From positions 86,177-141,461 of the forward strand of contig PFBI01000006.1 of assembly GCA_002773395.1 (NCBI GenBank): a DNA stretch of 55,285 nt, written 5' to 3'. The notes under the pieces are model-generated. The model was given only the letters and a program-made list of their open reading frames with translations, was not told the DNA's origin and did not search any database. Positions 1 to 55,285 of the stretch are shown here, one piece after another (position 1 is the stretch's first letter; every line of letters begins with the position of its first letter). The stretch is from Candidatus Kaiserbacteria bacterium CG10_big_fil_rev_8_21_14_0_10_47_16 (lineage in GTDB: Bacteria; Patescibacteriota; Minisyncoccia; Phycocordibacterales; UBA918). Position numbers and translations under genes: made by a program.

Positions 1-50
1 CCAAGTGCCGATAGTTATACCAAATTTATCTGAATCTATAAAGGCACGAT

Positions 51-83
51 AAAAAGAAAGGCCTCGGCGTGGGATACCGAGGC
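51..83 (-). terminator. Intrinsic terminator of the 106..300 ORF
   Basis: GCCTCGG/CCGAGGC stem followed on the minus strand by a T-rich tract (aaaaagaaa on +). Confidence 0.6.
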
Positions 84-105
84 TGCGCATGCGCGCGAAA
101 ATGAA

Positions 106-300
106 TTACTGGAAATTGGGCTGGTTGCGAGCGAGTGCAGATTCGAATGTATCGTCCTTATAGACGACAACCTTGATGTTCTTCTTACCCTTTTGAAGAT
201 AAAAGCTGAAGAATTGGACTCCCCATGCGTGAAGAATTTGAAGCCCATTCTTTACCCCTACTTCGAGGGTCTCATCGCCGATGATCTTGAGGTCGCCCAT
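106..300 (-). CDS. Small hypothetical protein (64 aa)
   Basis: ATG preceded by GGGAGAAGGAG and followed by a terminator; no family recognised. Confidence 0.55.
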   Translation of the reverse strand: MGDLKIIGDETLEVGVKNGLQILHAWGVQFFSFYLQKGKKNIKVVVYKDDTFESALARNQPNFQ

Positions 301-428
301 CTCCTTCTCCCGTTTTCACTTGAAATCTGATCAGTCCACATACTACAACATATTTTTTGAAATGAAAGTTTCCTCTTGCCTTCATGGTGTATTTGTAGCA
401 AAATGCGCTCAGACACCACCCAAGGGAG

Positions 429-842
429 ATGGCGATGAAACGTATCGCGATACTACTCACGCTTTGCCTGTTAAGCAATTCTGTTCAGGCTTCAGATGAC
501 CCGAGTGAAATATACGGCTTCTGGGCTACAGAAGATAACGGGCGAATTGAAATACGTCCCTGCGCGAATAACGTCGGCACCCTCTGTGGGATCATCCACG
601 ACGCAGACACCGACGCGGCAAGCCTGAAGCGGAATGGTCACGTGCTTCTCGAAGAGTTCATTTACTCCGGCGACCGTTCTTGGAAAAAGGGCCTGATCCA
701 CGATCCAGAAGGTGGTGGCACATATAACGGAAAACTGTATCTTCTGGATAAAGATACCGTTAAGTTGAAGGGGTGCGCTTGGATCTTCTGTGGCTCAAAA
801 ATATGGACACGTATCCACGAGGAGGAGAGCCGCATGCGATAG
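429..842 (+). CDS. DUF2147-family secreted protein
   Basis: Signal peptide; GxW, C..LCGII, W..G.I.DP..G..Y and LKGC..FC.S..WTR motifs; GGGAG SD (start may be 435). Confidence 0.8.
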   Translation: MAMKRIAILLTLCLLSNSVQASDDPSEIYGFWATEDNGRIEIRPCANNVGTLCGIIHDADTDAASLKRNGHVLLEEFIYSGDRSWKKGLIHDPEGGGTYNGKLYLLDKDTVKLKGCAWIFCGSKIWTRIHEEESRMR

Positions 843-862
843 CATGCGGCTCCTTTCATTTT
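827..862 (+). terminator. Terminator between the convergent DUF2147 gene and murF
   Basis: Perfect 11-bp stem GAGCCGCATGC-GATA-GCATGCGGCTC followed by CTTTCATTTT. Confidence 0.7.
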
Positions 863-2150
863 ATAGTGATCTCCACATCGGACTTTGTCGCACCAAGAGT
901 TCTTTTGCCTGCTCTGGCTCAAGCATAATTTCTTCCACTACGCGTTCTGCACGGATACTTTGCGAACCTTTCACGAGAATCACATCTCCTGCTTTAATCA
1001 TATTTTGCAATTCTTCACCCGCTTGTCCTGCATCGTCGTACTGCAAGATCCCAATTTCACTCATACCGTTTTCGAGTGCACCTTTCGCGATACCGCGCGC
1101 TCGCACACCAATAGTGAGGAGGAGGTCAGTCGACTTGGCTGCGAGCGCGCCAATACGTTCATGTTCTGCAATTGAATACTGTCCGAGTTCGAGCATATCT
1201 CCCAAAACGGCAATTCGGCGGCCAATCCCCTTCAGCTCCTTGAGTGTCTGCAGTGAACGCTCTACTGCAACCGGTGAGGAGTTATACGTATCATCAATGA
1301 TGATTGAGTCTTTAATACCTGCAATGAGGCGCATGCGGCCTGCAGGAGGCATGTGGTCGCGGAGTGCAACTGCCGCTTCATCAATACTGATGCCAAAGAC
1401 AGACCCGACGGCAGCGGCCGCTGAGTAATTGTAGACGTGCTGTACACCGAGAGACCCTGCGACGCGCATAAGCGCCGTCTCATTTCCATGCGTCAAAATA
1501 AATTCAAACCCAATGGCGCGGCCGTTCTCGTACACAATCTTGTCCGCCGAACCGGTAAACGGTGAGAGCGAGTAACGACTGTATCCAATACTATTTTGAC
1601 GCAAACCTTCAGCTACCTCTACGACCTTCTGGTCGTCTTGATTATAAATAAGCACACCATCAACTTTGAGTGCATCCACCATCGTGAGCTTCTCAGCAAT
1701 GACCGCTTCAGGAGAATCAAAATATTCTACATGAACTGGAATCTCAGGGAGTCGTGTGAGCACAACAACGTCAGGCTGAATCCATGCAGCGAGCGCTGCC
1801 ATGTCGCCCGGCCGATCAACACCCATTTCGAGTACGAGTACGTGCGGATACTTTCCCGGAAAGAGCGCGATGATAAGTCCGTCAATAATATTCTTCAGCC
1901 ACTGAAATGGATTACTCCATGCGTTCTGAAGTCCGAGAACTGAAAGTGGAACACCAATTTCAGAGTTATAACTCTTTTCACTCTTGCGTGCGAATTCATG
2001 ATTCTTCAGCACTGCATATATCGCGTCTTTCACTGACGTCTTTCCAACACTCCCAATGACCGCAACAATTTTTGGTTTTGTGCGACGGAGGAGAATTTTT
2101 GCTTCAAAGGTGAGGATGGTGACGACAACTTTTTTCAAAATAGTTTTCAT
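861..2150 (-). CDS. murF: UDP-N-acetylmuramoyl-tripeptide--D-Ala-D-Ala ligase
   Basis: GSVGKTS P-loop, SYNSEIGVP, LEMG, DDTYNSSP, VLGDMLELG and VKGS motifs; start could be 2162. Confidence 0.9.
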   Translation of the reverse strand: MKTILKKVVVTILTFEAKILLRRTKPKIVAVIGSVGKTSVKDAIYAVLKNHEFARKSEKSYNSEIGVPLSVLGLQNAWSNPFQWLKNIIDGLIIALFPGKYPHVLVLEMGVDRPGDMAALAAWIQPDVVVLTRLPEIPVHVEYFDSPEAVIAEKLTMVDALKVDGVLIYNQDDQKVVEVAEGLRQNSIGYSRYSLSPFTGSADKIVYENGRAIGFEFILTHGNETALMRVAGSLGVQHVYNYSAAAAVGSVFGISIDEAAVALRDHMPPAGRMRLIAGIKDSIIIDDTYNSSPVAVERSLQTLKELKGIGRRIAVLGDMLELGQYSIAEHERIGALAAKSTDLLLTIGVRARGIAKGALENGMSEIGILQYDDAGQAGEELQNMIKAGDVILVKGSQSIRAERVVEEIMLEPEQAKELLVRQSPMWRSL

Positions 2151-2163
2151 GCGTGGATTCAAT

Positions 2164-3876
2164 TTATCGGTCTGGAGGGACGTCGTAGTAATTAAGCAAA
2201 AAGCGCATCAGTTCGCCATACGGTTCCGTTAGGGTCTCTGATGAGTACTGTACCCCCTGTGGTTCTACAGTATACAAGAAAATGAGGAATTGTGGGTCAT
2301 AGGCCGGAAAATAGCCAAAAAACGAGTGTAAATAGCGGTCAGCGTAGTAACCACCGCCATTTGGATTAGCAATCTGTGCAGTCCCCGTCTTTGAGGCAAA
2401 GCTGTAGTGTTCCATCGAGAGAGCACCGTGCGCGAGTGCCTTGTCGGCAACAGTGATAAGCATCGATGTCACCTGATCGGTTGTTGATGTTGAGAACACT
2501 TGCTCGCCGAGGGGGAATTGAACATTGTATGTCTTCCCTGACTCATATCGAATTTCTTTCACAATATGCGGCGTTACCAGTCTTCCGTCGTTCGCAAGCG
2601 TTGCAAGCGCGCGGACGGTCTCAATTGGTGTCATTGCAATTCCTTGTCCAAAGGAAGCAGTTGCATACTCGACGTCACGGGGAGAGTTGAGGTTTTCGAG
2701 ATCCCCATGAATTTCTCCCGGTAAATCAATGCCGGTCTCACTTCCGAGCTTGAGGCCAAGAAAATATTTCTTTAGTTTTTCCTTTCCCATCAAATTCACA
2801 ATATGCGCCACTCCCGTATTGAGTGATTGACTGAGAACCTCCTGCATTGGTACCGTACCGCGACCTCGTTTATCAAAGTTACAAATACGATACGTATTGA
2901 GTTCAATACATCCGGGGTCGTAGTACGTTGTTGATGGCGTTACCGTGTTTGTATCAATACCCGCCGCCATCGTGAGCGGCTTAATGATAGAACCCATTTC
3001 GTAGCGGGCTTCCACCAATGGATTATCAAACATTTCAAGAGAGACTCCTGAACGGTCGTTGAGGTTAAAGGTAGGAACGACGTTCATCGCGTAGATTTCT
3101 CCTGTCCGCGGATTCATAATGATGCCGCCCGTTACCTTACTCTTCCACTTATCTTCTGTCTTCTTCAAAACTTCATCGAGCATTTTGGAAACGTTTGGTT
3201 CGAGTGTAGTGATAATATCTCCCTCATCACTATGTGAGGAGTCAAAAACGAGATTATCAAAATCACTAAAGAGTTCTGCAAAGAAATTTACTGAGAGCTT
3301 ATCACTTCCGCGCGAGAGAACATCTTCGTATTGTCGCTCAAGTCCATAGAGACCGACAACATCGTTTCCTTTATATCCAACAAAGCCAACGGTGCGCGCA
3401 GCAAGGTTATCTTGCGGATAGCTTCGCCATTGACTGCGGTATAGCAATACCCCAGGGAGATCGAGTACATCGATAGCGTCCGCGTCGGTGTCTGATACTT
3501 GTGTATTAATTTCTTGATATGTACGCTTCTGATCGCTCGCTTTCTTTACAAAAGAATCATGATCAATGCTTGGCAAAATATCTACCAGAGCAGTATAAGT
3601 ACCTTCGGGGTCAGTGATACGCGTTGGATCGAGCGCGAGCACGTACCCTGGCTGGATAGCCGCCGCCCACGAGAGCTCACCATCCTTTGAAGTAAAATAG
3701 ATATCACCGCGACTATAAAGATCTTGCGCAGTATGAACATACTGACGTTCAGCTTGCGATTTATAGTTTTCAGAATGAATAACTTGCACGTAGTAGAGAC
3801 GCACAATAAGCAGTACTGCCAAAAAGACAACGACGCCTGTAATGATTCGGATGCGGAAAATAGCGGTCTTCTTCAT
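2164..3876 (-). CDS. ftsI: Class B penicillin-binding protein (FtsI/PBP3-like)
   Basis: N-terminal TM helix; SIIK, SLN and KTG transpeptidase motifs; follows mraZ-rsmH-ftsL. Confidence 0.85.
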   Translation of the reverse strand: MKKTAIFRIRIITGVVVFLAVLLIVRLYYVQVIHSENYKSQAERQYVHTAQDLYSRGDIYFTSKDGELSWAAAIQPGYVLALDPTRITDPEGTYTALVDILPSIDHDSFVKKASDQKRTYQEINTQVSDTDADAIDVLDLPGVLLYRSQWRSYPQDNLAARTVGFVGYKGNDVVGLYGLERQYEDVLSRGSDKLSVNFFAELFSDFDNLVFDSSHSDEGDIITTLEPNVSKMLDEVLKKTEDKWKSKVTGGIIMNPRTGEIYAMNVVPTFNLNDRSGVSLEMFDNPLVEARYEMGSIIKPLTMAAGIDTNTVTPSTTYYDPGCIELNTYRICNFDKRGRGTVPMQEVLSQSLNTGVAHIVNLMGKEKLKKYFLGLKLGSETGIDLPGEIHGDLENLNSPRDVEYATASFGQGIAMTPIETVRALATLANDGRLVTPHIVKEIRYESGKTYNVQFPLGEQVFSTSTTDQVTSMLITVADKALAHGALSMEHYSFASKTGTAQIANPNGGGYYADRYLHSFFGYFPAYDPQFLIFLYTVEPQGVQYSSETLTEPYGELMRFLLNYYDVPPDR

Positions 3877-3909
3877 TACCAAAAACTATAGCATTCTTTT
3901 TATAAAGGG

Positions 3910-4230
3910 TTATTGACCACGTGAATACGCCAGTGACGCATCAGTACGATCAATAAAAATCTTATTCGTCGCCACCACATACCCCCCTTCTTGTGCCAAC
4001 GCTGGATTTACTCCGTGTTGCAAACGCGCGTACTCTGATTCGAGCTGCCCCACATATGAGCTGGTTGAAACAATATCTCGTTCAACTTCTTTCCGCATCA
4101 CCACTTCGAACACAGAATTTGCAAGAAAATATACATACAGAGCAAAGAGCGCAACGAGTATTGAAAGGAGTGTAAAGAACCATACTTGCTGGTCTTTGTA
4201 GAGCGCTACTTTGCTGTGTGTTCGTGTCAT
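3910..4230 (-). CDS. FtsL-like bitopic cell division protein
   Basis: Single TM helix plus coiled coil; lies between rsmH and the PBP gene. Confidence 0.6.
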   Translation of the reverse strand: MTRTHSKVALYKDQQVWFFTLLSILVALFALYVYFLANSVFEVVMRKEVERDIVSTSSYVGQLESEYARLQHGVNPALAQEGGYVVATNKIFIDRTDASLAYSRGQ

Positions 4231-4234
4231 AAGC

Positions 4235-5137
4235 CTAATTTTTTTGAATGATGCGTAGTTTGGCGCTTCGTGCTCGAGGATTCTCTGCTAATTCCTCTTT
4301 CGATGCGGTAACTGGTTTTTTAGTAATGATGGTCATGCCGTGTTCTGCGGCGAGTGTTCGAAACGTGTGCTTGACGATGCGATCTTCGATACTGTGAAAA
4401 GTGATGATCGCAAGTCTTCCGTTCGGAGAGAGGTGCTGTACCGCTACTTGAATGAACTCTTCAAGGCTTGCGAGTTCGTCATTGACGGCGATGCGAAGTG
4501 CTTGGAAACTGCGAGTCGCAGGGTGTGTCTTCCCTGTTCGGTAGAACCCAGGAACCGCTGATGAAATAATTTCCACAAGCTGTCCTGAGGTCTCGATAGG
4601 TGCTGATTCTCGTTCTTCGACAATCTTGCGAGCGATTCGCTTCGCGAATCGCTCCTCACCGTATCCTTTGAGCACATTTGCGATTGATTCTTCGCTCCAC
4701 TCATTGATGATGTCTTTTGCAGTGAACGGGTAGGAATCCTCATCTGTTGGATTCCCGAAGGTCATAGTGAGCGGTTCGTCGTGTTGGAAAGAAAATCCTT
4801 TCCCTCCACCTGCGAACTGCTCCATACGCCATCCAAGGTCTGCGAGGACGCCATCAACGTGTGGTACGTCGAGCTTGGTAAGTACTGAATCGAGCGTTCT
4901 GAAGTTTGCGGTAATGAGATGCACTGTTGCATCTCCCTTAAGCTCTCCTTCAAGCGCTTCGATTGCAGACTCGTCAGCGTCGAGTGCAATAAGCATGCCG
5001 TCTGAATTGAGTTGTGAGAGTATGTCGCGCGCGTGGCCACCTGCTCCGAGTGTTGCATCAACGATGATTGCCTCAGGTCGAAGCGACAGTCCTTCGACTG
5101 CCTCCTTCTTCAGGACGGTTACATGCGTTGTTGTCAT
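4235..5137 (-). CDS. rsmH: 16S rRNA m4C1402 methyltransferase
   Basis: DATLGAGGH, HPATRSFQALRIAVNDEL, FHSIEDR and NPRARSAKLR motifs. Confidence 0.97.
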   Translation of the reverse strand: MTTTHVTVLKKEAVEGLSLRPEAIIVDATLGAGGHARDILSQLNSDGMLIALDADESAIEALEGELKGDATVHLITANFRTLDSVLTKLDVPHVDGVLADLGWRMEQFAGGGKGFSFQHDEPLTMTFGNPTDEDSYPFTAKDIINEWSEESIANVLKGYGEERFAKRIARKIVEERESAPIETSGQLVEIISSAVPGFYRTGKTHPATRSFQALRIAVNDELASLEEFIQVAVQHLSPNGRLAIITFHSIEDRIVKHTFRTLAAEHGMTIITKKPVTASKEELAENPRARSAKLRIIQKN

Positions 5138-5157
5138 ACGGAATTTGTTTGTGGCTT

Positions 5158-5592
5158 TTAGAGGACTCCTATTTCTCCAAGTTTTTCAGCGAGCGCATCA
5201 GCTTGCTTTTCAATCTTGCGTTTGTAGTCAGTCCACTTCTTTTCATCCCAAATTTCTACACGGTCATGGATACCTGCAAACACCACTTTTGATGTCAGTG
5301 ATGCAAATTCCTTTAAGAAATCTGGAACGAGAATGCGTCCCACACTATCAACCTCCACCTCAACCGCTCCAGAGAGAAAGAATCGGTTGAATCCTCGAGT
5401 GTCCGCTTGTCCGAATGGGAGCTGGCCGATTTTATCGGAAATGCGATTCCATTCTTTCTGCGGATAGACAAAGAGACAGTTGTCGAGCCCTCGCGTCACA
5501 ATCAACTTTTTACCAAGCTCCGTTCTCCACTTACTTGGAAGTGAAAGACGTTTCTTTGCATCAATGCTGTGTGTGTATTCGCCGATGAGCAT
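5158..5592 (-). CDS. mraZ: Division/cell wall cluster transcriptional repressor MraZ
   Basis: GEYTHSIDAKKRL and DSVGRILVP repeats; EIW motif; first gene of the dcw cluster. Confidence 0.96.
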   Translation of the reverse strand: MLIGEYTHSIDAKKRLSLPSKWRTELGKKLIVTRGLDNCLFVYPQKEWNRISDKIGQLPFGQADTRGFNRFFLSGAVEVEVDSVGRILVPDFLKEFASLTSKVVFAGIHDRVEIWDEKKWTDYKRKIEKQADALAEKLGEIGVL

Positions 5593-5640
5593 AGGCTGTC
5601 TCCATAGTTAAGTCCGATAAACGTTCGTTTGAACAGTTTA

Positions 5641-5695
5641 CCACTCCTTCCCACTTAATTGCTAGTATACACCACTTTGTCCCACCACGCGCCAC
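5641..5695 (-). promoter_or_regulatory. mraZ promoter with GTGG direct repeats (MraZ boxes)
   Basis: CCAC on + at 5641, 5651, 5672, 5682 and 5692 (about 10-nt period), flanking a TATACT -10 at 5664-5669. Confidence 0.75.
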
Positions 5696-5749
5696 TATTC
5701 TCCCCTTTACCTGTGGACAATCCCCCGCCAAAAACCCATGCATGAGCAT

Positions 5750-5782
5750 AAAAAAGAACAGCGGGCATTCGCCCGCTGTTCT
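5750..5782 (-). terminator. lysS terminator
   Basis: AGAACAGCGGGC-ATTC-GCCCGCTGTTCT stem with a T tract on the minus strand. Confidence 0.8.
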
Positions 5783-5816
5783 CTCCCTATCTCTAGGTTA
5801 GTCAGACTAACCTAGA

Positions 5817-7403
5817 TTAAGCTTTTAAGGTCAGACGTTTGATAACAAAGTCTTTATCGAGAGTACTGAGGAACCATCCTATTTTCGGACCACTTTCCTT
5901 TCCAAGAAATACTGCATAAATGGCGGCATAAAAATCCCCTGCTGAAAGTCCCGATAGTCCTTCTTTTATTTCATGTGAAAGTTTATGAAGCGATTCTCCA
6001 GTGAACTCATCTGCTAATTCTATTCTTGTCGCAAATTGTGCGAGTGCTTGTTTTTGTTCATTAGTGAGAGTTGCTGCATGTGGTGGCAATGTTTCCTGCA
6101 GCACGAAAATGAATTTCTCATCAGCATACGTCTCAAGCCAACGCTTTGCATAAGTAACACGGAGGTCAACTTCTGTACGATCCTCATCAGTCAGTGGTGA
6201 ACCTTTCATTTTCTCCACCTCCTCAAAAACATCCATGTGCGGCATTTGTACAAAGAACGCGATTTGTGAAAATCGTGGGAGGAAGCGTTTATGAATATGC
6301 GATCGTTCTGCTGGAGTGTGTACGAATTGAAAGAGTACCGAATCATCATCCTCCACTCCACTCCACGTCTTTTCTGCAAGACGATCATACGTATCGAAGA
6401 GAACAGGGATAGCATCCCCATCTGGATCAAAGTCTATCTGACGATTGATTGGGGTCTTGAGGAGCAGTAACCGCAGTATGTGTGTTGGAAGAAGCTCTGC
6501 AAGCTCTACTGCCGTTGCGGCATTTCCTTTTGATGAAGACATCTTCTTACCGCCAATAAGGAAGAACTCATTGAACACTCCGTACGGTGGTTCAAACATA
6601 AAAACTTCACGTGAAATCGCTTCTGCAACCTGCCGTGCACCACCTTTTGAGTAATGATCTTTACCGCCACCTTCAAAGTGAACACCGAGCACAACGAACT
6701 TTGCTGCCCACTCTACTTTCCACGGAAGTTTTCCGTTCCCATCAAATGGCGATATCCGTCCACTATGCCCACACCCCTCCGCCCACGAAATCGTATCTGA
6801 CGAACAAGTGTACGCAACTGTCTCACCATCAAAATCAGTTACTTTTGTAGAACTAAGCTTCCCGCAGTTTTCGCACACTACGTTCAGTGGATGCCAATCT
6901 TCTGGCCGCTCACTTTTAGACACCTCTGCATAAATACGTCGAATATCATTTCGCTTTTCCAGTGTAGTGCGTATCAAGTCATTCATCTTCCCTGACAGGT
7001 ACAACTCACTTGCGCGATATACCTGCGCACCAAATCCTAACTGTTCAAGTACTCGTACATATTCTTGTCCATAGAGTTCTGCAAAATTATCAAACCCTGG
7101 TTCTGGCGATGGAATCTTATACAGCTGCATTCCCATGTACTTTGTATACTCTGCTTCATCAAGATACGACGGGATCCCGTCCATCGGATCGAAGTCATTA
7201 ATTTCAAAATGAAACGTAACAGGGACACCTTCCGACGCGAGGACGTCAGCAACAATTGCATGGAGTGAGGCACTTCGAAGAGAGCCGACATGTACCCGTC
7301 CTGACGCTGTTTTTTCATCGCGAACAATGATTGACTCCCCCTTCTTAATACGTGCGTCATATTTGCGCACGACATCATTTGCAATTTTTTCTGCCCAAAA
7401 CAT
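5817..7403 (-). CDS. lysS: Lysine--tRNA ligase, class I
   Basis: TASGRVHVG (HIGH), CENCG, KLPWKVEW, GGKDH, KMSSSKG and SGPKIG motifs. Confidence 0.93.
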   Translation of the reverse strand: MFWAEKIANDVVRKYDARIKKGESIIVRDEKTASGRVHVGSLRSASLHAIVADVLASEGVPVTFHFEINDFDPMDGIPSYLDEAEYTKYMGMQLYKIPSPEPGFDNFAELYGQEYVRVLEQLGFGAQVYRASELYLSGKMNDLIRTTLEKRNDIRRIYAEVSKSERPEDWHPLNVVCENCGKLSSTKVTDFDGETVAYTCSSDTISWAEGCGHSGRISPFDGNGKLPWKVEWAAKFVVLGVHFEGGGKDHYSKGGARQVAEAISREVFMFEPPYGVFNEFFLIGGKKMSSSKGNAATAVELAELLPTHILRLLLLKTPINRQIDFDPDGDAIPVLFDTYDRLAEKTWSGVEDDDSVLFQFVHTPAERSHIHKRFLPRFSQIAFFVQMPHMDVFEEVEKMKGSPLTDEDRTEVDLRVTYAKRWLETYADEKFIFVLQETLPPHAATLTNEQKQALAQFATRIELADEFTGESLHKLSHEIKEGLSGLSAGDFYAAIYAVFLGKESGPKIGWFLSTLDKDFVIKRLTLKA

Positions 7404-7440
7404 ATAGAATAGTAAGGCTATCGTACCGTTTAAAATGGGA

Positions 7441-7475
7441 AAAGAAAAGCCCCGCGTGAGCGGGGCTTTTCTTTC
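7441..7475 (-). terminator. greA terminator (bidirectional-type hairpin)
   Basis: AAAGAAAAGCCCCGC-GTGA-GCGGGGCTTTTCTTT. Confidence 0.85.
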
Positions 7476-7948
7476 TATGAGATTTTGAGGATTTTATAGT
7501 TCTGCTTTCCTGTCGGAGTTTCGAAGGTAAATGCTTCACCTTTTGTCTTTCCCATGAGCGCTTCACCGAGCGGTGAGAGGTATGAGAGCTTGTGGTCTTG
7601 AATATTGGCCTCTTCTGAACCAACGATGGTGTACGTGCGACTCTCTTTGTCTTTGTCTTTTTGAATGGTCACTTCAGTTCCAAGCCCGACAACATCACCC
7701 TTGTTTGTCCCTGCGACAATCTTTGCTTCTTTGATGACTTGTTCGAGGTGAAGAATGCGTTCTTCGATAGCTGCCTGCATATCGCGAGCTTCTTGGTACT
7801 CAGCGTTTTCTGAGAGATCTCCGAGTGAACGAGCGTACTCAAGTGATTCAGCGACCTCCTTGCGGCGGACAGTCTTGAGGTTTTCAAGTTCTTTCTTTAA
7901 TTCTTCAAACTTTTCAGGCGTTAGAAACGCGTCGTGTTGATCATTCAT
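7475..7948 (-). CDS. greA: Transcription elongation factor GreA
   Basis: GDLSENAEY and SPLGEALMG motifs; TTGACC-N16-TATAAT upstream. Confidence 0.96.
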   Translation of the reverse strand: MNDQHDAFLTPEKFEELKKELENLKTVRRKEVAESLEYARSLGDLSENAEYQEARDMQAAIEERILHLEQVIKEAKIVAGTNKGDVVGLGTEVTIQKDKDKESRTYTIVGSEEANIQDHKLSYLSPLGEALMGKTKGEAFTFETPTGKQNYKILKIS

Positions 7949-8032
7949 AGATATGTATTCAAATGTGTGACTCCAATTATACGCACTAATAAGGCTTGGT
8001 CAAATCTGTGGATGAAACGCATATTTTGCGTC

Positions 8033-9739
8033 CTACTCTTCCTCCAACAGATAGTCTGGTCGATGTATGGTCATCCAGTCGAACACTTTGTTCATCACTC
8101 GTCCCGCACTCACCGTATTTGTATATGGACCTTTTTCCATAAACAAAATGAACGCGTATCGTGGTTTTTCATACGGGAAGTATCCCGCTACCCACGTATT
8201 GAGGTAGGTGTCTGATGAGTCGAGCTCAGCAGTACCTGATTTTGCTGCAATGGTGACATCATTTCGACGGAGCACCCCGACCGTACCACCTTCACCAATA
8301 ACTGTCTCACGAATACCTTGGTGAACAACAGCGAGGTCATCTTGGTTCAAACCGAGATCAGTGCCGACGAGTGATGAATCTTTTATTACTTGCGGCTGGA
8401 GCAGTGTACCATTGTTTGCGAGCGCCGCGTACGCACGAAGCATCTGCAGCGGTGTGACTGAAAATCCATACTGACCAATTGAAGTGAAGTAGGTGTCCCC
8501 GAGACGCCAATCGTCATCAAATGTTTTCCTTTTCCACTCGGGTGTTGGAATCGTGCCGGACACTTCACCGAAGAGTGGGATGCCTGTTTTTTCTCCAATA
8601 CCAAAGAGTTTCATATATTCATCAATCTTTAAGATTCCCAACCCTGGCTGATCCTTAAATCCCCCACCAATTTCATAGAAATACACGTCAGATGAGAATG
8701 CGAGCGCTTTGACCATATTCATAGGACCGTGGGCACGCCAGTCATTGAAGATAGACGGGTTCGAAGGATTGTATGGATTCGGAATACTAATAGAACCGTT
8801 TGACACAATGATTTTATCCGGACTGATGACATTCTCCGCAAGTGCAGCGTATGCCACAAACGGCTTTACAATCGAACCAGGGATGTACACGCCACCGGTA
8901 ATTTTATTGAGAAATGGGAAGCGTGTATCCTTGTTGAGCGCAGCGATCGCAGCGACATCATCCCCATCGGAGAGAATTTCTGGGTCATATGAGGGGAAGC
9001 TCGTCATCGCAAGAATTTCTCCCGTCTGCACATCCATAATTGCTCCCGCACCACTTCGGAAACCTGTCTCCTTTGTTGATGAGGAAATGGTTTGATACAT
9101 AAACTCGGTAAGGCCTGCATCAAGAGAGAGTTCAATGTCTTTCCCTTTCTGTGGGACATCAATCACATGTTCAGAAATCACTTCACCATGCACGGTACTT
9201 TCAACAAGTTGATGTCCGTTTTTGCCAGCGAGGAGCGTATCGAATGATTCTTCGATGCCGGTACGTCCAAGATATTCCTCACGAAAATAAAATCCCGACG
9301 TATCCTTTTGCGGATAACTCACGTAGCCAATCACCTGCCCTAAGCCTTGCCGATCAGAGTACGCGCGCACCGGAAAGTTATACTCTCCCGTTTGATCGAC
9401 TTCATTCCATGCGAGCAACTCTCCGTTTCGATCGCGCACCACACCACGCTCCGCAACAATGAGCGTATCGAGGAGACCATTCTGTTTACTTCGCTCAGCG
9501 AAGGCTGCTCCGTTTACAATTTGCAGAGTAAAGAGCTTCCATCCAAATACCGATACCACAATAAGAAAGAGTAGGCCGACAGCGACGATGTTTCGCTTCC
9601 CAATCGGTTGTTCAAGTTTTCCTTCCATGCGTCCGGTATTGAATGCAGGAAGGTTTGATGAATCGAGTAAAATTTCATCGAGTGAGATATCACTCTTTTT
9701 AATACGTCGTTTGCGAAATCCAAAGAAAGAAAAAATCAT
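8033..9739 (-). CDS. mrdA: Penicillin-binding protein 2 (MrdA-like)
   Basis: SIVK, SSD and KSG motifs; downstream of mreB-mreC. Confidence 0.85.
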   Translation of the reverse strand: MIFSFFGFRKRRIKKSDISLDEILLDSSNLPAFNTGRMEGKLEQPIGKRNIVAVGLLFLIVVSVFGWKLFTLQIVNGAAFAERSKQNGLLDTLIVAERGVVRDRNGELLAWNEVDQTGEYNFPVRAYSDRQGLGQVIGYVSYPQKDTSGFYFREEYLGRTGIEESFDTLLAGKNGHQLVESTVHGEVISEHVIDVPQKGKDIELSLDAGLTEFMYQTISSSTKETGFRSGAGAIMDVQTGEILAMTSFPSYDPEILSDGDDVAAIAALNKDTRFPFLNKITGGVYIPGSIVKPFVAYAALAENVISPDKIIVSNGSISIPNPYNPSNPSIFNDWRAHGPMNMVKALAFSSDVYFYEIGGGFKDQPGLGILKIDEYMKLFGIGEKTGIPLFGEVSGTIPTPEWKRKTFDDDWRLGDTYFTSIGQYGFSVTPLQMLRAYAALANNGTLLQPQVIKDSSLVGTDLGLNQDDLAVVHQGIRETVIGEGGTVGVLRRNDVTIAAKSGTAELDSSDTYLNTWVAGYFPYEKPRYAFILFMEKGPYTNTVSAGRVMNKVFDWMTIHRPDYLLEEE

Positions 9740-9990
9740 ATGAGATCTTGATAGATACGAAGCTGCGGTTTGATCGCCGCGGCAAATAGATAGAGTCCTC
9801 CCGTTATTGCGGTGTACAACAGCCCGCTAAACGTTCCGTGCGATCCAAAGAGTGCATCGACGCACACCGCGATGACAAGCAATTCACCTCCACTCCACCG
9901 CGCAAAGTACAGGGCTGCCGCAATAACAAAGACCCAGAGTGGCATAGTAAACGCGAGCGCGAGTACCACCATGTATGCAAGTACGCGCAT
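9736..9990 (-). CDS. Small membrane protein, probable divergent MreD
   Basis: 84-aa hydrophobic ORF (MRVLAY...) coupled between mreC and mrdA. Confidence 0.6.
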   Translation of the reverse strand: MRVLAYMVVLALAFTMPLWVFVIAAALYFARWSGGELLVIAVCVDALFGSHGTFSGLLYTAITGGLYLFAAAIKPQLRIYQDLI

Positions 9991-9991
9991 A

Positions 9992-10960
9992 TTACTCGGC
10001 AGTTGTTGATGCCTCCTCGCCTGTAGTATCAACAGGATCAGTTGATGTTGCATGTTCATCGACCAGAACATCTGCAGGAACAGGAATGGTGAATAAGCTG
10101 CTCTTTGCACTCTCTAGATTGTTTTTTGCGGCGTCAAACGATACTTCAGTGACCGGACGTACTCCAACGCTCACAAGACGAAATGACTGAATTGAATTAT
10201 CCGGAAGTACAAACCCGTATTGTTCTGGTTCTGACGATTCAGAACGTATCACGCCAAACCTTCCAATGAATCCCTGTTCGAGCGTCGGAGCGACAACACT
10301 ATCTCCTTCTGCAATAGCGATGTTTTGTGGCACACTCACGCGCACCACACCGTTTCCAACACCACGCGCTGTTGTATAAATATTTGGACCGAACACGTAC
10401 ACCGTCGTCTCAAAATTTGGTGCAGAGAGAAGTGTCACAACCGCGCTGTGCCCTGACACGCTACTCACAAATCCAATGAGCTGATTATTAAAATGGTACA
10501 CCGGCGCGTCGAGGAGAATTCCGTCGTCTGTTCCTCGATCAAGCATCAGTGTGTCGTATGGAATAAACGGTGGTCGTCCGATGACGCCTGCAGCAATACG
10601 CTCATGCGTCGCACCTTCTGTATCACCGAGGAGTGCTCTGAGCTCTGTATTTTCAGATTCTAAGAATTGACGCTCTTCGTCATTGAGATGTGCTTGTGCA
10701 AGTTCGTCACTAAGTCGCGTCACCTCATCACGATACGACTGTGCACTTCGAAGATAGGTTGGGATAATACCCGTTCCATCATGCATCCACGAAGTAGCCG
10801 CGTACCACGGCTTTACCAAAACTGCGGTGGCGCCACCAATGAGACCGCCGAACACATACACGAGCAGTAACGCAACAACGACAATAATCGCAGCGCGCGC
10901 AAGCGGATGCTTATATCCGCGGCGAAAGTTCTCCTTCTTTTTCAATGAGTAATCCCGCAT
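9992..10960 (-). CDS. mreC: Rod shape-determining protein MreC
   Basis: TM helix, coiled coil ENTELRALL, LDRGTDDGI beta domain; follows mreB. Confidence 0.88.
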   Translation of the reverse strand: MRDYSLKKKENFRRGYKHPLARAAIIVVVALLLVYVFGGLIGGATAVLVKPWYAATSWMHDGTGIIPTYLRSAQSYRDEVTRLSDELAQAHLNDEERQFLESENTELRALLGDTEGATHERIAAGVIGRPPFIPYDTLMLDRGTDDGILLDAPVYHFNNQLIGFVSSVSGHSAVVTLLSAPNFETTVYVFGPNIYTTARGVGNGVVRVSVPQNIAIAEGDSVVAPTLEQGFIGRFGVIRSESSEPEQYGFVLPDNSIQSFRLVSVGVRPVTEVSFDAAKNNLESAKSSLFTIPVPADVLVDEHATSTDPVDTTGEEASTTAE

Positions 10961-11984
10961 ATGCTTCAAGATTCTCTAATACCATACCACTTCCACGAAT
11001 AACGGCACGCAGCGGGTCTGGTACGACAATAACCGGCACTTTGAGCACATCTTCAAGAAGTGCTGCAACCCCCGGAATGAGTGCCCCGCCGCCCGAGAGA
11101 TAGATGCCTCTCTGCATCACGTCAGCAAGCACCTCGGGCGGTGTCTCTTCAACCACATCACGCACCGACTCCACGATTGCGTGGATTGAGGATGCAATCG
11201 CTTCCTTAATATCAACGTCAGTAATTACAACCTCTCGCGGAAGTCCGGTAACCACATCACGACCACGAACAATCATTTCTTTCGATTCAGCATTCTGCTC
11301 GACCGACGCAAGGAAGATTTTTGTATCTTCTGCAGTACGTTCTCCAACGAGCACCTTAAACTGGTCGCGAATGTAACTCACGATATCTTGATTGAGTTTG
11401 TCTCCCGCGACCTTAAGATTACGCGACGTTACAATACCTGACAGTGAGAGAACTGCGATGTCCGTCGTACCGCCACCGATATCGATAATCATGTTCCCTT
11501 CCGCTTTGTGAATTGGAAGCTTTGCGCCGATCGCCGCTGCGACAGGTTCTTCAATGAGAAAGACGTCACGCGCGCCTGCATTCTTCGCAACGTCACGTGC
11601 TGCACGCATTTCAACGTTTGTAATTCCAGACGGTACTCCGATGAGTACTCGTGGCGCTATGAGTGATCGTGAGCTTCCGCGGACCTTTGCGATGAGATAC
11701 GCAATCATTTCTTCAGTCACCTCGAAGTCAGAGATAACCCCATCAACGAGCGGCCGCACTACTTCAATGTGAGACGGCGTGCGTCCCTGCATAGTCTTTG
11801 CTTCATTCCCCACGGCGACGAGTTGACCCGTTTTCTTGTTGATAGCAACAATCGTTGGCTCGTTGAGCACGACACCTTTCCCTTTTACATACACAAGCGT
11901 ATTTGCGGTACCAAGATCAATACCAATGTCTGTCGACACTGATTCTAGTATTTTATTTATGCTGTCTTTAATCTGCTTAATCAT
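10911..11984 (-). CDS. mreB: Rod shape-determining protein MreB
   Basis: IGIDLGTANT, EEPVAAAIGA, DIGGGTTD and GGGAL motifs. Confidence 0.95.
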   Translation of the reverse strand: MIKQIKDSINKILESVSTDIGIDLGTANTLVYVKGKGVVLNEPTIVAINKKTGQLVAVGNEAKTMQGRTPSHIEVVRPLVDGVISDFEVTEEMIAYLIAKVRGSSRSLIAPRVLIGVPSGITNVEMRAARDVAKNAGARDVFLIEEPVAAAIGAKLPIHKAEGNMIIDIGGGTTDIAVLSLSGIVTSRNLKVAGDKLNQDIVSYIRDQFKVLVGERTAEDTKIFLASVEQNAESKEMIVRGRDVVTGLPREVVITDVDIKEAIASSIHAIVESVRDVVEETPPEVLADVMQRGIYLSGGGALIPGVAALLEDVLKVPVIVVPDPLRAVIRGSGMVLENLEAYAGLLIEKEGELSPRI

Positions 11985-13251
11985 TATCTTCTTCCGTACC
12001 AGTCGGCATAAAATCATTCAATAATTCTTCTTCGGTGAGGAATCGTACCTCACCCGTTTTCCGAGTGACGACCTCGAACCTTCCCTCTTCTTGAGTTTTC
12101 TTAGAAACGACTACACGGTACGGGATACCAATCAGATCACTGTCTGCAAATTTTTCTCCCGTACGTGCATCACGATCATCGTAGAGTACCTCAACTCCTT
12201 CTTCGGTGAGCGTTGTATACAGACCGTCTGTGTAATCGCGAACGGCGTCATCGTCACTATTGAGGCCTACGAGATGCACCGTAAACGGCGCAACGCTCTC
12301 CGGCCAGACAATCCCCTTCTCATCTGCAAATTTCTCAACAATCACTCCGAGCGCACGTGTGATACCGATACCATACGACGCGAGGAAAACAGGATCTTTT
12401 GAACCTTCTTTGCTCGCAAACGTAATTCCCATTTGTGCAGCTTTATCGGTACCAAAGTTAAAGATATTTCCAATCTCAGCACTCTTCACTTTTTCCAATT
12501 GATCTTTCTCAAGGCCGAGTTCCTTCACTGCTTCATCGAGCACTTCTTCATTCACTGCGATGTTCTTTCCGCGATGTACATACAAAACATCTTCACCGGC
12601 GTCACATACTGTTTGAAATTCATGACTGAATTTTGTAAATGCGCCACCGCTGGCAAACGTAACGTACGTATCAGCACCGAGTCCAAGACGCTTGAAAATA
12701 ACGAGGTATGCCTGTTTTACCTTCTCATAGTATTCGTTGAGGTCTTCTTCTGTGGCATGGAGCGAGTACATGTCTTTCATGATAAATTCCCGACCGCGCA
12801 TAATGCCGCTCTTTGCGCGGAGCTCATTACGAAGTTTTGTTTGAAATTGATAGACACTCGCAGGCAAATCTTTATAACTTGCAACGTACTGTTGCATCAT
12901 ATCCATAATTGGTTCTTCATGACTCCAGCCAAATCCCACTTCACCGCCAACAGCGAGTTCTGACTTAAACCATACGTCAACAGTCTCATCACTCCATCGA
13001 TCGGTTTGCTCCCATAATTCTTTCCGCTGCAAACTACTCATGAGGAGTTCCTGCCCGCCCACACGATTCATTTCCTCACGGACAATGCCTTTGATTTTTT
13101 CAATCACACGGAGTCCAAGCGGGAGGAGATCATACACGCCTGCCATTTCTTTATGTACGTATCCTGCACGAATAAGAAGTTGTGCATTCTTGGACACCTC
13201 ATCTGACGGTGCTTCTTTTCGTGTTTTTGTGAATAGTTGTGATTGACGCAT
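11977..13251 (-). CDS. proS: Proline--tRNA ligase (short form without INS editing domain)
   Basis: FQTKLRNELRAKSGIMRGREFIMKDMYS, SHEFQ, SYGIGITR and anticodon-binding DDR motifs. Confidence 0.95.
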   Translation of the reverse strand: MRQSQLFTKTRKEAPSDEVSKNAQLLIRAGYVHKEMAGVYDLLPLGLRVIEKIKGIVREEMNRVGGQELLMSSLQRKELWEQTDRWSDETVDVWFKSELAVGGEVGFGWSHEEPIMDMMQQYVASYKDLPASVYQFQTKLRNELRAKSGIMRGREFIMKDMYSLHATEEDLNEYYEKVKQAYLVIFKRLGLGADTYVTFASGGAFTKFSHEFQTVCDAGEDVLYVHRGKNIAVNEEVLDEAVKELGLEKDQLEKVKSAEIGNIFNFGTDKAAQMGITFASKEGSKDPVFLASYGIGITRALGVIVEKFADEKGIVWPESVAPFTVHLVGLNSDDDAVRDYTDGLYTTLTEEGVEVLYDDRDARTGEKFADSDLIGIPYRVVVSKKTQEEGRFEVVTRKTGEVRFLTEEELLNDFMPTGTEEDND

Positions 13252-13332
13252 AACGTATGTGCTACCGCAGAATAAACCTCCAAAATGAGCGTACCGAACT
13301 ACCGGCGGTAGCGTACTACGCCTCTTTCTCTC

Positions 13333-13361
13333 ATTCTACCGCTTCCTGTAGGGACGGTCAA
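13333..13361 (-). promoter_or_regulatory. Sigma70-type promoter of the proS-mreBC-mrdA operon
   Basis: TTGACC-N17-TAGAAT on the minus strand. Confidence 0.7.
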
Positions 13362-13379
13362 AATTAAACCGTGGTTTCC

Positions 13380-14444
13380 CTACAAACTAAAGTTTTTGAT
13401 CGAATACAGCTCCTCGTCCTCCGATTCTTCCTCTTTCGCAAGCTCTTCCTCTCGTGCTTCAGGCGTCTGATACATCCCCTTATCTTCAGGCTCCTCGCGC
13501 CATTCACGCGATTCAATCGGTGCGTCTTCGGGACTTTGGATGACTGGTTCTGCCTCAGATGCCATGAGTGGGGTTGCTGCGGCAATATCTGCAACACTGG
13601 CTGCAACTGCTTCGGGATGCTTTTTCGCAAGTGTTGCCAGCAGCTTCTGCAAATCTTCAGCTGAGAAATAATCGATGGTCACCTTCCCTCCATAATCAGT
13701 CTTTGCAATCTGTACGCGGGTACCGAGTGATTCGGTAAATTGCTTCTCGATTGCAATAAGTTCCGGATCAGTATCTTTCCATGTTTGCTTGCGAACCTTA
13801 TCTGTCGCAATTTTTCGACTGATGCGCTCAACTTCACGTACTGATAGTTTCTTGAGGAGAATTTCGCGAAAGACAACGTCTTGTTCTTCAGGACGATCAT
13901 TGAGCATTAAGAGTGTACGCGCGTGACCATCAGAAATATCACCATTTGAAAGTCCGTTGATGATAGTGTCTGGCAAGAGGAGGAGGCGAATTGAGTTTGA
14001 GACATACTCACGACTTCGTCCCACTTTCTTTGCAACATCCGCATGTGAGATTTTAAACTGCTCTGCAAGCTGCTTGAACGCCTTCGCACGATCAACCGCA
14101 TTGAGGTCTTCTCGTTGCAAGTTTTCAATAATAGCGAGCTCAAGCTTCATGAGGTCACTCTCTTCCCCTGTTCGAATGATGACGGGGATTTGTGTGAGTC
14201 CTGCAATCTTTGATGCACGAAGACGGCGCTCACCCGCGATAAGTTCATACTCAGTCTTGAATGCGCCGTCTTCTAAAGAAATTTCTTTCCGAATAACCGT
14301 GACTGGCTGCAATAACCCGTACATCCGGATTGACTCTGCAAGCTCCTTAAGCTTTGACTCATCAAATTCACGCCGCGGCTGGTACGGATTGGGGACGATT
14401 TTTTCTAGTTCTACCCAAAAAATTGAATTACTCTCGTATGCCAT
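13380..14444 (-). CDS. parB: ParB/Spo0J chromosome partitioning protein with acidic C-terminal tail
   Basis: NPYQPRR, GERRLRA, IIENLQREDL and HTH motifs. Confidence 0.93.
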   Translation of the reverse strand: MAYESNSIFWVELEKIVPNPYQPRREFDESKLKELAESIRMYGLLQPVTVIRKEISLEDGAFKTEYELIAGERRLRASKIAGLTQIPVIIRTGEESDLMKLELAIIENLQREDLNAVDRAKAFKQLAEQFKISHADVAKKVGRSREYVSNSIRLLLLPDTIINGLSNGDISDGHARTLLMLNDRPEEQDVVFREILLKKLSVREVERISRKIATDKVRKQTWKDTDPELIAIEKQFTESLGTRVQIAKTDYGGKVTIDYFSAEDLQKLLATLAKKHPEAVAASVADIAAATPLMASEAEPVIQSPEDAPIESREWREEPEDKGMYQTPEAREEELAKEEESEDEELYSIKNFSL

Positions 14445-14583
14445 AAAAGCCCGTGTGATTACCTCCAATAATACGCCTACCCCACTGATGGGATTTTCTT
14501 CATTCTAGCATGCTCAATCTGAAGGGTTGTGTTTATAAGTTCACTATTTTCTGCTACAGTAATGTCGCCACAAGAAGTGGCGG

Positions 14584-14651
14584 CCCCGGCACCAAAATCT
14601 CACAATCTCTCTTTGGTGCCTGTTTTATCTCTCGCTGATTTTGGTGCGGGG
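14584..14651. repeat. Palindromic element CCCCG(G)CACCAAAATC...GATTTTGGTGCGGGG
   Basis: 11-bp perfect inverted repeat plus CCCC/GGGG; half-site CCCCGCACC recurs at 17745. Confidence 0.55.
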
Positions 14652-14707
14652 TAAAAATGGTAGTAATCAGCCCGGTAGGCTGATTACCCGTCATGAATGT
14701 ATTTGAT

Positions 14708-14793
14708 GGGCGAGTGGCGGAATGGTAGACGCGATGGATTCAAATCCCATTGGCCGAAAGGTCGTGAGAGTTCAAGTCTCTCCTCGCCCACCA
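14708..14793 (+). tRNA. tRNA-Leu(CAA)
   Basis: GGGCGAG/CTCGCCC acceptor stem, long variable arm, TTCAA T-loop, encoded CCA; A-C mismatch at the base of the anticodon stem. Confidence 0.88.
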
Positions 14794-14813
14794 AATGTAT
14801 TCATGACAAATTA

Positions 14814-14874
14814 ATGAGATTCAAATCCCATTGGCCGCAAGACCTTGAGAGTTCGATTCTCTCCACACCCACCA
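14814..14874 (+). pseudogene. Diverged 3' two-thirds copy of tRNA-Leu
   Basis: GATTCAAATCCCATTGGCCG..GAGAGTTCGATTCTCTC..CCCACCA; lacks the D arm and the 5' acceptor strand. Confidence 0.8.
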
Positions 14875-14912
14875 TTTGAGTGGGAAACTGTAAACGGACT
14901 AAAAACATATCT

Positions 14913-15293
14913 ATGAAATTCAATAAAGTAAGGGAGTTTTTTGCAATCTTATTAACAGCAATTCTCATTTCAGGTATTGTCTCATTTTGGAATGATCCTG
15001 AAAACTACTCACAGTTTATACGCTGGTCAACCTTTATTTTTGTTTTTTACTATCTCTACACCTCGGTAGAAGAGAATTTTCTGGTTCAAAAAGCTGACAC
15101 CCAAGCGGAAAAACTTACAAAAACAGTAAGTCTACTTGCTGCAACAGCTGTATTTTCTGCTCTGTTAGCTGGAATAATTTTAGATATAAGCCGATTTGAT
15201 CCCTGTGACGGTTGGGCAAAATCTGCAGAATATTGTCAAATAGAAAAAATAAAAGGTCCGTATCACTCCGTCGACCCATACGAAGACTACTAA
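14913..15293 (+). CDS. Hypothetical membrane protein (3 TM), AT-rich
   Basis: Three hydrophobic segments; lies immediately after the tRNA-Leu remnant. Confidence 0.65.
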   Translation: MKFNKVREFFAILLTAILISGIVSFWNDPENYSQFIRWSTFIFVFYYLYTSVEENFLVQKADTQAEKLTKTVSLLAATAVFSALLAGIILDISRFDPCDGWAKSAEYCQIEKIKGPYHSVDPYEDY

Positions 15294-15456
15294 TGATTAG
15301 AGGACGTCTTTTTTAATCTTTGCATATAAACTCGTTGTATCGTAGTAAGTAGAAATTCCAGAGCACCTCTTGAGTATAGACTCAAATAAATAAATTGACA
15401 GGTCAGTTTTATTAATGTAATGATGGAGGTCGATATTTCATTTTGGGAGAAGAAAA

Positions 15457-15756
15457 ATGAAGGTTCAAAAAATCAACAAGGCAAAAATACTCCTCCCAAC
15501 TGCCGAGACAGTGGAGAGGTTGAGCACGATCGAGCCAGGAGTTATCCAATGTTACTACGACGGATTTCTGGCAGGAGACATCGAGTACAGACGGATAAAT
15601 GCCCGTCACACCCAAGAGAAGGCACTTGACGCATACTATGCAGGGGCCGTCGAACTGGTACAGCTTTCTCTCGGATTTGGAAAGTATCTCTATTTGGCTA
15701 TCGGGAAAAAATATCCCCGAAGACCAATCCCACGGCCAGTCCGTATCAAACTTTAA
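15457..15756 (+). CDS. Hypothetical protein, phage-like small protein
   Basis: GGGAG SD, TTGACA at 15395, downstream terminator; YYDGFLAGD...GAVELVQ...YLYLAI pattern. Confidence 0.6.
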   Translation: MKVQKINKAKILLPTAETVERLSTIEPGVIQCYYDGFLAGDIEYRRINARHTQEKALDAYYAGAVELVQLSLGFGKYLYLAIGKKYPRRPIPRPVRIKL

Positions 15757-15770
15757 TACTCTGAATGAGT

Positions 15771-15806
15771 AAGGCACGACCCTCGGGTACGGCCTTTTTC
15801 TTTTTA
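15771..15806 (+). terminator. Terminator after the 15457..15756 ORF
   Basis: Imperfect AAGGC..CCC-TC-GGG..GCCTT hairpin followed by TTTTCTTTTT. Confidence 0.55.
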
Positions 15807-15884
15807 TTGACATTCCCGAGAATGAGGACACAATTACAGTGTTAGCACTGGTGGCTGACAAGGGGCCGTAGGTACATAATTTTT

Positions 15885-16508
15885 ATGACTGGCTTTCTTT
15901 CAGGTCTCATCACAAAACTCTACCGAGATGAGGAGGTTCTCAAAACTCCTGTGGTGGTTGATGCGTTTCGACGTATTGATCGTATTGATTTTGTCCCCGA
16001 AAAATTTAAAAAAGATGCATACGGTGATTTCCCCCTCCCTATTGGGTATGGGCAATCAACAGTCCGTCCGTACACGGCTGCCTTCATGCTTGAACACCTT
16101 TGTTTGACAAAAGGTCAAACAGTGCTCGAAGTAGGAGCCGGCTCATGCTGGATGGCAGCGCTCATGGGATACATCGTTGGAAACACAGGTCATGTCTATG
16201 CAGTCGAGCGTATTCCTGAACTCACCGCATTTGGAAAGGAAAATCTTGCAAAGTATAATCTCCCGCATGTAGAAGTACTTCCCACAGGAAATACACTCGG
16301 ACTTCCTGAACATTCTCCTTACGACCGAGTTGTCGTGTCTGCAAGCACCGATGTGCTACCACAAGAACTCGTCGAACAGCTCACTGTCGGTGGAATAATG
16401 ATAATTCCCATCGGCCCGTACATTTGTCGTATAACACGCACTTCAGCACAGAACCACACGACTGAGCGCTTCAAAGGATTCGCCTTTGTGCCACTCGTCG
16501 GTTCGTAA
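15885..16508 (+). CDS. pcm: Protein-L-isoaspartate O-methyltransferase
   Basis: AYGDFPLPIGYGQ, VLEVGAGS, PYDRVVVSA and EQL..GG...IPIG motifs. Confidence 0.9.
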   Translation: MTGFLSGLITKLYRDEEVLKTPVVVDAFRRIDRIDFVPEKFKKDAYGDFPLPIGYGQSTVRPYTAAFMLEHLCLTKGQTVLEVGAGSCWMAALMGYIVGNTGHVYAVERIPELTAFGKENLAKYNLPHVEVLPTGNTLGLPEHSPYDRVVVSASTDVLPQELVEQLTVGGIMIIPIGPYICRITRTSAQNHTTERFKGFAFVPLVGS

Positions 16509-16510
16509 CC

Positions 16511-17044
16511 TTAATTGACGATACGCTTTACCAACTTCTCTCCCACAACATCAAGTGTGAGTGTGGCTGGTGTATTTGGATCCTCATACATTGCCTGCCC
16601 TTCTCCATGAATCATATAATTGATCGTAATGGTAATTCCAGAAACGTCGATACTGGTAATATCGATGCGGTCACCAATCGGGAATGAACTGAGATGTTTT
16701 AGTTTTGCATCAAAGAGTCCAAGGTATAAAAATTCTCCTGAGCCGCCGGAATTATGTGCAAATGGCGCAACGGTGCGTCCATCACTCATTTTTTCTGCTT
16801 TATCCTCAAGCACCACAACGGTACCGCGTTCAGCGTCGCCGTCATTGTATTCCCCCATTGGGTAATTATTGGTTGAACTTGGTGATGTCGTATCAAGGAC
16901 AACGGTAATATCTTTCGTCCCAGGGACAGTGAGCGTTGCCCCCTTAAAAGATTCTGGAGATCCAGAAAACCAGCCTTTATAATAGCCGAATCCTGCTACC
17001 GCAATAAGCGCAACGATGACAATTGCAATAATTCCTTTTTTCAT
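16511..17044 (-). CDS. Membrane-anchored exported hypothetical protein
   Basis: N-terminal signal/TM segment; NSGGSGEFLYL and GDRI motifs. Confidence 0.75.
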   Translation of the reverse strand: MKKGIIAIVIVALIAVAGFGYYKGWFSGSPESFKGATLTVPGTKDITVVLDTTSPSSTNNYPMGEYNDGDAERGTVVVLEDKAEKMSDGRTVAPFAHNSGGSGEFLYLGLFDAKLKHLSSFPIGDRIDITSIDVSGITITINYMIHGEGQAMYEDPNTPATLTLDVVGEKLVKRIVN

Positions 17045-17073
17045 ACAAAAAAGTATACCACGCGATTCCTTTT

Positions 17074-17151
17074 ACTTAATACGCCTTTATTGGCAATAAC
17101 GACGAGAAGCTCGATAAGCGTGAACCCGCGACGATAACTATATGCATCCAT
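17074..17151 (-). pseudogene. Type IV pilin N-terminal stub
   Basis: MDAYSYRRGFTLIELLVVIANKGVLS: prepilin cleavage motif with no globular domain. Confidence 0.6.
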
Positions 17152-17300
17152 GTATATAAAAGTGACTTTCATACACATTGTAATCCCCGGCATATGTTCT
17201 GTATATGAGAAAGTACTGGCCACTATGGAGATAAATGTATCCCTCCGTTAGAAACGGTTAAACGTTCATGAAAAATTTTTGTGTACGAAAATGTAACTCG

Positions 17301-17678
17301 TTAGAAACTTACGTACAGAAGATAGAAACCAACAAGTGTGATTGCCCACACGAGAAGTCGTATCATGTTGCGATTGCCTGCAAGTCGTTTCCCCCACTCT
17401 GCCGTCATGTCGGGCATAAAGAGTCGCATCACCCCCTTAAGAAGTGCTGCCCAGACGATAACCGTAACAACGACACGCCATGTTCCGTCCCAGATATTGT
17501 GCATAAGCACCAACGGTACACCTATAAAGAGTGCGACAAACCCGGTTACAAAAATAAAATCTCGTTTTGCGAGTGTCGCAATCAGTGTCTCAACCGCTCG
17601 TGGTCGAACAATCATTGCTATCCCTGTTATCACGAAATAGAGCCCAAATACTTGCGCCAAAAAAATTGAAATGTCCAT
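17301..17678 (-). CDS. Hypothetical integral membrane protein (4 TM)
   Basis: FLAQVFG, HNIW and KG..RL..P pattern; hydrophobic. Confidence 0.8.
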   Translation of the reverse strand: MDISIFLAQVFGLYFVITGIAMIVRPRAVETLIATLAKRDFIFVTGFVALFIGVPLVLMHNIWDGTWRVVVTVIVWAALLKGVMRLFMPDMTAEWGKRLAGNRNMIRLLVWAITLVGFYLLYVSF

Positions 17679-17767
17679 AGAATACTTAGAATTAGATTAG
17701 TAACTTGCTTCATTACTACGCTCAAACTGTCTATCTATAGTATACCCCGCACCGAGACCGTCTGGGA

Positions 17768-18256
17768 TTATGCCTGTGTTTTTACAAACTTCTTCTTAAA
17801 GCCGTTAAAACAAACGTAAAAGAAAGCAAGAAATCCTATATATATTGTTGCAATTATCCAGAGTGGTGTTTCGTTAAATGGGAGAGTCGAAACAAAGAAT
17901 AGTGCGTACCAAGACCCTCCTGCAAGAATGGGACCGAACCGCATCGGCATAACGTGTTTTGTCATGAGTAATCCGTTAAGAACTACAACACCGATCAAAA
18001 ACCATTGTGCGATATAGACATTCGTCACCACAAACCCTGGCTGCAGTGCAAAGCCGATGAGCGCCAAAATAAGAAGCGCCTGCCCAATGCGCAGAACGTG
18101 GTATACCGTGTGCATAAGGCGTTTTTCAGAAGGATCAATGGTGCCATCTGAAAGTGCGACCATATAAAAAGTAATCGCAAATGTAGAAGAGCCCACTGCC
18201 CACGTCAGCCCGAGACTAAATAAAACGTCGATGATGATTGGAAACATTGTTTGCAT
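17768..18256 (-). CDS. Hypothetical integral membrane protein
   Basis: About five hydrophobic segments; DGTIDPSE loop. Confidence 0.75.
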   Translation of the reverse strand: MQTMFPIIIDVLFSLGLTWAVGSSTFAITFYMVALSDGTIDPSEKRLMHTVYHVLRIGQALLILALIGFALQPGFVVTNVYIAQWFLIGVVVLNGLLMTKHVMPMRFGPILAGGSWYALFFVSTLPFNETPLWIIATIYIGFLAFFYVCFNGFKKKFVKTQA

Positions 18257-18318
18257 ATACCCATTAGCGTAGCGTGTACGTACAAAAATACAATGCCGTC
18301 TTGGGTACTCCTGTGGGA

Positions 18319-19284
18319 TTACTGCCCGACGATTGCAGCGATACTGATTGTTTGTGCCAGAATAAAGAGAACATAGAAGCTAAAGAGAACGATACCTTCC
18401 CGCCTTGAAAGTGTGCATTTTGAACGAACGAAGATAGCAAGGAGTACAAACCCGAAGCACATCAGTATCGCGGTAACGAGGAATTGTTCCGAAGCAATGG
18501 TAAACGTGCCGTTTGCGAGCACAAGAAATGCAAAGATTGGAGTGTTAGTCACCGCTGAACCAAGATAGTTCCCAAACGCAATCGCCTTCTGTTTTTTCCG
18601 AAGCGCCTGCACTGCCACCATAATCTCAGGCACGTTGGTCCCAATGGAAAGGAGTACGAGCCCGATAATAGATTGCGGGACAGAGAGTGCGGTTGCAAAA
18701 TATACAGACTCAGTCACTAGGATATGACCCGCAAAGAATATGACGACGGCACCGATGACTGTTTTTGTTATATAAAACCATAACCGCGATGTTGTCTCTG
18801 GTTCTGGTATCTCTATTTCCACATCCTGTATCTGCGGCTGATTACGGATTGCAAAGAGAAGCGTGACGTACGCAGCGAGGAGCAGGAAACCTTCTTGCCT
18901 CGTGACACTACCATCGATAACAAAAAGTACCGGAAGGACCGATACGAGCAATGCGAGTATCAAATTTCGGTCAGTGAGCGTATTCTTAAGCTCAATCTTA
19001 CCTGAAGCAACCGCAAGAAGCGGCACAATGAGAAGCAAAATAACAAACGATGCGCCAACAAGATTCCCTACCGAAACTTGCGGTACTCCTTCGAGTGAAG
19101 CATTAACGGCAACTGAAATTTCACTAATGGAGGTAAAGAACCCGAGAATAAAAAAGGCGACCACAAAGCCACTTTTATTAATATGGCGAGCGATTTGATT
19201 CACGGTCTCAATGAGACTACCGCTGAAATACCAAATAACAGCAAGCGAAGTGAGGAATAGTACGACGTGCACAATTGCGTCCAT
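18319..19284 (-). CDS. Sodium:calcium antiporter family protein (YrbG/CaCA)
   Basis: Two alpha repeats, FTSISE...GNLVGAS and GTNVPE...GNYLGS. Confidence 0.88.
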   Translation of the reverse strand: MDAIVHVVLFLTSLAVIWYFSGSLIETVNQIARHINKSGFVVAFFILGFFTSISEISVAVNASLEGVPQVSVGNLVGASFVILLLIVPLLAVASGKIELKNTLTDRNLILALLVSVLPVLFVIDGSVTRQEGFLLLAAYVTLLFAIRNQPQIQDVEIEIPEPETTSRLWFYITKTVIGAVVIFFAGHILVTESVYFATALSVPQSIIGLVLLSIGTNVPEIMVAVQALRKKQKAIAFGNYLGSAVTNTPIFAFLVLANGTFTIASEQFLVTAILMCFGFVLLAIFVRSKCTLSRREGIVLFSFYVLFILAQTISIAAIVGQ

Positions 19285-19331
19285 ATCCACAACGATACCA
19301 TACCGCTCTGTATGTGCTGAACGTATATACC

Positions 19332-19367
19332 AAAACAGAGGACCTTGCTAAATGCAAAATCCTCTGC
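19332..19367 (-). terminator. Intrinsic terminator upstream of the antiporter
   Basis: Minus strand reads CAGAGGATTTTGC-ATTTA-GCAAGGTCCTCTG-TTTT. Confidence 0.7.
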
Positions 19368-19575
19368 GGCGGTCTCCACGGAGAAGCCTATTGGATAGTC
19401 TCCTGAAGAGACATCTGTACTAATCCCTGCCGAACAACCGGGTCAGAAATTGTTAGACCATTATTTTGAGCGATTTCAAACGCTCGTTTTCGTTCAGAGA
19501 ACGATGTGTTGTGAATAGTATCTTTGTGCATACGTATGTTGCATTAGACATCTCCTGGCCTCCCACGGTAATACC

Positions 19576-19827
19576 TTACGAAGAGGTAACCATTTTTGTA
19601 AGCCACAATAGAATGACAGCACCGAGTACTGAGACTACCAGACTATAGAGGTTGAACCCTGTGATACCTGCGCCTCCAAAGAAGTTGAAGACGAGTCCAC
19701 CGATAAATGCGCCGATTATTCCTACAACAATGTTGAGGAATATACCTTGATTTCCATCTGTGTGCATAACGAGCGACGCGATCCAACCTGCAATACCTCC
19801 AAGAATGACCCATGCTAGAATTCCCAT
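19576..19827 (-). CDS. GlsB/YeaQ/YmgE (transglycosylase-associated) membrane protein
   Basis: GGIAGWIAS, NIVVGIIGAFIGG and VLGAVILL motifs. Confidence 0.92.
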   Translation of the reverse strand: MGILAWVILGGIAGWIASLVMHTDGNQGIFLNIVVGIIGAFIGGLVFNFFGGAGITGFNLYSLVVSVLGAVILLWLTKMVTSS

Positions 19828-20017
19828 AGTAATATAATTGATTATTGATGAGCGACGTATGCACCCTGCATATCGTCACCAACCAAATTTTAATATAATG
19901 ATAATGTCGATCTTCGCTTTATATTATACGGACACTCCATGAAGAAATGATGAAAATTAGCTCGCGGCAACGTACGCAAATTTCATATATATACCAAAAC
20001 AGGTGCTTCTCTACTCT

Positions 20018-20341
20018 TTACGCATCAATCTTTGCAGCGAGAATGAAATCGTTGTTTGAAAGTCCTAGAATAGCGTGCGTTGAGAGATCAATCCGCACGT
20101 TCTTGTAGTCCGTAAGGTGAATGTCAGGATGATGTCCTTCTGATTCAGCGATTTCGCCTACCCTATTCACAAATGCTAATGCTTCCTTAAAATCTGCAAA
20201 GGTATACGAACGACTAATAGTCTTTGTGTCTTCAGAGACACTCCAGTCTGGAATTTGAGTAAGGAGAATATCTGCTTCCACCTTATTAAGCGGAAGTACG
20301 CCACCTTCACACGCTTCACATTTTTGTTGAGTAAGTTCCAT
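20018..20341 (-). CDS. phhB: Pterin-4-alpha-carbinolamine dehydratase
   Basis: CEAC, AESEGHHPDI and STH...GLS.NDFILAAKID motifs. Confidence 0.92.
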   Translation of the reverse strand: MELTQQKCEACEGGVLPLNKVEADILLTQIPDWSVSEDTKTISRSYTFADFKEALAFVNRVGEIAESEGHHPDIHLTDYKNVRIDLSTHAILGLSNNDFILAAKIDA

Positions 20342-20352
20342 AACGTAACCGG

Positions 20353-21300
20353 TTATCGACTCACAACGATCGTACGGCGGATAGTGTCGAAAGCTGCAGT
20401 CAAAGCTGCTGCATCAAACTCAGTTACGGTCCCTTCTGGGTAGTTCTGGAGAACGCCATAGTGTACAAAGTATCGAACAGCCATACACGGATTGATACCA
20501 GGGAGCGCAAAGACTGTTTCCTCATATCGATTCCCTGCGCCTGCACCACTTGATGTTGCTACGGAATACGTTGTATCACCGTCATTAAGAGAGACTGCCG
20601 TATACTCACCATCGAGGAACATGCCCGCGTCACACGTTGTAGCGTCCGGAATCGTTTCAATACTGAAGTAACTGTCTGCAGAAAGGTTGGTTCCCGTCGC
20701 CATTTGCGTTGGAATTGCAAACTTCACTCCGTAAATGCTCGTATCAGGGTTCATTTGGTATACGTACGATTCATCAACGCGGTAATCCGCAGACAATCCT
20801 TCAGATGTTGACGCGACAAGACCAGGGAATCGGAGTGTTACACCGAGACCACCACTGTGGTACACCGCATCGAGATCAGATCCTTCTGATACATCCGCAA
20901 TACGCACACATCCGAGGTATGTGTTCTGTTCGTTGTTTTCAAGTACGATGGCACCGTTGCCTTTTGACCAGAATACAAATGATTCATTTTCATTTGCGTA
21001 CCGTACGCCATCTGCAGAAATAGTTTGATCTAAATCAAATGTCCGTCCATCACTCAACACTACATGTACAGATCCTGTAGGAACTGGCGGCTCACCCGGA
21101 GTTGAGGTTGCGGGCGCGTCACCTTGGTAGAGCGTTGCTGCAATTGTTGCACCTTCGTTACATGCGTATGCAATGTTTACACCAGTCGGAACAGTTGTTG
21201 CATCCTGTGAATCATCAACACCCTGTGACACCATGTAATACCACCAACCTGCGAAGATAATAATGAGTAAGAGGAGACTAAAAAAGACTATTTTTTTCAT
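20353..21300 (-). CDS. Exported protein with MliC (lysozyme inhibitor)-like domain plus a second domain
   Basis: YAC...LDQTISADGVRYAN...FWSKGNGA...C MliC signature; N-terminal TM helix. Confidence 0.8.
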   Translation of the reverse strand: MKKIVFFSLLLLIIIFAGWWYYMVSQGVDDSQDATTVPTGVNIAYACNEGATIAATLYQGDAPATSTPGEPPVPTGSVHVVLSDGRTFDLDQTISADGVRYANENESFVFWSKGNGAIVLENNEQNTYLGCVRIADVSEGSDLDAVYHSGGLGVTLRFPGLVASTSEGLSADYRVDESYVYQMNPDTSIYGVKFAIPTQMATGTNLSADSYFSIETIPDATTCDAGMFLDGEYTAVSLNDGDTTYSVATSSGAGAGNRYEETVFALPGINPCMAVRYFVHYGVLQNYPEGTVTEFDAAALTAAFDTIRRTIVVSR

Positions 21301-21407
21301 ATACACCTAGTATAGCAATATTGGACCAACTCGGACAGCGTGCTCGAAAGTGACAAAATCGTCTATATGCGATATGCTCCAAAACGGACAGAAGGAGGGT
21401 CCTCAGT

Positions 21408-21578
21408 ATGGCGCAGAAATCAATGCGTATGGCAGAAAGGTTCGGCCAAGACTGGGCCGAACAACATCCGACCGACAACAATATTCAAACTCGGCCGGCG
21501 TACGACCGCACGCAGAAGTGGCAACGCGAGCCGCAGAAGAAGCCGAAGGATTTCCGGAAGGGATCCACCGACGAATAA
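21408..21578 (+). CDS. Small hydrophilic protein (56 aa, MAQKSMRMAERFGQDW...), absent from the ORF track
   Basis: GTGACA-N17-TATGCT promoter (21350-21378), AGGAGG SD, terminator at 21603. Confidence 0.65.
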   Translation: MAQKSMRMAERFGQDWAEQHPTDNNIQTRPAYDRTQKWQREPQKKPKDFRKGSTDE

Positions 21579-21602
21579 GTTCCTAAATTTGAAGGTTTTC
21601 AC

Positions 21603-21638
21603 GGGCCGCAAGCGAATGCTTGCGGCCCAGTTGTTTTT
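21603..21638 (+). terminator. Intrinsic terminator
   Basis: GGGCCGCAAGC-GAAT-GCTTGCGGCCC followed by AGTTGTTTTT. Confidence 0.8.
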
Positions 21639-21744
21639 AAGCCATATTTTCATAGTTATCCACACCTCCCTACTCTTGACTTGACAATATTTTAATATAT
21701 GCGATAATATCCGCAGGTTCAACAACAACACATAGGGGGCTTTC

Positions 21745-22326
21745 ATGCGCCGCTACATCGTTCTTCTCATCACCTATCTTTCTTTCCACACCTTCACCAC
21801 AGCGGCGCAGGCACAAGAATTGGTTGTAGCGTCTCTCGACACTACAACCTCCGCTGAGGCAACCAGCCTCAACACTTCTTCCCTTTTCCTCGCACACAGC
21901 GAGGCAGCCGCCACAGACAACCACAAACCAATCATCGAGTGGATCTTGGTCCGTGGTGGATCAGATCCAGACGAGGTCAAGCGCCTCACCGAGCTTCGGC
22001 TCGCGTACGGTGTCCTCGACACCACCATTTCGGAGGCGGTCGCCGAGACCGCCAGCGAAGACGCCTACGCCTACCGGCCACGCGCCGTCGCTGGCAAACA
22101 CTTCAATCCGGATCCCGATCCGGATTGGAAAAACTTTTGGAATCCCGGAATGAGAGGCAATATCGAGGGCAAGGAAACTGCCGTGCAATGGTCTCTCGAG
22201 CTCGACGAAATCGAACGCGCCGACCTAGATACCAAGGAATACGACGGCAATCCGTTCAAGTGGAATGCCGGACTGTTCCTCACCTTCGGCAAGAAATACA
22301 GAGAAGCGGTGACGCGTCTCTACTAA
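21745..22326 (+). CDS. Secreted hypothetical protein
   Basis: Signal peptide ending AQA; TTGACA-N16-GATAAT promoter; AGGGGG SD; GC-rich codons. Confidence 0.7.
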   Translation: MRRYIVLLITYLSFHTFTTAAQAQELVVASLDTTTSAEATSLNTSSLFLAHSEAAATDNHKPIIEWILVRGGSDPDEVKRLTELRLAYGVLDTTISEAVAETASEDAYAYRPRAVAGKHFNPDPDPDWKNFWNPGMRGNIEGKETAVQWSLELDEIERADLDTKEYDGNPFKWNAGLFLTFGKKYREAVTRLY

Positions 22327-22385
22327 GAAACCCGCCTACCGGCAAAAGAAAAGATTAAGATGAGTTCCCAGTTCACGACGAACTA

Positions 22386-22419
22386 GCCCGAGTGTCATAC
22401 CAGACACTTCGGGCTTTTT
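22386..22419 (+). terminator. Intrinsic terminator
   Basis: AGCCCGAGTGTC...GACACTTCGGGCT followed by TTTT. Confidence 0.75.
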
Positions 22420-22432
22420 CTATGCCAAAATT

Positions 22433-22741
22433 TTATATAAGGATATCAATAGTGAAGGTCACCTCATCATCTTCATAAATATCTTCTGCTTTGCGCACTT
22501 TTACTTTGAGTGGGAGCAGATACGTGCCTGAACGTGAGTCCGGAAATATTGAAGTCTTCCACGATGTCTTCCCGAGTTTCACCATAACGGGCAGTGATCC
22601 AAATCCTCGACGATTCTTTCCATACAGCTCGGTGATTTCACTTGCCAGCTTCTTATCAATCCCCGCAAAATGCCACGCGGCCATATCCCCCGGCCACAGC
22701 CACACCTTTGAAGTAATAGTGAATTTCTTCTTCCGTTTCAT
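22433..22741 (-). CDS. DUF1905 domain protein
   Basis: AWHF, RGFGSLPV, WKTSIFP and YLLPLK..VRK motifs. Confidence 0.88.
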   Translation of the reverse strand: MKRKKKFTITSKVWLWPGDMAAWHFAGIDKKLASEITELYGKNRRGFGSLPVMVKLGKTSWKTSIFPDSRSGTYLLPLKVKVRKAEDIYEDDEVTFTIDILI

Positions 22742-22835
22742 ACGATAGAGATATTCTAACAGACCCCCAAATCGAGTGCTGAAAAATAGAAATAAATATG
22801 CTACTGTACTAATCGCGCCACGGCGCTTCCTATAT

Positions 22836-22959
22836 TGCCGGTTCGTCTAATGGTAAGCAAAGCTTCCTGTCATCGCTCGCTCGGTCATGGGAGAGTCCAA
22901 CTCTCCCGCGACGCTCGCTTGCTCGACAGTAGGACTCCTCGCCCTCCCATTAGACGAAC
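22836..22959 (+). repeat. Interrupted 5' copy of tRNA-Gln with a 74-nt structured insert and an antisense segment
   Basis: TGCCGGTTCGTCTAATGGTA, insert, TAGGACTC; then CCATTAGACGAAC, the reverse complement of GTTCGTCTAATGG. Confidence 0.8.
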
Positions 22960-22989
22960 AAGCATAGAGAAAATATATAGGGATTACAT

Positions 22990-23060
22990 TGCCGGTTCGT
23001 CTAATGGTAGGACTCTGGTTTCTGGTACCAGCTATTGGGGTTCGAGTCCCTGACCGGCAG
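22990..23060 (+). tRNA. tRNA-Gln(CTG)
   Basis: TGCCGGT/ACCGGCA acceptor; CTGGT-TTCTGGT-ACCAG anticodon arm; TTCGAG T-loop; CCA not encoded. Confidence 0.92.
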
Positions 23061-23240
23061 CTACAACAAAAATGCACAGCTTCTGCTGTGCATTTTTGTT
23101 GTTATAGCTGCCGGTCAGGGACGAGAAAGGCGGAAGAAAACAGTCCAGTGGACTGTTTTCTGAGCCGGGGTCGAGAACACTTAGTAGATTATGAGCAAGC
23201 GATATAATTACTTAGTGATTCGTGACCGAGTCCCTGACCG
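23047..23240 (+). repeat. Long inverted repeat including the tRNA-Gln 3' end, a REP-like palindrome and a third tRNA 3' copy
   Basis: 34-bp arms at 23047-23080 and 23085-23121 (3-nt bulge); AGAAAACAGTCCA-G-TGGACTGTTTTCT at 23135-23161; CGAGTCCCTGACCG at 23227-23240. Confidence 0.8.
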
Positions 23241-23337
23241 ACAACCTGTACTGAAGCTGTGAGAATCGAGTCCTTATAAAAACCGACAAAAGAACTTTAC
23301 TTAATGAAATATTCATTATATAAGTCTTAGAAGACCC

Positions 23338-24021
23338 ATGAGACGAAAATACCACCGCAGGCTCAAACGACGTAAACATTCCAATGCTTCAATCAGTGGA
23401 ATTTTTCTTGCGATCCTCACGCTTATGGCAATTGTAGCAAGTGCTGAATCCATTAAACTCCCTAACCTACATCTTGATATTGGTTATTACCTTCTTGTCG
23501 CCCTCATTGCGCTCCTACTATTCTCTATTTCATGGCGCACTATTATGCGTGTGTTCCGCTTTATAAAAAAAGAACAGAAACGTACCCACGATAAAAAACG
23601 CTTCGAGGGATTTAAAACTGTTGCGCAAGTTCAAAACATGAATCCTTTTGAATTTGAAAAATTTGTTGCTTATATCCTCGAAAAAAGTGAGGGGTTGACT
23701 CGGATAAAGGTGACGAATCCTAGTAATGATGGTGGTATCGATATCGAGGCATATGACAAAGATAAAAAAATTCTTATCCAAGTAAAGCGGTATAAGAGAG
23801 GTAATAATGTCGGTCGGCCTGCACTTCAACAACTCGTCGGGGCATACCACCATCAAGCAAGTGAAGGGTGGTGTATCACCACGAGCGATTACACAATGGG
23901 CGGAAGAATGTATGCTGACACACAACCCTCACTTCGTCTTATTGATGGAGGGGAATTCGGTCAGATCATGGAAAAGATTTTTGAAGGAGAATTAGATACA
24001 CATTTCTTTAAAGGTACCTGA
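23338..24021 (+). CDS. Membrane-anchored Mrr-like restriction endonuclease domain protein
   Basis: Two TM helices; FEFEKFVA, DGGID, IQVKRY, ITTS.YT and LIDG motifs. Confidence 0.88.
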   Translation: MRRKYHRRLKRRKHSNASISGIFLAILTLMAIVASAESIKLPNLHLDIGYYLLVALIALLLFSISWRTIMRVFRFIKKEQKRTHDKKRFEGFKTVAQVQNMNPFEFEKFVAYILEKSEGLTRIKVTNPSNDGGIDIEAYDKDKKILIQVKRYKRGNNVGRPALQQLVGAYHHQASEGWCITTSDYTMGGRMYADTQPSLRLIDGGEFGQIMEKIFEGELDTHFFKGT

Positions 24022-24080
24022 ACAACCATTCAAATAAATAGAGACAGAAAGACAAAAATCCCACATGCTAAAATATACGT

Positions 24081-24542
24081 ATGAAAAAATGGTATATCGC
24101 TGTGGGTGTCATCATACTTCTTATTATTGCACTCGGTTACTACGCAATCTCTCCCCTCTTTAGAAATATAAAAGTGGATGACGCATTACCTCCAACCAAT
24201 ATCGGTCAAGAATCGGAATCTTCCCCGACAGCCACCGTTACCGGAACTGCAGGACACCCTGCATCAGGCACCGTGAGGATTATTGAGGCTGAGGGAGCGT
24301 CATACCTACGATACGAAAATTTTAAAACAATCAATGGACCCGATATTTACGTATACCTTGCAAAAGATCTTGATGCAAAAGAATTTATCAATATTGGTAA
24401 AGTAAAAGCTACCGAGGGAAATATCAATTACGAGATTCCTGAGGGTGTGAACCTTGATGAGTATCACTATGTACTTACGTGGTGCAAGACGTTTGGAGTC
24501 CTCTTTAATTCTGCTGACCTCACCGGCATCGAAACCGAATAA
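24081..24542 (+). CDS. DM13 domain protein
   Basis: H.ASG, F...NGPD.YVYL, GNINY.IP and WC..FGV.F..A.L motifs. Confidence 0.88.
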   Translation: MKKWYIAVGVIILLIIALGYYAISPLFRNIKVDDALPPTNIGQESESSPTATVTGTAGHPASGTVRIIEAEGASYLRYENFKTINGPDIYVYLAKDLDAKEFINIGKVKATEGNINYEIPEGVNLDEYHYVLTWCKTFGVLFNSADLTGIETE

Positions 24543-24577
24543 ACAAAGAGAGCCGTCGATCGAGGTGATCGCGGCTC
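24541..24577 (-). terminator. Terminator of the two-ORF unit
   Basis: GAGCCG..GATC/GATC..CGGCTC stem with a T-rich tail on the minus strand. Confidence 0.55.
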
Positions 24578-24598
24578 CGTTGGTTGAAAGGGCGAAGG

Positions 24599-24814
24599 TC
24601 ATTTGTCCTCCGTAACGAGTTTTGTAACTATAACAGAGAGGCACTTACCATATTTCCTTGCGTCGAGATTAAGAGTCTCTTCACAAACAGTTTCTTTTGC
24701 CTCTCTAATGGCATCCGCTTGGGTTTTGGCAGTTACCACAATGGTACCTTTTCGGCCAAAGTTACCACCGTGGTTACCGCCGCCAAACTCCCATACACAG
24801 TAGAATTGTTGCAT
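24599..24814 (-). CDS. Small hypothetical protein (71 aa, MQQFYCVWEF...)
   Basis: Starts 7 nt after the upstream ORF stop; shares a V.A.T...A..EAK motif with its neighbour. Confidence 0.6.
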   Translation of the reverse strand: MQQFYCVWEFGGGNHGGNFGRKGTIVVTAKTQADAIREAKETVCEETLNLDARKYGKCLSVIVTKLVTEDK

Positions 24815-24821
24815 CCCTCGG

Positions 24822-25070
24822 TCACCCTTTTTTGACAGACTTGGTGACCATGAAGTACCTCCTGTGAAGGTCGTTGCCAAAGACCTCAGTGGCAGCAAGC
24901 CTCTTGGCCTCCTGTTCTGCTGAAGTTCGGTTGCTGGCAACGACAGTGACGGTTTCTTCCGTGCCCATCTTCTCGTTGTGGGTGTGCGTGTATTTGCACG
25001 TAATCTCCCACAAATGCTGATTGGCAGGAAGGGGCTGATTGTCTTGTTCGGGCGCAGGAACAATGTGCAT
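24822..25070 (-). CDS. Small hypothetical protein (82 aa)
   Basis: AAGGAG SD 6 nt before ATG; putative promoter at about 25106-25135. Confidence 0.65.
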   Translation of the reverse strand: MHIVPAPEQDNQPLPANQHLWEITCKYTHTHNEKMGTEETVTVVASNRTSAEQEAKRLAATEVFGNDLHRRYFMVTKSVKKG

Positions 25071-25195
25071 CTAACTCTCCTTATATAGGATTACGTTCCA
25101 ACCCGAATATAACCATGGAATTGGGTAAAAGTCCATAGTTTCAGTCATAGAAGTGTTATACTTCTATGTATAGTAGACTTAACATCTCATATTCT

Positions 25196-25585
25196 ATGAA
25201 GAGCGACGACGAATTAAAGAATGAAAATCCTGAGCTCTACCGTGTCGCGCGTGAAAGCGGCACCGAAGCGCCATTTAAAGGTAAATACGTAGACGAGAAA
25301 GCTGACGGCATGTACCACTGCGCCGTGTGCAACGCTTCCCTCTTTTCTTCTGATACTAAGTTTGAAAGCAACTCTGGCTGGCCATCATTTACTGATCCTG
25401 CAAATCGCGAAGCGGTCACACTTCACGAAGATACAAGCGGTGGCATGAGTCGTGTAGAAGTACGCTGCAAAAACTGCGGTGCGCACCTAGGTCACGTCTT
25501 TTCTGATGGACCTGAGAAAGATGGTAAGACGTGCGATCGTTTCTGTATTAACAGCGTCTCGCTCGAACTAAAACCAAAAGTGTAA
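25196..25585 (+). CDS. msrB: Peptide-methionine (R)-S-oxide reductase
   Basis: GTEAPF, CAVC, SGWPSF, HLGHVF.DGP and RFCINS motifs. Confidence 0.96.
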   Translation: MKSDDELKNENPELYRVARESGTEAPFKGKYVDEKADGMYHCAVCNASLFSSDTKFESNSGWPSFTDPANREAVTLHEDTSGGMSRVEVRCKNCGAHLGHVFSDGPEKDGKTCDRFCINSVSLELKPKV

Positions 25586-25587
25586 CT

Positions 25588-25668
25588 ATGACAAAAAAGG
25601 CATACATAGCAGGGGGATGTTTCTGGGGTGAGAAGCGAACACTTGGAGCTTCGCAAGACCTTGCCTGA
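25588..25668 (+). pseudogene. Duplicated msrA 5' fragment ([14 protein letters not shown] plus unrelated tail)
   Basis: First 42 nt match 25752-25793 at 37/42, mostly synonymous differences; stop at 25666-25668. Confidence 0.85.
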
Positions 25669-25751
25669 TATTTTAGAAGGCGGAAGCCGAACTAAAATAT
25701 CGACAAGGTGTACAGCTCCTGTAGGGAGTAAGGGATAATAATATTTTCACT

Positions 25752-26243
25752 ATGATAAAAAAGGCATATATAGCGGGAGGATGTTTCTGGGGGTTGGAAG
25801 ACCTCATCCGTGACCTCCCCGGAGTCACCGCAACCGAAGCTGGGTACACCGGTGGAACAAATGAGAACCCGACGTACGAGAACCATCCTGGGCACGCAGA
25901 AGCGCTCGAGGTTGCATACGATTCTGAAAAGACATCGTACAAACAGATTCTTGATTTCTTCTTTCAAATTCATAATCCCACCACACTCAACCAGCAAGGG
26001 AATGATGTTGGTACTTCGTATCGATCAGCAATCTTTTTCCAAGATGAGGCAGAGAAAAAGATTGCTGAAGAAATGATTGAGATTGTAAATGAGTCTGGCC
26101 GGTGGCAGGACCCTGTTGTGACAACCTTGGAGCCATTTACTCGCTTCTGGCCCGCAGAAGACTACCATCAGGATTATTTACAAAAGAATCCTGATGGATA
26201 CACCTGTCACTCAATCTATTTCGATAGCTACCTGAAAGAGTAA
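25752..26243 (+). CDS. msrA: Peptide-methionine (S)-S-oxide reductase
   Basis: GGCFWG, GYTGG, GHAE, QGND.GT.YRS and AEDYHQDYL motifs. Confidence 0.96.
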
Positions 26244-26325
26244 TATACCTGTGTAAAGCCAGCTTTACATTTATCGACCTCCTTCCTATACTGTATGTAT
26301 TGAAAGGAGGTTAATTTAATTTAAT

Positions 26326-26826
26326 ATGAATACAACACAGACAGTGATCCTTATTATCGTTCTCATTGTTATCGGTATTAGCAGTTATGCATTTCTTAAA
26401 AATGACAGTAACGATGCAATGATGGATGACGGTACGATGATGCAAGACGACAGTACGATGGAAGATACCAGCATGAAAGATGACACGGTGATGGAGGGAG
26501 ACGCTATAATGAGTGATCATGGTTCATACGAAGCATACAGTCCGGAAAAGCTCGCAAAAGCTGATAACGGTGATGTGATTCTCTTTTTCCGCGCATCGTG
26601 GTGTCCAACATGTCGAGCGCTAGATGCTGATATTAAATCTCACCGGAGTGACATCCCAGCAGGCGTAACGATCCTCGATGTTGATTACGATAATTCCACC
26701 GCACTCAAACAAAAGTACGGCGTTACGTACCAACACACGCTCGTACAGGTAGACGCACAAGGTAATATGATTACAAAGTGGAGTAGTTCACCAACACTTA
26801 CTTCCCTCCTCACCAACGTAATCTAG
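26326..26826 (+). CDS. Membrane-anchored thioredoxin-family protein with Met/Asp-rich linker
   Basis: WCPTC active site, YGVTYQHT; repeated M..DD segments after the TM helix. Confidence 0.88.
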   Translation: MNTTQTVILIIVLIVIGISSYAFLKNDSNDAMMDDGTMMQDDSTMEDTSMKDDTVMEGDAIMSDHGSYEAYSPEKLAKADNGDVILFFRASWCPTCRALDADIKSHRSDIPAGVTILDVDYDNSTALKQKYGVTYQHTLVQVDAQGNMITKWSSSPTLTSLLTNVI

Positions 26827-26827
26827 T

Positions 26828-28543
26828 ATGACATTTCTTATTATTTCATTTATCGCGGGATTGCTCACGGTACTCGCGCCGTGCGTCCTACCACTCCTTC
26901 CAGTAGTGGTAGGTTCTGCAGCCTCTGGACGAAGTAGAAATACTCCGTATATCGTTGTCGGCTCGCTTGCTCTCTCAATTATCGCCTTCACCTACATACT
27001 GAAGGTATCGACTGCGTTCATCATGATCCCACCACAGACATGGATGTACCTCTCTGGCGGTATACTCACCATCTTTGGTCTTACACTGCTCTTTCCTGCC
27101 CTGTGGGGAAACATTCCCGGTATCGCAAAACTCTCAAGTAACTCAAACAAAGTATTGGGAGCAGGATATCAGAAGAAAAGTTTTTGGGGCGATGTGATCA
27201 TCGGAGCATCGCTCGGACCAATCTTCTCAACCTGTTCACCAACATACTTTGTGATTTTGGCTTCTGTACTTCCTGCAAGTTTCCTCCTTGGAACAATCTA
27301 CCTCCTTGCATATGTACTCGGGCTATCAATTGTCCTTCTCCTCATCGCAATGCTTGGAGAACGCTTTGCGAGCAAGCTTGGGGTACTCTCAGACCCTCAC
27401 AGCAGCTTTAAAAAGGTCTTGGGGGCACTCTTCATCATTCTCGGACTCTTGATTGTTTTTGGTATTGAAAAGAAAATTGAAACCGCAATTCTCGACAGTG
27501 GATTCTTTGATATCACAAAGATAGAACAAAGACTCCTCCAACAGAATGATCCGAACGTATCAGAATCACAAGGAACGAATGGTAACTCCTATCAGACACA
27601 ACCCTACGTTGAGATTGTAAATCCATCTGGATTTGTAAACACCGACGGCGCGCCGATCGCACTGTCTGACTACGTTGGCAAAAAGGTCATCCTCGTCGAT
27701 TTCATGACCTACTCATGTATTAACTGTCAGCGTACGTTCCCATACATGGCTGCGTGGTATGAAAAGTACAAAGATGAAGGTCTCATTATTGTTGGCATCC
27801 ACACGCCGGAATTTGCGTTTGAAAAGAACATTGATAATGTTCGCGCGGCAATGGAAAAATTCGGCATCACCTACCCTGTCGTCCTTGATAACGACTATGC
27901 GACATGGGGCGCATACGGAAACCAGTACTGGCCACGCAAATATCTCATTGATATTAACGGCACTATTGTGTACGACCACATCGGTGAGGGCGACTACGCT
28001 GAAACTGAAATGAAAATTCAAGAATTATTGAAGGAGCGAGCGAGCGTGCTCGGCATGGACAGCATGTCTGATAGGAGTCTCGCTGCAACAAATATTACTG
28101 AGGTAAAGACACAGTCAAATAGTCCCGAAACATATTTCGGAAGCCTCCGAAATGAATACCTTGGAAATGGGAAAGCCGGCCTCTCTGGTGAACAACAATT
28201 CACACAACCACAAACTCCTGGTCTTAATACTCTCTATCTTGGCGGAACGTGGAATATCCAAAGAGAATACGCATCGGGAGGAGCAGGTTCTTCGGTGCTT
28301 TACAAATACGCAGCGAAGGATGTGTACATCGTTGCAGAGTCAGACAGTGGTGCAGAAATAGAGGTCTGGCAAGACGGCAAACGTGTTGATGCCGCAGGTG
28401 GCGACGACGTCGTCAGCGGGTCAGTTACTGTCAAAGGAAGCCAGCTCTATAAACTCATTCACAATGCTCGCGCTGAGGGTCATACACTCGAGCTACGGGT
28501 GAAGAGTGGTACCGTTCGACTCTATGCGTTTACCTTTGGGTAA
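26828..28543 (+). CDS. dipZ: DipZ-like CcdA/DsbD transmembrane domain plus redoxin fusion
   Basis: APCVLP and STCSP motifs in the TM domain; TYSCINC, HTPEF.FE, NQYWP and SPETY.G motifs. Confidence 0.88.
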   Translation: MTFLIISFIAGLLTVLAPCVLPLLPVVVGSAASGRSRNTPYIVVGSLALSIIAFTYILKVSTAFIMIPPQTWMYLSGGILTIFGLTLLFPALWGNIPGIAKLSSNSNKVLGAGYQKKSFWGDVIIGASLGPIFSTCSPTYFVILASVLPASFLLGTIYLLAYVLGLSIVLLLIAMLGERFASKLGVLSDPHSSFKKVLGALFIILGLLIVFGIEKKIETAILDSGFFDITKIEQRLLQQNDPNVSESQGTNGNSYQTQPYVEIVNPSGFVNTDGAPIALSDYVGKKVILVDFMTYSCINCQRTFPYMAAWYEKYKDEGLIIVGIHTPEFAFEKNIDNVRAAMEKFGITYPVVLDNDYATWGAYGNQYWPRKYLIDINGTIVYDHIGEGDYAETEMKIQELLKERASVLGMDSMSDRSLAATNITEVKTQSNSPETYFGSLRNEYLGNGKAGLSGEQQFTQPQTPGLNTLYLGGTWNIQREYASGGAGSSVLYKYAAKDVYIVAESDSGAEIEVWQDGKRVDAAGGDDVVSGSVTVKGSQLYKLIHNARAEGHTLELRVKSGTVRLYAFTFG

Positions 28544-28556
28544 GAGTGAGATTGCA

Positions 28557-28597
28557 TAATAAAAGGCGCGAGGACTTCGTCCTCGCGCCTTTTATTA
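28557..28597. terminator. Bidirectional terminator between dipZ and pyrG
   Basis: Perfect TAATAAAAGGCGCGAGGAC-TTC-GTCCTCGCGCCTTTTATTA. Confidence 0.9.
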
Positions 28598-28601
28598 CGT
28601 G

Positions 28602-30275
28602 CTACTTACTCTCGTACGACGCTTTAATAAAGGCAGTGAAGAGTGGGTGCGGATCCAACGGCCTTGCATGAAATTCTGGATGAAATTGCACTCCAAGAAA
28701 AAATGGGTGTTTCGATGGTGGTAATTCTGCAATCTCCATCAAACGTCCGTCAGGTGAGGTTCCTGAGAAGATGAGCCCTCCACTACTAATCTCTGTGATG
28801 TAGTCTGGACTCACTTCGTATCGGTGGCGATGACGTTCAGAGATAGTCGTCGCTCCATACGCCTTCGCAGCGATACTTCCCTTCGCAAGAACCGCAGGAT
28901 ACTCACCAAGTCGCATCGTACCTCCCATATCCTTCTTTGCGAGTTTTTCTTTCTGCTCTGGCATGATATCGACAACGACATGTTTTGCCGTTGGATCAAT
29001 TTCTGCAGTACTTACCTGCTTGAGTTTTAATACATTCTGGGCAAACTCAACAACCGCAAGTTGCATACCGTAGCAAATACCGAAGTATGGGATCTTATTC
29101 TCACGAACGTATTGGATGACGTTGAGCTTCCCCTGGATACCTGTTGTACCGAATCCTCCCGGAATAAGGACCCCGTCAAATTTCTTGAGTTTCTGAAGGT
29201 TCTTTTTATTTTCAAAGTCTTGAGAGGAGAGGTAGGTAATCTCTGGCTTCAGACCAAGTTTATATGCAGAGTACTTAATCGCTTCGAGTATTGAAATATA
29301 CACATCCGAAAGCACAAAGTCTCCTGAACTGAAGTATTTCCCCACCACGGCGATCTGTACCGTATCATGAGTATCCTTTGAACGGTCAACGAAACGCTTC
29401 CACGTAGAGAGGTTTGATTTCTTGCATGGCAAGTTCAACACGCTGCAGATACGTTCTGAAAGTTTATCCCGTTCAAAATTAAGCGGCACGTCGTAGATAC
29501 TTTTCACATCAGGTGCAGAGATGACATGATCTGGCTGCACGTTACAAAATCGTGCAATCTTTTCTTTACGTTTTTTATCAACAGCAATTGGCGCGCGGGC
29601 GAGAATGAAATCAGCGAATACCCCTGCACTATTGAGTGTTCGCGAGGCATGTTGCGTTGGTTTGGTTTTCATTTCACCAAGGGAACCTGGGACTGGAAGG
29701 TATGAAACCATGACCACAGCAACACTCCCTGGCATTTCACCCTTCATCATACGGACGGCTTCAAGGAAGAGGATATTTTCGTACTCTCCAATCGTACCGC
29801 CAATTTCAGTGATAGTAACGTCTGCGTCTGCAACTTCTGCAGCGTGTTTAATACGACGAATTACTTCCAGTGGGACATCCGGAACAACCTGTACATTTTT
29901 CCCTTTATACTCAAGATTCCGCTCCTTCTGGATTACGGTCTGGTACACACTCCCTGTGGTCATGTAGTTGATATCAGGGATATCAACACCAATGAACCGC
30001 TCGTAGTTGCCCATATCTTGATCTGTCTCGAGTCCACCTTGCAGTACAAAGACTTCTCCATGCTCAGTTGGATTCATGGTACCTGCGTCTACATTGATGT
30101 ACGGATCAATCTTCAGTGCCGTTACCGTGAGTCCGCGTGCTTGGAGGATCTTTGCAATAGATGATGAGGCGACGCCTTTCCCAACGCCACTCATGACTCC
30201 ACCTACAACGAAGATGTATGAGCGCTTTTTTGATCTTGTTTTTGATGCGCTCTTTGTTGTGCCTTTTGTAGCCAT
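28602..30275 (-). CDS. pyrG: CTP synthase
   Basis: GGVMSGVGKG, KTKPTQ, GICYGMQ, ERHRHRYE and QFHPE motifs. Confidence 0.98.
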   Translation of the reverse strand: MATKGTTKSASKTRSKKRSYIFVVGGVMSGVGKGVASSSIAKILQARGLTVTALKIDPYINVDAGTMNPTEHGEVFVLQGGLETDQDMGNYERFIGVDIPDINYMTTGSVYQTVIQKERNLEYKGKNVQVVPDVPLEVIRRIKHAAEVADADVTITEIGGTIGEYENILFLEAVRMMKGEMPGSVAVVMVSYLPVPGSLGEMKTKPTQHASRTLNSAGVFADFILARAPIAVDKKRKEKIARFCNVQPDHVISAPDVKSIYDVPLNFERDKLSERICSVLNLPCKKSNLSTWKRFVDRSKDTHDTVQIAVVGKYFSSGDFVLSDVYISILEAIKYSAYKLGLKPEITYLSSQDFENKKNLQKLKKFDGVLIPGGFGTTGIQGKLNVIQYVRENKIPYFGICYGMQLAVVEFAQNVLKLKQVSTAEIDPTAKHVVVDIMPEQKEKLAKKDMGGTMRLGEYPAVLAKGSIAAKAYGATTISERHRHRYEVSPDYITEISSGGLIFSGTSPDGRLMEIAELPPSKHPFFLGVQFHPEFHARPLDPHPLFTAFIKASYESK

Positions 30276-30280
30276 AACTG

Positions 30281-31207
30281 CTAGACCCGGAGGTACCGTG
30301 TAATTGCTAAGATACTCGCCAGTGCGCCGAGAACAATTCCTGAACCGACGATCACAAAGAAGAGATAGCCGAAGTGACCAATGTAATAACTAAAGATGTT
30401 GAACTGGAAGAATCCTTCCGTTGCAGGACCAAGCCACAGTACAATCGGATACAAGACAAGGAGCGTGAGTACTCCCGCAATGATTCCGTACACGATGCCT
30501 TGGAGAATAAACGGTCCGCGGATAAACATGTTACTCGCTCCAACGAGTCGCATAACAGAGATTTCTTCACGACTGGTGAAGATAGCAAGGCGTACAGTAT
30601 TGAGCGTAATAAGGACAGTCGCAATAACGAGAATAATCATTGCAATGTAACTTCCCCGCTCAACCGCGCCGATAATAGCAGTGAGTTTCTCAATCGCTTC
30701 TTTATTTTGGAAATAGTTCACTCGATCGATGAGTGGGTTTGCAGGATCTTCATTGATTTGCTGGTCAGAAATGAAGTTTGCAATACCTTCGTACTGTGAT
30801 GTTTCAGCAGCACGGATTGCGAGTGATGCTCCGAGCGGATTGTCGCCAAGTTCATCGAGAGCTTGGATCGTCAACTCGTCATCCTTGTGACGCTCTTGGA
30901 AGGCAGTAAGTGCTTCTTCACGAGAGGTATAGGTTACTTCACGGACATCCGGAAGCGCTTCGAGTGAGGTTTGAAGCTTCACAATGTCTTCTTCCTGAGC
31001 GCTTGGCACCATGTAGACATTGATGTCCACCTTATCGCGGATTTCTACGAGTGATGCATTGAGCAGCTGCCCTACAAGGAGGACGGACCCCACCACAAAG
31101 AGTGTGACAGTCATTACGAAGACTGCAGCAAGAGAGACGTACGCGTTACGCCAAAAACCGATAAATCCGGCATGCACCATACGTTTGAATCCAGTCCACA
31201 TTGACAT
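30281..31207 (-). CDS. ftsX: Cell division ABC permease FtsX
   Basis: NPL loop and REEISVMRLVGAS..FIRGPF; follows ftsE. Confidence 0.92.
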   Translation of the reverse strand: MSMWTGFKRMVHAGFIGFWRNAYVSLAAVFVMTVTLFVVGSVLLVGQLLNASLVEIRDKVDINVYMVPSAQEEDIVKLQTSLEALPDVREVTYTSREEALTAFQERHKDDELTIQALDELGDNPLGASLAIRAAETSQYEGIANFISDQQINEDPANPLIDRVNYFQNKEAIEKLTAIIGAVERGSYIAMIILVIATVLITLNTVRLAIFTSREEISVMRLVGASNMFIRGPFILQGIVYGIIAGVLTLLVLYPIVLWLGPATEGFFQFNIFSYYIGHFGYLFFVIVGSGIVLGALASILAITRYLRV

Positions 31208-31229
31208 AGTATTTCCTAATTACAACTTA

Positions 31230-31913
31230 TTATAAGACGTACTTCCCTTCGGAGTCATCGCGGATAATTTTCCCTTCGTCCATCGTAATCACCCGTCGTC
31301 CCAATGCATCAATCACGCCCTTGTTGTGCGTTGTCATGATGACGGTCGTACCGAGATCATTAATCTTCTTTAGAATTTGCACGACTTCGTACGTTGCAAT
31401 TGGATCAAGGTTGCCCGTCGGTTCGTCGGCAATAATAATGTCAGGCTGATTTACAATCGCACGAGCAATTGCGACACGCTGTTTCTCCCCTCCTGAAAGT
31501 TCGTGTGGAAACTGTAGTATTTTTGCAGAGAGATCAACGAGTGCGAGTGCTTGTGGTACGTTCTCTGCAATTTCTTCATCGGTGCGACCGTTTGCCTCCA
31601 TCGCAAACGCGACATTCTCCCACGCTGTTTTATGGGGAAGTAATTTAAAGTCTTGAAAGACCGTTCCTATCTTGCGACGAAAGTTTGGAAGTTGTCCGCG
31701 TGGAATACTGTGAACGTTGAGTGACTCAAAAAAGACCGTCCCGTCTGTTGGAAAATCTTCTGCAATGAGCATTTTAAGGAGCGTTGTTTTCCCTGCACCC
31801 GAGTGTCCAACAATCGATACGAATTCTTGCGGTGCGACCTGGAAGGTCACATTTTGGAGTGCTATGGAATCGCCACCGTTGTATATCTTGGAAACGTTGT
31901 CGAAATAAATCAT
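31230..31913 (-). CDS. ftsE: Cell division ATP-binding protein FtsE
   Basis: GHSGAGKT, VFQDFKLL, LSGGEKQRV and ADEPTGNLD motifs. Confidence 0.93.
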   Translation of the reverse strand: MIYFDNVSKIYNGGDSIALQNVTFQVAPQEFVSIVGHSGAGKTTLLKMLIAEDFPTDGTVFFESLNVHSIPRGQLPNFRRKIGTVFQDFKLLPHKTAWENVAFAMEANGRTDEEIAENVPQALALVDLSAKILQFPHELSGGEKQRVAIARAIVNQPDIIIADEPTGNLDPIATYEVVQILKKINDLGTTVIMTTHNKGVIDALGRRVITMDEGKIIRDDSEGKYVL

Positions 31914-32037
31914 ACGATAATACGACCATTGTACTGCATATTTTTTCTAAGAGCTAGCATCGGCACTGCATAGAGGTTTATTACACAACAGGCCTGAAAT
32001 CCCAAAGTGATTTCAGGCCTGTTGGCCCCTCATATTC

Positions 32038-32910
32038 CTACTTTTCGGCGTCTATAAACACCTGGATATCCCCATCGAGTACGGTATCAATGTTCCGAAC
32101 CTCTGTATTTGTCCGATGATCCTTCACCATCTGATACGGGTGGAGGACGTATGACCGGATCTGACTACCCCATTCAATCTTTACGGTCTTCTCTACCGCA
32201 AGTCCTGCGAGTTCACGCTTCCGCTGCGCCTCGGTGAATGCAAATACTTTTCCTGCAAGGAGCGCCATCGCTTTATCGCGATTTTGCTGCTGACTGCGTT
32301 CAGACGATACGTGCACAGAAATGTGCGTCGGTGTATGTGTAATGCGAACGGCAGTCTCACGCTTGTTTACATTCTGCCCACCTGCACCTCCCGAGCGTGC
32401 AAAGGATATCTCAAGATCATCTTCATTCAGTGGCGCTTCGGTAAGGTTATCAAATTTTGGTGAAACTTCAACAAGGACAAAGGAAGTCTGTCGTTTTCCG
32501 TTTGCATTAAAGGGTGAAATACGTACGAGCCGATGAATCCCTGATTCGTTTTTTAGTTCGCCGTACGCTTCTTTCCCTACAATTTCAAATACAACATTGC
32601 GGTAGCCGTTATGGTCGTTGGGATTCTCATCGAGAATGAGTGCACTCCATCCGTGCTTCTCAGCATACTTCTGATACATCTCTGAGAGCATGCGTGCAAA
32701 GTCCTCCGCGTCGTCACCCCCTGCTCCAGCAACAATAGTAATCACTGCATTATTGCGGTCGTACTTTTCTTTCCCATCAGCTTCATCTTTTAGTTCCTGC
32801 AATTCTTTAATGAGCGTTTGCGCCTCTGTAGGATTATTCCAAAAATCCGGCAAATTCATTGCCGCTTCAATCTCTTCAATACGCATCTGGGTATGTTCTG
32901 TATCCTTCAT
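32038..32910 (-). CDS. prfB: Peptide chain release factor 2 (short form)
   Basis: GIHRLVRISPF (SPF), GGQNVNK and WGSQIRSYVLHPY motifs; 290 aa. Confidence 0.92.
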   Translation of the reverse strand: MKDTEHTQMRIEEIEAAMNLPDFWNNPTEAQTLIKELQELKDEADGKEKYDRNNAVITIVAGAGGDDAEDFARMLSEMYQKYAEKHGWSALILDENPNDHNGYRNVVFEIVGKEAYGELKNESGIHRLVRISPFNANGKRQTSFVLVEVSPKFDNLTEAPLNEDDLEISFARSGGAGGQNVNKRETAVRITHTPTHISVHVSSERSQQQNRDKAMALLAGKVFAFTEAQRKRELAGLAVEKTVKIEWGSQIRSYVLHPYQMVKDHRTNTEVRNIDTVLDGDIQVFIDAEK

Positions 32911-33058
32911 TTTGTTTCAGTATAGCAAAAGAAAAAGCCGCCAGGAGGCTTCGCGAGAAACTTGAACGAATACAAGATTCTCCTCCTGGCGGCCACCCGA
33001 CAGACCTGAAAGGAATACCGAGCTACCGAAATATACGCTTATCTATTAAAAAATCAAC

Positions 33059-33134
33059 TGGAGCCATCTCGCAGGATCGAACTGCGGACCTTTGCGTTAC
33101 GAATGCAATGCTCTGCCAACTGAGCTAAGATGGC
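33059..33134 (-). tRNA. tRNA-Thr(CGT)
   Basis: GCCATCT/AGATGGC acceptor, TTCGTAA anticodon loop, encoded CCA. Confidence 0.92.
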
Positions 33135-33218
33135 TTGGGGAAGCACCGTCATAGTAATATAGCTAGGCTTTGTTTTCAATCATTTTTTTGCTACTCTTGT
33201 ACCACCACTGAAAAAGTC

Positions 33219-33291
33219 GCCATTGTAGCTCAGTCGGTAGAGCGCGTCCATGGTAAGGACGAGGTCCCCAGTTCAATCCTGGGCAATGGCT
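33219..33291 (+). tRNA. tRNA-Thr(GGT)
   Basis: GCCATTG/CAATGGC acceptor; CGTCC-ATGGTAA-GGACG anticodon arm. Confidence 0.92.
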
Positions 33292-33331
33292 CACGTACAA
33301 AAAATCCCCTGAAGGGGATTCTTTGTACGTG
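33292..33331. terminator. Hairpin between tRNA-Thr and the convergent pilin cluster
   Basis: CACGTACAAA.AATCCCC-TGAA-GGGGATT.TTTGTACGTG. Confidence 0.75.
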
Positions 33332-33335
33332 AACC

Positions 33336-33890
33336 CTAATACACCAGAAAGAGTGCGCGTTCGATCACACTACTGCCTGAGAGCGCATTACACGCAGCGT
33401 TGTATCCCCGCGCCTGTACCACGGTACATTCAACATTCGAGGGACAGTCGTACGCTGTTACACCGACCGAATCCATATCAACCGCCCCTGACGTGCTGTA
33501 AAACTTGTACACGCTCGCAATAGAGCATGTGGTATTGGTATTCCATGTCCACTGAAATCGCTGTTCTGTACCACTCCGTGCTGCGCCATTACTATTGGTT
33601 GCTGTACTTCCAAAACACGTTACCTGCGCTGTAGATCCTTGTGTACTCCCATCACCTGGTACATCGAATGTTCCGCCGTGGGCGGTTGATACATCATAAA
33701 AACGAATACACTCTGCAGCAGCAGACGCTGCTTCGAAAGAAACCTCAGATTGCCGAGAGAATCCTGCGAGCTCAAGCTGAGTCGTTGATACTCCTAAAAT
33801 AGCGAGTGCAATGATTACCGTAAGCGACGAAACAATCACTGCGATAAAAAGTGTAAATCCTCTCTGCGGTTGTGTGTGTACATTATTCAT
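33336..33890 (-). CDS. Minor pilin, PilX-like
   Basis: RGFTLFIAV leader lacking E5; last gene of the pilin cluster. Confidence 0.75.
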   Translation of the reverse strand: MNNVHTQPQRGFTLFIAVIVSSLTVIIALAILGVSTTQLELAGFSRQSEVSFEAASAAAECIRFYDVSTAHGGTFDVPGDGSTQGSTAQVTCFGSTATNSNGAARSGTEQRFQWTWNTNTTCSIASVYKFYSTSGAVDMDSVGVTAYDCPSNVECTVVQARGYNAACNALSGSSVIERALFLVY

Positions 33891-34422
33891 ACTGATTATA
33901 GATACGTGTGGTTACCGCTACACTGACGACGCCAGACACGACTCCTGCAGTCCATGACACCGTTGACGTAACATTGTACTCACCAGTCGGCGACTCCGTG
34001 ACAACTGTTTTTCGGTTATAGACGGCAGTCGTCCCATTACTCGTATGCGTATAGTACGAAGATCCGCTCGTACTCGCATAAAGATCACAACTCGTCGTTG
34101 GTGAACAGGATACAAAACTACCTGTTGAGACATTGTAGCTACAGCCCGTGCTCGTCTTACACGTCGCAGGAAGACTGCTATACCACGATGTCGTCGAGCC
34201 GCCATCAAGCGCATCGTTGTCTCGGAGGCGAACGATCGCTTCGGTACTTTCTTCAGCAAGAAATACCGCGGTCATCTCTTGTCGAGAGAAAGCGGAACTC
34301 AAAATACTTTGTGATGCAATACGAAGCGGCACGATAATCACGAGTAAGAGAATGCTGATTGCCACCAGTGTTTCAACAAGTGAGAACCCGAGACTATGCT
34401 GTTGTGATATACGTGTTTTCAT
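33883..34422 (-). CDS. Type IV pilin-like protein (PilV-like)
   Basis: GFSLVETLVAI N-methylation motif. Confidence 0.85.
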   Translation of the reverse strand: MKTRISQQHSLGFSLVETLVAISILLLVIIVPLRIASQSILSSAFSRQEMTAVFLAEESTEAIVRLRDNDALDGGSTTSWYSSLPATCKTSTGCSYNVSTGSFVSCSPTTSCDLYASTSGSSYYTHTSNGTTAVYNRKTVVTESPTGEYNVTSTVSWTAGVVSGVVSVAVTTRIYNQYE

Positions 34423-34423
34423 A

Positions 34424-34993
34424 CTACACATCAAGTAAGCGACTGGTAACGAGTGTCTGAACATAGAACGGAGCAATCTCATTTCCTTGCGTTGACAGTG
34501 CATTTACAAGAATACGAGCCGTCGGCTGCAGTGTATCTGCAGCACTGGAACCGGTTACATAAAATGAGAGTGCCTGCACAGTGATCTCGCTTGAAGTAAT
34601 GCGGACCCAGGAGCCTGAGTTGAGTTTTTGCTCAATTGATTTTGCGGTGCTGTTGTACCGAAACCCCGTACGGTCCCCCGTTCGTGAGTTGGTAAAGACA
34701 AACGCTGCGCCGCCACTTGAGCAATCGGCAGTTGTACTCGGAAGCGCTCCTGAATCTGGGAGTGACGCTGCACAATAGTACGAATATCCGGTACGGATAT
34801 TGCGCGACATACTATCGAGCGCAAGAGAAAGGTTGGTCGATACCGAAAGTGATGACTCTGTTGCTGCGCCACTGTACACGAGAGTCATCAGGCCACCGAC
34901 AGAAATCACCATCACAATCATAAACAGACTGACAGCAACCATCATTTCGACGAGAGAGAATCCGCTTTTTTGTTGTTGCTGAAATAATTGCAT
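34424..34993 (-). CDS. Type IV pilin-like protein (PilW-like)
   Basis: GFSLVEMMVAV motif. Confidence 0.85.
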   Translation of the reverse strand: MQLFQQQQKSGFSLVEMMVAVSLFMIVMVISVGGLMTLVYSGAATESSLSVSTNLSLALDSMSRNIRTGYSYYCAASLPDSGALPSTTADCSSGGAAFVFTNSRTGDRTGFRYNSTAKSIEQKLNSGSWVRITSSEITVQALSFYVTGSSAADTLQPTARILVNALSTQGNEIAPFYVQTLVTSRLLDV

Positions 34994-34995
34994 AG

Positions 34996-35628
34996 CTATT
35001 GCAGTACGACTGAAATTTGACCGGTGTACCCAATCTCAATTCGGCCGGTCACCGTTGTGTCACGTTGTGATTGTAACTTAATCACCCCCGTTGAAATCGC
35101 TGCGTTCTGCACTTCCGTATATGTTGGCACATAAAAGAGTGCGGAGAATTCTGGTCGTACAAATGAAATATCCAAACGACTCACATTGCAGTCTTCAACA
35201 CTGTTCGCAATAACGCACACATCAGAAATGATGTAGTTGCGACCGAGTGCGAAGGTTTCAAGCGCTGTTGCAGTTCCGTCGTATTTTGGGCGTGCGCTAC
35301 TCCCTCCGTATGCAAAGAGTGGATACGATGTTGCGTCCGGAGTAAATGAAACCCCATACGGTGTTTGGAAATCACCAGAGTTCCCAAGCACACTGAGTGA
35401 ATACGTCTGCGCTTTTCGAACAGTGAGCGCTACATCATGCCCAAGTGTTCGAAGAAGGATCAAGCTATCAAAAGAGGTGAAGCGTACAACCACCGTACCG
35501 AGAATGAGTACCATAATGGCGATCGAGACTAAAAGCTCGACAAGAGAAAATCCCCGCGAAGAGTCTGCGACAGTGCGCAGTGTTCTCTTAGAAGACAAAG
35601 AGGTTGATGAGTGTGTAAATATCTGCAT
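34996..35628 (-). CDS. Type IV pilin-like protein (FimT-like)
   Basis: RGFSLVELLVSI motif; start uncertain and overlaps the pilD end. Confidence 0.8.
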   Translation of the reverse strand: MQIFTHSSTSLSSKRTLRTVADSSRGFSLVELLVSIAIMVLILGTVVVRFTSFDSLILLRTLGHDVALTVRKAQTYSLSVLGNSGDFQTPYGVSFTPDATSYPLFAYGGSSARPKYDGTATALETFALGRNYIISDVCVIANSVEDCNVSRLDISFVRPEFSALFYVPTYTEVQNAAISTGVIKLQSQRDTTVTGRIEIGYTGQISVVLQ

Positions 35629-36409
35629 GAAATAAGACAACATACCAAAACGCCAGAATGAGAAATGGCGCAAACGGAATCTCACTCTTCATTTTAAGCG
35701 GAGTTCGCAAAAAAGGTAACTGTGTTTTCCCCGTTCCGGCCACTTTCTGAAATGCCAGTATCACAAGACTGACAATCGCACCGACCCAAAACGCACCAAT
35801 GATCATAGCTGGAGCGCCGAGTGGGCCTACGATAATGCCGAGTGGGATTGCGAGTTTTGCATCCCCGAGCCCCATAGCGCGACCTTTGGAGAAGAACCAA
35901 AACGCGAAGAAAAATATTCCCGCGCCAAGTCCTGCACCGATGTGCTCAAGCGCAACCATGTATCCCCCACCTGTACTCCACGTTATGTAGCTAAGGATAA
36001 CGAGTGCAACGATTCCGAGCGCAACGACGAGTGAATCGGGAATAATCATGTGTCGAAGGTCGTGCACAAAGATCACCACGAGGATCGCGCTACTTATTGC
36101 ATAGAGCGCAAAGAGCGGGAGTACGTGTGAAAACGACATCCAAAATAATACAAACAAGATTCCCATCCCCACTTCCACAAATATATATCGAGCTGGGACG
36201 GAGGCATGACAATGTCTACAGTGCCCACGGAGGCCAAGGTACGACACAACCGGGATAAGCTCGTACCACGAAAGCGTGTGACCGCAGGAAAGACAGTGTG
36301 ATCTTCCTTCAAGGGATTTCCCTGTGTTGAATCGGTAGATGACAACGTTAAGAAACGACCCGATAATCGCACCGAATACAAATACCATAAGGTACCAAAA
36401 CCATTCCAT
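35588..36409 (-). CDS. pilD: Prepilin peptidase A24
   Basis: GSFLNVVIYR, two CxxC pairs, MGLGDAKL and IPFAPF motifs. Confidence 0.94.
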   Translation of the reverse strand: MEWFWYLMVFVFGAIIGSFLNVVIYRFNTGKSLEGRSHCLSCGHTLSWYELIPVVSYLGLRGHCRHCHASVPARYIFVEVGMGILFVLFWMSFSHVLPLFALYAISSAILVVIFVHDLRHMIIPDSLVVALGIVALVILSYITWSTGGGYMVALEHIGAGLGAGIFFFAFWFFSKGRAMGLGDAKLAIPLGIIVGPLGAPAMIIGAFWVGAIVSLVILAFQKVAGTGKTQLPFLRTPLKMKSEIPFAPFLILAFWYVVLFHADIYTLINLFVF

Positions 36410-36440
36410 AGAAATAGTATACCAGAGCCGCCTGCCCTAC

Positions 36441-37532
36441 TTACACCACTTTTAGTACATCGTGCACCGTAACCGCGATCATGAGGAGAATGAGAATCGC
36501 GAATCCAACCATATTCATAATTGCCACTGCCTGCGGTTTAATTGCGGAACCTTTTACCGATTCAATAATCACAAAGAGTAACCGGCCACCATCGAGTGCG
36601 GGGAATGGGAGAATATTAATGACTGCGAGGTTGAGAGAAATAAACGCAGTAAACATAAGTAAGGAGGTGAAACCGAATGCTGACGCTTCCCCTACAAGTC
36701 CAACGATACCGATAGGACCTGCAACTTGTGAGAGGTCAGCCTTCAGTTGTACCGCGTCAACAATGAGTCTTGTGAGACCTACTGTAATGTCGCGAAGCGT
36801 TGTATAAGTCAGTACCGTTCCCTCTTTCACTGCAGTCAAGAATGGGAGCGGAATAGTATCAATGAGCGCAAGGCCGACTCCGAGGATTTTCCGATCTTCA
36901 TCTTCAGGAAGGAGACCACGTTCACTCGTGAGAAGGGCCGTCTGCTCCTCATCCCCTGTACGATACGTAACCGTAATCGCTGCATCACTATGCTCTGCCG
37001 TAAACTCAGTAAATGATTCTGGAGAAAGTTCTGTAAGCGTATCCTCGCCTGATGAAACTCCTACGATTTCAGTTCCGACCGCAACACCAGCGTCTGCCGC
37101 AGGACTTTCCGGAAGTACGTTCGTAACCATGAGACGCGCCTCGTCAGTTGCTGTTTCAGGTGTGACTGCCGTCTGCACCCCAACAGTAAAGATGATAATG
37201 AAAAGCACCCACGCGAGAAGTACGTTCATCGTTACCCCTGCAAGAAGTACGACTGCCTGTATCCATCGTGGTTTTGCGGTGAAGGCTCGCGGTTCATCAG
37301 GGCTGTGTTCTGTTCCAACAGCGTCTTCACCAAATATCTTTACGTAGCCACCGATAGGAAGAAGGTTGATTGAGTACGTCGTCTCTCCCTTTGTTCGACT
37401 AAATAACCGCGGAGGAAATCCAATCGCAAATTCATCAACGCGCATCCCCGATTTTTTAGCTGCAATAAAGTGCCCGAATTCGTGTACCAGAATAAGAACA
37501 AACAATACTGCGAGAAAGAGAAGAATGCTCAT
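36441..37532 (-). CDS. rseP: RIP metalloprotease RseP
   Basis: HEFGH, GGYVKI, a PDZ domain and NILPFPALDGG. Confidence 0.94.
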   Translation of the reverse strand: MSILLFLAVLFVLILVHEFGHFIAAKKSGMRVDEFAIGFPPRLFSRTKGETTYSINLLPIGGYVKIFGEDAVGTEHSPDEPRAFTAKPRWIQAVVLLAGVTMNVLLAWVLFIIIFTVGVQTAVTPETATDEARLMVTNVLPESPAADAGVAVGTEIVGVSSGEDTLTELSPESFTEFTAEHSDAAITVTYRTGDEEQTALLTSERGLLPEDEDRKILGVGLALIDTIPLPFLTAVKEGTVLTYTTLRDITVGLTRLIVDAVQLKADLSQVAGPIGIVGLVGEASAFGFTSLLMFTAFISLNLAVINILPFPALDGGRLLFVIIESVKGSAIKPQAVAIMNMVGFAILILLMIAVTVHDVLKVV

Positions 37533-38068
37533 TGTGTGATTTCAGATTCCTTTCGCATGAGTAGATCTGCAAGCTCTGCATTCTTTGCATCTACTTTCTT
37601 TTGAAGATCTTCTTTAACGGTAAATGTTTCATCGTCACTGAGGTCTGCCGCTTCAAGCTTTTTCATTGCGTCGTCTCGAGCAGAGCGGAGTGACACCCGC
37701 GCTTCTTCAAGCTTCCCTTTTGCTTGCTTCATAAGTTGTTCACGACGTTCACCGGTCAGTTCTGGGAAAATAACACGCACACCTTTCTCGTCACTCATCA
37801 CTGAGAGTCCAAGGTTCGCATCAATAATTGCTTTTTCGACAGCCTTTACTTGGCTTGCATCCCATATTGAAACACGGAGTGTTCGAGGATCTTCTGTACC
37901 AACAGTACCGAGCTGTGCCACAGGGACACGTGCTCCATATGAGTCAACTTGTACACCATCAAGAATGGTAGGGGTCGCCCGTCCGGTTCGGATTGTTGCA
38001 AATTCTTTCTGTAGCCACGCCACAACTTCTGTAGAACGAACGTCGAATGATGAAAAATCGTATGCCAT
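37529..38068 (-). CDS. frr: Ribosome recycling factor
   Basis: IRTGRA and P.LT.ERR motifs. Confidence 0.95.
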   Translation of the reverse strand: MAYDFSSFDVRSTEVVAWLQKEFATIRTGRATPTILDGVQVDSYGARVPVAQLGTVGTEDPRTLRVSIWDASQVKAVEKAIIDANLGLSVMSDEKGVRVIFPELTGERREQLMKQAKGKLEEARVSLRSARDDAMKKLEAADLSDDETFTVKEDLQKKVDAKNAELADLLMRKESEITQ

Positions 38069-38108
38069 ATAGCCCTATAGTAGCGAGTAAATGCCGTACT
38101 GGCAACTT

Positions 38109-38705
38109 TTAGATTGAAAGTGAGAGTTGTTCAAGGAGCATTTTCTTCGAAGAACCAGGTGCCGCAAAATACTCTCGGACAAAAAGTACCTCTCGCATAA
38201 GTTCATGATTACGTTCCGTATGAGCATGTATTTCAAGACCAGTAAGGACTGATTCCATCCATGCAAAATCTTTTTCTTTAATTTTTTCTGCAATATCTGC
38301 AAGTCGCTCTGCAGGTGTACGTGCAAGAAATGTTGCCGCTTCGCGCGGCACGAGTGTATCAACGGCAGCGCCGTCAAGGAGTACGAGTCTGGACCGCACG
38401 GTCGCGAGTAAGACATCCTCGCGCGGTACCACGACATACAACTGTGTTCCCTCTGCTGGTTCCTCCAATGTTTTAAGAAGTGCGTTTTGTGCTTCACCGG
38501 TAGCAGACGTAAACGCAATAACAAACGTTCGGTACGAACGATTGAATGGTCTGAGCGACGATTCGCGACGAAGGGTGCGTGCCTCATCTATACCCAGTCG
38601 GTCAACCGACATGTGTTGCACATCTGTTCCCGGAACACGGTCATCTTCAGGAAAAAACGGAAGTACATCCGTAAGAGTCCCGATACATAAAAACGCTTGT
38701 CGCAT
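38109..38705 (-). CDS. holB: Truncated DNA polymerase III delta-prime-like protein
   Basis: EAQNALLKTLEEP and LLATVRSR clamp-loader motifs. Confidence 0.75.
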   Translation of the reverse strand: MRQAFLCIGTLTDVLPFFPEDDRVPGTDVQHMSVDRLGIDEARTLRRESSLRPFNRSYRTFVIAFTSATGEAQNALLKTLEEPAEGTQLYVVVPREDVLLATVRSRLVLLDGAAVDTLVPREAATFLARTPAERLADIAEKIKEKDFAWMESVLTGLEIHAHTERNHELMREVLFVREYFAAPGSSKKMLLEQLSLSI

Positions 38706-38740
38706 AGAGAAAATATACCGCACTGCGGAGCCTCTGGCCA

Positions 38741-40594
38741 CTAACCGTTCTCCTGACGCTTCAATACACGCCGAATGACGCGTCGTAAGTAGTTTTCAAA
38801 TGTCTCACTCGGCACATACCACATCCCCTGCTCCTGTCGCCACCCACTAATGTAATCACGCATAGAAAGAATCGCCTCTTGATCGGCACCATCCCATCGT
38901 CCTGTTGCAACCACGGACATCGGTTCATCTTTCAATTTTTGATAGAGGGAATTTTCGAGACCGGCTTTTTTGATACCAAAGATTCCTCCTCCTCGAAAGA
39001 GTTTCCATGTATTTAATATTTCACTGAGCCCTGCATCAATTTCGGGAGAATTGAGCTCCTTCTCTACAGATAGTGCATGTACTTCTAAGGTTGGGCGCTT
39101 TGGTCCACGTCGCGTCACCACACTCTGTGCTACTGCTGTTTCTGCTTCCACCTGTACCGCAGGAGTACGTTCTGGAATTGGCTCCGACTCTACTTCTTTT
39201 ATATTACTCTTCTCTTCTGCATTTATTTCTTTTTTAAGAATAGGAAGATTTTCTGGAGGGACCACAACTGGTGCCGGTAACGGTTTTGGAATAGGTTTTG
39301 GTAATTCTTCCTTTTCAACGACAGTCGGTACTTCCTGCTTTACCTGAATCTGCTGCGTTGCCAACTGTTCATGGAGAGATGGGAGTACGGAAATCTTTTT
39401 AGGTTCGGGCGGTACATCTTTCACTTCTACACGAGGTGGAATAACTACCGCAACAGGCTCCGGATCCTTCTTTGGCGAAGGTGGCGGAAGCGGGATTTCT
39501 TCTGCGACGACTTCCGGTACCTCTGGCTCTACCGGCTTTTCATCACGTACTTCTGGTTCTGGTGGTTTCGATACTTCTATCGGTACTTCAGGTACAACTA
39601 TTTCTTCTTTCGGTTCTTCTTCAACACGCTCAACAACGTCTACCTGCGGCGCAGGTTCAGGGATACTTTCAATATGTGGAGGCTCTTCGGGAATCGGTTC
39701 AGGCACAGGTTCTCCTACCTCCACAGGCTTCTCTACCGGAATTTCTTTCTCTACAACTGGTTCTGGCTTCGGTGGAGGTGGAGATGTTTTTTCCGTTCGA
39801 TGATTTTTGGCAGCATCAAGAACTTTCGGAAATAATTCTTCCAAACGTTGCATTGAAGATGAGAGTGTTCCTGGCGCGGCACCTGCGACTGCCTTCATAG
39901 CAGCGACCAGTGCCTGCATGTACTGACGTCCCACCTCGTTGGTTTCACTTAAGAGCGCAGTTGGATTTCCAATTTCTGCGTTTATCGTGTGCTTGATTTG
40001 ATCAATGCGTTCCTTGTAGTCACTAATTGTTTTCGTCTCGTCTTGTGCACGTGGTGGTGCAACCGCTTCCGGCTCTGGAGCCGGTACCACCTTGCGAATA
40101 GGAACCTCCGTATGAATAGGTAAATTTACTGGAGCTTCGTGTTGTACTTTTGGAGGTTGCGGTGGTTCTGGAGGTTCTTGCGACTGCGTTTCTTTCGGAG
40201 CAGACTCAGGTGCTGAAAATTGTGGTGAAGGGCGGCCCGAACCAAACGAAGTCCTCTGCGGAACGACCGTTTCTTTTTGAGGAACTTCCACTGCAGCGGA
40301 TTTTGCTTCTACATTTGCTTCTACAGGCGGTTCGTCTGCTTTTGGAATAGTTTTTCCAAACGTAGCGAGTGTTGCTTCAATCTGAGTCCGAAGATCTTTA
40401 TCGGTACCGCGGCTTTGCGCGTACTGCAACACCGTATCTCGAAATGCAGAGTAGGTATCAGCGTCCATTCCTGCATCACGACCCGCTTTCAAAACAGACG
40501 TAAGGCCTTGCCAACTACGTACGTCAAAGTTACCCGACCCTCGGGTGCCTGAAAGAACATGACGTTCTCTGTTACGAGCATTCGCCTCCGTCAT
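38741..40594 (-). CDS. Hypothetical protein with long Pro/Glu-rich linkers (617 aa)
   Basis: Long open frame; three apparently globular blocks separated by PE/PV-rich regions. Confidence 0.8.
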   Translation of the reverse strand: MTEANARNRERHVLSGTRGSGNFDVRSWQGLTSVLKAGRDAGMDADTYSAFRDTVLQYAQSRGTDKDLRTQIEATLATFGKTIPKADEPPVEANVEAKSAAVEVPQKETVVPQRTSFGSGRPSPQFSAPESAPKETQSQEPPEPPQPPKVQHEAPVNLPIHTEVPIRKVVPAPEPEAVAPPRAQDETKTISDYKERIDQIKHTINAEIGNPTALLSETNEVGRQYMQALVAAMKAVAGAAPGTLSSSMQRLEELFPKVLDAAKNHRTEKTSPPPPKPEPVVEKEIPVEKPVEVGEPVPEPIPEEPPHIESIPEPAPQVDVVERVEEEPKEEIVVPEVPIEVSKPPEPEVRDEKPVEPEVPEVVAEEIPLPPPSPKKDPEPVAVVIPPRVEVKDVPPEPKKISVLPSLHEQLATQQIQVKQEVPTVVEKEELPKPIPKPLPAPVVVPPENLPILKKEINAEEKSNIKEVESEPIPERTPAVQVEAETAVAQSVVTRRGPKRPTLEVHALSVEKELNSPEIDAGLSEILNTWKLFRGGGIFGIKKAGLENSLYQKLKDEPMSVVATGRWDGADQEAILSMRDYISGWRQEQGMWYVPSETFENYLRRVIRRVLKRQENG

Positions 40595-40654
40595 AATGTA
40601 ATCATTGTACCACCATCACTTTTGTAGACGGTGTTTTCAAACGTTGATAAGCGT

Positions 40655-41668
40655 CTAACGTTTCGAAGTAATCGTACGTTTGTAGGTATCGAGGTGTTCG
40701 AGTGCGACACCTGTCCCCTTCACCACACAAAAGAGTGCTTGATCCGCGAGTTTTGCTTTCACGCCCGTTCGTCTACGGATGAGTTCGGTAAAGTTGCGAA
40801 GCTGTGACGTACCACCGGTCATAATAATGCCGTGATCAATGATGTCAGATGCAATTTCTGGCGGCGTTTCCTGAAAGACATCCTTAATTGCCTTCACCAT
40901 GTCGCGAAGTTCTTTTGCGATTGCGCGAACGATTTCGTTGGTTCGTATTTCTGCCGTACGTGGTAGACCCGTTACAATATCTCGCCCCTTAATTGCCATA
41001 ACTAACTCTTCTTCTAGTGGAAGCGCCGAGCCAATGGTAATTTTTACATCTTCTGCAGTCTTTTCTCCGATTGAAAGGTTGTGATTCTTTTTTACAAAAT
41101 CGATAATCGCCGCGTCAATGCGGTTCCCTGCGCACTTCACTGAGTTGGCAGCCACAATACCGCCGAGCGAAATCACCGCAACGTCAATCGTTCCCCCGCC
41201 GCAGTCAACAATCATGTGTCCTTGCGGTTCATAGATAGGAAGGCCGGCGCCAATCGCTGCGAGAATCGGCTCCTTCACTACGTACGCACTTTTGGCGCCG
41301 GCCTTGATCGCTGCTTCCACCACCGCACGCTTCTCTGTCGAGGTGACACCCGCCGGTACTGAGATCATTACTTCAGGACGAAAAATATTCCACGAACCGA
41401 GCGCCTTCTTAAGAAAGTATCTGAGCATCGCTTCGGTCACACGGTAGTCTGCAATCACACCATCCTTCATTGGACGGTACGCGCGAATATTGTCGGGAGT
41501 GCGACCAATCATTTGTTTTGCTTCTTCTCCAACAGCGAGAATTTGGTTGTCATCTGAGACAGCAACCACCGATGGCTCATTGAGCACAATGCCGCGGCCA
41601 GGAACATACACCAGTACACTTGTGGTACCAAGATCAATACCTACCTTTGGAGAAAAGCGTTCCATCAT
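40655..41668 (-). CDS. mreB: Second MreB/Mbl actin-like protein
   Basis: GIDLGTT, PMKDGVIADY, KEPILAAIGAG and DCGGGT motifs. Confidence 0.93.
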   Translation of the reverse strand: MMERFSPKVGIDLGTTSVLVYVPGRGIVLNEPSVVAVSDDNQILAVGEEAKQMIGRTPDNIRAYRPMKDGVIADYRVTEAMLRYFLKKALGSWNIFRPEVMISVPAGVTSTEKRAVVEAAIKAGAKSAYVVKEPILAAIGAGLPIYEPQGHMIVDCGGGTIDVAVISLGGIVAANSVKCAGNRIDAAIIDFVKKNHNLSIGEKTAEDVKITIGSALPLEEELVMAIKGRDIVTGLPRTAEIRTNEIVRAIAKELRDMVKAIKDVFQETPPEIASDIIDHGIIMTGGTSQLRNFTELIRRRTGVKAKLADQALFCVVKGTGVALEHLDTYKRTITSKR

Positions 41669-41774
41669 AGTGACTCTATGGTATAGGGTTCAAGCAAAAG
41701 TGCAATGCCCGAAAAATCAGCCGCACCGCGGCAGGATTTTTCGGGCCCCATATACCCATGGTATGATGCTTTTT

Positions 41775-43082
41775 ATGAAGACAGTCAATCTTTCTATAAC
41801 TGGCGGGAAAAAGCTCAAAGGTACCGTTGTTACCAATACATCGAAGAATGGTGCGGTCGGACTTCTCTGCGCCTCACTCCTGAATAAAGGAACAACAACG
41901 CTGAAAAGCATGCCTCGCATCGAAGAGGTATACCGTATTATCGAAGTACTCGAGAGTATCGGTGTGCATGTTGTATGGAATGGTAGTGACGTTACGATAA
42001 CGGTTCCAAAAAAGATTGACCTGACAAAGATTAACGTCGATGCTGCACGAAAGACACGGAGCATCATCATGTTTATCGGACCACTCATCCACCAGATGAA
42101 GAAATTCTCACTTCCACAATCTGGAGGCTGCAAACTCGGCAGTCGTACGGTACGTCCTCACTTTTATGGACTCGAACATTTTGGTGTGGCAATCGATACG
42201 ACAGACGACGCATTCAAAATTAAAGTTGCACCACAAACACCAACCGAAATCATTCTCTATGAATCAGGCGACACCGTAACCGAGAACGTGCTCATGGCTG
42301 CAGCACTCAGCGAGGGTACGACAGTCATCAAGTACGCGTCGGCAAACTACATGGTGCAAGAGATGTGTGCCTTCCTTACCCTCTGCGGCGTCCACATTGA
42401 AGGTGTTGGCACAACAACGCTCACCGTAACAGGCGTAAAGAGTATTGATGCTGATATTACGTACACTCTCTCAGAAGATCCTACCGACAGCATGTTCTTC
42501 CTTGCTGCTGCAGTGATTACGAAGTCTGCAATTACTATCACTCGGTGTCCGATTGAATTTCTTGAACTCGAACTTTTAACGCTCACGAAGATGGGCTTTG
42601 TATACACCGCATCAAAACCGTACCTCGCTGAGAATGGAGTGACAAAACTTGTCGATATCAAAACAAAAGCATCCTCACTCACTGCACCTGAAGATAAAGT
42701 TCACTCTCGTCCATACCCAGGACTCAATGCAGACAATCTTCCATTTTTTGCAGTCATCGCGACGCAAGCCGAAGGACAAACACTCATTCATGATTGGATG
42801 TATGAGAAGCGTGCAATCTACTTTACCGAACTCGACAAACTTGGTGCAGACACTGTTCTTGCCGACCCACACCGTATTTATATAAATGGCCCAACCAAAC
42901 TCCGTCCAAACGAACTTGTGTGTCCTCCCGCACTTCGCCCTGCAACGATTCTCCTCATTGCTATGCTCGGCGCCGAGGGTCACTCAGTACTCCGCAATAT
43001 CTACTCAATCAACCGCGGCTACGAGGGCCTCGTTGAACGACTCACTGCCCTCGGCGCCGATGTCGCATACCTGAAGGATTAG
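41775..43082 (+). CDS. murA: UDP-N-acetylglucosamine 1-carboxyvinyltransferase
   Basis: SKN, GGCKLGSR (active Cys), PYPG and RGYE motifs. Confidence 0.93.
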   Translation: MKTVNLSITGGKKLKGTVVTNTSKNGAVGLLCASLLNKGTTTLKSMPRIEEVYRIIEVLESIGVHVVWNGSDVTITVPKKIDLTKINVDAARKTRSIIMFIGPLIHQMKKFSLPQSGGCKLGSRTVRPHFYGLEHFGVAIDTTDDAFKIKVAPQTPTEIILYESGDTVTENVLMAAALSEGTTVIKYASANYMVQEMCAFLTLCGVHIEGVGTTTLTVTGVKSIDADITYTLSEDPTDSMFFLAAAVITKSAITITRCPIEFLELELLTLTKMGFVYTASKPYLAENGVTKLVDIKTKASSLTAPEDKVHSRPYPGLNADNLPFFAVIATQAEGQTLIHDWMYEKRAIYFTELDKLGADTVLADPHRIYINGPTKLRPNELVCPPALRPATILLIAMLGAEGHSVLRNIYSINRGYEGLVERLTALGADVAYLKD

Positions 43083-43129
43083 GACTCTTTTTCTGTGGAT
43101 AGGCTCAATTTGCTACAATGGGTCTACAT

Positions 43130-45019
43130 ATGTTTGTTATTGAGGTTATTCCCCTAAAGCGTTCTGTTCAAATTGAATCGCTTTCGTATTTTTCGAGCGT
43201 TGCCTACACACGAGGCACCATCATCACCATTCCCGTACGCAACCAACAGATCCGCGGCGTTGTCGTCGAAACAAAGCCTGTCTCAGGAGCAAAGACTGCG
43301 CTGCGTGCTGCCACATTTTCACTCCGCAAACTTCCTGCACAAGAAAATACCGACACGCTTTCACCTATCTACATAGAAACCGCGGCTGAACTTGCGGAAT
43401 ACTACGCATGCCACATTGGTTCAATCATTTACCAACTCCTTCCGCCAGAAATACGAGACGGCAATATCCCCCTTCCCCATACGCATCACACAAACGCACA
43501 CACTGCGGTTGCTCCTGAAGTACTCCAAGGTACGTCCCCAGAACGATTCCTTGCCTACCGAGCATTGGTACGAGAAACATTCGCGCACGCAGGTTCAGTA
43601 CTCCTCGTCACCCCATCATCGGTCGAAGCGGCTGCTGCCTACGAGGAACTTTCTGCCGGTATTGAAGACCGCGTTGTCTTGCTCACCAGCACCATGACCA
43701 CAAAGTCAGCACGCGCAGCATACACGCTTCTTGATGACTTTAGTAAACCAAAGCTCATTATCGCCACTCCCGCGCACAGCGTTATCGAGCGACACGATAT
43801 TACAACCGTCATTATCGATAGCGCACGTTCCGGAAACTACCGCGAACGTGTACGACCGTACCTCGATACTCGCACTGTACTCACACTACACGCGAAAAAG
43901 AGTGGGCGTAGACTTATTTTTGCTGACCTTCTTCCCCGCACCGAAGAAGAAATCAAACGACGAGAAGACGTGTACGGAACAATAGGTGAAACTCCGAAGC
44001 GCATCATTCTCCCTGGGAAAGTTTCTATTGTAAAAATGAACGACAAGCCAGACGGTGCGACGCCTTTTAAACTGTTTTCGCCGAAGGTCCTCTCTGCCAT
44101 CGAAGCGACCTGTGCAGAGAAAGGAAAGGTCTTTCTCTTTGCGGCGCGGCGCGGCCTTTCGCCCGTTGTCGCCTGTATTGATTGCGGGCACATTTTCCGC
44201 TGTCCTGAATCCGGTGCACCATACTCACTTGTACGACTCACGATAGGTGGCGAAGAAAAACGATTCTTCGTGTGCGGTGTATCAGGAAAACGTGAACGCG
44301 CTGCAGACGTCTGCCCAGAATGTGGTGGTTGGAGACTCCGTGAGCGCGGCATCGGTATCCAACATGTCTATGACGAGCTTAGCAGTTTGCTTCCCGGTCA
44401 TCCTATTGTGATGTTTGATCACACAACAGCAAACACATTCAAGAAGGCATCGTTTCTTGCAGAGAAATTTTATAAAACAAAAGGAGCTATCTTAATCGGT
44501 ACCCCAATGGTGCTCCCCTACCTCATCAAAGGAATTACCACGAGCGTGATTGTAAATATGGACGCACTCCGCGCGACACCTACATGGCGTCAGCAAGAAG
44601 AGACGCTCGGTACCCTTCTCCATATTCGAGAACACACGACCGAAACCGTCTACATCCAAACACGAACCGATACAGACGAACTCCTCGAACAAGCGCGGAC
44701 CGGTTCTGTTGAAAAATTCTATGACGATGAAATCGCGCTTCGTGAAGGACTGCAATATCCTCCCTATGCGCACTTCATCCACCTCACGTGGCAAGGAACC
44801 CGTGACGCAGTTGAGAAAACCGAGCAACTCGTAAGTACACTGCTCGAATCATACAAACCAATGCTTTATAGCGCTCCACCATCACCCAAAGGCGCCCTCA
44901 TTCGCTACGCTCTTATTCGTGTCGGACAAAGCTCGTGGCCGAACAAAAAGATGGCAGACGCACTTCGCGCGCTTCCCCCAACGGTCCGTGTATTTATTGA
45001 TCCTGACCGGATTGTATAG
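43130..45019 (+). CDS. priA: Primosomal protein N' (degenerate helicase motifs)
   Basis: RRG..P...C..CG, CPECG, GIG, IQT, R..L.YPPY and C-terminal DP; no GSGKT. Confidence 0.85.
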   Translation: MFVIEVIPLKRSVQIESLSYFSSVAYTRGTIITIPVRNQQIRGVVVETKPVSGAKTALRAATFSLRKLPAQENTDTLSPIYIETAAELAEYYACHIGSIIYQLLPPEIRDGNIPLPHTHHTNAHTAVAPEVLQGTSPERFLAYRALVRETFAHAGSVLLVTPSSVEAAAAYEELSAGIEDRVVLLTSTMTTKSARAAYTLLDDFSKPKLIIATPAHSVIERHDITTVIIDSARSGNYRERVRPYLDTRTVLTLHAKKSGRRLIFADLLPRTEEEIKRREDVYGTIGETPKRIILPGKVSIVKMNDKPDGATPFKLFSPKVLSAIEATCAEKGKVFLFAARRGLSPVVACIDCGHIFRCPESGAPYSLVRLTIGGEEKRFFVCGVSGKRERAADVCPECGGWRLRERGIGIQHVYDELSSLLPGHPIVMFDHTTANTFKKASFLAEKFYKTKGAILIGTPMVLPYLIKGITTSVIVNMDALRATPTWRQQEETLGTLLHIREHTTETVYIQTRTDTDELLEQARTGSVEKFYDDEIALREGLQYPPYAHFIHLTWQGTRDAVEKTEQLVSTLLESYKPMLYSAPPSPKGALIRYALIRVGQSSWPNKKMADALRALPPTVRVFIDPDRIV

Positions 45020-45081
45020 ACAGCTGAAAATCACTCCGTGATTTTCAGCCCATTTTCTGCTACAGTGTTTTTATACAACTT

Positions 45082-45624
45082 ATGGCGAAACTCGTAGACC
45101 AAGATCACGTGGCGCTTCACCAGATTGCTGAGGAAGTCCCCCTTGAAGATATCGAATCACCAAAAATCAAAAAGGTGATTAAAGACATGCGCGATGCGCT
45201 CCTCTCGTATAATGCGCAGGGGTTTGTTGGCGTTGCCATAGCAGCCCCCCAAATCGGCATTCCGCTCCGTATCTTTATCGTGCATGACACGAGCAAGGAT
45301 CGTGATGCCGAACACACCATTCCTGATATTGTGGCCATCAATCCATCTATCGTGAAGCTCTCAAAAAAGAAGTCTCTGCTCGGTGAAGGTTGCCTCTCTG
45401 TTCCAAATCACTACGGCGCAGTCGAACGTGCAGCAAACGCAACCCTCCGTGCGTACGACGAACACGGTAACGAATTCGAGCGCGGCGCAGGCGGTCTTCT
45501 CGCACAGATTTTTCAACACGAATGTGACCACCTCGACGGAACACTCTTCATCGATCGAGCAGAGAAGATTTGGAGTAAAGACGACATGGAAGACCACGAA
45601 GAACGTGAGGCTGCGGTAGAATAA
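45082..45624 (+). CDS. def: Peptide deformylase
   Basis: GVAIAAPQIG, EGCLS and QHECDHLDG motifs. Confidence 0.96.
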   Translation: MAKLVDQDHVALHQIAEEVPLEDIESPKIKKVIKDMRDALLSYNAQGFVGVAIAAPQIGIPLRIFIVHDTSKDRDAEHTIPDIVAINPSIVKLSKKKSLLGEGCLSVPNHYGAVERAANATLRAYDEHGNEFERGAGGLLAQIFQHECDHLDGTLFIDRAEKIWSKDDMEDHEEREAAVE

Positions 45625-45632
45625 CACTATCT

Positions 45633-46469
45633 ATGAAATTTGCTTTTTTTGGTACGCCGTACGTTGCGCGAGATACACTCGCGATTCTTTTACAAAATGA
45701 TCTTGTACCCAAAGTAGTCATCACCAATCCCGACGCACCACGCGGGCGTGGGCACGAGCTCACTCCGTGTGAGACGAAGGTATTCGCACAAGAGAAGGGA
45801 CTTCCGGTACTCACTCCGGCAAAAATCACCCCCGAGGTTATCGACAAGATCAAGAGCCTCGGTTGCGACTACGCACTCGTCGTGGCCTACGGCAAGATTC
45901 TTCCTGAAGCACTTATTAATATATTTCCAAAAGGCGTACTCAATGTGCACTACTCATTGCTGCCAAAGTATCGCGGTGCCTCTCCCGTTGAAAGTGCACT
46001 TCTCTGTGGTGAAACAACTACCGGAGTAACGATTCAAAAGATGGTACACGAGCTTGATGCGGGAGATATTGTCGCCACAAAAGAAACCGACATTCTTCCA
46101 ACAGAAACCACCAAAGAACTCCGCCCGCGCCTCGTTACACTCGGCGCGCAGCTTCTTGTAGAAACACTTCCTGCATTTCTCTCTGGCGAAATTGTACCCG
46201 TAGCGCAAGACCACACTGCCGCAACACACTTTGGGAAGATTAAAAAAGAAGAAGGAAAACTTGATCTTTCTGCACCCGATAAAAAAAACTGGAATAAATA
46301 CCGCGCCTACGCCGAAGGCCCGGGCACATACTTTTTCACTGAAAAAGACGGCAACCGCATCCGCGTCAAAATAACGAGCGCGCACCTAACCGACTCCGAC
46401 ACCTTCGAAATCCTCCGCATCATCCCCGAAGGTAAGAAAGAAATGAACTACTCTGCGTTTACACAGTAA
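45633..46469 (+). CDS. fmt: Methionyl-tRNA formyltransferase
   Basis: FFGTP, VVAYGKIL, NVHYSLLPKYRGASP and LDAG motifs. Confidence 0.96.
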   Translation: MKFAFFGTPYVARDTLAILLQNDLVPKVVITNPDAPRGRGHELTPCETKVFAQEKGLPVLTPAKITPEVIDKIKSLGCDYALVVAYGKILPEALINIFPKGVLNVHYSLLPKYRGASPVESALLCGETTTGVTIQKMVHELDAGDIVATKETDILPTETTKELRPRLVTLGAQLLVETLPAFLSGEIVPVAQDHTAATHFGKIKKEEGKLDLSAPDKKNWNKYRAYAEGPGTYFFTEKDGNRIRVKITSAHLTDSDTFEILRIIPEGKKEMNYSAFTQ

Positions 46470-46497
46470 CCCCAAGAAATCGAGGCGGCTATTTTTC

Positions 46498-46622
46498 AAG
46501 ATCTTCTAAAAATTGATGAGATACGCGGAGCACAAGAAAAAAAACCCGAGACGTACTCTGTCGTACGATGAGGGTCTTTTTTGAAGGAGCGACAAAGTAG
46601 GTCGCTATTTTTAGAAGATCTT
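46498..46622. mobile_element. MITE/RPE-like palindromic element (125 bp)
   Basis: Perfect 16-bp terminal inverted repeats AAGATCTTCTAAAAAT/ATTTTTAGAAGATCTT; internal CGTAC..GTACG hairpin. Confidence 0.65.
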
Positions 46623-46624
46623 AT

Positions 46625-47023
46625 TTACTCCGTTGTCTCCCCATCAAAGTGTTCCTCCCCTTTCAATGCATCTGCTTTTGTTTTGTGAATCGTACCGTCT
46701 TTATGTTCTGGGGGTGAGTAGAGTGAGTAGAGTTTCAGAGGTTCTGTGCTGCTCGTGTTTATAAAATTGTGTCGTGTCCCAGCAGGAACAACAATCGCGC
46801 AGCCGTCACCAATTTTTGTTTCTTCACCATTTAATACCGCAAGTCCTTCCCCTGCTTCAATACGAATAAACTGAGCGTGCCCTTCGTGTACTTCTGCTCC
46901 AATGTCGTCATTTGGTGCAATACTCATGAGGACAAGCTGTGTGTTCTTTGAAGTATAGAGAACCTTCCGAAAATTTTCATTTTCAAGAGTATCCTTCTCA
47001 ATATTTGTGATGTATCCGTGCAT
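46625..47023 (-). CDS. Cupin domain protein
   Basis: NENFRKVLYT, QLVLMS, EVH, VPAGTRHN and LYSLYSPPEH motifs. Confidence 0.9.
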   Translation of the reverse strand: MHGYITNIEKDTLENENFRKVLYTSKNTQLVLMSIAPNDDIGAEVHEGHAQFIRIEAGEGLAVLNGEETKIGDGCAIVVPAGTRHNFINTSSTEPLKLYSLYSPPEHKDGTIHKTKADALKGEEHFDGETTE

Positions 47024-47086
47024 ATAAATATATTTTAACATACTCCTGTTCTACGGTATGATGTCACCACTTCGTGAAGCGATTAG

Positions 47087-47173
47087 GGAGGGTTCGCATA
47101 GTGGTCTAGTGCGCCGCCTTGGAAAGGCGGTAAGGGAGCAATCCCTTCGAGGGTTCAAATCCCTCACCCTCCG
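47087..47173 (+). tRNA. tRNA-Ser(GGA)
   Basis: GGAGGGT/ACCCTCC acceptor; CCGCC-TTGGAAA-GGCGG anticodon arm; long variable arm. Confidence 0.93.
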
Positions 47174-47186
47174 CAAAAATATAATT

Positions 47187-47218
47187 AAGAAAACCCCGTC
47201 TGGTGTGACGGGGCTTCT
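47187..47218. terminator. Terminator between tRNA-Ser and a convergent small ORF
   Basis: AAGAAAA-CCCCGTC-TGGTGT-GACGGGG-CTTCT. Confidence 0.75.
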
Positions 47219-47243
47219 CCTAAATGCGCGGCGGCAAGAACTG

Positions 47244-47384
47244 TTATTCTGGCGGACCCCAACCGGAGCCTTTGAAGGGGTTGTCGTCGGCCGACGACTT
47301 GGGGGACTTCCCTATCACGATCTTGGCTGCAATGGCGACAACCACCACAGCCGCAATGATCGCGCCGATAATGAGCGGGTCCAT
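47244..47384 (-). CDS. Small single-TM protein (46 aa, MDPLIIGAIIAAVVVVAIAAK...), absent from the ORF track
   Basis: AAAGGAG SD, GTGACA-N17-TACTCT promoter, terminator downstream. Confidence 0.7.
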   Translation of the reverse strand: MDPLIIGAIIAAVVVVAIAAKIVIGKSPKSSADDNPFKGSGWGPPE

Positions 47385-47432
47385 GGTTTTTCTCCTTTCC
47401 ACGGCTGTTCAACAGCCCCTAGAGTACCACCA

Positions 47433-47486
47433 CTACACATCCATGTCACGCAGGATGCGGATGCGGTCTTGAGCAGGTGGATGCGT
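47433..47486 (-). pseudogene. Displaced copy of the htpX 3' end (THPPAQDRIRILRDMDV*)
   Basis: 47440-47486 matches 48854-48900 at 41/47 with a 23-bp identical core. Confidence 0.88.
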
Positions 47487-47490
47487 CTTT

Positions 47491-48828
47491 TTAAACTTCC
47501 TTTGTTGCCTCCTTTTTTAAACTAAATAGAGAAAGTAACTTTGAACTCTTCTCTTTTCTTGGCTGAATATCGTATAGTCTGTAATCCGCTGAACTGCCAA
47601 CAAACTCATGTGCAACTATGGACACATCATATTTTTTCGTGAGTTTGTCCAAATGTGTTAATGAGTTTTTGTCTTTATTTGAGAACCCGAGATATATCCT
47701 TCCCTGCGGTTTTAAGTATTCTTCAACATTTTCAAAGAAACGATCTAGTACATTGAACCCATCAGTCGAAACACTGTTCATGAGCCGTGTATGGTTATCT
47801 TTAATTTTTTCTTGGTGGAATGGCGGGTGAAAAAATATTACATTGGCTTTTTCCTGACCTACCGCTGTGAATACCGATCCTTCTCGCACATCAACATTTT
47901 TGAGTTTAAATCGTGCAACATTTTCTTTAGTGTTTGCAACTGCGGCAGGGTTGATATCTACGCTAATGACTTTCTTTGCTCCATTCAAAGCACCTAGAAT
48001 TCCAAGATTCCCCGGACCGCAGCCGATATCAAAAATGACCTTATCTTTACAAAGATCTTTTGTAATATGTTTTGCAAACGTCAGGGAGCTTCTGAAGCGA
48101 TTGGGCGGGTACACGTCGGGGTACACAACCCATTCACGATCTGCATAGAGAATATTAAACTTTTCATCGTACTGCTTCATATTTTCATAAATACCCTCCG
48201 AGCTAAGTGCCGGGTAATAGCTTTTATTGATATATCCAACCTCGTCGTACTCAGCGGTTATCTTATCGAGCATACTCAGTGCTTCTTCTGCGTCTTTTGC
48301 ATAGTAGATATGCTCAGGGAGTTTGTCCCAGTACAATCCTTCTTCTTTCACTCGATTGCATAGATCTTTATACAGCTCCGCCATAGGCGAAACAATAATG
48401 ACCGGTCGATTTTCTTTACCCAAAAATTGATTGATATGTACATCGAGGACTTCATGTAGTGTCCCAAGGCCCCCTGCCAAAGCAATAAAAACATCCGCCA
48501 AATCAGTTAAGCGGCGAATGCGCAGATTGTATGAACTGAAGCCTTCCCAGTTTGAAAACCAAGGATATATCTCTGCTTCATAGTCCTTCAGTCCAACCCC
48601 ATAGACTTCTCCCCCAGCCTCATAGGCGACCCTTCCTGTCACACCCATTAGACCTGCCTTAGAAGCTCCGTTTACAAGCACAAAGTCTCTTTGTGCGATT
48701 CCTTTTGCGATCGATGTTGCATCTCTTAAGTATTTCTCGTTCTCAGTATCATTACCTGAACACATGAGTGTCACATGATATTTAAATCCGAGTTTCTTTT
48801 TTTCTTCTACACTAATCATTGTATGCAC
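47491..48828 (-). CDS. LOG/SLOG-family domain fused to a class I SAM methyltransferase (HemK/MTS-like)
   Basis: N-terminus: GLMG, GGEVYGV, FIALAGGLGTLHE. C-terminus: DIGCGPG, VDINPAA, FHPPF. Confidence 0.85.
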   Translation of the reverse strand: MHTMISVEEKKKLGFKYHVTLMCSGNDTENEKYLRDATSIAKGIAQRDFVLVNGASKAGLMGVTGRVAYEAGGEVYGVGLKDYEAEIYPWFSNWEGFSSYNLRIRRLTDLADVFIALAGGLGTLHEVLDVHINQFLGKENRPVIIVSPMAELYKDLCNRVKEEGLYWDKLPEHIYYAKDAEEALSMLDKITAEYDEVGYINKSYYPALSSEGIYENMKQYDEKFNILYADREWVVYPDVYPPNRFRSSLTFAKHITKDLCKDKVIFDIGCGPGNLGILGALNGAKKVISVDINPAAVANTKENVARFKLKNVDVREGSVFTAVGQEKANVIFFHPPFHQEKIKDNHTRLMNSVSTDGFNVLDRFFENVEEYLKPQGRIYLGFSNKDKNSLTHLDKLTKKYDVSIVAHEFVGSSADYRLYDIQPRKEKSSKLLSLFSLKKEATKEV

Positions 48829-48849
48829 AATTATATCTACTCATGCAGA

Positions 48850-49743
48850 TTACTCCATCCCTCGCAGGATGCGGATGCGGTCTTGTGCGGGTGGGTGCGT
48901 TTGGAAAAGGCCGGAAATCTTCTGCCCAATTCCCTTTTTATCTTTTCCAAATGGGTCTGCGATGAAGAGGTGCGCGGTTGCGTTGTTGGCACGCTTCATG
49001 GGACGTGCATATGCAGAAATCTTTTCAAGTGCTGAAGCAAGCCCTTCTGGGTATCGCGTTAAGAGTGCACCTGACGCATCCGCAAGGTACTCGCGCTTTC
49101 GTGAAATTGCGAGTTTGATGAGCTGCGCCGCAATCGGTGCGAGTACAATACCGACGATACCAATAATAAGAAAAACGGGGTTACGGTCGCGATTGTCGCC
49201 ACCGCCGAACATGGTCATACGTAAAAAGATATCGGCGACAATCGCGACAAACCCTGCGAGTACGACCGCAACTGTTGAAACAAGCATATCTCGGTTTCCC
49301 ACGTGTGAGAGTTCGTGAGCAATCACTCCTTCAAGCTCACTCCGGTCAAGAATCTGGAGAATACCACTCGTCACCGCAACAACAGCATGTTCTGGGTCTC
49401 GTCCTGTTGCAAAAGCGTTTGGTGCAGGGTCTTCTACGATATATACCTTCGGCATCGGAAGGCCGGCGGTAATCGCGAGATTCTCAACAACATTCCAAAG
49501 CTCACGATGCGTATCACGATCAATCGGCTTTGCACCGGTCATCTTCACCACAATCGTGTCCGAAAACCAGTAGCTTGTGACGTTCATGATAATCGCAAAC
49601 GCAACTGCGATATAGAGAATGAACGGATTTCCGATATACCACGCGATAAAGTACCCAATCGCAATAACGATAATAAGAAAGACCGTCATGAGAAGCCATG
49701 TCTTCCGAATATTTGCACCTTGTTGTGTATAGAGTGTTGCCAT
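48850..49743 (-). CDS. htpX: Zinc metalloprotease HtpX (M48)
   Basis: PNAFATG, HELSH, SRKREYLAD and THP motifs. Confidence 0.96.
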   Translation of the reverse strand: MATLYTQQGANIRKTWLLMTVFLIIVIAIGYFIAWYIGNPFILYIAVAFAIIMNVTSYWFSDTIVVKMTGAKPIDRDTHRELWNVVENLAITAGLPMPKVYIVEDPAPNAFATGRDPEHAVVAVTSGILQILDRSELEGVIAHELSHVGNRDMLVSTVAVVLAGFVAIVADIFLRMTMFGGGDNRDRNPVFLIIGIVGIVLAPIAAQLIKLAISRKREYLADASGALLTRYPEGLASALEKISAYARPMKRANNATAHLFIADPFGKDKKGIGQKISGLFQTHPPAQDRIRILRGME

Positions 49744-49745
49744 AC

Positions 49746-50057
49746 TTATTCAACTCCTTCTAAAAAAATCTTTTTGGTAAATCCTCCTCGCGCTTCGCGC
49801 TTCTGCTCTGCAGACTCTATAACGTCACGTTCAGTAATCTCGTACGCATTATAGAGTGCGTGAAGTACTTCGTGAACATCAGCTAATTCAGCAACAAGCT
49901 CATCCTTCTCTTGCGCCGTCGTTACTTCAGTCGCTTCTTCGACTAGCTTATCTTTGAGGGCGCGACGAAACTCATCATCGGTTAACTCTCGTACAATTGG
50001 TCGTTCTCCGTTTCCTTCAATAATCTCGGGAATGCGGTCACGTACCAATTTTTTCAT
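49746..50057 (-). CDS. All-alpha NTP pyrophosphohydrolase (MazG/PRA-PH-like)
   Basis: KLVRDRIP, KLVEE..E, ELADV.EV and KR..RGGF motifs. Confidence 0.88.
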   Translation of the reverse strand: MKKLVRDRIPEIIEGNGERPIVRELTDDEFRRALKDKLVEEATEVTTAQEKDELVAELADVHEVLHALYNAYEITERDVIESAEQKREARGGFTKKIFLEGVE

Positions 50058-50061
50058 AGTG

Positions 50062-50622
50062 CTAGAAGCTTACTGCAACTGGTTCACGAGCTGCTTGTTC
50101 ATCTTCTGCAAGCTCGAAGTATTCGTTCGCTTGGAAGCCAAATGCTTTCCCAACCATGTTTCCAGGGAATGATTGCAAGCCAATCGTGAGGTCTCGTACG
50201 TTTGTATTGTAGAAACGTCGCGCTGCCTGAATTTTGTTTTCAGTATCAGCAAGTTCACGTTGGAGCTCAAGGAAGTTCTGGTTTGCTTTAAGGTCTGGAT
50301 AGTTTTCTGATACTGCAAAAAGCGTCTTGAGGGCGCCGGTTAGCATATTGTCTGCATCAGCCTTTGCTTGTGGACCTTCTGCGTTCATAGCGCGGGTGCG
50401 CATTTCTGTTACTTTGGCAAACGTTTCTTGTTCATGTGCCGCGTATCCCTTCACTGTTTCTACGAGGTTTGGAATAAGGTCAAAACGACGCTTCATTTGA
50501 ACATCAATGTCTGCAAGCGCTTCTTTCGTACGCTGGATAAGACGAACGAAATTATTGTAGGCATACATAACCCACAGTGCGATAACAACAACGATAGCGA
50601 TAATAATATAAAGAGTGCTCAT
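50062..50622 (-). CDS. lemA: LemA family protein
   Basis: RRFDLIPNLV, ENYPDLKA, ENKI..ARRFYN and FP motifs. Confidence 0.96.
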   Translation of the reverse strand: MSTLYIIIAIVVVIALWVMYAYNNFVRLIQRTKEALADIDVQMKRRFDLIPNLVETVKGYAAHEQETFAKVTEMRTRAMNAEGPQAKADADNMLTGALKTLFAVSENYPDLKANQNFLELQRELADTENKIQAARRFYNTNVRDLTIGLQSFPGNMVGKAFGFQANEYFELAEDEQAAREPVAVSF

Positions 50623-50728
50623 AGGTACTAAATTACTATATATAAAAGTAATAAGATTATACCATAATTTGACACCCTAGCCCAGTGTTGTACCATCAAA
50701 TTAAAGACATGTTCATTGGGAGGATAGG

Positions 50729-51145
50729 ATGATCATTCTGACACAAGAAGAGGCCCTCAAGACCTTGAACAAACATGGCTACAAGTTCACGGCTCAACTG
50801 CTCGAATGGGCAGTTGAGACTGGCGTGAAAGAACTCGGTTCTGCAACTATCAATGGTAAGTATGCAGTTGGGCTCTCCGAGATTCGAGACCTGATGCTGA
50901 AAGAATTCAGAATTACTATGAATGCCATTGATTTCCATAAAGCTCTGGAAGCCATGGGAGATCCTGATACCTACTTTTATTTTGGCGGGAAACAGCATTT
51001 CAGTAACGCACAATCAGAAGGAATTAGTGTTTACGAGTATCTGCTTTATCTCTCAACGGCAGTACACAAACTTTCGAACATTGCCCGTCATGATCTGGAA
51101 AAAATCACCGAGCAATTGGTGAAATCGTTGACACGGATGGTCTAA
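50729..51145 (+). CDS. Hypothetical protein (138 aa)
   Basis: TTGACA-N16-TACCAT promoter, GGAGG SD, terminator downstream. Confidence 0.7.
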   Translation: MIILTQEEALKTLNKHGYKFTAQLLEWAVETGVKELGSATINGKYAVGLSEIRDLMLKEFRITMNAIDFHKALEAMGDPDTYFYFGGKQHFSNAQSEGISVYEYLLYLSTAVHKLSNIARHDLEKITEQLVKSLTRMV

Positions 51146-51173
51146 ACCGCCTCTTGAAGTAACGGATGGTTGC

Positions 51174-51208
51174 AAAAACGGCCCGCGCAAGCGAGCCGTT
51201 TTCTTTTT
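51174..51208 (+). terminator. Intrinsic terminator
   Basis: AAAACGGCCCGC-GCAA-GCGAGCCGTTTT followed by CTTTT. Confidence 0.75.
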
Positions 51209-51210
51209 AA

Positions 51211-51322
51211 GCGTCAGGTTCGTAACGGCCTCCTACCCGGGCTCGCGGTTGTGGCATTAGAAATACCGCAACATCGCTCCGCCTTACGAACGCTAAACTC
51301 CTGACGCAGGTCAGGAGTTTTT
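51211..51322 (-). repeat. groEL terminator hairpin with an adjacent structured element
   Basis: AAACTCCTGAC/GTCAGGAGTTT stem; nested GTTCGTAA/TTACGAAC and GCGTCAGG/CCTGACGC inverted repeats. Confidence 0.6.
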
Positions 51323-51328
51323 GATGCG

Positions 51329-52993
<1,665 letters not shown>

Positions 52994-53302
52994 TTACGTA
53001 ATAATTCCGAGAATATTTGATTCCGCTACGATACAATACGTTTCACCACCCACTTTTACTTCATCAAATCCATATTTTGAAAAGAGTACGCGGTCTCCTT
53101 CTTTCACGGTCAGTGGTACGAGCGTACCGTCATCATACTTTCCAGGGCCCGCCGCTACTACGATTCCTTGTTCTGGTTTCTCTTTACTCACCGTATCCGG
53201 GATAATGATTCCCGACGCCGATACAGTTCCCGCTTCTTCAGGCGAAAGTGGTCGGACCACAACACGATCGTAGAGCGGTGTAATTGTTGTTTTTTCAGAC
53301 AT
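52994..53302 (-). CDS. groS: Co-chaperonin GroES
   Basis: [15 protein letters not shown] and [12 protein letters not shown] motifs. Confidence 0.97.
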
Positions 53303-53405
53303 ACGTCCTGTGGATTATTCCAAATTACCTTATAATTGCTGGGCCATTATACTCCAAATCACACTCTTTCCAAATCGCCGGCATCATGCTACTATCGTCT
53401 ACGAC

Positions 53406-53636
53406 ATGGACATTATACGTACTATTCTTCCGTACGTGCAGATTATCCTCTCCATCTTACTCGTTGCCGCAATCCTATTGCAACAACGCGGTTCGAGCCT
53501 TGGTGGCGCTTTTGGAGGTGATAATTTTAGCGCAACATACCACAAGCGACGAGGCGCAGAACTCTTTCTCTTTCGACTATCTATTGTTCTCGGTATTCTC
53601 TTCGCGCTTTCTGCATTTCTGAATCTCGTTATTTAA
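53406..53636 (+). CDS. secG: Preprotein translocase subunit SecG
   Basis: ILLQQRGSSLGGAFGG...RRGAE; two TM helices. Confidence 0.92.
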   Translation: MDIIRTILPYVQIILSILLVAAILLQQRGSSLGGAFGGDNFSATYHKRRGAELFLFRLSIVLGILFALSAFLNLVI

Positions 53637-53701
53637 CGACGGTATTGTGTAGTGTACCCATTGTACTTATCATTTTTAGTATTTTCTGATTTTCCTCTTC
53701 C

Positions 53702-55285
53702 ATGAAGCTCTCTCTACGAGGTACGGCACGTCGTACACTTATTGACCGGTTTTTTAGCTACTTCTATAGCCTGAAGACAAGTGATCGATTCCTTATGGGA
53801 ATCGCCTTTGCCGCATTCGCTGCATGTATCGTATGGTTTGGCATATCGCTCAGTGAGCGGTATCTCGTCGAAACATCCGGTCAAGGTGGTGTCCTTACTG
53901 AAGGTGTTCTCGGTACACCACGGTTTATCAACCCAGTACTTGCAGTCACCCGCGCGGACAAAGATATGTCAGCACTCATTTACTCAGGGCTCATGCAACT
54001 TGGTCCCGACGGCACTCTTGTGCCTGACATCGCAAAATCCCTCACCGTTTCTGATGACGGCCTTGTGTACAACGTCATTTTCCGTGACGATGTCACCTTT
54101 CACGATGGTGCAGCGCTCACGTCAGACGATGTTGCTTACACCATCAGTCAAATTCAGAACCCATCCCTCAATAGTCCACTCCGCGCAAGTTGGGATGGAG
54201 TATCGGTTGAAGTCATCAATGAACATGAACTCAACTTCGTCCTTTCTGCAGCATACGCTCCGTTTATCGAAAACCTCACCGTCGGTATTCTCCCCCACTA
54301 TATTTGGAAGGAAGCATCCACTGAGGAATTCCCATTTAGCCAATTCAATAGCGAACCAACAGGAAGTGGTCCATACGCGATAACAAAAGTTCTTCGTGAT
54401 CAATCAGGAATTCCTGAATCATACGTGCTCACTGCATATAAAGATTTCTACGGAACAGATCCGAAGATCGATACCTTGAACGTTCTCTTTTTCACTAATG
54501 AATCCAAGATTGTAACTGCCTTTAACGAGAAGACTATCGATAGTGTCGCCGGTCTCTCACCAGAAGCAATCGGGGCGCTCGCACTCAATGACGGTGAACA
54601 CACTGTTATCACTGCCACGCTTCCTCGCACATTTGCCGTTTTCTTTAACCAAAATAAATCAACAGCACTCCGCGACAGCACTGCTCGCAAGGCGCTCGAC
54701 GCAGCTATCGATCGCGATGAGCTGGTATCTACTATTCTTGCTGGTTACGGTACACCGATTACCACACCGATTCCTCCAGGATTTGGTATTGATCTCGAAG
54801 AAGAAAACGCACCAAAAACCGACTCTCTCGAAGATGCTCGTGAAATGCTCCGTGCCGGAGGGTGGAACATTAATCAAAGTACGGGTATTCTCGAAAAGAA
54901 AGTTGATGGTGGAGTAGTGCCGCTCAGTATTAGTATTGCGACAGCAAATACTCCCGTCTTCACCGCGACCGCAGGCTACATCGAACAAAAGTGGCGAGCG
55001 CTCGGCGTAGACGTAACGGTCAAACAATTCGAACAATCAGATCTCACGCAAGCAGTTATCCGTCCTCGAAATTATGAAGCACTGCTCTTCGGGACAGCGC
55101 TTGGACGACCGCTTGATTTTTATTCATTCTGGCATTCGTCACAACGAAGTGATCCCGGTCTCAATGTTGCGCTCTATGCCAACATCACCACCGATTCAAT
55201 TCTGACGAAGGCACGAACCGATACAGACCTAGACGCACGCAAAGACGCACTCATACGGTTCATGGCGGAGATAGAGAAGGAAACG
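53702..55285 (+). CDS. ABC transporter peptide-binding protein (family 5, OppA-like), runs off the window
   Basis: Read by hand from ATG 53702: TM helix, PRFINPVLA, IYSGL, SDDGLVY, FHDG..LTSDDV and GSGPY; no stop noticed before the window end. Confidence 0.88.
   Translation, partial: MKLSLRGTARRTLIDRFFSYFYSLKTSDRFLMGIAFAAFAACIVWFGISLSERYLVETSGQGGVLTEGVLGTPRFINPVLAVTRADKDMSALIYSGLMQLGPDGTLVPDIAKSLTVSDDGLVYNVIFRDDVTFHDGAALTSDDVAYTISQIQNPSLNSPLRASWDGVSVEVINEHELNFVLSAAYAPFIENLTVGILPHYIWKEASTEEFPFSQFNSEPTGSGPYAITKVLRDQSGIPESYVLTAYKDFYGTDPKIDTLNVLFFTNESKIVTAFNEKTIDSVAGLSPEAIGALALNDGEHTVITATLPRTFAVFFNQNKSTALRDSTARKALDAAIDRDELVSTILAGYGTPITTPIPPGFGIDLEEENAPKTDSLEDAREMLRAGGWNINQSTGILEKKVDGGVVPLSISIATANTPVFTATAGYIEQKWRALGVDVTVKQFEQSDLTQAVIRPRNYEALLFGTALGRPLDFYSFWHSSQRSDPGLNVALYANITTDSILTKARTDTDLDARKDALIRFMAEIEKET

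Follow-up and report, generated by a model that had tools for sequence, protein, structure and literature searches.

A foreign one-gene insertion at the 3' end of htpX in a Kaiserbacteria genome, flanked by a repeat of the gene's last codons with no recombinase nearby

Layout of the htpX locus and its direct repeat

We analysed a 55,285-nt stretch (the window) of the genome of an ultra-small groundwater bacterium of the CPR, Candidatus Kaiserbacteria, in which lemA, htpX, a cargo gene and an orphan htpX tail all lie on the minus strand (Table 1). The working htpX ends in THPPAQDRIRILRGME followed by a stop, while the orphan, downstream of the cargo, reads THPPAQDRIRILRDMDV followed by a stop. 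The insert between the two tails measures 1367 nt (<20 kb) and holds a single ORF, and no mobility gene was found in or beside it. As described in an earlier note made from the letters alone, the cargo is a lone gene that starts about 21 nt past the htpX stop and ends 4 nt ahead of the orphan tail. The distance from the htpX stop is 21 nt for a GTG start and 30 nt for an ATG start, and the orphan is out of frame with the cargo. The small ORF beyond the orphan has a GC of 0.589 and a GC3 of 0.72, and no match to it was detected across the loci of 30 relatives.

Table 1. Features of the htpX locus (positions in the window)
Feature	Position	Strand	Basis and remarks
lemA	50062..50622	-	Pfam LemA 1.1e-58; heads a conserved lemA-(mazG-like)-htpX run, same order in relatives
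MazG/PRA-PH-like small gene	49746..50057	-	Pfam PRA-PH 8.8e-06; also between lemA and htpX in G448 and G435
htpX (M48 protease), intact, ending RILRGME-stop	48850..49743	-	Pfam Peptidase_M48 3.3e-34
Repeat copy A, final 16 codons of working htpX (THPPAQDRIRILRGM + GA)	48854..48900	-	Repeat alignment
Spacer, 30 nt, htpX stop to cargo ATG	48820..48849	-	TATAAT at 48835..48830, 10 nt 5' of ATG
Cargo gene, predicted LOG-like + methyltransferase fusion	47491..48819 (ATG) or to 48828 (GTG)	-	Pfam, PDB profile, fold
Orphan htpX tail	47433..47486	-	Repeat copy B = 47440-47486; no start codon
3' flank of orphan tail	47417..47432	-	Common to native htpX 3' flank of relative G448
Short GC-rich ORF of 46-52 aa with a single predicted membrane helix; gene status uncertain	47244..47402	-	ORF list
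Hairpin + T-run, terminator-like on minus strand	47190..47217		Placed to end the lemA-htpX-cargo run; just past the tRNA on the plus strand
tRNA-Ser(gga)	47087..47174	+	Usual downstream neighbour of htpX in relatives; here converges on htpX

The two tails share a direct repeat of 47 nt, with 41/47 identical positions (87%), a spacing of 1414 nt and an identical core of 23 nt, exactly as the earlier note had reported. The local alignment of the repeat with its flanks scored 32, as compared with a mean of 9.2 (sd 1.1, maximum 13) in 100 shuffles, and the homology ends abruptly at both edges, where the flanks gave a score of 10 that was reached by 122/300 shuffles. Self-BLAST and a DNA search found the repeat in two copies only, genome-wide. 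The copies differ at six positions, five of them third codon positions and one a second; as had also been noted, all four differences inside THPPAQDRIRILR are synonymous, and the ends differ (RDMDV-stop against RGME-stop). A longer, decayed duplication, in which the C-terminal KLLSLFS of the cargo would correspond to KISGLFQ of HtpX, was rejected, since the 200-nt upstream DNA alignment scored 10, equalled by 122/300 shuffles, and since cargo homologues away from htpX carry a like C-terminal extension.

Logan contigs of two sequencing runs, X1 (47107-49900) and X2 (47107-49339), span both junctions with 0 differences. The records of a third run that is not flagged as a source, X3, cover 47377-48310 and 48642-49050 and thus both junctions, again with 0 differences, and a contig of X4 spans the htpX/cargo junction only (48781-48945). 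With both junctions spanned by contigs assembled independently in three runs, the locus is not a chimeric assembly, and the joining of two strains, the danger that the earlier note had raised, can be set aside with near certainty. Neither a circle, for whose junctions the note had proposed a search, nor an empty-site joint (across 47440..48854) was found in the contigs of the four runs X1-X4; since contigs drop rare forms, the missing joints amount to an absence of support only.

The claim that no recombinase or transposase lies nearby held up. Genome-wide, the only candidates are far off, namely one Xer-like tyrosine recombinase gene (~220 kb away) and one IS110-like gene (~195 kb away), and a genome search for a serine recombinase, rve, DDE_Tnp_1 and TnpB gave none. 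We set the IS110-like gene aside as a possible mobiliser on account of this distance, a DEDD domain below the cut-off and the absence of any sequence in common with the htpX repeat. Among 31 ORFs neighbouring cargo homologues, no integrase or transposase was found either. ComEC, DprA and RecA are present in the genome; the same families also match in non-competent control genomes.

The cargo gene and its relatives

The cargo product comprises 442 aa when started from the ATG at 48819, as in the database form (P0001), and 445 aa if translation begins at the GTG (48828). A LOG-like (SLOG) domain occupies residues ~16-185 and an MTS-type SAM methyltransferase domain residues ~250-405, with Pfam matches to Lysine_decarbox (1.5e-11), LDcluster4 (4.2e-11) and MTS (3.7e-16) whose scores of 45.0, 43.1 and 59.7 bits, respectively, place both domains above the gathering thresholds. 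A PDB profile search retrieved LOG (3e-19) as well as MJ0882/METTL5/HemK-like proteins, and the AF2 model (pLDDT 87) matched the LOG structure 5zbl in Foldseek (TMt 0.88). The methyltransferase domain also matches MTS/RsmC-like families and PADLOC mad2 (5e-24), DNA being only a putative substrate. Across 24 cargo homologues, the glycine-rich LOG motifs and the (H/N)PPF motif, which we take to be catalytic, are invariant or nearly so. The cargo is thus predicted to be a LOG-like phosphoribohydrolase fused to an amino-methyltransferase. By Pfam, PDB profile and fold, its domains resemble the LOG/TIGR00730 phosphoribohydrolases and the MTS-type amino-methyltransferases, whereas the fusion itself differs from both, and no solved or named relative of a LOG-MTS fusion (PF03641/SLOG + MTS) was found in the libraries searched. 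This conserved and uncharacterised fusion, found in Kaiserbacteria-like bacteria, Saccharibacteria and Nanoarchaeales, would be worth an assay.

The gene is visibly AT-richer than its surroundings, as the earlier note had observed: its GC of 0.406 compares with a mean of 0.470 for the genome and ranks among the lowest 1.5% of 2199 windows of equal size. It was seen in 1/165 family genomes, and a search of 400 further genomes of the order (G271 included) found no full-length homologue but single-domain matches only, at <=35% identity. Homologues with 56-80% identity come from a Saccharibacteria MAG, a Nanoarchaeales MAG, a Woesearchaeota MAG and metagenome contigs; those of Saccharibacteria and DPANN archaea (70-80% identical) always stand in other gene contexts, and one homologue of 80% identity (P0002) lies on a 1,446-nt contig. 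The 1/165 distribution, the low GC and the homologues in distant lineages show that the cargo is foreign and was horizontally acquired.

With regard to its transcription, the earlier note had held that the cargo has no room for its own promoter and stands under lemA-htpX control. The former is doubtful, because the spacer contains a perfect TATAAT; -10-like boxes are found at similar spots before the cargo homologues in loci L068 and L071, and the cargo may have a putative -10 box of its own. A consensus promoter scan, which requires a -35 element too, detected no -35/-10 pair in the htpX-cargo spacer. The latter is favoured by the terminator scan, which found none between htpX and the cargo, so that co-transcription remains likely, with transcription probably running on from lemA-htpX into the cargo.

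At the loci compared, insertions do not recur at htpX. Neither htpX nor a THPP tail was found at any of 13 cargo-homologue loci, a motif scan detected a second htpX tail within 1.5 kb at 0/29 relatives' htpX loci, and a later scan found a single tail at 36/36. These counts speak against the suggestion that htpX and its THP motif had been targeted, and against a reuse of the site by the same or other cargos. Repeat-flanked insertions of the cargo family were nevertheless found elsewhere, at three of the eight loci with both flanks visible. At L071, the last 11 codons of rplE are duplicated (tail repeat 36/42) with synonymous differences only, while the flanking repeats at L053 and L068 measure 166 nt, spanning a start codon, and 84 nt, respectively. 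The other 5/8 loci have no flanking repeat, which counts against the explanation favoured below. At L070, the cargo homologue begins 14 nt past a tRNA-Val, and no duplicated tRNA end was found. The reading of L073 as a closed plasmid circle with cargo was not borne out, as the N-terminal cargo part is absent from the other end of that locus.

The two htpX ends in comparison with relatives

We found htpX in 36/41 relatives, the closest GTDB relative being 82% identical. The empty sites that the earlier note had proposed to look for do exist: G448 and G435, which belong to other genera and not to the same species, retain lemA-mazG-htpX-tRNA-Ser with a single tail and without the cargo. In G448, htpX ends in RDMDV-stop and is followed by ~115 nt and the tRNA-Ser; ~16 nt after the stop match the flank of the orphan, and the BLAST match reaches 14 nt beyond the stop. 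Since the orphan and its 3' flank match this native, cargo-free end, the orphan is by this comparison a genuine end of htpX and looks like the displaced original. Several database HtpX relatives also end in RDMDV-stop. The flank of L011 (G018), considered as another match to the orphan flank, was rejected with a score of 7 against a maximum of 8 in a background of 35 relatives' flanks out of 36 loci (L026 was dropped, its post-stop flank being <30 nt).

The polarity may be complicated by the closest database HtpX, P0050 (87-88% identical), which has the same GME end, and by P0053 (81% identical; best match among 165 family genomes 87%, G009), which ends in KGME-stop, so that GME-stop could be the native end of the clade. 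Among the cargo homologues listed, none is on the longest contigs of P0050 (41,410 nt) and P0053 (637,345 nt). An alignment of HtpX with P0050, inspected by eye, has no mosaic pattern and thus gives no evidence for a crossover point.

When the repeats of htpX and of rplE at L071 are taken together, 10/11 differences fall at third codon positions. With 11 sites at two loci, this bias has P = 1.3e-4 if the positions are equal, and P = 4e-3 if one copy drifted freely, the 0.48 share behind the latter value being a rough estimate. Differences placed mostly at third positions argue that both copies stem from functional alleles and that neither is the product of decay.

Origin of the insertion

We favour, at a probability of roughly 0.55, host recombination on imported DNA by way of the htpX tail, with a dedicated integrase not the maker and an insertion with long target duplication as the outcome; the way in which the DNA recombined, its donor and cargo expression are what we infer. 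A one-gene foreign cassette would have been spliced in at the final 16 codons of htpX, with pairing within the conserved tail as the homologous anchor. The incoming DNA would have supplied the new, slightly different end (RGME-stop), and the resident end (RDMDV-stop with its native 3' flank) would have ended up 1.4 kb further downstream, orphaned and untranslated. The structure may have been closed by an illegitimate join at its far end (homology-facilitated illegitimate recombination, leading to 'C-terminal displacement'), or else the imported fragment had circularised and a single crossover sufficed. Against this explanation, in addition to the loci without a flanking repeat, no donor with htpX adjoining the cargo and without the orphan was found, and RecA should act poorly on a tail of 47 nt that is 87% identical and has an unbroken match of 23 nt. 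The earlier note had proposed either an attL/attR-like cassette or homology capture during DNA uptake, of which the second fits better and the first less well; its view that the cassette brought a replacement htpX end agrees with a foreign gene between the working and orphan ends, and its idea of a targeted site finds no support.

In the case of site-specific integration, an element, or its remnant, with an attP mimicking the htpX 3' end would have been integrated by a tyrosine recombinase that acted in trans (Xer-like) or has since been deleted, and the 23-nt core would be the crossover. The repeat does have the attL/attR form, with an identical core amid diverged arms, a restored gene end and allele-like differences, the genome encodes one Xer-like recombinase, and the tRNA-Val next to the L070 homologue is a classic kind of target. 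However, L070 lacks a duplicated tRNA end, an integrase is absent from the insert and its surroundings as well as from those of all cargo homologues, and the insert consists of the gene plus 34 nt, so that there is no room for arm sites. Furthermore, htpX is not reused (0/13 cargo loci, 0/36 relatives' loci), the repeat lengths and targets vary by locus (47, 42, 84 and 166 nt), the core is non-palindromic on inspection, and two alleles can have an identical stretch in common without any crossover site; the tail of relative L007 has most of it too (40/47). Such integration therefore seems unlikely to us.

A true target duplication would instead require a 47-nt staggered break at the htpX end that was filled in round the incoming DNA, with the identical copies diverging later. 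It would suit the sharp repeat edges with no homology beyond them, the repeat lengths that differ between loci as in the published cases (PMC2853133), and a second one-gene cassette elsewhere in the same genome with a perfect 43-nt repeat. An untranslated orphan, however, should drift everywhere, in contrast to the third-position differences (5/6, or 10/11 with L071; P about 4e-3), and a divergence of 13% would make the event an old one, whereas no other family genome was found with the cargo; we thus regard this course as distinctly improbable. The same cargo family, the same architecture and the synonymous differences at rplE likewise point to conserved-tail recombination rather than cut-and-fill duplication. 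It is very improbable, finally, that GME-stop is native and that the cargo arrived with the orphan, and perhaps the GC-rich small ORF, as a tail fragment from an RDMDV-stop lineage. The GME-stop ends of P0050 and P0053 and the odd GC3 of the small ORF would fit such an origin, but it requires a donor with the cargo already ahead of an htpX tail, and the orphan flank equals the native htpX flank of G448, with the htpX-tRNA-Ser synteny running on downstream.

The insertion, which we attribute to probable recombination through the conserved tail, is of a recombinase-free kind that has precedents in other bacteria. Insertion with long target duplication was reportedly described by Nobusato et al. 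in 2000, and C-terminal displacement with orphaned 3' regions is said to go back to Jackson et al. in 2009; integrative elements at the 3' ends of tRNA or protein genes bring a replacement end, e.g. phage 21 and e14 at icd. The latter elements resemble the htpX locus in the duplicated end with synonymous differences, the restored target and the core between diverged arms, whereas the htpX insert is a single 1.3-kb gene that carries neither a recombinase nor arms, and repeated use of the site as an att site was not seen in the genomes searched.

Furuta et al. 2010 (PMC2853133) describe insertions with repeats >30 bp and no mobility genes, mostly in naturally competent species, whose repeats often extend across the target gene's start or stop; the screen required restriction and modification genes, and the study also lists orphan M and mcrA cases. 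The htpX insertion is alike as a short foreign segment free of mobility genes with >30 bp repeats that are single-copy in empty-site genomes, and also in a repeat covering the stop codon region, so that the target gene is whole, in the anomalous GC of the insert and in the candidate uptake genes of the host. It differs in its CPR host, in copies (41/47) that are allele-like and more diverged than most published pairs, in an empty site known from other genera only, and in a cargo that is a LOG-methyltransferase fusion instead of a restriction-modification system or a nuclease. The htpX locus therefore agrees with that screen in repeat length, lack of a mobility gene and uniqueness of the repeat, and departs from it in the absence of restriction-modification cargo. 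In our literature search, no account of long target duplication in Patescibacteria was found.

For orphaned 3' regions, Kirchberger et al. 2017 (PMC5361080) give the HFIR model. In their account, C-terminal displacement in rhs, CDI and T6SS effector-immunity loci likewise joins a conserved upstream anchor to a new 3' end and a downstream gene, leaves the old 3' end orphaned downstream and needs no site-specific recombinase. As for such an anchor, the tail is the only homology at htpX, and the orphan is kept with its native-type flank. In contrast to those loci, only 16 codons were displaced at htpX, from a protease with a housekeeping role, the replacement end serves the function of the old one, and there is no toxin-immunity logic.

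Although recognisable mobile elements are few in the tiny genomes of CPR and DPANN organisms, these share genes across domains, and the htpX locus is a clean, read-supported example of the integrase-free entry of a single gene at a conserved gene end that leaves the gene intact. We tentatively suggest, as a possible but doubtful generalisation, that the terminal 40-50 nt of highly conserved genes such as htpX and rplE, and perhaps of tRNAs, may act as portable homology arms in ultra-small CPR/DPANN genomes, where a cassette would carry the gene tail of its prior host, pair with the resident tail and leave the old end orphaned. This would explain the synonymous-only tail differences at two unrelated targets with the same cargo family and, if true, would amount to a recombinase-free, homology-guided cassette system. 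The 25-year-old question of how long target duplication arises can thus be put to the test by a survey of orphaned gene ends.

The htpX locus and its assembly

We examined the htpX locus, at which the insertion into the htpX tail is real and cleanly documented. The two htpX ends, at 47440-47486 (orphan copy B, RDMDV*) and 48854-48900 (working copy A, GME*), were indeed identical at 41/47 positions with a spacing of 1414 nt, as the earlier note had claimed. Their alignment score of 32 was far above chance (shuffles: mean 9.2, maximum 13), the repeat edges were sharp, with flanks lacking homology past them, and a genome-wide search returned these two copies and no third.

Features of the htpX locus in gene order, in window coordinates
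Feature	Position	Strand	Remark
lemA	50622..50062	-	first of the locus in gene order
MazG-like gene	50057..49746	-	between lemA and htpX
htpX (M48 protease, 297 aa, C-terminus ...THPPAQDRIRILRGME*)	49743..48850	-	
spacer, 30 nt	htpX stop to cargo ATG	-	
cargo (442 aa)	ATG 48819..47491	-	GTG 48828 is the start in the ORF list
gap, 4 nt	cargo to orphan htpX end	-	
orphan htpX end, reading THPPAQDRIRILRDMDV*	47486..47433	-	
GC-rich short ORF	47402..47244	-	3' of the orphan tail
hairpin with T-run	47217..47190	-	after the GC-rich short ORF
tRNA-Ser(gga)	47087-47174	+	opposite strand

A strain-chimeric assembly was ruled out by independently assembled contigs from public sequencing runs, which cross both junctions. 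Contigs of runs X1 (47107-49900) and X2 (47107-49339) each crossed the two junctions with 0 differences; those of X3, a run not flagged as a possible source, covered 47377-48310 and 48642-49050, and an X4 contig (48781-48945) crossed the htpX/cargo junction, again with 0 differences. Neither a circular junction nor an empty-site joint between the repeat copies was detected in the X1-X4 contigs; as contigs lose rare variants, this gives no firm indication about excision. Separately, an 80% identical cargo homologue (P0002) lies on a 1,446-nt Logan contig, close to the 1414-nt insert period plus about 31 nt; as a conjecture, this length fits a k=31 graph of a segment between longer exact repeats, or a circle.

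The cargo is likely transcribed by read-through from lemA-htpX, because terminator-like sites were absent both from htpX to the cargo and from the cargo to the downstream hairpin. The claim that it has no room for its own promoter is unsafe, since a perfect TATAAT lies 10 nt upstream of its ATG; TATAAT-like boxes also precede the cargo homologues at loci L068 and L071. The GC-rich short ORF (GC 0.589, GC3 0.72; genome GC 0.47) was unmatched in 30 relatives' loci, and may be a second foreign piece, or else no gene.

A travelling LOG-methyltransferase fusion

The cargo is a foreign, widely travelled gene. It is AT-richer, as had been noticed, its GC of 0.406 falling among the lowest 1.5% of 2199 windows (genome mean 0.470), and was found in 1/165 family genomes, namely the window's own; the other 400 genomes of the order, including the unpublished G271, gave single-domain matches only, at ≤35% identity. 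About 40 full-length fusions (67-80% identity) were present in a large protein collection, and the homologues in named genomes came from MAGs of Saccharibacteria (71%), Nanoarchaeales (70%) and Woesearchaeota (56%), so the gene has passed from CPR bacteria to DPANN archaea or the reverse. One homologue, on a 3,996-nt metagenome contig (L073), lies 1.2 kb from a REP_ORF2-G2P replication-initiator-like gene (2068-3207, 8.9e-13), and this contig may be a small replicon that moves the cargo gene from host to host.

The N-terminal half of the protein contains a LOG/SLOG domain (Pfam Lysine_decarbox, LDcluster4), and the C-terminal half an MTS-type class I methyltransferase (Pfam). When a profile of 24 homologues was compared with solved structures, the former matched LOG phosphoribohydrolases at 3e-19, and the latter matched MJ0882, METTL5, PRMT and HemK-type enzymes. 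Furthermore, the AlphaFold model (pLDDT 87) superposed with a type-I LOG bound to AMP (5zbl) with a TMt of 0.88, and the methyltransferase part matched the PADLOC model mad2 at 5e-24. Both the LOG motifs rich in glycine and the (H/N)PPF motif, which we take to be catalytic, show little or no variation among family members. The product is likely an enzyme acting on nucleotides or bases, which would both methylate an exocyclic amine and either bind or remove a nucleotide.

Insertion sites of cargo homologues and other repeats

We investigated 13 cargo-homologue loci (L052-L054, L068-L077), four of which were cut at the cargo 5' side and one of which was without the 3' flank. None of the 13 had htpX or a THPP-type tail; in addition, no second htpX tail occurred within 1.5 kb in 29 relatives' htpX loci, and a later scan found one tail each in 36/36. 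The idea of an htpX-specific att cassette was therefore not upheld.

The repeat-flanked layout is also seen for this cargo at other targets, as flanking direct repeats were present in three of the eight loci with both flanks visible (L071, L053 and L068), and absent at L052, L054, L069, L070 and L076. At L071, on a metagenome contig of 45,980 nt, the insertion lies in the ribosomal protein operon, between rplE and rpsN, and comprises a homologue of the cargo (77%) together with a gene for a HicA-type toxin and the small ORF preceding that gene. The last 11 codons and stop of rplE (2844-2885) recur 2130 nt downstream (4974-5015; 36/42 identical), and all five coding differences are synonymous and at the third position. 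The same contig holds a 101-nt hairpin-rich repeat (4349-4449 and 5345-5445, 99% identical), 3' of the cargo homologue and of the next 111-aa gene, and its interleaving with the rplE-tail repeat suggests stacked insertions at one site. At the Nanoarchaeales locus L053, a 166-nt repeat (3808-3973 and 5352-5517, 77%) takes in the downstream gene's promoter region and first codons, and adds an N-terminal extension to the cargo homologue; its copies, which bracket the homologue, are nested in a 1.09-kb repeat (2732-3822 and 6089-7180, 81% identical) corresponding to an Lrp/AsnC-type regulator gene. The L068 homologue lies between copies of an 84-nt repeat (95%). The homologue at L070 (71%) begins 14 nt past the 3' end of tRNA-Val(gac) (2913-3001), with no duplicate of the tRNA end within the locus.

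The host itself carries a second one-gene cassette (L099, G000:C6:249208-250253), a DUF218 gene located some 450 nt past smpB and bracketed by a 43-nt perfect direct repeat (spacing 1003) that contains a terminator hairpin and, by eye, looks like it begins with a putative tmRNA 3' end. A 44-nt direct repeat (91%, spacing 164 nt) is also present at window 25585-25792 (G000:C6:111761-111968).

Origin of the two tails and mode of insertion

HtpX proteins of relatives mostly end in ...RGMD[V/I] or ...RDMDV. When the orphan and its 3' flank were used as a DNA query against 165 family genomes, the best match was the native htpX end of the relative G448, which ends RDMDV* and matches about 16 nt of the orphan's flank past the stop. 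The expected empty sites were also found, as G448 and G435 carry lemA-mazG-htpX, 115-500 nt and tRNA-Ser(gga), with no cargo. The G448 match identifies the orphan as a genuine family-type htpX end with its native flank still attached. The RGME* end was either brought along or created by the insertion, with the caveat that the two closest database HtpX proteins, P0050 (87-88%) and P0053 (81%), also end GME*. This shared ending favors the reverse polarity, with GME* native and the orphan as the incoming piece, but the match of the orphan's flank to G448 makes that reading very improbable.

The six differences between the copies comprise five at third codon positions and one at a second, and codon reading confirmed that those inside THPPAQDRIRILR are synonymous, as stated earlier. 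With rplE of L071 added, the third-position share rises from 5/6 to 10/11 (P = 1.3e-4 if positions are equal, 11 differences at two loci; P ~4e-3 if one copy is constrained and the other free, with the 0.48 share a rough estimate). Because the differences concentrate at third positions, unlike the drift of identical copies, both tails look like alleles of two lineages that evolved as ends of working genes. A cut-and-fill event, in which copies identical at birth were followed by drift of the orphan, is accordingly quite unlikely, since such drift should reach all codon positions.

An insertion made by a recombinase, whether supplied in trans or lost afterwards, would account for the 23-nt identical block as a crossover site. 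However, this block can be plain sequence conservation, because the tail of L007, a relative of another genus, is nearly as close to copy A (40/47) as copy B is (41/47). Moreover, no integrase or transposase occurred among 31 ORFs next to cargo homologues, and htpX was not reused, so that we consider this route unlikely. The reported lack of a nearby recombinase held; the whole genome has a single tyrosine recombinase, an Xer-like one some 220 kb from the locus, with serine recombinase, rve, DDE_Tnp_1 and TnpB all absent; one IS110-like gene lies about 195 kb away, together with a broken fragment. This IS110-like gene (L100, G000:C6:329921-331464; 366 aa; Transposase_20 above and DEDD below cut-off) is flanked by two identical 87-nt repeats, the second adjoining a run of N, and the pair is possibly an assembly effect.

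The best fit is the recombination of imported DNA by host enzymes, with the conserved gene tail as an anchor. Imported DNA would pair with the resident htpX tail, and closure would occur either by an illegitimate join (homology-facilitated illegitimate recombination), displacing the old 3' end, or by one crossover with a circular piece of DNA holding the previous host's tail copy. ComEC, DprA and RecA are encoded in the host genome, although non-competent bacteria, too, carry members of these families. The outcome corresponds to the 'insertion with long target duplication' of Furuta, Abe and Kobayashi (2010; PMC2853133), which that paper describes as having repeats >30 bp without mobility genes, often covering the target start or stop so that the gene is kept whole, and as commoner in naturally competent species, with an unresolved mechanism. 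An anchored-illegitimate route was proposed by Kirchberger et al. (2017; PMC5361080) for orphaned 3' regions at T6SS/rhs/CDI loci. A full-text literature search pairing 'long target duplication' with 'Patescibacteria' returned no paper. With the present locus, a known but unexplained mode of insertion now includes CPR bacteria and non-RM cargo, and gains an allele-like signature at two target genes.
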